From Hyaloraphidium curvatum SAG 235-1 (taxonomy: Eukaryota; Fungi; Monoblepharomycota), in assembly GCA_025558095.1 (NCBI GenBank), contig JAIVFI010000041.1:62001-126000 (forward strand): DNA of 64,000 nt, read 5' to 3'. The notes beneath the pieces are model-generated. The model saw only the letters and a program-made list of their open reading frames with translations. It was not told the origin of the DNA and searched no databases. Numbering within the stretch: position 1 is the stretch's first letter; every line of letters starts with the position of its first letter. The position numbers were made by a program, and so were the translations under genes. Below are positions 1 to 64,000 of the stretch, piece by piece.

Positions 1-244
1 CGGCCAGCGCGTCCGCCGCGGGCTCGGCCGCGTCCTCGTCCTCCGCCGGCGCGTTGCCGATCAGCGCAAACTCGAGCAGCCCCATCGCGTCCTCCAGCTG
101 CTCGATCTCGAGACGGTGCGCCGCCGACAGCTGCTCGGCAGTCTGCGGCTCCCGCGATGGCGCGAGCGTCTCTGCCGGCGCCTGCGCGGTCTCGGCGAAC
201 TGGAAGAGCCGCAGCACGGCTGCCACCGGCTCCGAGCCGGTCAT
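1..244 (-). CDS. 5' part of a hypothetical protein, running off the window start
   Basis: Minus frame open from ATG 244 (MTGSEPVAAVLRLFQFAE...LEIEQLEDAMGLLEFAL) with GC3-rich codons; no recognisable motif. Confidence 0.4.
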   Translation of the reverse strand, partial: MTGSEPVAAVLRLFQFAETAQAPAETLAPSREPQTAEQLSAAHRLEIEQLEDAMGLLEFALIGNAPAEDEDAAEPAADALA

Positions 245-1613
245 GGCAGGCTGCAGCGAATGGAATACGCCCGGGGCACTCAGGGGGCTGGACGCGTTGA
301 AGCTCGATCTGTTTACGGTTGTTGGGGTCGGCGTTGCGACGATTCGCCCGGATGTGCCTCATTGATCCAACTCCAGTGATACGCTACAGGCATCGCGCAC
401 GTCAATTGCGTTCGACAAAGAGCGCTCCCGTCTCTGCAAACGTTCGCGCCGGAGCACGCGCCGGATACCGGAACGAGCCCTCCCCGCAGTGTCCTACATC
501 AGCCAGCTGTCGGCATTTCCGCCGATGAGCGCTGCGAGTCTCCCCGCCCTTGCGACCGCGACATCAGAGCTTGGCGGGCTTCTCTTTTTAGATGGTTCTT
601 TTCAGTGTGTGACGCCTCCAAGGTCGAAACGTCCGCTCCCGTTCCCTCGCTGGCGTTCTCTCCGATGCGGCCGATCATGAGTGTGCCCCGCAACAGCATG
701 AGCCGTCGGCGTCGTGGTACCGGGTGCTTTGCCGCCGTGTGCGAAGGATGATGAGGCCGGCCGATCTTGCGATGCCGGCCGCGGTGACGTTCCGAACATT
801 TTGTAGCACGCCGGCGCGGGTTTGATCGTCCCTGGAGCTCCCAATCTGGGAGTTCCGGGGCGGAAGAAACCCAGGGCGCTTGCCGAAAGATACAACGGAA
901 ATCGCAAAGGGAAAGACGCACAGCCCCGCGACCTTAACCCTCTTCATTCCAGCATGGACCGAAGACCATGCCAGGATGACGCCTCAGGCCGCGGCATAGC
1001 ACGTTCCCCCCGTGTAGAGTGGTTCAGCATCTCATTGGCCGAGATCCGCAGCTCGTTGATGCGTCGTTGACAATCGTACGTCGAGACGGGCGTGGCGACG
1101 CCCCACTGTTTCCCCGTCCACGTGCGACAGTGCAGGAACCAACCGGCCCAGTCCACGCTCATCCACCGACGGCTCTCACCATCGGCGCATGTCTGCAGTG
1201 GAGCTGGGCGGGTCCGCTCCGCCCACGGCGCCGCGACGGGGCGTTGTTGCACCGCCAGCTCAGCGCGCGGGCTTCCCATGTTCCAAGACCAGCCCTGCGG
1301 CGTTCCCGACAAGGCGTTGGACGCTGCCCCGAACGACGGCAAAAGTGCCATCGGTGGGCGGGTCCGCCGCTGCGCGCTGTGGAACGGGAGGAGGCCAGCC
1401 CGTCGAAAGGCGCCCAGCCGGGCACGTTTTGAGAGGCGCGACGCCGTTGCCGTTTGCTCCGCGCCGGGTGGCGTTCGAGCGCTCGGGTGAGGTCGTGCTG
1501 GCTGCGACGCGCGGTCTGGGTGATGAGCTGTTCGTCGGGACCACTGATGAGCTGTGTTCGTCGGACCATACTGCTAGGGAACAAGGACAGCGGATCGAAC
1601 CCAGTCCATTGAC

Positions 1614-3110
1614 CTACGACACCGTCGGACACACCACCTCCATGGTGAACCCTATCCCCGCGGCGCGCAGGATCGTCCACAGGCCCAGCGCGAGCGTCGC
1701 CGAGGTGACCACCAGCGTCCGCAGCGTCCCGTACCCGATCACGAACCCCGCCAGCCGCATCTTGGATCCCTGGACCCCCTGGAACGCGGCGATCACGCGG
1801 TCGTGCGCGAGCAGGCCTTCCACCGCCGCCGCGCGCAGGCCGTCCCCGTCCGCGCCCCGCAAGGGCATCGCGGCCACGACCAGCTCGCCGATCTCGCGGC
1901 GGGCCTCGGCGTACAACTTCGACAGGTCGTCCAGCTGCCCGTTCATGACCGACATGTTGACCAGATCGACCACGATCTGGTTGGCGCTGAAGACGGCGCC
2001 TCCGAGGGCGTAGACGGGGACGCAGGAGCCCGAGGCGATGTTGATCACGGCGTTGACGATGGTGCCGAGGACCGCGGTGGTGATGAACCCCGCCGTGGCG
2101 CCCAAGACGCGGTACCGCGTGGGCCAGCTCCGGGTGATGACGTCGTGCAGGATCTGGTACGGTTCGGTGCCATTCAGGTCCGCCGGGGAGGCGTCCTTCG
2201 GGGTCCCGAGCAGCGCGGTCCGGTACCGAAGCAGGAAGTTCGAAAGGGCAAGCCGCATCCCGCGGTCAATGAGCCTCCGCGAGAGGTTTAGGCTCGCAAC
2301 ATTGCCGGCGTAGCGGAGGAAGTTGTTGACCGGGTAGAAGGTGACGACCGAGATGATTTGCACCACCGTCAGCAGGATGCCCCACCAGGTCCCGATAAAC
2401 TGCGCCCCAAAGGTGACGAAGGAGGTGTACCCGAACAGAAAAGTCATGGTAGCCCCCAGAACGCTGCGCCAGACCACTTCGAGGAGGTGGAGCCGGGCTG
2501 CAGCTTGGGGAGCGCCGCCCGCGCAATCCGGCCGCGCGCAAGGGCAGAGGGGGTCGTCTTCGATGTGGCCGACGAGATTCGCGCCAGTGGCCTCCTTCTC
2601 CGCGACCCGGGACGCCTGGAGCCACCGCGCGATGGCCGCCGAGTAGTGCCAGCTCATCTCCCGACCGGCGGAGACGGCCGACGCGGCGCTGGCTATGACG
2701 TTCCGGAACGAGGCCCCGAAGAGGACAATGGTCGTGAAGCCGAGGGCAAGTACAACTTCGGCGATGAAACCCCCGACCAGCTGGCGCGTGCCGAACCGCC
2801 CGTCGTTGAAAACCAGAATGGTGGAGAAAGAAACGGCGATCGAACTTCCGTGGAGCAGAAAGTGCCGGAACACGAGCCACGGCGCCAGAGGCACTGTAGC
2901 GGCCTGCAGCCGCAACAGGTTCCGAAGCAGCGGAAGCCCCGCCAGCTCGCGCATAAGCGCAGCTCGGGTGAGCGGCCGTTCATCGCGCAGACCGCCCGTC
3001 GGGTCGGCTGCAGGCGGCGCCCCTGACAGCTCCGTTCGGGGGGGGGTGTCGAAGGCGCGAGGGCAAGCCATTCCTCGCGCGAGCATCGGGTTGATAGACT
3101 GGGGAGACAA
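1614..3110 (-). CDS. Multi-pass (~7 TM) membrane protein, possibly 7TM ion channel (GR/DUF3537)-like
   Basis: 498-aa intronless ORF with seven hydrophobic segments; C-terminal RLAGFVIGYGTLRTLVVTSATLALGLWTIL; exact start uncertain. Confidence 0.65.
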   Translation of the reverse strand: MSPQSINPMLARGMACPRAFDTPPRTELSGAPPAADPTGGLRDERPLTRAALMRELAGLPLLRNLLRLQAATVPLAPWLVFRHFLLHGSSIAVSFSTILVFNDGRFGTRQLVGGFIAEVVLALGFTTIVLFGASFRNVIASAASAVSAGREMSWHYSAAIARWLQASRVAEKEATGANLVGHIEDDPLCPCARPDCAGGAPQAAARLHLLEVVWRSVLGATMTFLFGYTSFVTFGAQFIGTWWGILLTVVQIISVVTFYPVNNFLRYAGNVASLNLSRRLIDRGMRLALSNFLLRYRTALLGTPKDASPADLNGTEPYQILHDVITRSWPTRYRVLGATAGFITTAVLGTIVNAVINIASGSCVPVYALGGAVFSANQIVVDLVNMSVMNGQLDDLSKLYAEARREIGELVVAAMPLRGADGDGLRAAAVEGLLAHDRVIAAFQGVQGSKMRLAGFVIGYGTLRTLVVTSATLALGLWTILRAAGIGFTMEVVCPTVS

Positions 3111-3329
3111 AGGCTTGGGTTGACGCGCCGCAGCCCATGGCCCCGACCCCGCCTACGCACGGCGAGGAAAGGCTGGATCTTTCTGAGTCGTTGGACTTGC
3201 GTAGATGGATGGATGAGCAGTGAGTAAGCTCGGGATGATGCTTCCAAGGCGGCGCTAAGGACTCGGCTCCTCCGCTAGCTTGGGCCTGCGACGCGAGCCC
3301 GCGACGCCACCTTTGTTTATTTACGCCAG

Positions 3330-5763
3330 ATGGCGTCCCGGACCCTCCTCCACGCCGGGGCGGCGACGGGGCGGCTCCTGCCCCGCCATGCGCGGGATTT
3401 TGCCACGATGGGCGCGCTCTGCGGGCCGCGGACGCCGGCGACGATGGGGCCGAGAGGGACAGCCGACGCCGCCCGCCTTTTCCGGCGCGCGCCGCCCTCC
3501 CGGCGCGGATCCGCCCCTCTGCTGGAAGCCGCGCGATCCGACCGCGCGTCCGACGTGTTTACGCAGCTCTCCGCCGCGGCCGACCCGAACGCGCGGCGCA
3601 AACGGCGAACGGCCGCTGCACGCCGCCGCCGCCGCGGGCGCGCTGGCGTCTCTGCGGGCGCTGCTCGCCGACCCGCGGACGAATGCGCTGGAAAAGGACG
3701 CCGCCGGCCGCACGCCGCTGCACACCGCGTGTCTGCACGGCAGGGCGGAGGCCGCGGCGGCCCTGCTGGCCGACCGCCGCGCCAGAGCCGCCCTGTCGGT
3801 GGCCGACAGGGGCGGCCGCACGCCGCTGCTGGTGGCCTGCGCCGAGAACAGGCTCGAGGTCGTGGAGGCGCTGCTCGCCTCGGGGCTCGAGGTCGACTGG
3901 AACGCCCGCGACAGGGCCGGACGCGGCGCCCTCGAACTGGCCGGGGACACGATGAAGGTCTTCCTCCGCGGAGCCATGGCCGCGGGGCGCCGGGCCGCCG
4001 GGCAGCGACTGCCCGCCCCTCCGGCGCCGGAGGCTGTCGGCAACGCGCCGGAGGACGCCGATGCTGCAGTTCCGGAGAGCGCGGGAAAGCGGAGGAGGGA
4101 AACGAGTGCTGACGCATCCGACCGGCCGGTCCGGCAAACAGATTCGGCGGCACGCCGCCGCGATTCCAAGCCGTCATCGGTTGCCGGACCGCCGCGTGCG
4201 GCACCTCTTGCCCCGATCGACCTGCGGCGGGGCCATCATGAAGTGGGACACGTTTCGGGGGACATTGCGCCTTTGGAAATGCGGGCGTCCGTCGCCGCCG
4301 GGGCTGCGAGCCCGACGCCCGACCTGCTTGACTTACCGTTGGGCAGACCCTACCAGCTTCCTGCTTCCTTTTTCTGGCTGGCAGAGGACTGGGCGGCGAC
4401 CGGGAAGACCACAGAGGGGCCAGCGCAGGATGACTCCTCCGACTCTCCGGCACCCGAAGCCACATCGAAGCCGGCGGGCTCGCCGAACCCGCTGCCCCCT
4501 GGCGCGACGCCTGCGGACGTCCGTACCTTCCTGGCCTCGGACCCGCCCCAGATCGACGTGGACCGGGCGCTCCTCCACGCCGTCCTCCGCGACGACGCCG
4601 CCGTGGCCCTGGCCCTCCTGGCCTCGCCTCGGGCGAATCCTGGCCTGCGGATCGCCGACAGGACCACCCTGCTCATGGTCGCGGCCGCCTGCACCACCGA
4701 TCCGGCCGTCGTGCTCGCCTTGCTCGCGGACCGGCGGACGGATCCCGCCGCAAAGGACTACAGGGGCGGCACTGCGCTTCACCACGCCGCCGGCTCCTCG
4801 TTTCGTAGCAGGGAAGTGCTCCGCGCCCTTCTGCACGACCCCCGCTTGGACACGGACGCCGTCATGAAGGGCGACACCCCCTTCCTGCGGCTTCTCCGCG
4901 TCGGCCAGCTGGCCGACGCGCGGCTCTTCTTGGATCCCGCCGTCGCCGTGCGCACGGACCTCGGCCACCGCCATGCGATAACCGCACGCGGGCCCGGTGC
5001 GGTCCTCCGCTTTCGTCTGAACCACAAGCCCCGCAGCCCGACGGTCGTCCACGCGGTGGAGCTCTTGCGCGCCGACATCGTGGCCGCCGCTGCCAACACG
5101 CCGCACGCGCGCCTCGTCGAAGCCTGCATGGACGGCGACTCGGCCGCCGCCGCCTTCCTCCTGGACGCCGGCACCTCCCCCGACCGCGCCGCCACGGTGC
5201 GCGACCACCGGCTGGCCGTCACCCCCCTCGACGCCGCCATCGCCCGCGGCGACCGCGACCTCGCCGCCCTCCTCCTCGACGGCGGCGCGGACCCGAACCA
5301 CCCCTCGCGGGGCCGCACCCCGCTCGAGCACTGCGTGCGCGGAGGCCGCTTCGACATCTTCCTCGCCCTCCTCGCGCACCCCGCCGTGGATCCCAACAGG
5401 ATCGGCGCCGGCGCCGGCGACAGGATGCCTCTCGTGCACCGCATCGCCGCGCTGCGGGGCAAACCGTGGGACCCCCCGCAGCACGCGTGGCTGCGGGCCT
5501 TGCTGGCCCACCCCCGAACGGATCCGGAGCTGAGGAACGCGGCGGGGGAGACGGCGCTCCATGCGGCGTGCAGGACGGGGCACGGCGAGGCGGCGGAGAT
5601 GCTGCTGGCGGATGCGAGGGTGGATGCGGGGGCGAGGGACGCGGAGGGGAGGAGGGCGGGGGAGCTGTGGGCCTTGGGGGGTAAGAAGAAGACAAAGGAA
5701 CAGGCGGACGGGGAGGAAGGAGACACTGAGGTGGTGCGGCCACCGGCCGTTTCGATGACTTAG
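3330..5763 (+). CDS. Ankyrin-repeat protein with an apparent frameshift near 3593
   Basis: Repeated G-x-T-P/A-L-H-x-A motifs (GRTPLHTAC, GGTALHHAA, GETALHAAC); the first repeat (PLLEAARS...DPNAR) lies in the ATG-3330 frame and the rest in the 3280-5763 frame. Confidence 0.85.
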
Positions 5764-7203
5764 GCGAATGCATGGGACGAAAGGAATCTACCCAATTGGA
5801 TGGAAGCGAAAGCCGGCGGAACTCGCACTGACACGAGATCAGCAGCTTTCGGCTGGTTGGAGGCTCCCCAGCACGGAATCCGACTGGACCACCATTAAGT
5901 CGTTGCGTCTGATCTGCCGTTCCTCATGTCGGATGGATCGACACGACGCCTTGCAGGATGCAAGGACGTAAGATTGGTGCACATATTGCTGCCGCTCAAT
6001 GGCGCTATTCCTAATACTAGCTCGGCTCCAAAGCTAGCTGAGAGAAAACGTCTGTTACGCAAACGGCCTGGCGGCAGATCTCGATGCCGTATTTGCAAGG
6101 CGCCATGGGCGGTGTATCCCGCTCCCGTGTTCTTTTGGCGGCGTTCGGGGCCGTTGGTGCGCGGGGGAGGGTGGAAGTTGGCGGAGTGGGTTTTCCGCGC
6201 GGTTCGATGACGGCAAGCAGGGGGATGAGAGACTCGCCCCCGATTGGAACGCATCCGAGTGCGCTCCGAAACGGGAGGTAGGGAGCGGGGCACGGAACTG
6301 CCTATGTGGCGGGGCAGTGCGAGAAAGCGTAGCGGGCGACATTTCTTCGGGGAGACAACTCGACGCATTCCAGTCGACCGAGGTCAAGCATGCTCCCGAT
6401 CGAAAGAATAGACGATTTTATAGCGAACGGGAGGTAATTTGCCCCCCTGACCTCTCACAGTGCGCGGGGAAGCCCCGCAACTGTCCGCGTCCGACGACGC
6501 TACATCTTGGGCCCTACCGTGGGTCGACTTCGAAGTCATCAAACGGCGTCCGTCTACCGGTGGATCATGAATATCAAGCGATGAAATGGCGAACGGGAAG
6601 AGATGGCACTGGTTAGGCTTGCGTCTGGAAGGAGGGAAGCGTTCGACGGTTCCAGGTATAGAACTCTGCCCCCGCAACACGCAATGGTTATGGGACCGGA
6701 TCGGCATACATGATTCGCAGAGATGATTGAAATGTTGCAATCGGGAGGTAGTTCCGACCCGTGAAGGTCTGGCTCAGTCAGCAAGAGGGCGAACGTGAGA
6801 ACGTTGCTTTCTGCGAGGCACAAGCGCGCAGCTCCAGCAAACCGGCCACAGCTAGCATCTACGGTTCCTCTTCTATCCTCTCAGGTTCTTTGTAGCAGCT
6901 GCGGCGTGTGTTCCAACTATCGTCATCCCATGGGAGCGGGCGCGAAGCGCAGCCAGCCCTTTCCCGTGCATCAATTCAGATGCCTGTTGGCCTGCGAAGC
7001 CGTCCGCGTTCCGCGGAGGCACGTGCCAATCCACCCCCTGTTGGTGCCAAATTCATTCTGCTGATCTGATTCGGCACATTCTTACCAACACGGCGGGGTC
7101 CGAGCCTGCACGCGCGTGCGCGCAGCGCGCTCCCTGACTTGTCAGTTGTGACCATTCTTGGCCATTGTCGATTCCATTTCCGGGTTTGCACAAACGCGTC
7201 TGT

Positions 7204-8331
7204 ATGTCTTCAAACGCGTCACCTTCGCTCTCCGCCGTCCGCTGCCTTGTCGCGGAGCGCCACGGCCTCCCGCTCGCGACACTTCCGGAGGAGGCCTTCG
7301 AGCTTCTCGGCGGCGGCTATTCGAATCTCGTCTGGCGCGTCCGCTTGCCATCTGGGACGGTGATCGTCAAGCAGTCGCCACCGCAATTGGCTTCGGACCC
7401 GGGATTCGCCTTGCCAGCGTCCCGCGGAGTTGCGGAGCACGCAGCTCAGGTCGCCGTCACACGCTGGCTCGACGCGCAGCCAGCCCCTGGCCCAGCTTGG
7501 CGCGTCCCACGGCCTCTGTGGTGTGCTCCTGAAAAGGATGCGTTTGCGATGGAGGATGTGCTGGAGACGGATCGCGCGGCCGAGACCGTGCTGGACGTTC
7601 TTCGGGCTGGGCAAGATGGGGTTCCGCTGGCGCCGGCTGTTGCAGATGCGCTCGGAGATGCTCTTGCGGGGTTCGTGAGAGATCTGCCGCGGGCTTTATC
7701 GTCAACGGATGGCCTCGGTCTGCCTCATTGGTACTGCAACGGCGAAATGGACGAGTTGATGGCGTCCCTCCGGACACCGGCGAGCATTGCTGCGCGGTTG
7801 ACAACGCAGGGCGTTGCGGAAGGAATTGCTGAGCACTGGGCATTGCGGGCGGCCGAGGCCTTCTCCCGGTCGGCCGAGCGGACATCGCTTGCGTTTGGGG
7901 ACTTTTGGCCCAACTCGGTCTTCGTCGGCGGAGGATCGAACGCGCTGCTGTCGGGCCGTGATAGGGTGCAAATTACCGTATTTGACTGGGAGTGCCATAA
8001 ACGTGGACACCCTGCCGAGGACGTGGCTCAGTTCCTCGCCAACCTCTACCTCATGCGATCGTCTTCGCAGAAGCTCTTCGACAAGACTGCAGTGGACCGA
8101 GTTGCTCGCGCACTCGTACTTGGGCTTTCAAGGATGCGTGCAAGCGGTGATTGTGGAGATGGGGAGAATGGCTTTGATACGCCGGCGATGATCGTCTTCC
8201 ATGTTGCGACCCTGATAATCTACCCTCACTGGGGGATAGCGGGAGGCAAAGAGGCGCAGTCTGTCGTCGCTTCTGCCCTCAGGAACGCCGAGACGTGGGC
8301 GCGAGAGGGGCATGTTGTTGAGGATCGCTAG
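7204..8331 (+). CDS. APH/choline-kinase-like phosphotransferase (methylthioribose-kinase-like)
   Basis: GGGYSNLVWRV glycine loop, IVKQS lysine, FGDFWPNSV, VFDWE, GHPAEDVAQFLANL; intronless. Confidence 0.8.
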   Translation: MSSNASPSLSAVRCLVAERHGLPLATLPEEAFELLGGGYSNLVWRVRLPSGTVIVKQSPPQLASDPGFALPASRGVAEHAAQVAVTRWLDAQPAPGPAWRVPRPLWCAPEKDAFAMEDVLETDRAAETVLDVLRAGQDGVPLAPAVADALGDALAGFVRDLPRALSSTDGLGLPHWYCNGEMDELMASLRTPASIAARLTTQGVAEGIAEHWALRAAEAFSRSAERTSLAFGDFWPNSVFVGGGSNALLSGRDRVQITVFDWECHKRGHPAEDVAQFLANLYLMRSSSQKLFDKTAVDRVARALVLGLSRMRASGDCGDGENGFDTPAMIVFHVATLIIYPHWGIAGGKEAQSVVASALRNAETWAREGHVVEDR

Positions 8332-8737
8332 AGCCGAATAGAACACTGCTCTATTTCCGGGAGGCACAAGGAATCGGAACCCGACAGAACCGTAGATCAT
8401 CCGCTCCCTCACAAAGATTCGTTGAGCAGACAATGCTCTACGACCCGGGAATCCGGCTTCGGAGTTCTGCGGGGGATTCCGCGAGAGGAGAGGGTTAGGT
8501 CGCCTTGCCATTATACCAATGTAGACACTGCATCCATGGCGGCGATCGGGAGCGGGAGCGGGACAGTAGATAGATTAGATGATCTTTGGATGATCTCTAG
8601 CATATCCATTTGCTTCGGGAGGCAGCGGCTTGTAGTCCGACAAGAGACTGGTCTGCGGGGAAAGTGATCGGGCGGAGCAGGGTCTCCTTCCGAGCCGCAG
8701 CCGCCGCGGTTACAACCCTGGTCCCCGGACCCCTCCG

Positions 8738-9799
8738 ATGGCGTCCGCGGCATACTCCGAGCTGCAGGTCGACGCCGATGCGCCTAAGCGGCCGCCACCC
8801 TGGCACGCGGGGCTGCTCGCGCGGCTGAACACGAAGGCCGCCGCGGCCGCCATCGGCGCAGTGGTCATCATCGGCGCGATGTACGCGACCGCCGCGCCAT
8901 CGCGCGACGCCCTCACGGCCCCGATGTCTGCGGCGACCGCCACGGGCGCCCCCGGCCCGCCCGGCCCGCCCGGCCCCGGCTCCGAACTCGCCTTCCTCTG
9001 CCGCGGCGTTCCCCCGCCCGCGCCGAAGGAGGGAGCGAACTCGTCGGCCCGGCCGGACCTGCAGCAGGGGTTCGAGACAATCTACTCGGATAAGCAGTGG
9101 GACGGCGGCGCGGGTGGCGGGTCTGGCGCGGGCTCGGAAATCGGCTTCACCCAGTTTACCAGGCTCTTGATCGAGTCCTTCATCTACAAGCATCATGTAC
9201 GAAGGTTTCTTGACGCTCCCTGCGGTGCGAGCTACTGGTGGCCGCCGCTGCTGCCCCAAATTCGCTCGGCAATCCCGTGTTTCGAGTACAGAGGCATGGA
9301 CATCGTGCGGGAGGTCGTCAAGAACAACTCGCGGCGCTACGAGGACGATCCGCTTACAAGCTTTGCCGTAATGGACGTCACCGTCGGGCCGCTGCCGAGG
9401 GGCTACGACGTGATCCTGAGCCGGGACGCGATGCAGCATCTCCCCGTGTCGGCCGTGATCAACGCCATCGAGCAGTACAGCAAGGCGGAGCCGCGGTACC
9501 TGCTTATCGGATCGTATTTGAAGTCGGGGAGCAACTACCACTTCGAGTGAGTGCTGTCGAGCTTACTGAGCCCGTCCTCGCGCTCAATGACGCACAGGGA
9601 GGGAGTCTTTATGCCTGGATGGCCTATTAACGTGATGCTGCCGCCCTTCCTCATGGCGGAGCCGATCGAGATCCTCGACGAGCGGAACGGCGGCAAGTAC
9701 CTGCTCGCGTACACCGGGGAGCAGCTCAAGAAGCTGGACTTTGCCAAGATCCGGAACGAATGGAACAAGATGAAGCACTCAGGAAGGCGGAAAGCATAG
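8738..9799 (+). CDS. Class I SAM-dependent methyltransferase with an N-terminal membrane anchor (1 intron, ~9548-9598)
   Basis: FETIYSDKQW..GSGAGS, FLDAPCG (motif I), YRGMDIV, YDVILSRDAMQHL; GTGAGT donor and CAG acceptor join the two ORFs. Confidence 0.8.
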
Positions 9800-10069
9800 C
9801 TGGAAGCTGGCGGCTCTGGATCCGGGATGATCGCGGCGCGAAGGTTGTGGCTGGCAGCTGGGGCATCTGGATTGGGGATGATAGGCACCCTCTATCCCAC
9901 ACGTCATGTATCGAGTTGTTTCCATCATACTTGGTCAACGATCAGGCGTCCGATGTTACCCAAGGTCTGATCGGGGCGAGGTGATGACGGTGCAGGGGAC
10001 ACTCGGCGTCAACTGCCTCTCCTCCCCGTCTCCTCCGCGCTTTTTCCACCTTCTTGGTCCACGGCCGCG

Positions 10070-11394
10070 ATGGCGACCCCGATTCACGATTTCGACGCGC
10101 CCGTCACCTTCGGCCCGGATTCGGCGAAGCACACCAAGTTCGCCGCGGGCGTGATCCCGATGTGGGTCGCGGACACGGATTTCAGGGCCGCGGTCCCCAT
10201 CATCGATGCTCTCCGTGCTCGTGCCGAGACCGGCGTGTTCGGCTACGTTTCCGCCGATTACGTCGAGGCGGAACGCGCAGTGGCCCACTGGATGAAGACT
10301 CGCTTCGGATGGACTTCGGTCGACCCGTCCATGGTCATACACGCTCAGGCCGTGGTTCCGGCGCTGGTCAACGCGATCCAGGCCTTTACGGAGCCCGGAG
10401 ACCAGGTTCTGATCCACGTGCCCATTTACATGTGAGCAAGTCCACCGTTTCGCGGTCCGGCGACAAGATTCTGATCCGCTTGCCTCGTCTAGGCCGTTCA
10501 ACACCATCATTCAGGGTTGCGGACGCGTCAAAGTGACCTCGCGCATGGTCCTGAACGAGAAGGAGAACCGATATGTCGTCGACTGGCCGGATTTCGAGGC
10601 CAAGTGCTCGGATCCGGCGACGAAGCTCTTCATCCTCTGCAATCCCCAGAATCCTCTTGGCCGCGCCTTTTCCGCCGACGAACTCCGCCGCATGTCGGAG
10701 ATCTGCCTCAGGAACGGGGTCATGGTGCTCTCGGACGAGATCCATTGCGACCTGGTCTTCAAGAGCAGCCCGAACCGGCATCTGCCCCTTCCGATGGTGT
10801 CGCCAGAGATTGCGCAGCGCTGTATCGTCTTCATCAACCCCTCCAAAGTGAGCTGCGAGACATCCGCGCTCGCCACTGCCGTTGCTGACTCCTCGTGCGT
10901 GTCAGACGTTCAACGTGCCTGGCCTCCGCTGTGCAATGGCGATCGTCCCGAATCCGGAGCTGCGCGAGCGGTACAAGGCCCTCATCCTGGCCAACAAGTC
11001 GCTGGGTTCCAACATCTTTGGTTCCGTGGCCCTCGTGGCGGCATACACCCGGTCGGCATACTTTGCCGACCAGCTGATGGACTACTTGCAAAACAACTTG
11101 GAATTGACCCTCGCCTTCTTTGCCGAGCGAATCCCGCGGATCAGGATCGTGAGGCCCGAGGCAACCTACCTGCTCTGGCTGGACTGCCGCGGCCTGGGCA
11201 TGTCGCCCGACGAGCTCGCGGCCTTCTTCATCGAAAAGGCGAGGGTGGGAATGAACGAGGGCCCCACCTTCGGGGAGGGAGGGGATGGATTCATGCGGCT
11301 GAACATTGCCACGAGGAGGTCGGTGCTCGAGGAGGGCTTGAGGAGGATCGAGGCGGCGGTGAACGGGCTAGATACGGCGGGGTCCAAGCTCTAG
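10070..11394 (+). CDS. patB: MalY/PatB-family PLP-dependent C-S lyase (introns 10432-10492 and 10848-10905)
   Basis: IPMWVADTDF, GVFGY, ILCNPQNPLGR, SDEIHCDL, PSK|TFNVPGL (PLP lysine), EATYLLWLDC, FMRLNIAT. Confidence 0.9.
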
Positions 11395-11604
11395 ACGGCG
11401 CCGGATGTGGATGGACCTCCTGCCATTCCCGAAGCAGGGTGATTGTGTTTTCTGACCGCGGTCCTTTGTGTCGTGATGGCGACATCCAGATCGCGAGCCG
11501 GGTCGGTTGAATTCGGCTGCGGTGATCCGCTTGATCACCCCCAAACTCCGTGCCGACGCCGCGCCTGTTGCCCCACGACTAGCAGACTTTAGTCGCCCAA
11601 CAAA

Positions 11605-12405
11605 ATGGCTCTGTCGACCAGCACTCTGTGGCTGACCAACGGTACCCGTTCTCGGCGCGGCGCGAACTGGATGGGCCTCCTGACGTTGTTTCCCGACAAC
11701 AGGCATCATAGAGGGCGTGCTCCCCACCCTCGCGGCTCTCGGTCCGTCAAGACCTGCGGGACTACCGTTGTATGTTCCGACGCTGATTATCCCCAACAGG
11801 CGCCGTGCAGAAGGCCTCCAGCGAGGGCAAGGCGGGTGGTCCCTGGCGGGCGGAGCGACGCGGTAGACGCTGACGACGCCCGTCTCTCTGTCCCCCTTTC
11901 CGCGTCTCGCTCCGCCGAATCGGCCACTTCAGCCCGAGGCTGCTGACCCCAGCGTCCTGTTTGCGTTCTCGACGCTCGGCTTTTCGGCCATCCCGTCGCT
12001 CCTGTTCTGGCGCGACGGCCAGCTGTCTGGTCACCGCAGCGTGGGTTACAGCATCGCACGGCGGCAAGTAGCGATCTGCTCACCTCGTTTGCCTTTCGTT
12101 TTCGTCGTTGCTGCTCCTTTCGACCTCAGTACGGGTGAGTTTGCCCTCCCTCAACTTGCGATCAGGAGCAAGTCTGATCTTGACCTTTGCTCGCTTCTAG
12201 CATCGGTACCGGCGTTTACCACGCGCTCGCTGGCGCCAAGCTTCTCTGTACGTCCGTTGGAGACCCTGCGATAGCCTTCTGACCCTCCATGCTTCTAGAC
12301 GACCGCTTCACGCGCCCCACGACCTCCGAGTCGAACGCGCTGACCGTCATCGGCGCCGTTCACCTCTACATGGCATTTAACTTCTATAAGTACGTTCAGG
12401 GATAA
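11605..12405 (+). CDS. Small multi-exon membrane protein (hypothetical)
   Basis: Short hydrophobic exons between GT..AG introns (MALSTSTLWLTNG / IIEGVLPTLAAL / LFAFSTLGFSAIPSLLFW / IGTGVYHALAGAKLL / TVIGAVHLYMAFNFYKYVQG*); model assembled by eye. Confidence 0.45.
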
Positions 12406-12538
12406 ACGGGTGGCTTCAGGGCCGGGCAAGCCGTCGGGCGGTCGGTGACCACCTCCATTATGTTTGAACGTCGCAACACGCGAAGCTTCTCTTTTGTTCT
12501 TCCTTGGACCGTCCAGCGTCGGCTCAGAACAACCATCT

Positions 12539-14205
12539 TCATTTGCGCTTCTTGGTTCCCGCCGTGTCGGGCATCAGCTTCACCGCGTCCACCAGCTTTC
12601 GCATTTCCTCCTCAAAAAGCTCGACAATCCGCTCCGCCGAACCCTTCCTGAACCAGGGCGTGCTTTCGTCCTGCTCCATCATCACCCCGAAAGAGAAGTA
12701 GCCGCAATCTGCAAAGCTTGATCAGCGTTCCAAGCGTTGTTGGAAGCGAACCATGCCCACATGAAAGAACCGCGACGCCCAACTGGCCAGGCGCCGCATG
12801 CGCTATAGGATTGACTACCGAGATTCGCGAGATCGGAGCCCCTGCAAAGTAAAGTGGCGTCGCCGGGCCCGGGATGTTGCTTATGCCCCCGTGCGATTGG
12901 GCCACAATGGCCTCGGAAAGGCTGGCGAGGGTAGTCAATTTGAGTCTTCCTGCATCGGTGCAATGCTCCGACCAACCTCAAAGGCAATAGCCAAGGAGCC
13001 TTCAAAAACGTGTTCATGGCCCAGATGGCCATCTGCGCCGTGGTCCGCATCCGCTTCTGCCAGCTCATCCATCCGGTTATCTCCTTGGCCCGCTGGGTTG
13101 GCGTCAGCGCCTTGTTGCTATCCGGAGCGACTAGAGTGTAGTACAGAAGCTTGTTGGTAAGTGCATTGTCATTTGGCATGCGGAACGAAGCTGCCAAAGG
13201 ACGATAAGAAACCAGAGAAGCAGAGCACGAGACGGAACTAACTGGGTAGCGCCCAGTAGGTGTGCTTGTCCAGCAGACCGCCTCGTTCCTTCAAGAAGGT
13301 TTCAATTGCGGCCGTGGAAGCTGTCAGGATCACATCGTTTAGACTGGTGCCGAGGCTGTTCTTCAGGTCCTTGATCGTGTCCAGCTTGATCAGGCCTGCC
13401 TTGGTCGAGCATGCGTACTGCTTCGAACGGTTGAGGCTCCTGCTGTCGGTGAACCACAGAGATTTGCGTCGGCTGGAGACCTTGAACGGCACGACAAAGA
13501 CCGAGAACCAGATCGATATGAAGATCCCCGAAATGTAGGCCCACAGCATGCCCAGGAACTTCATGATCGAACCAACAGTGTCCACGGGGATGATCGATTG
13601 GCGTCGAATTCGGTACTGCTTTGCGGCGGATGCCTCGGAATCGGCGGCTTTGCCGCCAGGAGGAGAGCCGCTCATTGTGTTCCTGAGATGGCCCTCCCCG
13701 TCGCTCAGAGCGTGCTGGATCCGATCGAGGAAGGCACACGACCCGCCCTCCAAGCCGCGCAAGAAATAGCAGCGCCAGGGCGGGTAGTTCAGATCGAGCG
13801 GCTTCGACATGATCTCCGAGACCGTCTCCAAGAAGCACGCCCTCGTAGGTTCTTTCAGATCGATGACCTCGAAGTGATTGTCGATGTTGAAGTCCACGCC
13901 TTCGGCCGAGAAGAATGGGCGCCGCCAAAACGTAGAGTTGTCGCCGTCCGGGTACAGCCTCTTGAGCCCTGGCAGTCGTTTGGATGAACGATGGTCTCAA
14001 TTCAGACCACGTAGACATCCCTACATCGTCCGTAGTTGCGCGATGTGCGGAGGAACTCGCGGAGGCTGTCGGGATTCACGAGCTTGGCGTCGAAGGGTGG
14101 GTCGAAAAAGGATAGCCCGCCGCCCGCGATATAGTCGCGATTCGGGGAGCCGACGCCGCCGAACAGGATATCGTTGCCGGACAAGTACTCCCGCGATGGC
14201 TTCAT
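12539..14205 (-). CDS. Wax ester synthase/diacylglycerol acyltransferase (WS/DGAT), ~5 exons; in-frame upstream ATGs at 14355 and 14358
   Basis: YLSGNDILF N-terminus, KPLDLNYPPWRCYFL, IQHALSDGEG (HHxxxDG variant), SLNDVILTA, ISNIPGPATPLYFAG, GVAVLSYCG. Confidence 0.85.
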
Positions 14206-14215
14206 CTTGGGCAGG

Positions 14216-14323
14216 GGGGTCGCGCTGCACCCCGAGGACAGCACCACCGCGGAGGAGCTGCTGCGGTCGGCCGACCTCGCGCTGTATCGCGCCAAGTCCG
14301 AAGGGCGCGGCCGCTTCTTCGAG
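14216..14323 (+). pseudogene. Isolated fragment of a bacterial GGDEF (diguanylate cyclase) domain C-terminus
   Basis: GVALHPEDSTTAEELLRSADLALYRAKSEGRGRFF closely follows the GGDEF C-terminal pattern (SIGxAxxPxDG...LL..ADxALYxAK..GR); no GGDEF core upstream. Confidence 0.7.
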
Positions 14324-14397
14324 ACGGGGGTGATCGGGGTCCCTGCTTCGATCATCATCACCTCCGCCGTGACAAACGACATTTCGACATTTCACAG

Positions 14398-15575
14398 CTA
14401 CAAACGGCTCATCAGCTTCGTGGAGGGTGCCTGCAGAACCTTGCGCGGAGGAGGAGAGTAGTGCTGGGGGTCTTGAGGAGGACGATCAGACCTGTATCCC
14501 ATCAAGTCCTTCTCGGCCACGGAGGCGTCGATTTGGTAGACCGTGAGATCGGAAACACCTGAATGGGGACTAGTTAGGCTCACGTTGTAGCGCCTTCGCC
14601 CGCCTTGCACGCTTGGCGGCTGCTCTCTGCATTGAGCCCGAACCTCGGACTCGCGCCTGTGCTCCCACGCGGAGTCCGACGTCTTACCTTGTGACTTGAC
14701 GACCGCCGAGTCGAGGCAGAAGTTGCCGGTGTACCGCCGCTGGTCCTGGCTCAGGATGACGAATGCGGCGTCAGCCATAATCTCGACTTTCCGGCAGCGT
14801 CGCTCGTATCCGGGAACGTCTTTGGCGACTACGTTCTGCATCGCAGCGGTCACCACGGGAACTGGTTGCGGTCAGCCTTTGGAGATCCATCTAGACCAGA
14901 GAGCCTCACTTTCAGGCCAGAGCGAGTTGCAGCCGATCCCATAGTCGCGAAGCTCGCCGGCCAGTCCCAGAATCTGGAGCGACATGGTGCTCTTCGCCGT
15001 CCAATACATTGTGCGGCCCGCGAAAGCCCGTTCCGACATGTCGAGCAACGGGCCCATGTTCAGGATGGCGGGGTTGCGTCCTTTGCGTCCCGACTCAATG
15101 AGGTGCGGCACCGCGAACTTCGAGACCAGGAAGGTTCCTCTAAAGTTAATAGAAAGCATCAAGTCGAACTGCTTGATCGAGAGCTGCGTGATGGGCACAG
15201 GCGCTATAGCGGACGCATTGTTGATGAGCACATCGATGCCACCGAGTCCTTCGACGGCTTTGGCGATCGCATTCGCCACCTGGTCCTCGAATCGAATATC
15301 GCATGCAATAGGAAGTACTCTGCATTAACTTCTGGATTAGCAAGAAGACGATGCGGGAAGGTCAGATCTCACTTGACCCCAAATCTCGTCCGAATCTCTT
15401 CCGCGGCGCTGAAGATGGTTCCCGGCAGCTTGGGGTGCGCATCCGTTGTCTTGGCCGCGATTGCGACGTTGGCTCCCTCCTGAGCGAGCCTGAGCGCACA
15501 CGCAAGGCCGATTCCTCGAGATGCTCCCGTGATGAAGATGTTCTTGCCTTTGAAACTTAAATCCGGGGTCGCCAT
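14398..15575 (-). CDS. HSDL2: HSDL2-like short-chain dehydrogenase, probably peroxisomal (multi-exon)
   Basis: IFITGASRGIG, AAKTTDAHPKLPGTIFSAAEEI, LINNASAI, YWTAK, NSLWP, MADAAFVIL..YTGNFCLD; ends in SRL (PTS1). Confidence 0.85.
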
Positions 15576-15912
15576 GTGCGAGATGCGGGCTTGAGCACTC
15601 AGGGTGGCCAAAGCGCTGGTTTTGCAGGAGCGGCCGGATTGGATGTTCCACCGGGGCCTGCTGGGAGACGTGTTTCGCGACTGGGAGACGAGAGATCAGA
15701 GCGTTTGCCGCGATCGCGACGCCCGCCCGCGATGACAACAACGCGCCGGTTTCGCTTCCACTTCTCTCAAAGACAATACACGAAAAGCGTGCCCTGCCCC
15801 CGAAAAACTCCCTTCTCCCCGCGTTCCTTCTCCCCGCGTTCTCTACACGGCGAGCCTCCAACCTCGTCATTCAGCGGGCAATTACTTGGGAGAAAGAGTC
15901 ATCTTCCCACCG

Positions 15913-16538
15913 ATGTACAAGATTCCGCCAAAGTCGGGGCGCAAAGGCGCTCCGGGACACGTCGCCGCGTCTTCCCTCTCGCGGCTGCCGTTCTCAGAGC
16001 AGCTGTTCGTGGGATGGTGGCTGCTGCACATCCCGATCACGCTCTTCGTGGACCTACAGGGGCTGCTCGCTCCCTACTACCCCGGAGCACTCCGTGGCCT
16101 CGGGCTCTGGTGGGAAGAATACTCGGGGGATCCTTTCATGACCGCGGGAGCGCGTGGAGGGGTACCCTGGTTCCGGAGCTTCTTGCTTGCCGAAGCTCTT
16201 TTCCAACTTCCCTTGTTCTTTCTCTTCATACGAGAGGCGTTCAGACGTGAGGCTTCCTGGCAACGATCGACCTGACTTCAACTCATGTTCCTTCTCTCCC
16301 AGCTTCTCCTGCTATCCAAATGGCCGGGTTGATCTATGCCGGTCATGTTTGCACAACCGTCTATACCATATTCATTGAGCTCTTCGACAGCGGAAACCCG
16401 TACACGAAGGAGCTATCCTCTTTCCAGCTCAATGTGCTGCTTGCTGCCTACACGCCATACTTTGTCGTGCCGGTGCTCTGGGCGTGGAGATGCTGGGCGC
16501 GCCTCGCGGGAGCGATCGGGAGAGCCAAGGCACAGTAG
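15913..16538 (+). CDS. TMEM97: EXPERA-domain membrane protein (TMEM97/sigma-2 receptor-like), 1 intron
   Basis: LLHIPITLFVDLQ, DPFM, PWFRSFLLAEALFQLP, LIYAGHVCTT, YTPYFVVP. Confidence 0.8.
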
Positions 16539-16568
16539 CATTGGGGAGGGATGTATTGCTCTACTAAT

Positions 16569-18646
16569 CTACGCCGGGGAAAACATCGCCTTGGCTCCCG
16601 GGCGGATCTTTGCGTCCCTGCGAACAATCTCGGGCAGCCTGAACTGCCACGTAAGGTCCAGCCATTCGCCGAGGACCTCGCGCGTGTCGGCGGGATCGAT
16701 CATCTCCTCGACGCCGAACGACTCGGCAAGGCGCACGGGGTTTTGGAGCGCCTTGATCTTCGTCTCGATCTGCGGCACCAAGGATTAGCCTTCTCGCTTC
16801 TGGCCAGCGACTGTAAGCCAACACGTACCCGCTTCCTCAGCGCGTCCCGCGGCGCGCCGGCCGGAACTGCCTCGAGCTCGGCCTTGAACGAGGCGTCGAT
16901 TCCGCCCTCGGCGGGAACGCCTCCGGCCTCGATGGAAGGCCATGCGACCCTGACGTCTGCTCCGCTTTCGCCCTCGCGTTCTTGGTTGCCTTCGCCGCGG
17001 GTGGCGAGGATGGCGCCCGCCATGCCGTAGCACTTGCGAACTGTGACCGGAAGTTAGATCCCCGATGTCATTCCCAGCGTCTGACCCACCGAGAACCGTG
17101 AACACGGGGGAACGGATGTCATAGAGGATCATGCCCAGCCGCGTTGCTGCTCGCAATGTGCCGGCCTTTTCCGACTGCGTTCCCACGGCAAAGCCGGGGC
17201 TAACGGGTTTCGTCAGCAAAGCTCAATCGAATCACAAGGCTACACCCACCAGTCAACGAATGAAATGCACGGCAAATGGACTGCCGCAATGCAGAGTCAG
17301 AACCATCCGACGCCAAAGGCAAGGTCGGCTCACATGTGGCGGCGATCCCCAGGAACCGCGATATCTTGCTGCACCCCTGGTAACCCAGCGCGCCGGCGTT
17401 GTGCCGCGGGTCGGAAGCCAGGATGGCAACGGGCTTGCCATTGATGCGTCCCAGGAAGCAGCCGTGTTCCTTGCCCCACATTGGCCCATACTCGAATAGC
17501 GTGCCCCTATCCACGATGTCCTCGAGGTAGTCGCGCGGGTTGTACGGCTTGCTGCGGTCCCTGGGGATCACGGCTCGGATGCGCTCCGGATCCTCGGGAC
17601 CGAGGCCGGGCTCCGTCACGGGGGGCATGGTCCAGCGGTTCGAGGGCAGGTACGACAGGAAGCGCTTGACCAGCGCGATCGACTCGAGCTCCGTGGCGCC
17701 CACGTTGTCGACGCCGCCGACGCTGGCCTGCAGCCAAGCACCGCCCAGCTGGGCCTTGGTCACGTTCTCGTGCGTGGCCTGGACGACGATCTGCGGAGAA
17801 AGGGTCAAGCAAACAGGCCGATCGCGGTCAATCCGGCAAGCATACCGGCGGCCCGGACACGAAAAGCTGCCCGACGTCCGCCGCCATGACGCTGAAGTGG
17901 GCGTTCGACATGCGGATCGCCCCGCCTCCGACGCTCGGCCCCAGAGCAATAGAGCACACGGGCACCTCATCGAGCATCTTATACGAATGAAGCAGGCCGT
18001 ACCGAGTCATGGCCGGGACCGCCATCGGGTGCTCGGCCATGGCGACCGCCGAACCGCCCCCAGAGGCGCCGTCGACCATCCTGACCATCGGTATCCGGTA
18101 CTCGCGCGACATCTGCTCCGCGAACTGGGTCTTCCGGTGAACTGCGCCGTCCGCATGTCCGCCCCGGATCGAAAAGTCGTCGGCGGAGACGACGACAGGC
18201 CTGTTGTCGACTAAGGCCCTCCCAACCACGTTGTTTGCGCGCATGAACGAGGCGATCTTGCCCGTCTCGGGCGAGTAGGTCACTTTGGGCGCCGCTGTGG
18301 AGCCGAACTCGCGCCACGACCCAGGATCGATGAGCGCCTCGATCCTCTCGCGCACCGTGAGCTTGCCAGCAGCGCGCTGGCGGATCACCCCGCGCTCATC
18401 CTCGCCGATGTAGCTGCGGCCGATCGTGAGGCATGTTCCGAGCAACGAGAGTCTTGTTGCTTACCGGACGAGGCGCCTCCGGTGCTCCAGGTCTGCCAGC
18501 TCCGGCGCATACGGGTTTTTGGGGGACGGGGGAGGCAGGTCGATTGCGAGCGGCACGGGCTCCTGGGGCTTCTTGCCCAGGTGGGAGCGGACGAGATCGA
18601 CGCGGTCCTTTGCTTCCGCCGCGGAGCGGTCCTTGGCTTCCGCCAT
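16569..18646 (-). CDS. Acyl-CoA carboxylase carboxyltransferase subunit (PCCB/MCCB-like), multi-exon
   Basis: RQRAAGKLTVRERIEALIDPGSWREFG, DDFSIRGG, QLFVSGPP, LGGAWLQ, IPRDRSKPYNPR, GRINGKPVAILASDP, EMIDPADTR. Confidence 0.85.
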
Positions 18647-18723
18647 TGGGAGACACCGGAAGAGGTTATGGTGTTCGCGAATTGACCCGTCTCAGAGGGT
18701 CCCTCGCCACCACGCCGTTGAGG

Positions 18724-19292
18724 ATGCCCCCGAAAAGGACCTTCCGGCGCGTGTTCGCCACCGTGGGAACCACCAAATTCGACGGCCTCGTCTCCGCTGT
18801 CGTTTCTTCCCCCGTGCTCTCCGCCCTGCGCGACCTCGGCGCGTCGGAGCTCGTCGTGCAGCACGGCAGCAGCCTGTGGTCGCCGCCCCCCGAGGACGCC
18901 GCCGGGCCGCGGGTCTCGGCCTACGCGTACAAGAGCGACATCGGGGCGGACATGGTCGCGGCGGATTTGGTCATCAGCCACGCCGGTGGGCGGTTCTGGG
19001 CACCCGAGGCGCCCGCCAAAGATGCTGACCGCGCGTCCCAGGCGCCGGATCCATCACCGAGGCCCTCCGCGCCGGCAAATCCCTCGTGGTCGTGGTCAAC
19101 GACCAGCTGATGGACAACCACCAGGCCGAGCTTGCCGAAGCTCTGGCGGAGCGGGGGATGCTGGTCTGGACGCTGCCATCGCGCCTGGAGCGGACGCTCA
19201 GGGAGGCCGACCTCGGCGGGCTGGTGCCGTTCGGCGCGGCGGACACGGCGCCGTTCATCGCGCTGCTGGACGAGGTCGTGTTCGGGGAGTGA
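18724..19292 (+). CDS. ALG13: UDP-GlcNAc transferase subunit ALG13 (1 intron, ~18986-19041)
   Basis: VFATVGTTKFDGL, LVVQHG, ADLVISHAG|AGSITEAL, VVVVNDQLMDNHQAELAEAL. Confidence 0.93.
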
Positions 19293-19348
19293 TGGCCAGC
19301 GGTATCGATTCTCGCTCCAGACACAGGTATCGCGTGTACGCCCGTGGA

Positions 19349-20815
19349 TCAGTGGGGGGTGAGGGCCAGGATGGCCTGTCCCATTGCGATCAGCGCCGAC
19401 AGCCCGAGGCCGACGCCGAGCGCGATCACGATGATGCTCTTGCGGCCGAGGAGGGCGATGGCGCGCCGGGTTCCCCAGTAGGCCGCGATCGCGGAGAGCA
19501 CCATGAAACTGCGGGGCCGGCGATCAGCAACCGGCATGACGACTCGAGCAGCCGCGAAGTTCGCGCGACCCACGTTGAGAGAAAGAGGACCGATCCCCAC
19601 GCGAGCTTGCCGCGGACGGCGTACTGCACCGTGCTCGCCCCGCTCGTCAGCAGCACGAGCATGCTCGAGAGCGCGGTCGTCTTTAGCGGATCGGGATGCG
19701 GGCCGCCCAGCTCGAGCAGCAGCGGCCCGAAGAAGATGCCGCCGCCGACGCCCAGCGCGCTGGCGCCGATGCCGGCGCCGAGGCTGGCCAGGATGGTGAT
19801 CCAGCACCGCCTGCTGGTCCACAGCGGCTCGCTGCGCTCGCGCTCGCGGCGGAGCACGACAAAGAGCACGGCGGCGGTGATGCACATCGATGTCGGGAGG
19901 GGTATCAGGCTGACGAGCCGCGAGGCGGCCGAGCCGGGGGTGATGAAGGATTTGGCGATGCTCGAGGCGAGCACCGAAGCGAATGTCACGAACAGGGCGA
20001 ATAAGTAGGGGCCGTCGTAGGCCAGAGGGTCCCGGATATCGAAAAGCTCCGCCTCTCCGTCCTCCTGCTGCTCTTCCTCCGTCGGTGCACCAGGGGCAGC
20101 GCCTGCGGGGTCCTTGGATCCCGCGCCGCCTTCCGGTGCCCCGTTCATCGACGGGCGGTTCGACTCGTCCAACAAAGTCTGGTCGTCGTCCAGCAGGAAG
20201 GCCTCCAGGGCCAGCGAGTCCCGCTGCGTCGGGTCGGAGCCCGGGACCGGCTTCCAGGCCCGCGCGGTCTCGCCGTGCCACATGTCGACGGCCTTTGCCA
20301 GCGTCCGCCAGGTGGAAAAGGCCAGTACGGCCGACAGCAGGATGAGGAGGAGCCAGGGGGGCGAGACGACGTTGAAGTAGACCCCTGTGGTCCGCTCGCC
20401 CAGTCAGGTTCCGCGGGGCGGAGTCCCGGTCGCGGCTCCACCCACCGATCACCGTGCCGGCCAGACAGGCGGGCTGCATCAGCGCGGCGGCCTCGAAGTC
20501 GACGAGGTGCCAGTTTGAGTAGAGCAGCACCGAGTTGGAGGCGAAGATGAGCGCGGAGCTCAAGGGGACGGCGTCGTGCGCGGTGCGGGTCATTGCCAGG
20601 ATCAGGACGAAGAAGCCGCCGCCGCCGATGCCGCCGACGACGCTGAGGGCGTTTGCGAGCACCAGCAGCACGACGGTGAGCGCGGCGGCGGCGGGGGACG
20701 GGCCGCCCGGGTCAGCTGGAGCCGCGCCGCCATCGCCTTGCAGCGCGGAGGCGAGCGCCGATGCGGTTGCGGCGAGCAGCGCCGAGGTCGTCGGCGTCGC
20801 CCACGTCGCCGCCAT
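19349..20815 (-). CDS. TauE/SafE (TSUP) family membrane transporter, multi-exon
   Basis: Twin motifs GGIGGGGFFV and ALGVGGGIFFGPLLLELG; AVPLSSALIF; PACLAGTVIG; multiple TM segments. Confidence 0.85.
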   Translation of the reverse strand: MAATWATPTTSALLAATASALASALQGDGGAAPADPGGPSPAAAALTVVLLVLANALSVVGGIGGGGFFVLILAMTRTAHDAVPLSSALIFASNSVLLYSNWHLVDFEAAALMQPACLAGTVIGGWSRDRDSAPRNLTGRADHRGLLQRRLAPLAPPHPAVGRTGLFHLADAGKGRRHVARRDRAGLEAGPGLRPDAAGLAGPGGLPAGRRPDFVGRVEPPVDERGTGRRRGIQGPRRRCPWCTDGGRAAGGRRGGAFRYPGPSGLRRPLLIRPVRDIRFGARLEHRQILHHPRLGRLAARQPDTPPDIDVHHRRRALCRAPPRARAQRAAVDQQAVLDHHPGQPRRRHRRQRAGRRRRHLLRAAAARAGRPASRSAKDDRALEHARAADERGEHGAVRRPRQARVGIGPLSLNVGRANFAAARVVMPVADRRPRSFMVLSAIAAYWGTRRAIALLGRKSIIVIALGVGLGLSALIAMGQAILALTPH

Positions 20816-20985
20816 CGGCCGCCGGAGTCAGGCCATCGGGGTGTTGCGTGTGCTGCGGAGGGACGCTGATGGTGACTCGCGCGGGCGCCCCTCCTCGCGT
20901 CCTCGGCCAACCCACACGCGGGCCCGAGTGCGGCAGCCACACGCGTCGCAGCCGTGCTTGGGCGCGACGCGGGTCGCGGTCGGCG

Positions 20986-23900
20986 ATGGCGTTCGTCCGC
21001 TGCCGGCGGGTCGCGGGGCGCGCCTTCTCTCGCGTCGTCCGCTGGGGGCTCCCGCTCGCCCTGCTGGTCGCCGTCCTGGCAAACGGCGCCGGTTTTCGGT
21101 CCTCGGCACGCGTCACAGCTCCCATCGCGCCGCCCTCCCGCATGGACGCCGAGGACGCGCCCACCGCGATCCCGCCCGCGCTCCCGCCGCCCCCCCGTCG
21201 CTCGCGGCCCCAGGCGCGGTGGCGGGACGCGGAGCCCGCGGACGGCGGGAGCGTCGAGCAGAAGCCCGCGTCGGAACAGCGTGCCGTTCCGCGGGATGCC
21301 GCGGCGGACGACGCGCCTCCCGCCCCACGGACACGAAAGGCGGCGCGGCAGAAGCCCGCACCCGACGCGCCCGCGCCGAAAAAGGACGCGCAGTGGACCG
21401 TCCGGACAAAGCCCGGGACCTGGAGGGACGTGGACCCCATGATCGGCACCGGCGCGCAGGGGAACGTCTGGGTCGGCGCGGGCTCGCCGCACGGCATGGT
21501 CAAGCTGGCCGTGGACTCGCGCCAGTCCCGCCCGGGCTACTCGGCCTGGAAGCCCATAACGGGCGCCAGCTTCGTGCACGTGTCGGGCACGGGCGGGCCC
21601 GAGTCGTACCAGGTGCCGACAGTCTTCCCGATGATCACCTCGGGCGCCGCGGCCAGGCCGGGCAACGCCACCGGGCCCCCGTGGTTCGCCGAGCTCCGCG
21701 AGCGGCACGCGGGCATCTTCAAGCCGACGTACCGCCCGCCGCCGCCGGCCCCGGGTTTCGCCCTCCCCAACGCTCCGCCGGAGTCGGCCAACAAGCCTCC
21801 TCCGGACGAGGGCATGGCCTGCTGCACAAAGATCTCGCTGTGGAGCGGCCGGCGCGACGAGGTGACCTCCGTGGGCTACTATGCCGCGACGCTGGAGGAG
21901 AACGACGTGCACGTGGAGCTGGCCGCGAGCGGCAAGGTCGGGATCCAGCGGTGGACCTACGTCGGCGGAGGCCCGCGCGCCGAAAAGTGGCTCACGGCCG
22001 TCATCGACGTGTCCAAGCACGCCTCCGATCCGAACAATTTTGTCAACGGCACGCTGCGGCTGGTGGCAAGGATGGACGACCGTGGCCGCAAGGTGCTGCG
22101 GTTCTCGGGCGGCGGGACCTACGTCGACGGCTGGAGCCAGGGGCTCGGGACGGCGGGCGCCCCGCACGGGCAGTACGACGTATTTTTCTGCGGCGAGACG
22201 GACGCTTTCCCGGCCTCGGTCGGGTTCTGGGACGGCAGGGTGATCGTGACGGACCACTCGAGGGCAAAGAGTGAGGTGCCCCGGGATGCCAGGGGCGGCG
22301 AGGAGGTGCTCATGCGCATGGCGCGCAAGCGCACTGATTTCGGGCTGCTCCTTTCCTTTCCCGTATCGGCGCTGCCGGAACGGCAGCCCATGGAGCCCGC
22401 CTCGGTCCGAGCCGGCCCCTCGTTGGAGCTGCGGATGGGGCTTTCGGGCAAGTCCGAGGCCGTCGCGTGCCGGAACTTTGACGAATCGCCGTTCCGCGAT
22501 CCCAGGTCCCGCGATGGGACCTTGGAAGCCGCGGTGGCCTCGACGAGGGCCGAGTGGGACGAGGTGCTGTTGTCGATCGAGGTGGACGACAAGGCGCCGG
22601 CGCCGCTGCGGACGCAGTTCTACTCGGCGCTGTACCGCGCGTTCCTGATGCCGACCAACTACACCGGTGACGAGCCGGCGCGCTGGGGCGTGCCCGCTGG
22701 CGACGTCCTGGATTACTTCACCGACTTTTACACCCTCTGGGACATCTTCCGGACCCAGCTGCCCTTGATCACCCTCCTGAGGCCGGCAACGGGCAGCGCC
22801 CTCGTGCGCACGCTGATCAGCATCTGGCAGGCCGAGGGCTACATGCCGGATTCGCGAGGTGCTCCGATCGTCGCCGTCTCCAGCTGCCGCTGAACCGTTT
22901 GTCCCGCCCCAGTCGGTGCCTGGAACGGCATCACCCAGCTCGGGTCCAACGGCGACTGCGTGCTGGCGGACGCCATCGCCAAGGGGCTCGACCTGACCCC
23001 AGGCGAACTCAAGCTGGCGCTCGAGGCCGCCAAGAAGGACGCCGAGGTCGAGCCGAACAACTGGTTCCTCATGGGGAGGGGGCAGCTGAAGGAATGGAAG
23101 GAGCTGGGCTACATTCCCGCGGCGAACATGGCCCCGTGGGTGGCTCCTCGCCCCGCTCATTTGTCGGAACCTCACGGACCCGGTTATCGGCAGGCACCTG
23201 GCGCGATCTGCCGCGCGCACCCTCGAGTACTCGTACAACGACTTTTGCGTCGCAAAGATCGCCGAGGCTGCCGGGCGGAAGGAGGACGCGGCAAAGTACC
23301 TCAAGCGCTCGAGGAACTGGCGCAATCTGTGGTGGGTGCCACGTGCAAGATGGAGTGACCCCGACAAACGCCGATGCTTTAGGAATTCGGAGATCACGAG
23401 CCACGGGAGCACGGGGTTCGTCATGGCAAAGACTGCCGACGGGAACTGGGCGCCCGGCAAGTGGACCGACCCGACCTACTGCGCTCCAGGTGAGGCGAGA
23501 CGGATAACAATGCCGACATGCCGTTGAACGACATTCGGCGCAGGCACCAAACTGTACGACACGTGCTACCTGTGGAGGTCCCCGTTCTACGAGTCTTCGA
23601 GCTGGACGTACAGCTTCTACGCACCGCACGACATGGGCAAGCTCGTGGAGCTTGCGGGCGGTCGCGAGGCTTTTGTCAAGAGGCTTGACACCTTCTTCTT
23701 TGGCAACGAGACCAAGCTCTACGACCCTTCCAACGAACCTTCTTTCCTCATTCCGTTCGGCTACATCTACGCCGGCAGGTTCGTTATCCTCCCGCTGCCG
23801 TTTGTGGAGTGTGATCGCCAATTTGCGTGCAACAGACCGGACAAGACAGTGGACATCGTCCGCACGATCGTTCGGGATCACTTCAGGGCGACCCCGGACG

Positions 23901-24295
23901 GCCTGCCGGGCAACGACGATGCCGGCGCAATGTCTGCGTGGCTCATCTTTGCGCTTCTCGGCTTCTACCCCGTGGCTGGCCAGGACGTGTACCTTGTCGC
24001 GGCGCCGTTCTTCCGGGCGTCCGTGCTCCGATCGCGGGACGGAGACACGACCCGGGAGTTCAAGATCGCGGCGTACCGGCTTTCCGCCAGGAACCGCTAT
24101 GTCTCGAGTGCGCGTCTGAATGGCCGCAAGATCACCCGCAGCTGGTTCCGGCATTCGGAGATCTGGGGTCAGCGAGGGTCGGCGGGGGAAGGCGGGGACG
24201 GAAGGGCAACTGCGTTGCTGGAGCTCTGGATGACGGACCGTCCCACTGCATTCGGGACCCGGGACATCGACCTGCCGCCGAGCCTCCCCGACTGA
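20986..24295 (+). CDS. Glycoside hydrolase family 92 alpha-1,2-mannosidase, multi-exon
   Basis: VDPMIGT, HGMVKL, HVSGTGG, FYSALYR, LWDIFRT, TQLGSNGD, RTLEYSYND, NEPSF, PGNDDAGAMSAW. Confidence 0.93.
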
Positions 24296-24401
24296 TGTAG
24301 CGGCAATGTGTATGAGTGTTCCGCCTACATAACAAAATGACAATCGGACCACCAGCTCAATTCTGTCTAATGTACAGCGGCCCCAAGACGCAGAAAGAGA
24401 A

Positions 24402-25662
<1,261 letters not shown>

Positions 25663-26203
25663 GTCTTGCGAGGCAGTGCCGCGATGCGGGCGCAGTGCGG
25701 ACGCGGTCACCTGGCACACCCGTCGACCCCGTTCGCCGCTTCACCATACTGTACACTCCGAAACCCAACACGCGCTTCGCCATCCTAATTCTTTCCCTGA
25801 CCCTCTGGTAGCTTAAGCCTCCGTCTAATCCTTTCCAGCCCAAAACCCCCCTACGGTGTAGATTGGACACCAAATGGACAACGATCGGAGGCGTGCCCGG
25901 CCGAGTCCAAACGTAAAGCGATTTTGCAGCCTGCCATTACTCCATTGCTTGTTCCTGTAAGTTCCTGTAACTCAAGATATATATCGCACTCCTGGTGGTG
26001 GGCGGGGCCTCATCCTGCGTGGCGATCGGTTTCGCTGTGCACGTCGCCGAGTCAGCTCATCTGCTTACGACACACCACCATTGGCGTTGGGGCGACAGTC
26101 CGCATTGTAGCGGCAGTTGGCCCGTAGGGAGCCGAGCGAGCCTCGCGGGCCGGTCCCGCCATCGGGGCACGTCCCTTCTCCCTCCCCGTCGCCTCTGCCG
26201 GAC

Positions 26204-28733
<2,530 letters not shown>

Positions 28734-28954
28734 GCTCAGAGCAGTGATTTGTATAGGAATTGATGTTTGCCATTGTCCTGAACGCTCTACGTGTGATGGG
28801 AGACGAAGAAGAGACGCCACAGACGCCACAGAGCTCAACAAGCAATCAACGCGTCAAGTTCCCTCCTGCCTTCTCCCTCTCCTCCCTCCGCCTCTCAAAT
28901 CCGAAATCCTCGTCTGCGCCTTCCCCCGCAGACCTTCCCTTCCTTTCGGGCCGG

Positions 28955-30379
28955 ATGTCCGCGGCTCAGTCGAATCTCGCGCGCTTGACGGGGATTGACG
29001 TTGCCGGGGACTTCAACTCTACGGCCGCTGAAGCGACCAAGCCCAGCGATGCGGGCCCTTCCGAGGCTGCTGAGCAGAAGAAGAGCCGCCGCGAGCCATG
29101 GGAGGACGAGACCCTCACCCTTCGGATGTTGGTGACACACCCGACTGCGGCGGGCGCCATCATCGGCAAGGCCGGCGGTGTCATCTCGTCGGTCCGGGAC
29201 GACTGTGGGGTGAAGGCGGGAGTGAGCAAGGCGATCCCGGGGGTTGTGGATCGCATTCTCACCGTGTCGGGCCACGTCGACGGGGTGGCCAAGGTACGCG
29301 TGCTCCGAAGGTCGCTCATTCGCCGCCCACCTGACGTCGAAACAAAGGCTTACGGTATCTTCGCGGCCAATCTTCTTGAGAATCAGAACCAGCTGGCGGA
29401 CCAAAACGGCGAGGCCCACACCAACACGGTCACCATGCGGTTGCTCGTGGGGCACTCTCTCATGGGATCTGTCATAGGTTCGCATCGAAGCGACTGAGGG
29501 ATGGTCAGGCAGTGTCCTGAGTCCCACCTGTTGTTGCAGGCAAGGGGGGTTCAAAGATCAAGGAGATTCAGGAGAAGTCCGGGGCGAGACTTGTGGCTGG
29601 GAAGGACATGCTTCCTCAATCCACGGAGAGGTTTGGGCCGGTGAATGTTCTTCCTCTTTTGGAGCTCATGTCTTTGGCAGGACAATCGACGTCACGGGAT
29701 CTCCTTCCCCTCAGATTCCCGCTGCCGTGAAGCTCATCCTTCAGGTGAGCAGCACCATTGCAATCGCGGGACACAGCTCATTCTCTTTCGACACAGGCCA
29801 TTCTCGACGATCTGCGGCGTGGTGGGCGAGAGAGATGGATGGTCGTGCAAGGCGGGCTCGTCCTCTACCAACCGGGTGGCCGCGCATCTTTGCCCGGCGA
29901 AGGCCGGACGGAACGTCGTGACTCAGGGGGCGTCAGCGGTGGGCAAGCCGGCAACGAAGGTCGCCGCAGGAGTGACTACGCGGACCGGGACCGGCGGGCT
30001 GCCAACGAGGGCCAGCAGTCTCGCTCACAGGGGGGGAAGGCATCGGAGGTCGATGTGGACGCCGATGAGCAGGTGCAGACCCTCACTGTTCCTAGCGATC
30101 TCGTGGGCTGCATCATAGGACGGGGTGCGCGGATCGCTGTGCCAGCATAGCCGATTCTCACACGTTGCTTTAGGTGGGGTCCAGATTGCCGGCATCAGGC
30201 GTGAGTCACAGGCACGCATTACCATCTCGCGAGAGCCTGTGGGGAGCGCACGTGAGCGCCTTTTCACGATCTCGGGAACCGCTGCGGCCAACACCAAGGC
30301 ATTGGAGCTGATTTACAAGGTGCTGGAGAGCGAAAAGGGGCGCCGGGAGCAGGAGGCCCAAGGTGCCGCCGAGATGTGA
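28955..30379 (+). CDS. Triple KH-domain RNA-binding protein (PBP2/HEK2/Rnc1-like), multi-exon
   Basis: GAIIGKAG, GSVIG|KGGSKIKEIQ, VGCIIGRG|GVQIAGIRRES, ERLFTISGT. Confidence 0.9.
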
Positions 30380-30643
30380 TGATCTGTTTTGCATGCGCCA
30401 TTACACTGCAAAGCACTGGAAATCATTGCCTGCCAGGACCCAGGCCTTTGTGGCCATCACGTCCCGATCATGGCCCACGGCTGGGCACGGTGATGAGCAG
30501 GTAGAGCAGCAGGGGAGGATTGTCAGCCTGCTTGCTGACTCTGTCCTTTGCAGATGCAGCACAACTTGATCGCAAAGTTGGTGAAGGATATCAAGGTCCA
30601 GCTGAATTTTATCTGTCTGCATATGTCAGTGCTTATTGGCTGC

Positions 30644-30841
30644 CTTGAGCTAGAGGTCAGGACTCATCCCAGGCTGCTCCCTGATGTTGCTGAGCCAGAG
30701 TCCGTAGGCAGCGTTCATCTTTGCCTCCCTGCCATGCACGCATATGCCATGCACGTGATCCTTGCTCCGTCCGGGTTTAGTCCGGTTGATGTGAGCTGGT
30801 ACCCCAGAAGCTTGAAGCTGTCGACCCTCTTCAGCTCCTGG
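30644..30841 (-). mobile_element. Old LINE RT fragment next to the copia LTR (mirror at ~45892-46089)
   Basis: Matches 34878-35049 (QELKRVDSFKLLGYQLTSTG...REQPGMSPDL) with a stop codon and small duplications. Confidence 0.85.
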
Positions 30842-32195
30842 CATGGCCCCTGTACAGTGTTGTAATGGACAACTGGTCCGGCCTCCAGCCGGAGTGGACG
30901 GAAGGATGCGTGACCCCTGTGTGTGGGGAATTCCGTCACGTTGTGATTGGAGTTGGGGCCGCTTCTCTAAGTTGCTGCCAGCCTAACAACCTCGTCACAA
31001 CACTCCCCCCGAAGCGGGACCAACTCCTCCCCCCAACCTCTTTAGAGGTTTGAGCACCAAGCAGCGTGGCAAACCTGACCAAATCCACTGCTGCTGTTGT
31101 CTTTGTCCAGAGCGCCGCGGTTTTGCACATCGGGCACAACACTCTATAGTGCAGTCCGTTCATCCCCGTGCATACTCCCCCTGCGGCAAGAACATGGTGG
31201 TATCCAGAACTCCCAGATCTGTTTGCTCTTTCGGCTGAGCCTTTGTCATGATGTCCGCAAGTTGTTTCCCGGATTCAATGTCCTGAACCAAGATTGTTCG
31301 AAGTTCCTGTTGTTGTCGAGTCAAATGGTATCGAATTGCAATGTGTTTGGTGTGCTCATGGTGAACAGGCAGGATTGTAAACCAAGTCCTGTGCCGAAGC
31401 ATTGTCTTCGTGGATGATGGTGGGGCCTGGCATCGGAAACCCCAGTCTTCAAAAGGGGTGCGCAAGTACATCACATCTCTCGTGGCTTGTGCCAGGGCAA
31501 TGTACTCTGCTTTGGTAGTGGATTGAGCCACAAGGCTTTGGAGTTTTGACTTGAAGGAGAGCGGAGCTCCACATGCCATGATGACAACGTCTGTGGTGGC
31601 ATGGATCTGGCAGTGTCCAGATCACCTGCAAAACCCGCATCTGCAAAAGCTTCCAGCACCAATGGTTTGTTGCCATCAAACACGAGTCCAAATGCCCGGG
31701 TCTGACTCAAGTATGTAGCGCAGGATTCTCTTGAGAGCCGCAATGTGCTCCTTTCCATAGTTCTGCAGGTACCTGCTGAGGTAGATGACAGCATATGCCA
31801 TGTCAGGCCTGGTGCAAAGAGCTAGGAAAAGCAAGAAGCCAATGCATCCAGAGTAGCATAGTTGAACGATGCCATGACCTCCGGATCTGCAATGTCTGGC
31901 TTCCTAAATCCCTCGGAAGGGAGCAATGGTGACGGAGCATCCTTCAAAGAAATGGGAGTGGCAAACTTCTGGTTCTAGGTGAGATCGCCGGCAGCAAACT
32001 GCACTGCTTGCGTGGTGTTGGTAATGTACTTCTCCAGAATCCTCTCTGCAAAGACTGTTTGCCTCAAGATGATTCTTTTGTTGGGTCTGCCACGGATGAC
32101 TTCCACACCGTCGTAGAGCTGCACTTCACCAAGAAAGCGTGATAAATATCCGGTCCTCAATCAATGCAATGCACTCTCTGACGAATTCTGGTGGG

Positions 32196-32414
32196 TAGAT
32201 AGAAATAGAATAGTATTGGTGACCCGGACCTGCCCCTGGCTTGGCCGCTGTTACACCATGGAGTTTGCTGCTAATTGCAAAGTTCATCGTCGTCGTGTGT
32301 CTTTTTCATTTTCCCAGTTTTCCTTTCCTTCATGGACTTTGAGATGAAGCTGGCAATGGAGTTGAGGGCCTTCTCCTTCTGCCGCCTCGCTTTGATTGTG
32401 GGCTCGAACTCCTT
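32196..32414 (-). mobile_element. 5'-truncated LINE copy (~220 bp) inside copia RT (mirror at ~44322-44540)
   Basis: Diverged copy of 33870-34098 including the stem-loop and TTCTA-type tail. Confidence 0.85.
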
Positions 32415-33209
32415 GGGTGTCCCGTGCTACACACATCCGTCCATGGTCACAAGAAGGATTGCAATCTCTCCTGACTCGCCCTTGCTGATGCGTGCGTACA
32501 TGTTGGGGTCCGTTTTGCAGTTGTGAAAGCCGTCCTCCTTCATGTTGCGCTTCAGCTCACGCTTGGCTGCCTGTTTGAGGCCATAGACCCCCCGCGCGCT
32601 TCAGTTTGAGAACGGGGTCCTTGAGAGACAAGTCCGTCCTTTGCTATTATTGGTAAGTCTCGTGTATCTCAACGTAGAGGTCCTCCTCTTCTGCATGGGA
32701 ATTCAAGAACGCGTTCTTGATGTCCAAATGGTAAAGGGGCCAGTCCATGTGTGCAGCTATGGTACACTGTGATCTGAAGGCTGCATGGGTTGGCATGGCT
32801 GCAAAAGTCTCCCCGTAGGTCCCAGGAGCCTGGCGGTTGTGTTGCCATCAACCACGTGACGTGCCTTGAACCGGTACCGTTTGGTGAGGTCTGGTTGAGT
32901 TTGAGGTCGAACACGTAGTGGGATTTGAGAATTCAGTCCTCCTTGCCACGGGGTCTTTCAACCTCTTCCCAGACTTCTTTGTCATTGAAAGCACCATCCT
33001 CCATTTTAAAAGCCTAATTCCACTTTTCCCATTCTGGCAAAAGCTTTGCCTCGCAATTGATCTTGCTTGGGATTCGAAGCCCATCAATCACGTGCATTGG
33101 CATTCCAAAACCTCCTTGGCTCCCAAATAAACTGTAAAGTCCGTGTGCACTAGTCCATGGATTCCTGCCCTGATTGTAGCTTGCAGTTGTGGGGCTTTCC
33201 ACCATTCCT

Positions 33210-33300
33210 AACTTTGCAATTAGCAGCAAACTCATGGTGTAACAGCGGCCAAGCCAGGGGCAGGTCCGGGTCACCAATACTATTCTTCTTCTATTCTATT
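33210..33300 (+). mobile_element. Tail-only (~90 bp) LINE insertion, antisense to copia (mirror at ~40794-40883)
   Basis: ACTTTGCAATTAGCAGC...GGGTCACCAATACTATTCTTCTTCTATTCTATT matches the LINE 3' end. Confidence 0.85.
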
Positions 33301-34457
33301 CCCGGGGAGGCTGCTGTGCCCGAGAGGAATGACACACAGGACGATGACCACGATGACCATGGTGCTGTCCATTCTGCTCTTGCTGTTCTTGCTGCTCAAG
33401 CTGTGGAAGATTTTGCAGGTCTTGCTGCTGATAAAGATCTAGTGGCTCTTGTTCCTCCTCCTCCTGAGGCACTAGATCATCCGTTTGGATGACATCAAGT
33501 AGATTGAACGTTGAAAGAGGCGGCCTTGCCGTGCTGTCGACAGCTTCCTTGCGAGGAAGTGGGTGTAAGGAATGTTAGGAAAGGGTTCTGAGCGCTCATT
33601 TGGCACTATGGTTCGGACCGCTATGACTTTTCCTGAATCAATCAAACGAACCATGTGCATGCCCTTTTGTGTTTTGGAGCTCTCCCCAAGTAGATTGCTC
33701 GCGCAGCACATGGTGCCAAGGTAGTGAGTTCTCTGTCTCGCACTTGGGCCCAGCATTCCATTCCGAATGTATAGAAGTCTTCGACTTTTGTAATTTCTCC
33801 ACTCCACAAAGTCAAAGGAACGGCGTTCTTTCTCCATGATTTGGTGGTTGGCACACAGTTGAGGACGTGAATAGAATAGAATAGAACAGAATAGTATTGG
33901 TGACCCGGACCTGCCCCTGGCTTGGCCGCTGTTACACCATGAGTTTGCTGCTAATTGCAAAGTTCATCGTCGTCGTGTCTCTTTTTCTTTTTCCCAGTTT
34001 ACCTGTCCTTCATGGACTTTGAGATGAAGCTGGCAATGGAGTTGAGGGCCTTCTCCTTCTGCCGCCTCGCTTTGATCGTGGGCTCGAACGAACTCCTTGA
34101 TGCTAAGAGCCCAGAGCCAGGTCTCCATCCACTCGCGGCCTACTGCTTCCAATCTAGTCTGCAGCTTCTGGCGCCGCTCCGCATTTGCTGAACAGTGAAA
34201 CAGAAAGTGCTGTTCGTCTCCAATGTGCTCAGGGTCATGCTTGCACGTTCTCTGCTGCACCTCAAGTCCTTGGTGCCTGCCTGTCTCCACCTCCAGGTCG
34301 TGGGTAGAGCACAACAACTTTTGGACATTCCTCCGGTGCTTCTCCACCCGGATCAGGGATGGTCCGATGTGGCCAAAGGTCATGTCACACATCCTCCAAA
34401 AGTGCAGTTTGTCGTTGTCCTTGAGCCTCTGGGCATTGATCTCCCTGAACTTGCCCT

Positions 34458-36359
34458 TCACAAGATTCTCCACAGTCTCCTTGGGCCATGAGAAAGTGTC
34501 CTCTCCCACATCTCCCTCCCATCTTCGCCGCCATAGTATACAAGTAGTTCCCTCAGGAAGGCAGCCCAGTTCCAGGACCCCTTCAGTGCCTCGATCTTGA
34601 GCTCTTTGTAAAGTAGGTACAGCGCAGGATCCGCTGTTTTGATGCGCATGAGGAACTTGAGTGCCGACTCGTGGTCATGAGCTGCAAGGGGGTACTGGCC
34701 AGTGATCGCATACAGACAGGCCAGGGAGGTAGACTTGGGCAGATGAGTGACGGCACGAAGAGCCATGCATGTCACTTTGTCCCTGGTGCTTTCCCCGGCA
34801 AGGTACTCCTCCTTCGGCATCTCAACAATGAACGGGTTCCCATATTGGCCCACTGCCTTGACCTTTGTGTTGTAGAGCTTGAGCTGGAGGTCAGGACTCA
34901 TCCCAGGCTGCTCCCTGATGTCACGGAGCCAGAGCCCATAAGCAGCGTTCATCTTGGCCTCTCTGCCATGCACATGGTCCTTGCTCCGGCCGGTTGAGGT
35001 CAGCTGATACCCCAGAAGCTTGAAGCTGTCAACCCTCTTCAGCTCCTGGTCCGTGTACATGAGCTTTACACGGTGAGGTATCCTCCTGGCCATCCACTCT
35101 GTCTTGCTGACGTTGATCTCCAGCCCATTGGCACTGGCATATCCAGACAGAAGATCCAGCTGCATCTTGGCATCCTTCACCGTCTTCGAGATCAAAGTGG
35201 TGTCGTCTGCGAAGAACAGAGCTAGCAAGCTGACCATCCTCTCCTGATCCTCTTCCTCCTCAGACACCATGCCCAGATCCATCCCTTTTGCACCATTGGC
35301 CTCCATGAAAGCAGTGATGTCGTTGATGAACAAGATGAAGAACAGCGACGAGAGAGGGTCCCCCTGCTTCACTCCGGTCAGGAACTTGATGAAGTCTGAC
35401 TTGGTCCCGTCTTCATCCCGGAGCCGTCCCCACACGCGCCCGAACGCCATCTCGAACATGTCAACAACCTGTTTGGGTACACCCATCTCCTCCAGTTTCT
35501 GCCATAACCTGGGGCGCTCCACCGTGTCAAAAGCCTTTGTGAAATCTACAAAGACCATGATCAGCTTCTCCTTGCGTGCCTTGGCCAGGGAGAAGAGTGC
35601 CTCGGCAAGGAACACTGCATGAAGGGTCGATCTCCGTGCACAGAATCCAAACTGCGAGCCTTCCAGCAGCTTGTTGCACTCAGCCCAGGGAGCTAGCCGA
35701 GCGTTCCAGACCAGGGAGAAGACCTTCTCCAGTGTTCTCTCTATGCTGATGCCCCGGTAGCTGCCAGCCACGTTCTTGGGCCCCTTCTTGTGCAGCATCA
35801 CCAGCAGTGTCTGGCCCCAGTCTTGCATGTCAACCCCATTGAACACGTCATTGAGCAGATAGACAACAGCTCCATTGAGCACGTCGTTGAGCAGATCGAC
35901 AACAGCTTGCTTCAGCACAGTGGTCCCGTACTTGACAAATTTGAGCCTGATCCCATCCTCATCCGCTGCCCTGCCGTTAGGAGCCTTCTTCAGGACCTTC
36001 TTCACGAGCTCCTTGAGGGTGATGGGGCGCAGCAGGTTCCCAGGAGGCGTGATCGTCGCCTTGGGAAGCGGTGGGAATGTGAGCCTGGGGTCTTCCTCGA
36101 TCTTGGTCACGTACTCGGCACTGGCAACCATCTCCATGTGGCATACGAGCTCCGCAAAGGGCACGGGGTTGCCCTTCCGCCTCGCATAAGTCTTTCCAAG
36201 CAGTTGGTAAAATCCCTTATTAGGCTCTTGCCTGAAGAGTCGTTCCAGCAGCTCAGAGTTCTTGTGCTCCACGATATTCCGCATCTTCTTCTCCAGCTTC
36301 TTCCTCTCCTTCTCCAGCTCTCGTGCCTTCCCTTGGTATTCCTTCTTTGATTCTTCCAC
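34458..36359 (-). CDS. LINE reverse transcriptase domain
   Basis: KKGPKNVAGSYRGIS, QFGF, FVDFTKAFDTV, GVKQGDPLS, FFADD, LEINVSKT, FKLLG. Confidence 0.92.
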   Translation of the reverse strand: MEESKKEYQGKARELEKERKKLEKKMRNIVEHKNSELLERLFRQEPNKGFYQLLGKTYARRKGNPVPFAELVCHMEMVASAEYVTKIEEDPRLTFPPLPKATITPPGNLLRPITLKELVKKVLKKAPNGRAADEDGIRLKFVKYGTTVLKQAVVDLLNDVLNGAVVYLLNDVFNGVDMQDWGQTLLVMLHKKGPKNVAGSYRGISIERTLEKVFSLVWNARLAPWAECNKLLEGSQFGFCARRSTLHAVFLAEALFSLAKARKEKLIMVFVDFTKAFDTVERPRLWQKLEEMGVPKQVVDMFEMAFGRVWGRLRDEDGTKSDFIKFLTGVKQGDPLSSLFFILFINDITAFMEANGAKGMDLGMVSEEEEDQERMVSLLALFFADDTTLISKTVKDAKMQLDLLSGYASANGLEINVSKTEWMARRIPHRVKLMYTDQELKRVDSFKLLGYQLTSTGRSKDHVHGREAKMNAAYGLWLRDIREQPGMSPDLQLKLYNTKVKAVGQYGNPFIVEMPKEEYLAGESTRDKVTCMALRAVTHLPKSTSLACLYAITGQYPLAAHDHESALKFLMRIKTADPALYLLYKELKIEALKGSWNWAAFLRELLVYYGGEDGREMWERTLSHGPRRLWRIL

Positions 36360-36721
36360 TCCTCCTTCTCCATGAGGGATCGCAGCTCAAGAAGGCGTGA
36401 CAGCTTGCGGTCGATCTCGGTCCTCTCCGCCCTTCGAATCCGCAAAGCCGTTCAGGAACTTATCAGCCTCGCTCATGCACGCTGACCTTGTCGTACTTCC
36501 TTTTTGCCACCTTGTTCACCGCCGCCATGATCTGTATCAGCTGATTGCAATTGTCTGAGCCAGCCTCCATCTGCTCGTACTCCTGCATGGACTCTTTCAC
36601 CCACGCCTTGTCCCAGAGATTTCGCATGATCGCGAGGACGTGGAAGTTGCAGGGCACGTGTTTGCCACGCAATTTGTTCTCCTTCACAGTCGCTCGCTTG
36701 ACGTCGGCCTGGGGGGTATGG

Positions 36722-38493
36722 GTATGGTATTGGTGACCCGGACCTGCCCCTGGCTTGGCCGCTATTACACCACCATTGGTTTGTTTAGCTGTGTCGACGA
36801 CCTATCTGCCTCCTCCTTCCCTTGAATCCACAGTATGCTCCAGTCCCGGTGTTGTTTGCTGGCAGGAAAACCTTCCCACGAAGGTGAAAAACCTTCCAGA
36901 AAGAATGAGCAGTTTGGTTTCGGTTTGGGTTTTGGGACCTTCCCATCCAGCGGGTACAATGTCAGGCATGCAGCTTCATCTAGGTCCTGAAAAGTTCAGT
37001 GTTGGTTCTGGTCAAAAGGTGCTGGATTCGCCGTGTAGGCGAGCAAAGAGCCGTAGGGCTCCTGCCTCCATTCCCCGTGTGTCTTGGAGTCGCCGTGTAG
37101 GCGAGCAAAGAGCCGTAGGGCTCCTGCCTCCATTCCCCGTGTGTCTTGGAGTCGCCGTGTAGGCGAGCAAAGAGCCGTAGGGCTCCTGCCTCCATTCCCC
37201 GTGTGTCTTGGAGTCGCCGTGTAGGCGAGCAAAGAGCCGTAGGACTCCTGCCTCCATCCCCGTGTGTTTTGGAGTCGCCGTGTAGGCGAGCAAAGAGCCG
37301 TAGGGCTCCTGCCTCCATTCCCCGTGTGTCTTGGAGTCGCCGTGTAGGCGAGCAAAGAGCCGTAGGGCTCCTGCCTCCATTCCCCGTGTGTCTTGGAGTC
37401 GCCGTGTAGGCGAGCAAAGAGCCGTAGGGCTCCTGCCTCCATTCCCTGTGTGTCTTGGAGTCGCCGTGTAGGCGAGCAAAGAGCCGTAGGACTCCTGCCT
37501 CCATCCCCGTGTGTTTTGGAGTCGCCGTGTAGGCGAGCAAAGAGCCGTAGGGCTCCTGCCTCCATTCCCCGTGTGTCTTGGAGTCGCCGTGTAGGCGAGC
37601 AAAGAGCCGTAGGGCTCCTGCCTCCATTCCCCGTGTGTCTTGGAGTCGCCGTGTAGGCGAGCAAAGAGCCGTAGGACTCCTGCCTCCATCCCCGTGTGTT
37701 TTGGAGTCGCCGTGTAGGCGAGCAAAGAGCCGTAGGACTCCTGCCTCCATCCCCGTGCGCTTTGGAGTCGCCGTGCAGGCGAGCAAAGAAGCCGTAGGGC
37801 TCCTGCCTCCATCCCTGTGTTGGCCGCTTACGTGTCCAGAGACCGGAATCCACGGATATGTCGTTGTTTGCGCCGCGGCCCCTCCTTGAAGAGGCGCACC
37901 GGCGGGCAGTCAGCAGCGTTTAGAGCCAATGCGCCGCGCAGCTGCCTGCTCCATTCGCGCCCTTTCGCACCAGAAAGCGCACGCGGTTGGTCGCTTGTTG
38001 TTTGGCGGGGTGCGTCCACGCGAGCGACGCGTCCCATGTTTGACGTGCGCCGCCGTTAAGTGTCATGTTTCTGCGCCCAGAGCCAGAGAGCCACGCGGTC
38101 CTACGGCACGTTTTTCAAGCGGCACACGTGAGGCACACGCTGTCGTAGGCCCGCGGTCGCGTCTTCAGCACGCGACGCGTTGTTTGCCCACTAACAGACG
38201 CGGCGCCCCCCGGAGAAGAGCCTAGCCGCCCTGCAGGGCCAGCGCAAGCCTCTTGAGGCCAATGGGCTCCTCAAGCGCTTTTGCGGCGTCGCCTGCCACG
38301 CTTGGGGCACCGGTTTTGCAGCCGGTCCCGTCTGCGCGTCCCCGGGTGCCCAACCCGCACACCGCGCCGGCGCCGCGCTAGAGGGCAGGAGCCCTAAAGC
38401 ACGACGACCCCAGACACTGCTGCTCCGCTGCTCGCGGCCCAAAGAGCGCGCGCGAGCAGCGGGGTGGGCAGGGGTGTTTGGAATTTGACTACA
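36722..38493 (-). mobile_element. ~1.77 kb non-coding insert in the LINE, ending in the LINE 3' stem-loop (candidate non-autonomous SINE-like element)
   Basis: Separates APE (..SDHMALSKMMEVS) from the downstream LINE frame (..PQADVKRATVKENK); ends at 36727-36775 with GGTG...GGGTCACCAATAC. Confidence 0.6.
37024..37822. repeat. Tandem array of 13 units of 61-62 bp with an AAAB higher-order pattern
   Basis: Unit GGAGTCGCCGTGTAGGCGAGCAAAGAGCCGTAGGGCTCCTGCCTCCATTCCCCGTGTGTCTT; starts at 37024, 37086, 37148, 37210, 37271, 37333, 37395, 37457, 37518, 37580, 37642, 37703, 37764. Confidence 0.97.
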
Positions 38494-39250
38494 CGAGACC
38501 TCCATCATCTTGCTCAGTGCCATATGATCTGAGGTGACCACCCAATCCTCCTTCACAAAGGCGAGCTCGGTGACCATCCTGTAGCGGCTCTGCGGCGCAA
38601 TTGCGTAGTCCAAAGTGCTGTCATGCTCGCCGTCTTTCCCTGCACAGGTTGTTGCCCCTGGTTCGAGGCGGCTGTTCAGGATCACAAGCTCCTCCCCCTG
38701 ACACAACGCAAGCAGCTGTTTTCCCCTCCGATCTGTGCGCTGCTCCGACCGAATTACACGCTTTCCGAAGCTTGTGCCACGCACGTTGCTGTTTGCATCA
38801 CTTATCCCCACGTGGCCGTTCAGGTCTCCGATCACGATCGGCATGTCAGATCCGGTTACGATCCCCGCGAACCTCGTCCACATCTTGTCCTGGCTGATGA
38901 GGATATCCTGCGTTGGCGTCGGTGGTATGTACGCCCCCAGCACGTTCATTCCGCCGACTTGGATCTGCACAATGTTCAGGATCGGGTCCAGATCCGTCCG
39001 CACCGTGTGCGGTAGCTCCTTTCGCACAAAGACTGTCAGTCCTCCTCCACCATGCTCCAAGCAGCTCTTCTCATACACCTCAAACGTCTCCAGCACTGCC
39101 GCAACCTTGCTCTGGATAGTGTTGTTGCTCAGATGCTCCTCCCAGGTACGTTTCTCTCCTTCTCCCATCCACCTTGCCTCGGCAAAAACGACGACATCGT
39201 ACTTTACAATTTGCAGCAAAAGTTCCGGTATAAGTAGGCTTTTCTCGAGC
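38490..39250 (-). CDS. LINE AP-like endonuclease domain
   Basis: DVVVFAE, GGGGLTVFVRK, GAYIPP, IGDLNGH, STLDYAI, SDH. Confidence 0.88.
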
Positions 39251-41177
39251 TTGCGGTGGGATAAAAGGGAGCCACCCTGGAACCTGTTTTGGGGCGTGAC
39301 GCGACACAGCTTGGTGCCATGGACGGAAAGGCTCAGACAAGCGGGCGCCAAGAAAGATCCCGCGCCGCGCGGGTGCATGCGGGTGCAGGGCTTTGGTACG
39401 GTGTGTCACTGTTCCTGAACGACGTGCCTTTGTGCGAGGCATGGGCTTGCGGAGGCGATGCTGCAGGTTAATTGGCAAGAGGGTGCTTGGAGAGGTCTGC
39501 CGAGATCGAGGCACTGAAGGGGTCCTGGAACTGGGCTGCCTTCCTGAGGGAACTACTTGTATACTATGGCGGCGAAGATGGGAGGGAGATGTGGGAGAAG
39601 GACACTTTCTCATGGCCCAAGGAGACTGTGGAGAATCTTGTGAAGGGCAAGTTCAGGGAGATCAATGCCCAGAGGCTCAAGGACAACGACAAACTGCACT
39701 TTTGGAGGATGTGTGACATGACCTTTGGCCACATCGGACCATCCCTGATCCGGGTGGAGAAGCACCGGAGGAATGTCCAAAAGTTGTTGTGCTCTACCCA
39801 CGACCTGGAGGTGGAGACAGGCAGGCACCAAGGACTTGAGGTGCAGCAGAGAACGTGCAAGCATGACCCTGAGCACATTGGAGACGAACAGCACTTTCTG
39901 TTTCACTGTTCAGCAAATGCGGAGCGGCGCCAGAAGCTGCAGACTAGATTGGAAGCAGTAGGCCGCGAGTGGATGGAGACCTGGCTCTGGGCTCTTAGCA
40001 TCAAGGAGTTCGTTCGAGCCCACGATCAAAGCGAGGCGGCAGAAGGAGAAGGCCCTCAACTCCATTGCCAGCTTCATCTCAAAGTCCATGAAGGACAGGT
40101 AAACTGGGAAAAAGAAAAAGAGACACGACGACGATGAACTTTGCAATTAGCAGCAAACTCATGGTGTAACAGCGGCCAAGCCAGGGGCAGGTCCGGGTCA
40201 CCAATACTATTCTGTTCTATTCTATTCTATTCACGTCCTCAACTGTGTGCCAACCACCAAATCATGGAGAAAGAACGCCGTTCCTTTGACTTTGTGGAGT
40301 GGAGAAATTACAAAAGTCGAAGACTTCTATACATTCGGAATGGAATGCTGGGCCCAAGTGCGAGACAGAGAACTCACTACCTTGGCACCATGTGCTGCGC
40401 GAGCAATCTACTTGGGGAGAGCTCCAAAACACAAAAGGGCATGCACATGGTTCGTTTGATTGATTCAGGAAAAGTCATAGCGGTCCGAACCATAGTGCCA
40501 AATGAGCGGACCCTTTCCTAACATTCCTTACACCCACTTCCTCGCAAGGAAGCTGTCGACAGCACGGCAAGGCCGCCTCTTTCAACGTTCAATCTACTTG
40601 ATGTCATCCAAACGGATGATCTAGTGCCTCAGGAGGAGGAACAAGAGCCACTAGATCTTCATCAGCAGCAAGACCTGCAAAATCTTCCACAGCTTGAGCA
40701 GCAAGAACAGCAAGAGCAGAATGGACAGCACCATGGTCATCGTGGTCATCGTCCTGTGTGTCATTCCTCTCGGGCACAGCAGCCTCCCCGGGAATAGAAT
40801 AGAAGAAGAATAGTATTGGTGACCCGGACCTGCCCCTGGCTTGGCCGCTGTTACACCATGAGTTTGCTGCTAATTGCAAAGTTAGGAATGGTGGAAAGCC
40901 CCACAACTGCAAGCTACAATCAGGGCAGGAATCCATGGACTAGTGCACACGGACTTTACAGTTTATTTGGGAGCCAAGGAGGTTTTGGAATGCCAATGCA
41001 CGTGATTGATGGGCTTCGAATCCCAAGCAAGATCAATTGCGAGGCAAAGCTTTTGCCAGAATGGGAAAAGTGGAATTAGGCTTTTAAAATGGAGGATGGT
41101 GCTTTCAATGACAAAGAAGTCTGGGAAGAGGTTGAAAGACCCCGTGGCAAGGAGGACTGAATTCTCAAATCCCACTA

Positions 41178-43811
41178 CAGTCCGGTGCGGGGTACTTGAG
41201 CGGCAAACTTCCAAACACAACTTCGTCTCGTTCCCCACACACCAATTACATCGTTTTCGCCTAGAAAATCTACAGAGACGCGTCCAATAGAGCCGCCTGC
41301 ACGGCAGTGGGGCTGGGGTTTCGCCCGGCTTGGATTTCGGCCCAGGCGTCGGCGTTCATTGCCAGCGCTAGAGCGACCTCCGCGTCAAACTCCTCGTCCA
41401 GCGCTTCCTGGACCGTCACAGCCAATCCGTCGCTTTCATCTTCATCGTCCTCGTCGGGAATGGGCTGGACGGCGTCCCCAGAATCGTCCGCATCGCTCTC
41501 GAGCTCGTTGTCGACGACCATCTCTGCGGTCCGAAAAGAGCGACTGCGAGGCTCCGGCGGCACCAGAGCTGCCTCCTCCTCATCGTCATCGTCAATGTGA
41601 ATGACCATGGTTGCATCCTGGCGGCGGTACTCGTCCTCTTCCTTCTCAGCATGAATGACGAGCCTCTCCCATGAGGCAGCATCCACCAGCGCAAACCCCT
41701 CCTCCAGAAGGACCTTGACGTCGGCAAACTTGCGCGACTCGTTGTTCTCAGCAACGCGGTTCTTTGCGCGGGCCCACGCAAGCTCGATGGGGTTCAGTTT
41801 GGGGTGGTACGGGGGAAGGAAGTGGAGGTAGATGTCGAACTCGAGTGCCAGCTTGTCAATGAAGCGTTCCGGCTGGTATCCGAGCTCCTGCAGCAGCTTG
41901 CGAAGGTCCTTGACGGTAAAGCCGCCTCCAGTCTTCGTTTTGCGCGCCGTGAGCTGCTCCATTGTGTACGGAGTCGTGCCCATGTCCATGATGGCCTTGG
42001 CGAGATCTGCCTTCTTGGTCAGCTGCGAGATCCGTTTCTGACCCTCCACAGGTGCAATGTGGTACGCAGCATTGTCCATGTGTACGTGGATCTCGCCCTC
42101 CGGGTCCTTTTCGCGCATCTTCCGAAATGCACCCCGAGCCCACTCTTCAAAGTGCCTCGCATTCATGGATCCGTGGTAATCCGCCAGCTTATGATCGCCC
42201 TGGAACACTTTGGGAGGCTCGAGCCATCCGTATCTCGATCCACAGCCGATGATGCACCACCGCTTTCCGTACCCGTCCGGGTGGGGAACCTCATCGCCGG
42301 GACGATACCAGGTAAAGTTGCTGACGTGATTTTGATGGACGTACGATTCATCGAGCCAGTACTGGGGTGAAGAGTCAGCGGGAGCTCAGAACAGCAGCGA
42401 GGGAGGGACTTACCGAGACGACTTTCTTGTCGGGCTCCTTCTCCGCTTTGCGAATCCGGTACCGCTCTCGCAGGTACTCATACCGCCGCACATGGATGTT
42501 TGGAGTCATGACAACGATCTTGTGGCCTCCAATCTCCTTGTATCCGAAGCCCAGGCGCTTGCAGAGGGCACGCACGTATCGAAGACTGAAGAATCGGTTG
42601 AATTCCCGCACCATTTCCTTCTGTAGCTTCTTGGTACGGACACGGCACATTGCCCTGTGCTGTTTGCTGACGTAGTCGATGACAAATGCGTTCCATTCCG
42701 TCGTCGTGTTGAAGGTTCGATCAGATCTGCGGTCCGCCCACAAGGCCACCTTGCCGCTCCTTTCAAACTCGTTGTACAGCTGCCTGATGGTCCCTTCCGA
42801 GGCCCCAACCATCTGCGCAACCTTTTTGACTGGATCACCGACTCCCATGGCCTTCTGGTGGTATAGAATCCGGAGGTATGCTTTCCGGAGGTCGTATGAC
42901 AGCGGTTCTCCGGGCTTCCTGTTTAGCACTTCGGGGATGCCGAGCATTCTGATATTCTCCTCGACGGTCAGAAGCCTCCCGAACCTGAGAAGACCGGGGT
43001 ACAGCTCAGGACAGTAGTTCTTCGCGTGGCCTTTGCCCTGGCACTGTCTGCACCTCTGCCGCTTTGGGCACGTCGTGATGTAATGTCCTTTCTCCTTACA
43101 GTGGGTGCACAGACGCTCTCCAGAGCCAGAAACGTCCTTGTAGCCGTCCACATTGAGCTGGGATGCCGCACGTCGCGTCCCGCGGCCCTCGGCCTCGTTC
43201 TCCCCGCCGGGGGTGTTCTCCGCGGCTCGAGCGCGCCGCTGCTCAACAAAAGCTGCTCCATCTTCCAGTGCAAGCCCATCAGCGGTCTTGCGCCGTTTCG
43301 TGACCGGTGATTGGCGGAGGGCGGTCATGGTGCTCGTCGAGGTGTCCCCCAGGGAGAACCTTCCGCGGCCATCCCGACCACGGCCGACACCGGCGACCAT
43401 GCCAAAGAGCACCACGAAGACGGCCAAAACGATCCCGCCGGCCACGGCGGCAGCTATCCAGCCGCGACCTTCGGCCATCGCGGTGGTGGAGTGCCTCCAA
43501 TTGCGGCCGATTTGGGGCCGGGCACGCGTGAGCGAAGGCCCGGGACCCCACGGGTTAGACTATTTGTTAGGAGAACTGGATCCTGGCCGATTTTCAGGCC
43601 TTAGCTGTGGTTAAATTTCTTTAACCCCGAATCTAACTTCAACTTGGCGCCCCACGCCGAAACGCTTCCCACCACAGATAAGGGCCAAAAATCCCGGAAA
43701 AGCAGGGCGCTGCCTACATCTTGTAGCTCACGAAACGGCAAATCCATAGCATTAGAATTGTGTGTGGGGTGGCGAGTTGAAGCTCCCGCTCATCTTTGTA
43801 ATTCAGTACTG
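41178..43811 (-). mobile_element. IS630/Tc1/mariner-superfamily DNA transposon (Sailor/DD82E-like), 2634 bp, TA target-site duplication
   Basis: Filled site CCAC-TA-[CAGT...ACTG]-TA-CGTG versus empty CCAC-TA-CGTG in the other arm (TA at 32916-32917); ends share CAGT and TGAGCGG at positions 20-26. Confidence 0.93.
41270..43478 (-). CDS. Transposase, 718 aa from the first ATG, one phase-0 intron (42362-42413); two CCHC knuckles, HTH, DD96E
   Basis: CTHCKEKGHYITTC and CRQCQGKGHAKNYC; VAQMVGASEGTIRQLY; WLDESY, DYHGSMN, MDNAAYH, LPPYHPKLNPIE; GTAAGT..CTGAC..CCCAG intron joins the ORFs in frame. Confidence 0.92.
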
Positions 43812-46353
43812 TACGTGTTCGACCTCAAACTCAACCAGACCTCACCAAACGGTACCGGTTCAAGGCACGTCACGTGGTTGATGGCAACACAACCGCCAGG
43901 CTCCTGGGACCTACGGGGAGACTTTTGCAGCCATGCCAACCCATGCAGCCTTCAGATCACAGTGTACCATAGCTGCACACATGGACTGGCCCCTTTACCA
44001 TTTGGACATCAAGAACGCGTTCTTGAATTCCCATGCAGAAGAGGAGGACCTCTACGTTGAGATACACGAGACTTACCAATAATAGCAAAGGACGGACTTG
44101 TCTCTCAAGGACCCCGTTCTCAAACTGAAGCGCGGGGGGTCTATGGCCTCAAACAGGCAGCCAACCTGTATCAGCGTGAGCTGAAGCGCAACATGAAGGA
44201 GGACGGCTTTCACAACTGCAAAACGGACCCCAACATGTACGCACGCATCAGCAAGGGCGAGTCAGGAGAGATTGCAATCCTTCTTGTGACCATGGACGGA
44301 TGTGTGTAGCACGGGACACCCAAGGAGTTCGAGCCCACAATCAAAGCGAGGCGGCAGAAGGAGAAGGCCCTCAACTCCATTGCCAGCTTCATCTCAAAGT
44401 CCATGAAGGAAAGGAAAACTGGGAAAATGAAAAAGACACACGACGACGATGAACTTTGCAATTAGCAGCAAACTCCATGGTGTAACAGCGGCCAAGCCAG
44501 GGGCAGGTCCGGGTCACCAATACTATTCTATTTCTATCTACCCACCAGAATTCGTCAGAGAGTGCATTGCATTGATTGAGGACCGGATATTTATCACGCT
44601 TTCTTGGTGAAGTGCAGCTCTACGACGGTGTGGAAGTCATCCGTGGCAGACCCAACAAAAGAATCATCTTGAGGCAAACAGTCTTTGCAGAGAGGATTCT
44701 GGAGAAGTACATTACCAACACCACGCAAGCAGTGCAGTTTGCTGCCGGCGATCTCACCTAGAACCAGAAGTTTGCCACTCCCATTTCTTTGAAGGATGCT
44801 CCGTCACCATTGCTCCCTTCCGAGGGATTTAGGAAGCCAGACATTGCAGATCCGGAGGTCATGGCATCGTTCAACTATGCTACTCTGGATGCATTGGCTT
44901 CTTGCTTTTCCTAGCTCTTTGCACCAGGCCTGACATGGCATATGCTGTCATCTACCTCAGCAGGTACCTGCAGAACTATGGAAAGGAGCACATTGCGGCT
45001 CTCAAGAGAATCCTGCGCTACATACTTGAGTCAGACCCGGGCATTTGGACTCGTGATTGATGGCAACAAACCATTGGTGCTGGAAGCTTTTGCAGATGCG
45101 GGTTTTGCAGGTGATCTGGACACTGCCAGATCCATGCCACCACAGACGTTGTCATCATGGCATGTGGAGCTCCGCTCTCCTTCAAGTCAAAACTCCAAAG
45201 CCTTGTGGCTCAATCCACTACCAAAGCAGAGTACATTGCCCTGGCACAAGCCACGAGAGATGTGATGTACTTGCGCACCCCTTTTGAAGACTGGGGTTTC
45301 CGATGCCAGGCCCCACCATCATCCACGAAGACAATGCTTCGGCACAGGACTTGGTTTACAATCCTGCCTGTTCACCATGAGCACACCAAACACATTGCAA
45401 TTCGATACCATTTGACTCGACAACAACAGGAACTTCGAACAATCTTGGTTCAGGACATTGAATCCGGAAAACAACTTGCGGACATCATGACAAAGGCTCA
45501 GCCGAAAGAGCAAACAGATCTGGGAGTTCTGGATACCACCATGTTCTTGCCGCAGGGGGAGTATGCACGGGGATGAACGGACTGCACTATAGAGTGTTGT
45601 GCCTGTGCAAAACCGCGGCGCTCTGGACAAAGACAACAGCAGCAGTGGATTTGGTCAGGTTTGCCACGCTGCTTGGTGCTCAAACCTCTAAAGAGGTTGG
45701 GGGGAGGAGTTGGTCCCGCTTCGGGGGGAGTGTTGTGACGAGGTTGTTAGGCTGGCAGCAACTTAGAGAAGCGGCCCCAACTCCAATCACAACGTGACGG
45801 AATTCCCCACACACAGGGGTCACGCATCCTTCCGTCCACTCCGGCTGGAGGCCGGACCAGTTGTCCATTACAACACTGTACAGTGGCCATGCCAGGAGCT
45901 GAAGAGGGTCGACAGCTTCAAGCTTCTGGGGTACCAGCTCACATCAACCGGACTAAACCCGGACGGAGCAAGGATCACGTGCATGGCATATGCGTGCATG
46001 GCAGGGAGGCAAAGATGAACGCTGCCTACGGACTCTGGCTCAGCAACATCAGGGAGCAGCCTGGGATGAGTCCTGACCTCTAGCTCAAGGCAGCCAATAA
46101 GCACTGACATATGCAGACAGATAAAATTCAGCTGGACCTTGATATCCTTCACCAACTTTGCGATCAAGTTGTGCTGCATCTGCAAAGGACAGAGTCAGCA
46201 AGCAGGCTGACAATCCTCCCCTGCTGCTCTACCTGCTCATCACCGTGCCCAGCCGTGGGCCATGATCGGGACGTGATGGCCACAAAGGCCTGGGTCCTGG
46301 CAGGCAATGATTTCCAGTGCTTTGCAGTGTAATGGCGCATGCAAAACAGATCA

Positions 46354-46861
46354 TCACATCTCGGCGGCACCTTGGGCCTCCTGCTCCCGGCGCCCCTTTT
46401 CGCTCTCCAGCACCTTGTAAATCAGCTCCAATGCCTTGGTGTTGGCCGCAGCGGTTCCCGAGATCGTGAAAAGGCGCTCACGTGCGCTCCCCACAGGCTC
46501 TCGCGAGATGGTAATGCGTGCCTGTGACTCACGCCTGATGCCGGCAATCTGGACCCCACCTAAAGCAACGTGTGAGAATCGGCTATGCTGGCACAGCGAT
46601 CCGCGCACCCCGTCCTATGATGCAGCCCACGAGATCGCTAGGAACAGTGAGGGTCTGCACCTGCTCATCGGCGTCCACATCGACCTCCGATGCCTTCCCC
46701 CCCTGTGAGCGAGACTGCTGGCCCTCGTTGGCAGCCCGCCGGTCCCGGTCCGCATAGTCACTCCTGCGGCGACCTTCGTTGCCGGCTTGCCCACCGCTGA
46801 CGCCCCCTGAGTCACGACATTCCGTCCGGCCTTTGCCAGGCAAAGATGCGCAGCTACCCAG
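46354..46861 (-). pseudogene. Inverted duplicate of the last ~500 bp of the KH-domain gene
   Basis: Reverse complement of 29872-30379, including an intron; CpG transitions at the distal end. Confidence 0.93.
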
Positions 46862-46896
46862 GAGGTAAAGGACAATAAGCCTGTTAGTTCCCTACG

Positions 46897-46997
46897 TGTG
46901 ACATGGTCTTAGACGTCAGACCACTTGCATTGGGCCAGATACGTTACGCTCTCTCTCTAGTCCAGTGGGCTTAAACCAAGTCCCTGTTCTGGTCACA
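46897..46997. mobile_element. Possible ~100 bp solo LTR
   Basis: TGTGAC...GTCACA inverted termini; flanks CTACG and CCATG could both derive from CCACG by C-to-T decay. Confidence 0.3.
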
Positions 46998-47574
46998 CCA
47001 TGCTGCAGCGCATCTTTGTGCTCATGCTGCTGGTCTTGCGTGACTCACGGACTGCGCATAGGCCGGCGACAGGAGGCGAGCTTCTGCGCCTCAATGGACG
47101 TAACCTTGCGCCTCAACGGACGTGCACATTGCATGCCCGGCAGCTGGCTTGCATGCCCGGCAGCTGGCTTTCTTGCAACCGCCGACGTCCAGTTCGGCCC
47201 CGAGCTCGGCGGCGACGATTGCACGGGCAAGAGCAGGTGCGCGGTGGGCGCGTCCGACGCCAAGGAGATGAAGGCACGCTTGTTGCAAGGGGCGAATCCT
47301 TGCGGTGCCTGCTACATCTCCGCCCTGGGGGCCGAAACACGTCTCTCCCGCGTGCTGCAAGGGGGGGGGGGGGGGGGAGAGGAAGTCGGCCACGAGCAGC
47401 GCATTCGCAAGGGATGAGGGCGGAGTAAAGCGAGAGGAGGCGGCGGAGAATTAACGGGATTGGCCGCTCGTCAGCCAGCTTTCACCCCTCAATGTCCTCC
47501 CTAACACCTGCTATGCATGCCGATCACTCCAGTGCGACCCAAACCAATGAATTGCCCTGACCTCGATACACAGC

Positions 47575-49257
47575 CTAGTTTGTTCCGCTTGTGAGATCGC
47601 CCGCCAGGCTGCGCCGGAGGAGGACCCGAGTGTTTTCGGCCGTCATGGGGATGGGGTTGCCACCTGCACATCTTCGATCAAACCAGCGACACGAGCAGCA
47701 AACATGACGGCGCTCGAGCTCACCAGCAGTAGGGTCGACAAGCGCCATGCTTACGATCTGCTCGAACTCGGCGCCTCCTTCTTTCCACTGCGAAGCGTCC
47801 ACGTTCTTGGTCTTCAGCAGGTCAACAAGGGTGTGCGGCACATTCGTCGCCTTCCGCATAGCGAGTACCCATTCCAGCAGGCCATCAAACCCGTTCTCGA
47901 TGCCAACGTAGGCCGCAAGACGGTTCATCCGCTCCTCGATGACCGGCCGATTGAACTGCAGCACGTAAGGCATGAAGACGGCGTTTGTGAGGCCATGGTG
48001 CGAATCGTAGAGAGCACCGATTGGGTGGGATAGGGCGTGAATGGCACCGAGTCTGGAGGTGCAGGGAACAACCCGTCAGCTGCTGCAACTCCATGGTGCC
48101 GCAGATCACCGCCCACCCTTTCTGAAACGCCGTAGCACCCATAGCAGCCGCGCACAGCATGTTGCTGATGCCAAAGCGTCGTTAGGTCGGCATGCAACGG
48201 CTGCGTCACCACCCACGCCCTGGCCTCCATGTCATCCGGCTTCTCATACGCCTTCAGCAGCGATTCCTTGACCAATCGCGTGCCTTCAACAGCGATACCA
48301 TCCGCCATTGGATGCTTAACGAAGTTGTCAGAGGAGGGCAACGGGGGCAGAGTGCCGGGACACCGACATATCCGGGGGCGCTGTAGGCCTCTAGGCAGTG
48401 AGCCAGAGCATCAAAACCGGTGGCCGCCGTCAGGTGCTTCGGCAATCCGACGGTCAAGGCGGGATCTGCGACCACAACTGAAGGTTGCATTTTGGGGTGG
48501 AAGATGACCTGCGACCGGGAAGGGTGAGCTCGGCCGAAACCTCGCTCCCGCAAGAATGTACCTTTTTGGTGTGCGTCTTCTCGTCGGTGATCACCGAAGC
48601 TCTTCCAACCTCCGAACCAGTCCCTGCGGTCGTCGGGATTGCGACGATCGGCGCGATTCCGTCGGGGTTGGCCCGAGTCCACCAATCGCCCTGAGAAATG
48701 CCGTCATCCGGTCTGCCAAAGCTCGACGCAGTCTCGCAAAAGCTCACGATGTCCTCAAAGTCCCACATCGGTCGCGTCTGACCAGCCATGAAAGCGATCT
48801 TGGCACGTTGTCCCCAATAAGAGTGGGATCACAAGGTAGCACCGACCGTGCCCACCGCCTTCCCCGTGTCTAGCCCCGAGCCCCCGCCAAAAGCAATCAC
48901 TCCATCGTAACCTCCCTCGCGGAATACCTTGAGCCCCGCCTCGACGTTCTCCGAAACTGGGTTCGACCGGATGTCCGAGAAGACACCCGATTGGAGCCCA
49001 GCTCCTTCCAGGATGCTCAGCATCTCCTTCACAACCGGCATCCCGGCGAGCACCGGGTCCTGACCGATCCTTGGGCCTCAGCATCCAATCGAAGGGCTCA
49101 AGGGGAAAGAAAAACCGACCGTGACAATGAGAGGTTTCTTGATCTTCGCATCTGCACATGCCGCGGGTAGCTCGGCAAGCCTCCCCGGCCCAAACTTGAT
49201 CTTGGTAGGATAGGAGAAATTCCCCGTTATCACGGGAGAGGCACCGTTGGCAGCCAT
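47575..49257 (-). CDS. Iron-containing alcohol dehydrogenase (Fe-ADH), about eight introns
   Basis: YPTKIKFGPG, IAFGGGSGLDTGK, WDFEDI|GDWWTRA, IPTTAGTGSEV, TGFDALAHCLEAY, GAIHALSHPIG, HHGLTNAV. Confidence 0.92.
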
Positions 49258-49425
49258 AGCGGCAGGGGCAGGAAAGATGACCAGCGCGCGCGCAATGTCA
49301 CCCACCCGATCGCCCGATCGCGACCAATCGGAAAATCCCCCGCCGTGCGACTTGTGAGAGCAGAGCAACATAGCATTCATTCAACGACCGTACAAAGGGA
49401 ATGACACAGAACGATGGATCGATCG

Positions 49426-50459
49426 TCAACGGGCCGTCATCGCCATGATCTGGTTCCAATCCGCCCCCTCTGGACTCATTGGGTCCTCTGCCGTCTCGTC
49501 TGCTCCTACGTATGCGACCGCAACGGGAGAGTACTCCGCAACGGCTTCCGACACGGTATCCCCAGCGGCGGCATCCGGTTTCTCCTCCACCGGAGGCCGA
49601 GACGGTGCGGCGCCTCCGCCCTTCAAGTTCCGTGTCGGGGGAACCGGAGCATTGTCGAGTTCGACGAGATCGCTCTTCGACGGCGTAATCGATCCAAGAG
49701 GCTTTGCCTCGGGTTCTGCGCCCCGCTGCTCCGACGGCTTCGGAAGATAAGCACCTCCGATCTCTCGTCGGCCCCCAAACGTGATCCCGCTCTGGTTTGC
49801 GCCTCCAGCGTACCCATACTGCAGCGAAACCACTTTCTTCGACTCGGCAATTTGCTCCGGCGTCCAGTTGATGGACCGGGACTCGGCCAGCTTCGGGCCA
49901 AGCACCGGCCCTCCCCATCCCTGCTTTGCGGCCGTGCGAGACAGGGCAAAGATGCAGTCGACTACCTGGTTCAAGTTTTTGCTCTCGTAGAGATCGACCG
50001 TCTGGAACAGCTCAAAGCGGGGAACTCCGAAGCGCTCGCAAGACGTCAGAAACAGTTGGATGTTCTCCATCTGACGGAAGGGCATTGAGCTGGCCTGTAT
50101 CTTTGCAATGGTGCCGGGAGCAATGGTGTTGATCAGGTGGCAGAGCCTCGTTCCGTCCTTCAGGTTCTCCTGTGGGGATCGTGGGTTCCAGCGACATAGG
50201 GAGTGCCGGATTGGGGGAATGTCAGGCGCGGGTTGAACGCCGAACGAAGAATCGTGCCCACCTGAAACGACTTGTCGCTATCGAAAGTCTCTCCGATGAG
50301 GGCCTCGATCCACTCTTTGGCCTCTTTCTCGCGTTCCGGCGAAAACTTGGCTGCCCGCTTCTGGGACAATTCCTTGTCCAAACCGTAGAGCGGCGTTCCC
50401 CGCTCGTCCAGCAAATCGGGCTGGCTGTAGCTGGCCGGCATGCCCTGCACCTTGGACAT
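49426..50459 (-). CDS. Calponin/transgelin-family actin-binding protein (SCP1/Stg1-like)
   Basis: LYGLDKEL..AKFSPEREKEAKEWIE, LKDGTRLC, FRQMENIQLFL, FQTVDLYE, calponin repeat SLQYGYAGGANQSG. Confidence 0.9.
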
Positions 50460-50865
50460 CTCGATCGGGACAGCAACCTTGCCGTAGCCTCCGCCCTTCA
50501 AAACGACGAAAACAGTGCCAATCTCCGGTGCCTCCAAACAGACAAGAGACCTTGCAAACGATCCTCCGCAGCAGCCGAAGCAAATCAGCAATGGGTGAAG
50601 ATGCTAGGGCTCGGACAAGAGGACCGAATGCCAGGTGCAGAGGGGCCGCGGAGCCGTGTGTTTGGAGGGGTTGGGCGGGCGGAGCTTGAGTTTCCCCCAC
50701 TCCCCACGAATCTCGAATCTCGCTTGCTTCTCTCCCTCCCTCCTCTAACGCATTGTCATTTCTAAGCATCTACCTCTCTCTAAGTTCTCTACGTCCGCCG
50801 GTCATCCGTCGCCTCCCGGCAGAGCTGTTTGCGACCTTTTGCGGCAGCCGCGCCGACCTGACTGA

Positions 50866-55856
<4,991 letters not shown>

Positions 55857-56051
55857 CGGGGCCGACGCGCAGGCCAATGCGGCCGACGGGCGCTAAGCAG
55901 AGCGATCGATCGTTTGAAGGCAGACGATCGTTCAGTGTACGCGCCCATTCCCGGCTATTTCCTCCCCCTCCCTCTTCCTCCCCCCTCTCGCTCCGCTTTG
56001 CCGGGGGCGATTCCGGGCACTCGCGAGCTCGCAAGAATCGACGGGTATCCA

Positions 56052-57518
56052 ATGGACGGACTGAAGGACGATGGGCCCGAATCCGACGCCGAAGCGCTGC
56101 TTCTGCGGAGGCGACTGGGCGATGGGCCCGAATCCGACGACGAAACATTGCTTCTGCGGAGGCGGACGGGTTTCCTCCCTGTCGAACTGGTGAAGGGCTA
56201 CGATGGATACTCGGAAGTTGAAGGCACCATCGTTAGAAGAATCGACGCCGAAATCATGCCTCTGGTAATGGTCCTCTACCTCTTTGCCCTCTTGGATCGT
56301 CATTCTATCGGGCTCGCTCGTGTTGCTGGGTCCGCCGCAAGTCACGGAATGGAGGCCGAACTCGGGCTCAGAGATGAGGATTACGGGACCTGTGTCTTCG
56401 CATTCGTTCTGGGATATACGGTGCTAGAGATCCCCTCGAATCTCCTGCTCTCTCGCTTCACGCCTCGTTTCTGGCTAAGTCGTATTATGGTTAGTTGGGG
56501 TTGCGTGACCGTCATGATGGCCTTTGCTTGGGACTTTGCCTCGCTCGCAACCCTTCGCTTCCTGCTGGGGGTCGCCGAGAGCGGTTTCTTCCCCGGAATC
56601 CTTCTGTACCTGACGTTCTGGTTCAGGAAATCCGAGCAGGCGCTTCGCCTCGCGCTGTTCATGGCCTCGGCATCCGTCGCGGGCTTCCTGGGCGGGGTAC
56701 TCGCATACGTGTTGAGCAACCTCGACGGCTTTCTGGGGCTGAGCGGCTGGCGTTGGATCTTTCTCGTGGAGGGGATTCCTTCCATCCTCCTCGGCTTTTA
56801 TGCCTACAGGAAGCTGCACAACTTCCCGGACTCGGCCAGCTTCCTGACGAAAGACGAGCGCGAGCTTGCGGTCAAGCGCCTGGGAGCGCACGCACCTTCA
56901 TCGAAAGATCCGCACTTTGACTGGGAACAGTTTACACGCGCCGTTCGGGATCCCGTCCTGCATCTCTTCTGCGCGGGATATGTGTGCCTGATGAGCCCCC
57001 TTCACGCCAACGCAGCGTTCATGCCCACGATTCTGCGATCCATGGGCTTCAGCTCGCAGGCGACGCTGCTGCTTTCCGCGCCGCCGCACCTCTGCGGCCT
57101 TCTCACGCAAATTCCGTGGGCGTTGCATTCGGACCGCTCGGGAACGCGATGGCCTTACGTGATGGTCGCCGTGGCTATGCAGATGGTGGGCTACAGCGTC
57201 ATGCTCGCCTTCCAATCCGTCACTGTGCGGTATTTTGCCTGCTTTTTGGTGCAGGCCGGCGCGAGCGCCGCGGTAGTGATCTACCTCTCGTGGACCACGT
57301 CGCATTTTTCCGGGGTCGGCTCGCAGACCCGTACGGCAGTCTCCACGGCGGCCGTGGTGTCTGTCGGGAACCTCTTGGCGGGCTTTGTCGGATCCTATGC
57401 CTTCAAAGCATCGGACGCACCCGGGTACCGGGCGGGCTTCACGCAGAACATCATTTTCAACCTCCTAACGCTCGGCTGCGTCGCCGTGCTCAAGCGGTGG
57501 GCACCTTCAAGCCATTGA
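56052..57518 (+). CDS. MFS transporter, anion:cation symporter (allantoate/nicotinate permease-like), intronless
   Basis: RRIDAEIMP, LDRHSIG, EIPSN, RFLLGVAESGFFPG, YLTFWF, GWRWIFLVEG; upstream in-frame ATG at 55848. Confidence 0.9.
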   Translation: MDGLKDDGPESDAEALLLRRRLGDGPESDDETLLLRRRTGFLPVELVKGYDGYSEVEGTIVRRIDAEIMPLVMVLYLFALLDRHSIGLARVAGSAASHGMEAELGLRDEDYGTCVFAFVLGYTVLEIPSNLLLSRFTPRFWLSRIMVSWGCVTVMMAFAWDFASLATLRFLLGVAESGFFPGILLYLTFWFRKSEQALRLALFMASASVAGFLGGVLAYVLSNLDGFLGLSGWRWIFLVEGIPSILLGFYAYRKLHNFPDSASFLTKDERELAVKRLGAHAPSSKDPHFDWEQFTRAVRDPVLHLFCAGYVCLMSPLHANAAFMPTILRSMGFSSQATLLLSAPPHLCGLLTQIPWALHSDRSGTRWPYVMVAVAMQMVGYSVMLAFQSVTVRYFACFLVQAGASAAVVIYLSWTTSHFSGVGSQTRTAVSTAAVVSVGNLLAGFVGSYAFKASDAPGYRAGFTQNIIFNLLTLGCVAVLKRWAPSSH

Positions 57519-57624
57519 CATTTGCCTGCGGGTGCGCGACTGGACGGATTCGTGATTACCCGAGATACCATGAATCAGCAAATAGACACAGACATCTACA
57601 CTCGTCCATAAACTATTTTCACGC

Positions 57625-60493
57625 TCACGCCTCCGACTCGTCCAATGCGTCCTCGGATTCGGCAAGCTGGTCGTAGCTCCGCCGACTCCGCCGTCGGAGC
57701 AGCCGCCAAACCATGTACCCTCCCGATGCGGCGAGACAAGCCCCCATTGCCGCTCCTGCGGCGACTCCCGCGACAGCGGTTCCGGGAGTTGATGCCGTCC
57801 GATGCGCCTCTTCCAGAAGCTGCGGAACGCCGAACTTTGTCGGCGCCCTATTCGCAGCCGGCGGCGGAGACGTCCGAGTGGCGGTTGCCGTCTGTGAGGG
57901 CCGCGCGCCGGCGCCAGCACCGGCGGTTGAAGGATCCCGCACCGAAAACGGGAGCTCCACAACGACGCTCCGATCGATGGGCAGCGCCTCCGGCGCGCGG
58001 CGTCGCCTCATCTGCCCGTAGTCCACGCCGAGCTGGAAAAGCACGGTGAAGGGCACGATCCTCCCCGGGTCCGTAGCCGAGTTGAGCATCGAGGTCGACG
58101 CGGATGTGCCCACGGAGGCGTTGAAGGAAAAGCTGCGCGAAGGCGTCAGGGTATTGGAGTTCGAGGTGGTCCCTTGATCGACCCCGACTGGAGGGTGGCG
58201 AAACGATGGTCAGCGTTCGGACCGCAAACGACGTCCAATCGACTCACTTGCGGTCCCAAATGCCGTCGCCGCGCCCGAGCTCACGAGCTGCCTGAGCGCC
58301 CAGGGGTTGCCGGGCTGGGAAACAAGCTCCTCGTTCCGCAGGAAAGCGTTGACCACGGTCAGGTCCGCGATCCGCTTCTCGGTACTCGTGACGGCGATGG
58401 AGATGGGCACCTCCCGCCCGAGGATCGCAAGCTCGCCCGGGATGGACGCGGTCGCGGTCGGCGCTGCGATGACCTTGTCCAGGACCGGCCCCGCACAGAG
58501 GTCGAAGCTCGGGATCGAGTACTGGACGGTCCACGTCGCGAATCCCGCCGGGCAAGGGCGCTGTTGACCGTTGACCGGATCCGTGCTGCTCGTCCATTGG
58601 CTGTAGCAGTTGCGCTGCACGAGGTGGGAAAGCGTCCTCGTGGCGTCGCACGTCGCGGTCGGGATGGTCCACGTCATGCTGAAGCTCTGGCTGCAGCTGA
58701 AGCCCGCGGCCTGCAGCGTGGTTGCGCACTCCGCGGGAGCGACCGACGACGTGACCGTCCCCATGGTGAACCCCGAAGGATTGCTGTTGCCGTTGAGGAC
58801 AGAGTGCCTGAAGGGGTACGGCGTTCTGATGTTGCTAAAAAGGAGGGTTCGAGTGAGTTCAGCCTGCGAGCATGCCGAAGGAAAACACCCACAGAGAAAT
58901 GTCGACGTAGTTCGGCCCGCTCGGGTTAATCGGGCTCCGTATCGAGTACGCGACGACGGCGAGCGAATTGGTGCCATTGTCGCCTTGCACGACGACCGTG
59001 TCGGTGGTGACGGATGCGAGGTACGGGAAGGTGACCGTGACGGCGTGCGTGGACTCGCCGACCCGGGTCCCGCCGTTGTCCAGCTGATCCGTCCAGCGCA
59101 GGGTGAAGTTGCCGTTGAACGTGTTTGCCGAGCCGTTGTCGACCCGCGTCCAGCCGCTTAGGGACCACACGTCCTGCCAAGGAACCCCAACCACCAGGTC
59201 CTGCTTGCAGTCCATGTCCGGCGGGCTGCCCACGAAGGTGGGAGTCGACACCGTTTCGGCAGCGGGCCATACGTAAGTCGAGCCGACCAGCGAGATGGTG
59301 ATGGTGCGGAAGGATGTCGAGTTCCACTCGACCCCGAGGTACGGCGTGGTCACGGTGACGTTGAAAAGGTAACGGTCGATGACGACGCTGGTGATGTTGG
59401 GCGCCGCCGCATAGGACACGTTGGTCGACGACGGGACCACGACGTTGCATCCCGTCTGCTGCAGGAGCAAGACTTGCCTGCTCTCGTCGACGCTGACATC
59501 CCAGAGCGGCTGCAGGGTGGGAACTGTTGCAACGTTGTCCGGTTGGATCTGGCCGCCGAGGACGAGCTGCTGCGCAGGCTAGCAAATGCGAGAGTCAGCT
59601 GCGGCGGACCGCCACGGGTGTTGCACCCGACTCACCGTCTTCACGACGCCGAGGAGAGTCGACGCGGCCGAGATCGCGTACGCAGGGTCGTTCTGCGCGT
59701 AAGTGCCGTCCCCGGGGATGTAATTCAAGCCGTCGCGGTTGACAAAGAGCGTGGTGCCGTTGCTGAGGAGGGCCATCATGACGTCTTTGCCGAGGGAGAC
59801 GTCCACGACCGGCAGGTAGTCAAGCAGGGTGGGCGGGTTGAAGAGCAGGGGGTCCGGGGGCACGGCGCCGAGGCCCATGTACGTGAAGGACCCGTTGCGG
59901 TTGCGCAGCACCATCAGGTCGCCGCCGCACCACATGTCGTCGTAGGTGCCCGGGATCGTCGGCGGCGTGCCTCCCCAGCAGGTGATGCCGCCCGAAGGGC
60001 CCATGGCGCAGGCGACTGTTGCCCACCAGGCGATGCAGACCTTGACCGCGGAGCCGTCCTGGGTCAGGAACACGGGGATGTTGTCGACGAAAAGGCTGCC
60101 CGCATCGCCCCACGCCGTGACCTGCTGCATGGTGTCGACGGCCAGCGAGGCGGACGGCGACGTGACGAACTGCGTGACGCGGGCGACGATGGAGCCGGGC
60201 ACGTTCGCAGCCGGGACGTCGGTGCCCTGCACGGCCCAGCCGAGCAGCTGGCCGGCCCGCGTGAGGCCGAGCCCGTGGTTGTTCCCCGCGGCGACGGCGA
60301 CGAAGTCGTCGCGGGCGGGCGGTATCGCCGTCGCTGCGCCGCCCGGCGCCTGCTCGAACCAGGAAACGGCGACGCACTTGGCGCCCAGCGCGCACTGGCT
60401 AGAGGTCGTCGGCAGTGTTTGGCCGCCAGCGGAGCCCGCGAGCGCCGCCGCAGCCAGCGCCGCCAGCAGGCGGGAGGTCCATAGCCGCCGCAT
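57625..60493 (-). CDS. Secreted type-I membrane protein: signal peptide, RCC1/BLIP-II-like repeats, beta-rich Cys domain, RRRR site, C-terminal TM (multi-exon)
   Basis: MRRLWTSRLLAALAAAALAGSAGG; VAVAAGNNHGLGLTRAGQLLGW; GVDYGQMRRRRAP; AVAGVAAGAAMGACLAASGGYMVWRLLRRR. Confidence 0.7.
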
Positions 60494-60726
60494 CGTGCAA
60501 AAGAGAGCGGACGGATCGCCCTACGAGCCCATGGGGGTGGGAACTGGGCGGAGGAAGGGTGGGGGGCGGAGCGGGCGCAGCAACAGCGGCGCGAGTACGA
60601 TCACTCGAACCCCCGACTCCTTTCCCCAGCTGTCCGACGACCTCAGCACCAGCGATCGGCAAAAGCAATCATCACGAGACATTTGCCATTCGGGCTGCGC
60701 ACACACGTGTCGAAATCTGACAGAAG

Positions 60727-61431
60727 CTACGCCATCGCCCCAACCGCCATCGCCCCCACCGCCGCCCCGGCGATCGCCGCCAACCCCGCCAGCCCTCCTG
60801 CGTAACGCCTTGCAGCACCCGACGGTTTTGTTGGTACCAGGAGCCCCACGCCCTGCGCCGCGTCAGCCGGCCCGACGGCATCGGCGCCCGATTGCGAAAC
60901 CACGTATCCCCGCTTCTTGCCGCACTTTTCGAAGCACGTAGATTTAGAAAAGGTGCCCGAGTGCTGCTTGGAGTCGCAGCACACGCAGCCCGTTCCGGCG
61001 TCCAGGTCGAGGCCGTTGAGCATCACCGTGCCCCCGGTGTTGTCGAAGGCCATCTTCCCGTTCTCGCAGCGGTCGGCAAAGGCCGTCGAATTTCCGTCGG
61101 TCTTTCCGAGATCGCAGTAATCCCACCAAAATCCATCTGCTAGGAGCGGCTTCTCCCTAACGCCGCAGCCGCTGGGCGTTTTGCACCACTTTTTGATCGG
61201 GGAGAAGATGGAGAGCGCACACGCTCCCTGGCACCGGCACCCGTGGACGTCCGTGATGACCGCGCGGCGCACCAGGCCCGAAAACTGCAGCTGCCCCCCC
61301 GGGGAGCCATCGGGGGGTTCTAGTGCGCGGGAGGGGTGCAACTCCGCCGCCGGGACCCCTGCCGCCGCCGCCGCCCCGAGGAGGCAGAAAAGCAGCAGGG
61401 CCCGCGCCAGATGGAGTGGTAATATTCTCAT
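60727..61431 (-). CDS. Small secreted Cys-rich protein, possibly GPI-anchored
   Basis: Signal peptide MRILPLHLARALLLFCLLG; HGCRC..C..WCKT..GCG..WWDYC; hydrophobic C-terminus. Confidence 0.65.
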   Translation of the reverse strand: MRILPLHLARALLLFCLLGAAAAAGVPAAELHPSRALEPPDGSPGGQLQFSGLVRRAVITDVHGCRCQGACALSIFSPIKKWCKTPSGCGVREKPLLADGFWWDYCDLGKTDGNSTAFADRCENGKMAFDNTGGTVMLNGLDLDAGTGCVCCDSKQHSGTFSKSTCFEKCGKKRGYVVSQSGADAVGPADAAQGVGLLVPTKPSGAARRYAGGLAGLAAIAGAAVGAMAVGAMA

Positions 61432-61625
61432 CGGAGCCGTCGCAAGCGCATGCGCCGCAAATCGCTGGGATTTATGGCTTCGGCGGCGGGGCGGAGCTGC
61501 AGGTGGGGCGCAGGGACGCACCTCCTCGGTCGATCAGTGCCCCGGCTCAACCCGATCGGACAGGGAACGCACAAAGTTCTACAGTAGATCAAGCCACATC
61601 ACATTCATCTCGCCATCCACCTTGC

Positions 61626-63305
61626 TCAAGAAACCGATCCGGGCGGACCCCGCCCCCGCTCCCACACCTCTGCCAAGAAACCAATCCCGACGACTCCCTG
61701 CACGCCCTGCACCGTCAGCCCCGGCGTCCCCGGCGTCACCTCGTAGGTGATCTTCAGAAAAGGCGTGTTGTCCCCCCCGTCCGCGAGCCGCACCACCGCG
61801 TCCCGCACCACGGACTCGCCCGCGTCCCTCTCCCTCTCCCTTTCCCTCGCCCGGTCCACGGACGGCGTCGGCGACGCCGTCCGCCGCGACAGCTTCCGCC
61901 ACAGCGTCGAAAGCGCCGACTCGTCGTCGTCCGCCGCGAAGGAACCCACCGACGTCGGCGTCCCCGCCCGCGAGAGCTTCTCGCTCAGCGCGCGCTCGGC
62001 GATCCGGTCCGCCGACATGGGCCCCGCGAGCCGCTCGGCGTTGGCCCGATCGGCGAGCGCGGCGGGGTCCAGACCGGGCGGTGGCGCGGCGCCGAGGTGC
62101 TCGACGACCTCGAAGGAGCCGGGGACCACGCGCGCGCCGGACTTTTGGAGCTCCGAGAGTGCGGCGAGGCGGTCCAGGCGCTCCTGCTCCTTTTCCCGCT
62201 CGGCCTGGCGGCGCGCCGACGAAAAGGGCAGCGTCCAGGACGGGGATTTGCGGTGTTGCTGCTTGCGGGGCGGGCTGGCCGGGCGCGAGGGGAAGGTCGG
62301 GGCGTGCTGCGGGTACGGCGGGGTTTCCACCGGCGGGGGCGGCGACGGCGAGAGCGAAAGCGTGGGGATGATTGGCGGCGGGGTCGCCGACGAAGGCGGG
62401 GTGCTCGCGGGCGAGGCGCTTCCCGGCGGGCGCAGGGTGCGCGGCTCGGGCGCCGTGTCGGCGTGCGATATCAGCCTGTCGGCGGTGTCCAGGAGCACCA
62501 GCTCGGGCGAGATGCGCTGCGGCTCGGTGAAGCTGATTTTGAGGCGCGAGAGGTCCGGCGCCGAGGCCACGGAATGGACCGACGGCGGCGGCGAGGGGGA
62601 AGGGTCGCACCGGCCCATCGACGGCGACGGTGCGCGCAATCGCGTCCCGGACAATGTGACTGCGGTGGCGCTGGCTGCGGCCGACGGCCTCCTGCGCGGG
62701 TCCGAGCCCGGCAGGTCCGCGACCAGGTGCGCGACCGGGCCCGGGCAGCCCCGCCAGAACCACTGCAGCTCGACGCGGCAGCCGCCCCACTGCGCGCGCA
62801 GCGGGAACAGCAGCGACTCGTGCTCCGCGCGGGCGACGGCGACTGCGCGGCGCAGGTTGTCGTCGAGCGGCGCGGCGGCGAGCAGCGCCTCGAGGCGGGC
62901 GAGGCGCGGGGCGAGCAGCGCGCGCGTGCGGCGGATGTCGAAGTCGAGCGACACGCGCGGCCGCGGCGGCGGGAGGAGGCGGCGGGCCGTCAAAACGTAC
63001 GGCAGCCGGAGGAGCTCGCCGGGCAGCGCGGGCACCGGCAGCAGCGAGTCCGCGGGGGCGTCCCCGGCCGGGTCGCCGCCCTCCCCCGCCGGTGCGCCCG
63101 CCAGGAAGACGAGGTCGACGCGCAGGAACGTCGCGCCGTCGCGCAGCAGCCCGTCCTCGAACGCGTCGCGCGCAGGCGCGTGCAGCGCGCGGCAAGTCCC
63201 GGACAGCGCGAGCAGCCCCGGCGGACGCAGCCGCCGCAGCACGCGCGCGAGCACCGGCGCCGGCAGCGACAGAAGCCCCGGCGCGGGGGGCGCCTCGTCG
63301 GCCAT
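61626..63305 (-). CDS. F-box protein
   Basis: N-terminal LLSLPAPVLARVLRRLRPPGLLALSGTCRAL; Pro/Ser-rich remainder; 3' end uncertain. Confidence 0.7.
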   Translation of the reverse strand: MADEAPPAPGLLSLPAPVLARVLRRLRPPGLLALSGTCRALHAPARDAFEDGLLRDGATFLRVDLVFLAGAPAGEGGDPAGDAPADSLLPVPALPGELLRLPYVLTARRLLPPPRPRVSLDFDIRRTRALLAPRLARLEALLAAAPLDDNLRRAVAVARAEHESLLFPLRAQWGGCRVELQWFWRGCPGPVAHLVADLPGSDPRRRPSAAASATAVTLSGTRLRAPSPSMGRCDPSPSPPPSVHSVASAPDLSRLKISFTEPQRISPELVLLDTADRLISHADTAPEPRTLRPPGSASPASTPPSSATPPPIIPTLSLSPSPPPPVETPPYPQHAPTFPSRPASPPRKQQHRKSPSWTLPFSSARRQAEREKEQERLDRLAALSELQKSGARVVPGSFEVVEHLGAAPPPGLDPAALADRANAERLAGPMSADRIAERALSEKLSRAGTPTSVGSFAADDDESALSTLWRKLSRRTASPTPSVDRARERERERDAGESVVRDAVVRLADGGDNTPFLKITYEVTPGTPGLTVQGVQGVVGIGFLAEVWERGRGPPGSVS

Positions 63306-63920
63306 GCGTCCGCGAATGCCCGACGGAGGCCCGACCACCTGCTGCGAACCATCACATGTGCGGACCCCCGGCCGGCGGCCCTCCGAAACCCAGCATCTCA
63401 CTTACTGCACGTTTCTGCAACATCGGTACGAGGTCCGGCACGGGGCTCGCGGAATGGACGGCCACCGGGGCCCGCATTCACGCGAAAGCCCCACAAAATC
63501 CGGAGTCTCATCGCGGTCTCGGTCCGAGCCCTGTCCCATAGCTCGGCCATCGAGCTTCCGAGGCAAAGAAGCAGGAGACACGGGGCGGCCGGATGTCAAA
63601 TGGGCCGCTAAAGCGCTCGCAATGCGGCCCGCGATTCTCCTGCAGAGCCGCTGTGGCAAAAGACCGCTTCCTCGCGGGGAGCTCCCGCCCTGCCCTGTAT
63701 CCGCATCGCGAGGACCGCCGGAGCCAGCGACGCATAGTCGCACACAAACGATGCGTTGCGACGGGGAACCCGCGAGGGATTGCCGCCGCGGGCGAACTAA
63801 ACTGTTTCGGGTGCCAGGGAGCCGCCCTAGACCGCATGGCCGCAGCAGCTTGCTCCCGGGTTTATGCATCGCACGGCGCCAAGTCCGGTAGGAGTTCGTG
63901 GATTGAAACTTTAGCTCTGC

Positions 63921-64000
63921 TTGCCATCAGGCTTTCCCCCGGTTCGCTGCAATTCTTCAATGTCGGCGGGTTCCTGTGGCGGGCTTCGGGTCTCGAGACG
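63921..64000 (-). CDS. 3' end of a gene entering from beyond the window
   Basis: Open minus frame RLETRSPPQEPADIEELQRTGGKPDGKQS*. Confidence 0.25.

Follow-up and report, generated by a model that had tools for sequence, protein, structure and literature searches.

What is the block of non-coding DNA that interrupts a LINE in the fungus Hyaloraphidium curvatum, and why does it end like the LINE itself? The window, i.e., the whole stretch of 64,000 nucleotides that was analyzed, had previously been read from its letters alone. This sequence-only reading described a 1.77 kb non-coding insert that splits the LINE between its endonuclease and RT. The description held, because the uninterrupted LINE copies L043, L047, L035, and L036 were continuous across the break point of the window's LINE in our alignment, and no ORF of the insert was supported by Pfam. 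Boundaries were set by alignment to uninterrupted LINE copies and by comparison with other copies of the insert. They define a discrete non-coding element of 1788 nt on the minus strand (36711–38498), termed X, whose insertion separated the endonuclease and RT parts of an old LINE copy. The 5' boundary lies at 38498 (TCTCGTGTAGTC...), 5 nt further out than first read, with TCTCG common to the C1 copy of X. The 3' boundary lies at 36711 (...CATACCCATACCCCCC). The window copy is of the X-alpha type, and its parts are listed in Table 1. From the evidence presented below, X is probably a LINE-dependent, non-autonomous, non-coding retroelement that is SINE-like in action but is not a Pol III SINE.

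Table 1. Parts of element X and of the LINE copy that it interrupts, in window positions
Feature	Position	Strand	Remarks
Whole element X (X-alpha)	36711..38498	-	Non-coding, probably a non-autonomous retroelement; boundaries from alignments of LINE and X copies
5' leader of X (TCTCGTGTAGTCAAATTCCAAACACCCC...)	38460..38498	-	5' ends of five copies, unrelated flanks
CpG-island head of X	37821..38459	-	GC 0.67, CpG o/e 1.13; putative internal promoter plus leader
62-nt tandem array, 12.9 units	37023..37820	-	VNTR: 1.9–6.9 units in other copies, absent from X-beta
Unique 3' part of X, ~250 nt	36773..37022	-	GC 0.51, CpG o/e 0.41; four T4–T5 runs, sense strand
49-nt tail common to X and LINE	36724..36772	-	47/49 identical; X-specific T variant; presumed RT recognition site
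X-specific terminal repeats, (CATAC/C)n and C-run	36711..36723	-	Length differs among copies
Upstream half of the interrupted old LINE (endonuclease, Exo_endo_phos_2)	38499..39500	-	Cut at 39500 by inverted duplication
Downstream half of the same LINE (RVT_1 RT, C-terminal part, 3'UTR, tail 33891–33939, (TATTC)n)	33861..36710	-	

The head of X (~680 nt) contains a 12-bp perfect hairpin at 38425–38462 and an 18-nt box, TCTAGCGCGGCGCCGGCG, at 38365–38382. This 5' hairpin is conserved, with two compensatory pairs. Across the genome, the head was found only in copies of X, apart from a 160-nt relative within a 559-bp repeat that is present in two copies. The 18-nt box showed the same distribution, being present only in X and in the 559-bp repeat, and was rejected as a general promoter motif on account of this confinement. 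The unique 3' part was detected in X copies only. Full-length copies begin at the start of the leader or 8–9 nt further in.

The ORFs of the insert were searched against Pfam, and no match reached its cut-off. Open frames within the array arise as artefacts of the repeat, their frame being set by the number of units. Protein coding in the head or array was therefore rejected. Similarly, Rfam returned no match at E≤1 on either strand of the insert, and ARAGORN found no tRNA, in agreement with the earlier statement that no tRNA-type A/B boxes are visible at the 5' end. With these results, a tRNA, 5S, 7SL, or other known RNA was dismissed as the source of the head. X departs from a Pol III SINE in further respects. 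Such SINEs span about 80–600 nt, a size that the full-length copies of X exceed (1214–1788 nt). They are also free of internal terminators, whereas X carries its four sense-strand T4–T5 runs upstream of the tail, two of which are kept in X-beta. These runs, together with the absence of a tRNA, 5S, or 7SL head, argue against Pol III, and when the length of the element is added, they point to transcription of X by Pol II.

Screening of the genome (31.9 Mb, 55 contigs) revealed ~12–14 copies of X, spread over 11 contigs. Wherever the 3' end is intact, it stops at one common tail position, while the 5' starts vary: they lie at about -5/1 (C41 and C1), 4 (C12 and C29), 5 (C13), 84 (C39), 178 (C25), 192 (the duplicated pair of C10), 571 (the inverted pair of C3), and 1656 (the second copy on C29). 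Unrelated flanks adjoin each 5' end, the flanks of some copies having been read within 1.5 kb only. The heads of the C41, C12, and C29 copies show 0–1 differences over 699 nt; their flanks, 5' ends, and array lengths differ. Because such near-identical heads stand at sites with unrelated flanks, the family, which is small, appears to be young and recently active. Older copies show 2–3% divergence in the head, and CpG transitions account for 30 of the 64 distinct substitutions among the copies. The array comprises from 1.9 to 12.9 units across copies and varies even among the three near-identical ones. Dispersed copies with a common 3' end, variable 5' ends, and a tail that is always linked to the body fit the long, non-tRNA SINE-like element that the sequence-only reading had offered as one of its options. 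The same copies dispose of the possibility, raised at that time, that the insert is single-copy.

The insertion sites bear on how these copies arose. Empty-site paralogues were available for three copies, namely for the window copy (in the LINE), for the C12 copy (in repeat R, which is another repeat of the LINE-rich islands), and for the C3 copy (in the LINE 3'UTR). The junctions are precise, and the overlaps at the known empty sites amount to 0–9 nt, partly as ambiguous microhomology with the 5' end of X. Clean target-site duplications, which had been expected, were not found: none at the X copies was significant, as alignments of the flanks scored no better than shuffles. The LINE insertions in the window lack clear target-site duplications as well.

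The absence of clear target-site duplications would also suit copying of X as DNA, without an RNA intermediate, through segmental duplication, gene conversion, or recombination between repeat islands. The islands do duplicate DNA. The two C10 copies of X lie 4 kb apart and the C3 copies form an inverted pair, both pairs having arisen by DNA duplication, and the window itself contains a large inverted duplication. However, homology between X copies ends exactly at the ends of X, beside unrelated flanks, and the empty sites are precise. Moreover, a single 3' terminus, at a LINE-type tail with variable end repeats behind it, is common to all copies, and their 5' truncations are nested. We therefore regard a purely DNA-level spread of the family as extremely unlikely, and an RNA-based spread with the help of the LINE as the better account.

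The tail is the part that connects X to the LINE. Within the window, the LINE homology of X is confined to the 49 nt of 36724–36772, which are 47/49 identical to LINE tails. Past this tail, X has CATAC/C repeats where the LINE has (TATTC)n, and both vary in length among copies. A LINE-like 3' end with end repeats of its own, as the sequence-only reading had noted, is thus present on the insert. Two variants of the tail were distinguished in the genome. The T variant (GGTGTAATAGCGG...) occurs exactly 10 times, each time attached to an X body. For the C variant, 97 occurrences were counted, with LINE 3'UTR upstream in 36 of the 36 contexts that were readable in the fetched loci. Since the diagnostic T is always on X and the end repeats are X-specific, the tail is an inherited part of X rather than an adjoining piece of LINE. 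An independent truncated LINE insertion, named earlier as the alternative source of the tail, was ruled out on the same two grounds.

The tail had also been described as a nested hairpin. Such a hairpin can form, with a predicted energy of -15 kcal/mol for the LINE, X-alpha, and X-beta alike, but its stability is no greater than that of shuffled sequence (z -0.5 to -0.9) and lends it no thermodynamic support. The hairpin shows no covariation either, the three variant bases being located at unpaired or peripheral positions.

A second subfamily made it possible to compare the parts of X. X-beta consists of one copy (C31, locus L017). Compared with the window copy, its identity amounts to 77.6% over the head and 81.8% over the 3' part, the 62-nt array is missing, and the element ends in (CATTC)4. 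In the 49-nt tail, X-alpha and X-beta agree at 48 of 49 positions, for which the binomial P is about 2e-4 at 20% divergence. The tail is the most conserved part of X and, to judge from this comparison, is under selective constraint, as expected if the reverse transcriptase must recognize it. The array, in turn, looks like a late VNTR expansion and neither a defining nor an essential cargo, since X-beta has none; the proposal that a structured array is what the element carries was accordingly dropped.

If X depends on a LINE, a competent partner should be at hand. Four full-length LINE copies are 99.1–99.8% identical over 2.2–2.7 kb. The C42 copy has an open ORF1 of about 454 aa and an ORF2 of 1109 open codons that include the EN and RT domains; among the full-length copies, ORF2 is open for 1078–1109 codons. 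The same genome thus holds a partner LINE that looks coding-competent. A search of its proteins against solved structures gave only generic matches to R2 and L1 RT, which do not place its clade.

In the full-length LINEs, the ORF1 ATG is preceded by only about 25 nt, for which two leaders (v1 and v2) exist, so there is no long 5'UTR that could be the head or array of X. The earlier suggestion that the array is the LINE's own 5'UTR fails for this reason. Likewise, X as a LINE 5'UTR with monomers, of the mouse L1 type, was rejected because the LINE leaders are short and the head is specific to X. A longer ancestral leader that would unite the two leader variants is absent from the genome. Neither the head, the array, nor the 3' part of X (a body of about 1.2 kb) has LINE homology in the window or in the LINE loci. 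Hidden homology was sought between the 3' part and the last 760 nt of the LINE (3'UTR and end of ORF2), where the alignment score equaled the shuffle mean. The other option of the sequence-only reading, an internally deleted LINE derivative, was given up with these results, as was a SIDE or RIME-ingi type of origin by internal deletion.

A resemblance at the 5' end nevertheless deserves attention. Aligned with LINE leader v2 (CCAAACACATCCACCCC), the first 40–50 nt of X-alpha and X-beta give p of about 0.01–0.015 against shuffles, i.e., they fit this leader better than about 99% of shuffles. X-beta and leader v2 have an exact 11-mer in common, and X-alpha also has the AGTCAAA of leader v1. X could on these grounds be a LINE shell, in which both termini were kept and the coding interior was replaced by foreign non-coding sequence, as in an origin of the SIDE or RIME/ingi type. 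The resemblance extends over about 20 nt, however, and is weak, short, and C/A-rich, with p of only about 0.01, while the two X comparisons are not independent and only four full-length LINE 5' ends were available for them. The word CAAACAC also opens the unrelated 559-bp repeat, which has no LINE tail, and the body of X, as described above, is without LINE homology. We take the 5' similarity as a lead and not as a result, and consider the shell origin distinctly unlikely.

What was found for X corresponds to a LINE-tail-dependent retroelement. Its 3' end is LINE-homologous, the rest is unrelated and non-coding, the tail is inherited, a common 3' end is combined with variable 5' truncation, and a coding-competent partner LINE is apparently present. 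Most likely, therefore, X borrows the copying machinery of the resident LINE through its last ~50 bases, although this mechanism is deduced from sequence. The low copy number, the C10 and C3 pairs that were duplicated as DNA, the lack of significant target-site duplications, and the unremarkable stability of the tail hairpin speak against it. In the proposed course of events, an RNA of about 1.2–1.8 kb would be transcribed from the CpG-island head of X, probably by Pol II, and its 3' end would consist of the 49-nt LINE-type tail and, beyond it, the pentanucleotide repeats. The LINE ORF2 protein would recognize this tail in trans and copy the RNA by target-primed reverse transcription. Slippage of the reverse transcriptase on the end repeats would change their length, and its frequent early stops would leave 5' truncations. 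New copies would land where the LINE lands, i.e., in the LINE-rich island of each contig. The 62-nt array would be carried along as a fast-changing, non-essential VNTR inside X.

This course of events can be compared with known systems. In classical SINE/LINE pairs, the two partners have the tail of a "stringent" LINE in common (PMC3747384). The closest described case to X appears to be EhSINE1/EhLINE1 of Entamoeba histolytica (PMC2996970), which Ohshima's table of SINE/LINE pairs classes as "SINE-like, promoter unknown" (PMC3747384). Like X, EhSINE1 is non-coding and shares nothing but its 3' end with the LINE, over about 70 bp as compared to 49 nt in X; the rest has no LINE similarity, there is no clear Pol III head, and internal tandem repeats vary in number. 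X is 2–3 times longer (1.2–1.8 kb compared to 0.5–0.6 kb), its repeat units are 62 nt instead of 26–27 nt, and it adds a CpG-island head and a pentanucleotide end. Furthermore, X has about a dozen copies compared to 393 of EhSINE1, and these are without clear target-site duplications and confined to the LINE islands of a fungus.

Stringent SINE/LINE pairs include UnaSINE1/UnaL2, the CR1- and RTE-tailed tRNA SINEs, and, among fungi, Mg-SINE/MgL and SINE2-1_BG/Tad1-24_BG, the fungal pairs in that compilation being tRNA-headed (PMC3747384). They resemble X in the LINE-derived 3' tail, which is the presumed RT recognition site, in end repeats that vary by slippage, and in 5' truncation. In contrast to these SINEs, X has no tRNA, 5S, or 7SL head, is far longer, and contains internal T-runs. 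SINEX of Chlamydomonas also has no known promoter and ends in RandI/L1 tails with short non-poly(A) end repeats (PMC3747384). By description, it is similar to X in lacking a recognized Pol III head and in having a LINE tail and short end repeats; compared on the same descriptive basis, it differs from X in host kingdom and LINE, and X in addition has the VNTR and the CpG-island head.

The SVA elements of hominids are composite, non-coding, and kilobase-sized, contain an internal VNTR, and are mobilized in trans by a LINE, probably after Pol II transcription. SVA has a poly(A) tail, relies on relaxed L1 recognition, and is built of known repeats (Alu-like and SINE-R). X is comparable to SVA in its kilobase size, composite build, and VNTR, but is proposed to use a specific LINE tail and not poly(A). 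The SIDEs, RIME/ingi, and NARTc/L1Tc are non-autonomous partners that have LINE termini and are LINE-homologous throughout (PMC6740152, PMC2996970). X differs from the SIDE and RIME types in that its LINE homology is limited to 49 nt of the 3' end, with perhaps another ~20 nt at the 5' end.

A search for literature on transposons of H. curvatum found no papers, and the X family appears to be undescribed, whereas parasites of this kind have been described in amoebae, algae, and animals. Its size, CpG-island head, VNTR, and confinement to LINE islands are unusual. X would provide a clean case of a LINE parasite, young and small in copy number, in which the 49-nt tail alone is borrowed and two subfamilies 20% apart mark this tail as the part under selection. 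As a kilobase-sized, LINE-tailed element without a Pol III head, it would extend the "SINE-like, promoter unknown" group of Entamoeba and Chlamydomonas to an early-diverging fungus, and it may offer a natural substrate for testing recognition by the LINE reverse transcriptase. The principle of borrowing a LINE tail has been known since the 1990s, and to the specialist X is useful rather than surprising.

Finally, we considered the transcription and genomic location of X. Among contigs of public runs, whose depths refer to contigs and not to reads, those with X had a depth of 970–4500 in one run that we guess to be RNA, compared to about 20–200 on most of the flanking LINE, although single LINE bins reached about 670 and 2500. 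Two DNA runs from this organism gave similar depths, 11–20 for X contigs and 8–13 for LINE contigs. The difference suggests that X RNA may be abundant. Regarding location, all 11 X loci lie ≤4.3 kb from a LINE tail, and the 97 LINE tails occur in clusters, for the most part a single one per contig. That X of the window lies inside its own LINE follows from the accumulation of both elements in these LINE-rich islands and does not require a special site.

Such a strict confinement to one island per contig, together with the low copy number, the possibly very high RNA depth, and the CpG-island head with its conserved and compensated 5' hairpin, could also be expected of a host non-coding RNA gene of the LINE islands, e.g., a centromere-associated lncRNA that contains a repeat array, with the dispersed copies as by-product retrocopies. 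Yet no "master" locus is prominent among the copies, which decay by CpG transitions as other repeats do, and X-beta is without the array. The tail, furthermore, is the most constrained part across subfamilies that are 20% apart, as expected if retrotransposition is what is selected. A host gene at the origin of the family is very unlikely in our opinion, and a LINE-dependent retroelement remains the preferred reading of X.

A wider proposal includes the LINE as well. X and the LINE may be a pair restricted to chromosome islands, perhaps the centromeres, of this early-diverging fungus. X would in this case be an abundant Pol II transcript from its own CpG island, with both LINE termini (the 5' leader of about 20 nt and the 49-nt tail) on either side of a fast-changing 62-nt array, and its RNA would be at once a parasite of the LINE and a major repeat RNA of the island or centromere. 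We find this combination unlikely; if true, it would represent the first report from fungi of a LINE parasite that is of the stringent type and independent of Pol III. The X family can also be used as a marker for the LINE-rich island on each contig.

The head of X, the non-coding LINE-tailed retroelement, is 77% identical to the first ~160 nt of a 559-bp repeat. This repeat occurs in two copies that are 96% identical, have unrelated flanks, carry no LINE tail and are both located outside the LINE islands. The invariant box TCTAGCGCGGCGCCGGCG was found genome-wide only in X and the 559-bp repeat. The X head may derive from the 559-bp repeat or be related to it. The leader of X contains a perfect 12-bp hairpin (window 38425-38462, minus strand), and when X was aligned with X-beta, its diverged subfamily copy, and the 559-bp repeat, two pairs of the consensus stem were preserved although both partners had changed. 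In a freshwater metagenome run, one 267-nt contig matches the X head (window 37773-38039) with 3 differences, so H. curvatum or a close relative is present in that habitat.

The 62-nt unit of the tandem array lacks a stop codon in all three sense frames. The array is thus open in all three (window 37012-37853, minus strand), with frames of 266-285 codons. Given the GC content, a stop-free unit of this length was estimated to arise by chance in about one of six cases, and no family match was found for any of the three open frames.

The host LINE, the old copy split by X, is cut at position 39500, and this cut was made by an inverted duplication. The inverted pair (window 39503-40240, plus strand, versus 33861-34598, minus strand) is 99.9% identical and comprises the LINE 3' end with its downstream flank. 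LINE tail fragments form two further mirror pairs in the window (see table).

Three copies of X have their 3' side cut off, and all three have a sequence starting with GACCCCAACATG in the flank, directly at the break in the pair on contig C10 and, in the C25 copy, ~22 nt past it. One LINE tail is likewise interrupted at its end, by a sequence beginning with GACCCCTGG. A different mobile element with insertions in the islands may have its terminus in these sequences. The C12 copy of X is bordered by a further repeat of the islands, at least 540 nt long; because this repeat is unbroken at other loci, these provide the empty site for this copy. The same repeat lies immediately upstream of the 5' end of a full-length LINE copy on C21. 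At 4 kb from an X copy on C12, six LINE tails on a single strand follow one another at a regular spacing of ~2028 bp (G000:C12:481432-491592, own genome); this series is a tandem array of the LINE 3' segment. The four full-length LINE copies have two different ~25-nt 5' leaders, each in two copies, ahead of an identical ORF1 start, a hint that the 5' end has been switched or that transcription can start at alternative sites.

Locations of repeats, truncated copies and LINE leaders (L, fetched loci; C, contigs of the own genome, G000)
Feature	Location	Further location
3'-cut X copies and cut LINE tail	L008:2195, L009:2134, L005:1306	L063 (C24 LINE tail)
Island repeat, at least 540 nt	L004 flanks; L061:1981-2512	L014, L019, L029, L030, L041, L056
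Mirror pair, LINE tail fragments	window 32199-32409	window 44327-44537
Mirror pair, LINE tail fragments	window 33210-33301	window 40792-40883
559-bp repeat, copy 1	L020:1503-2059	G000:C33:499600
559-bp repeat, copy 2	L021:1497-2055	G000:C12:193369
LINE 5' leader sites	L065:1458-1500	G000:C21:691485, C42:326285, C24:488705, C35:158913
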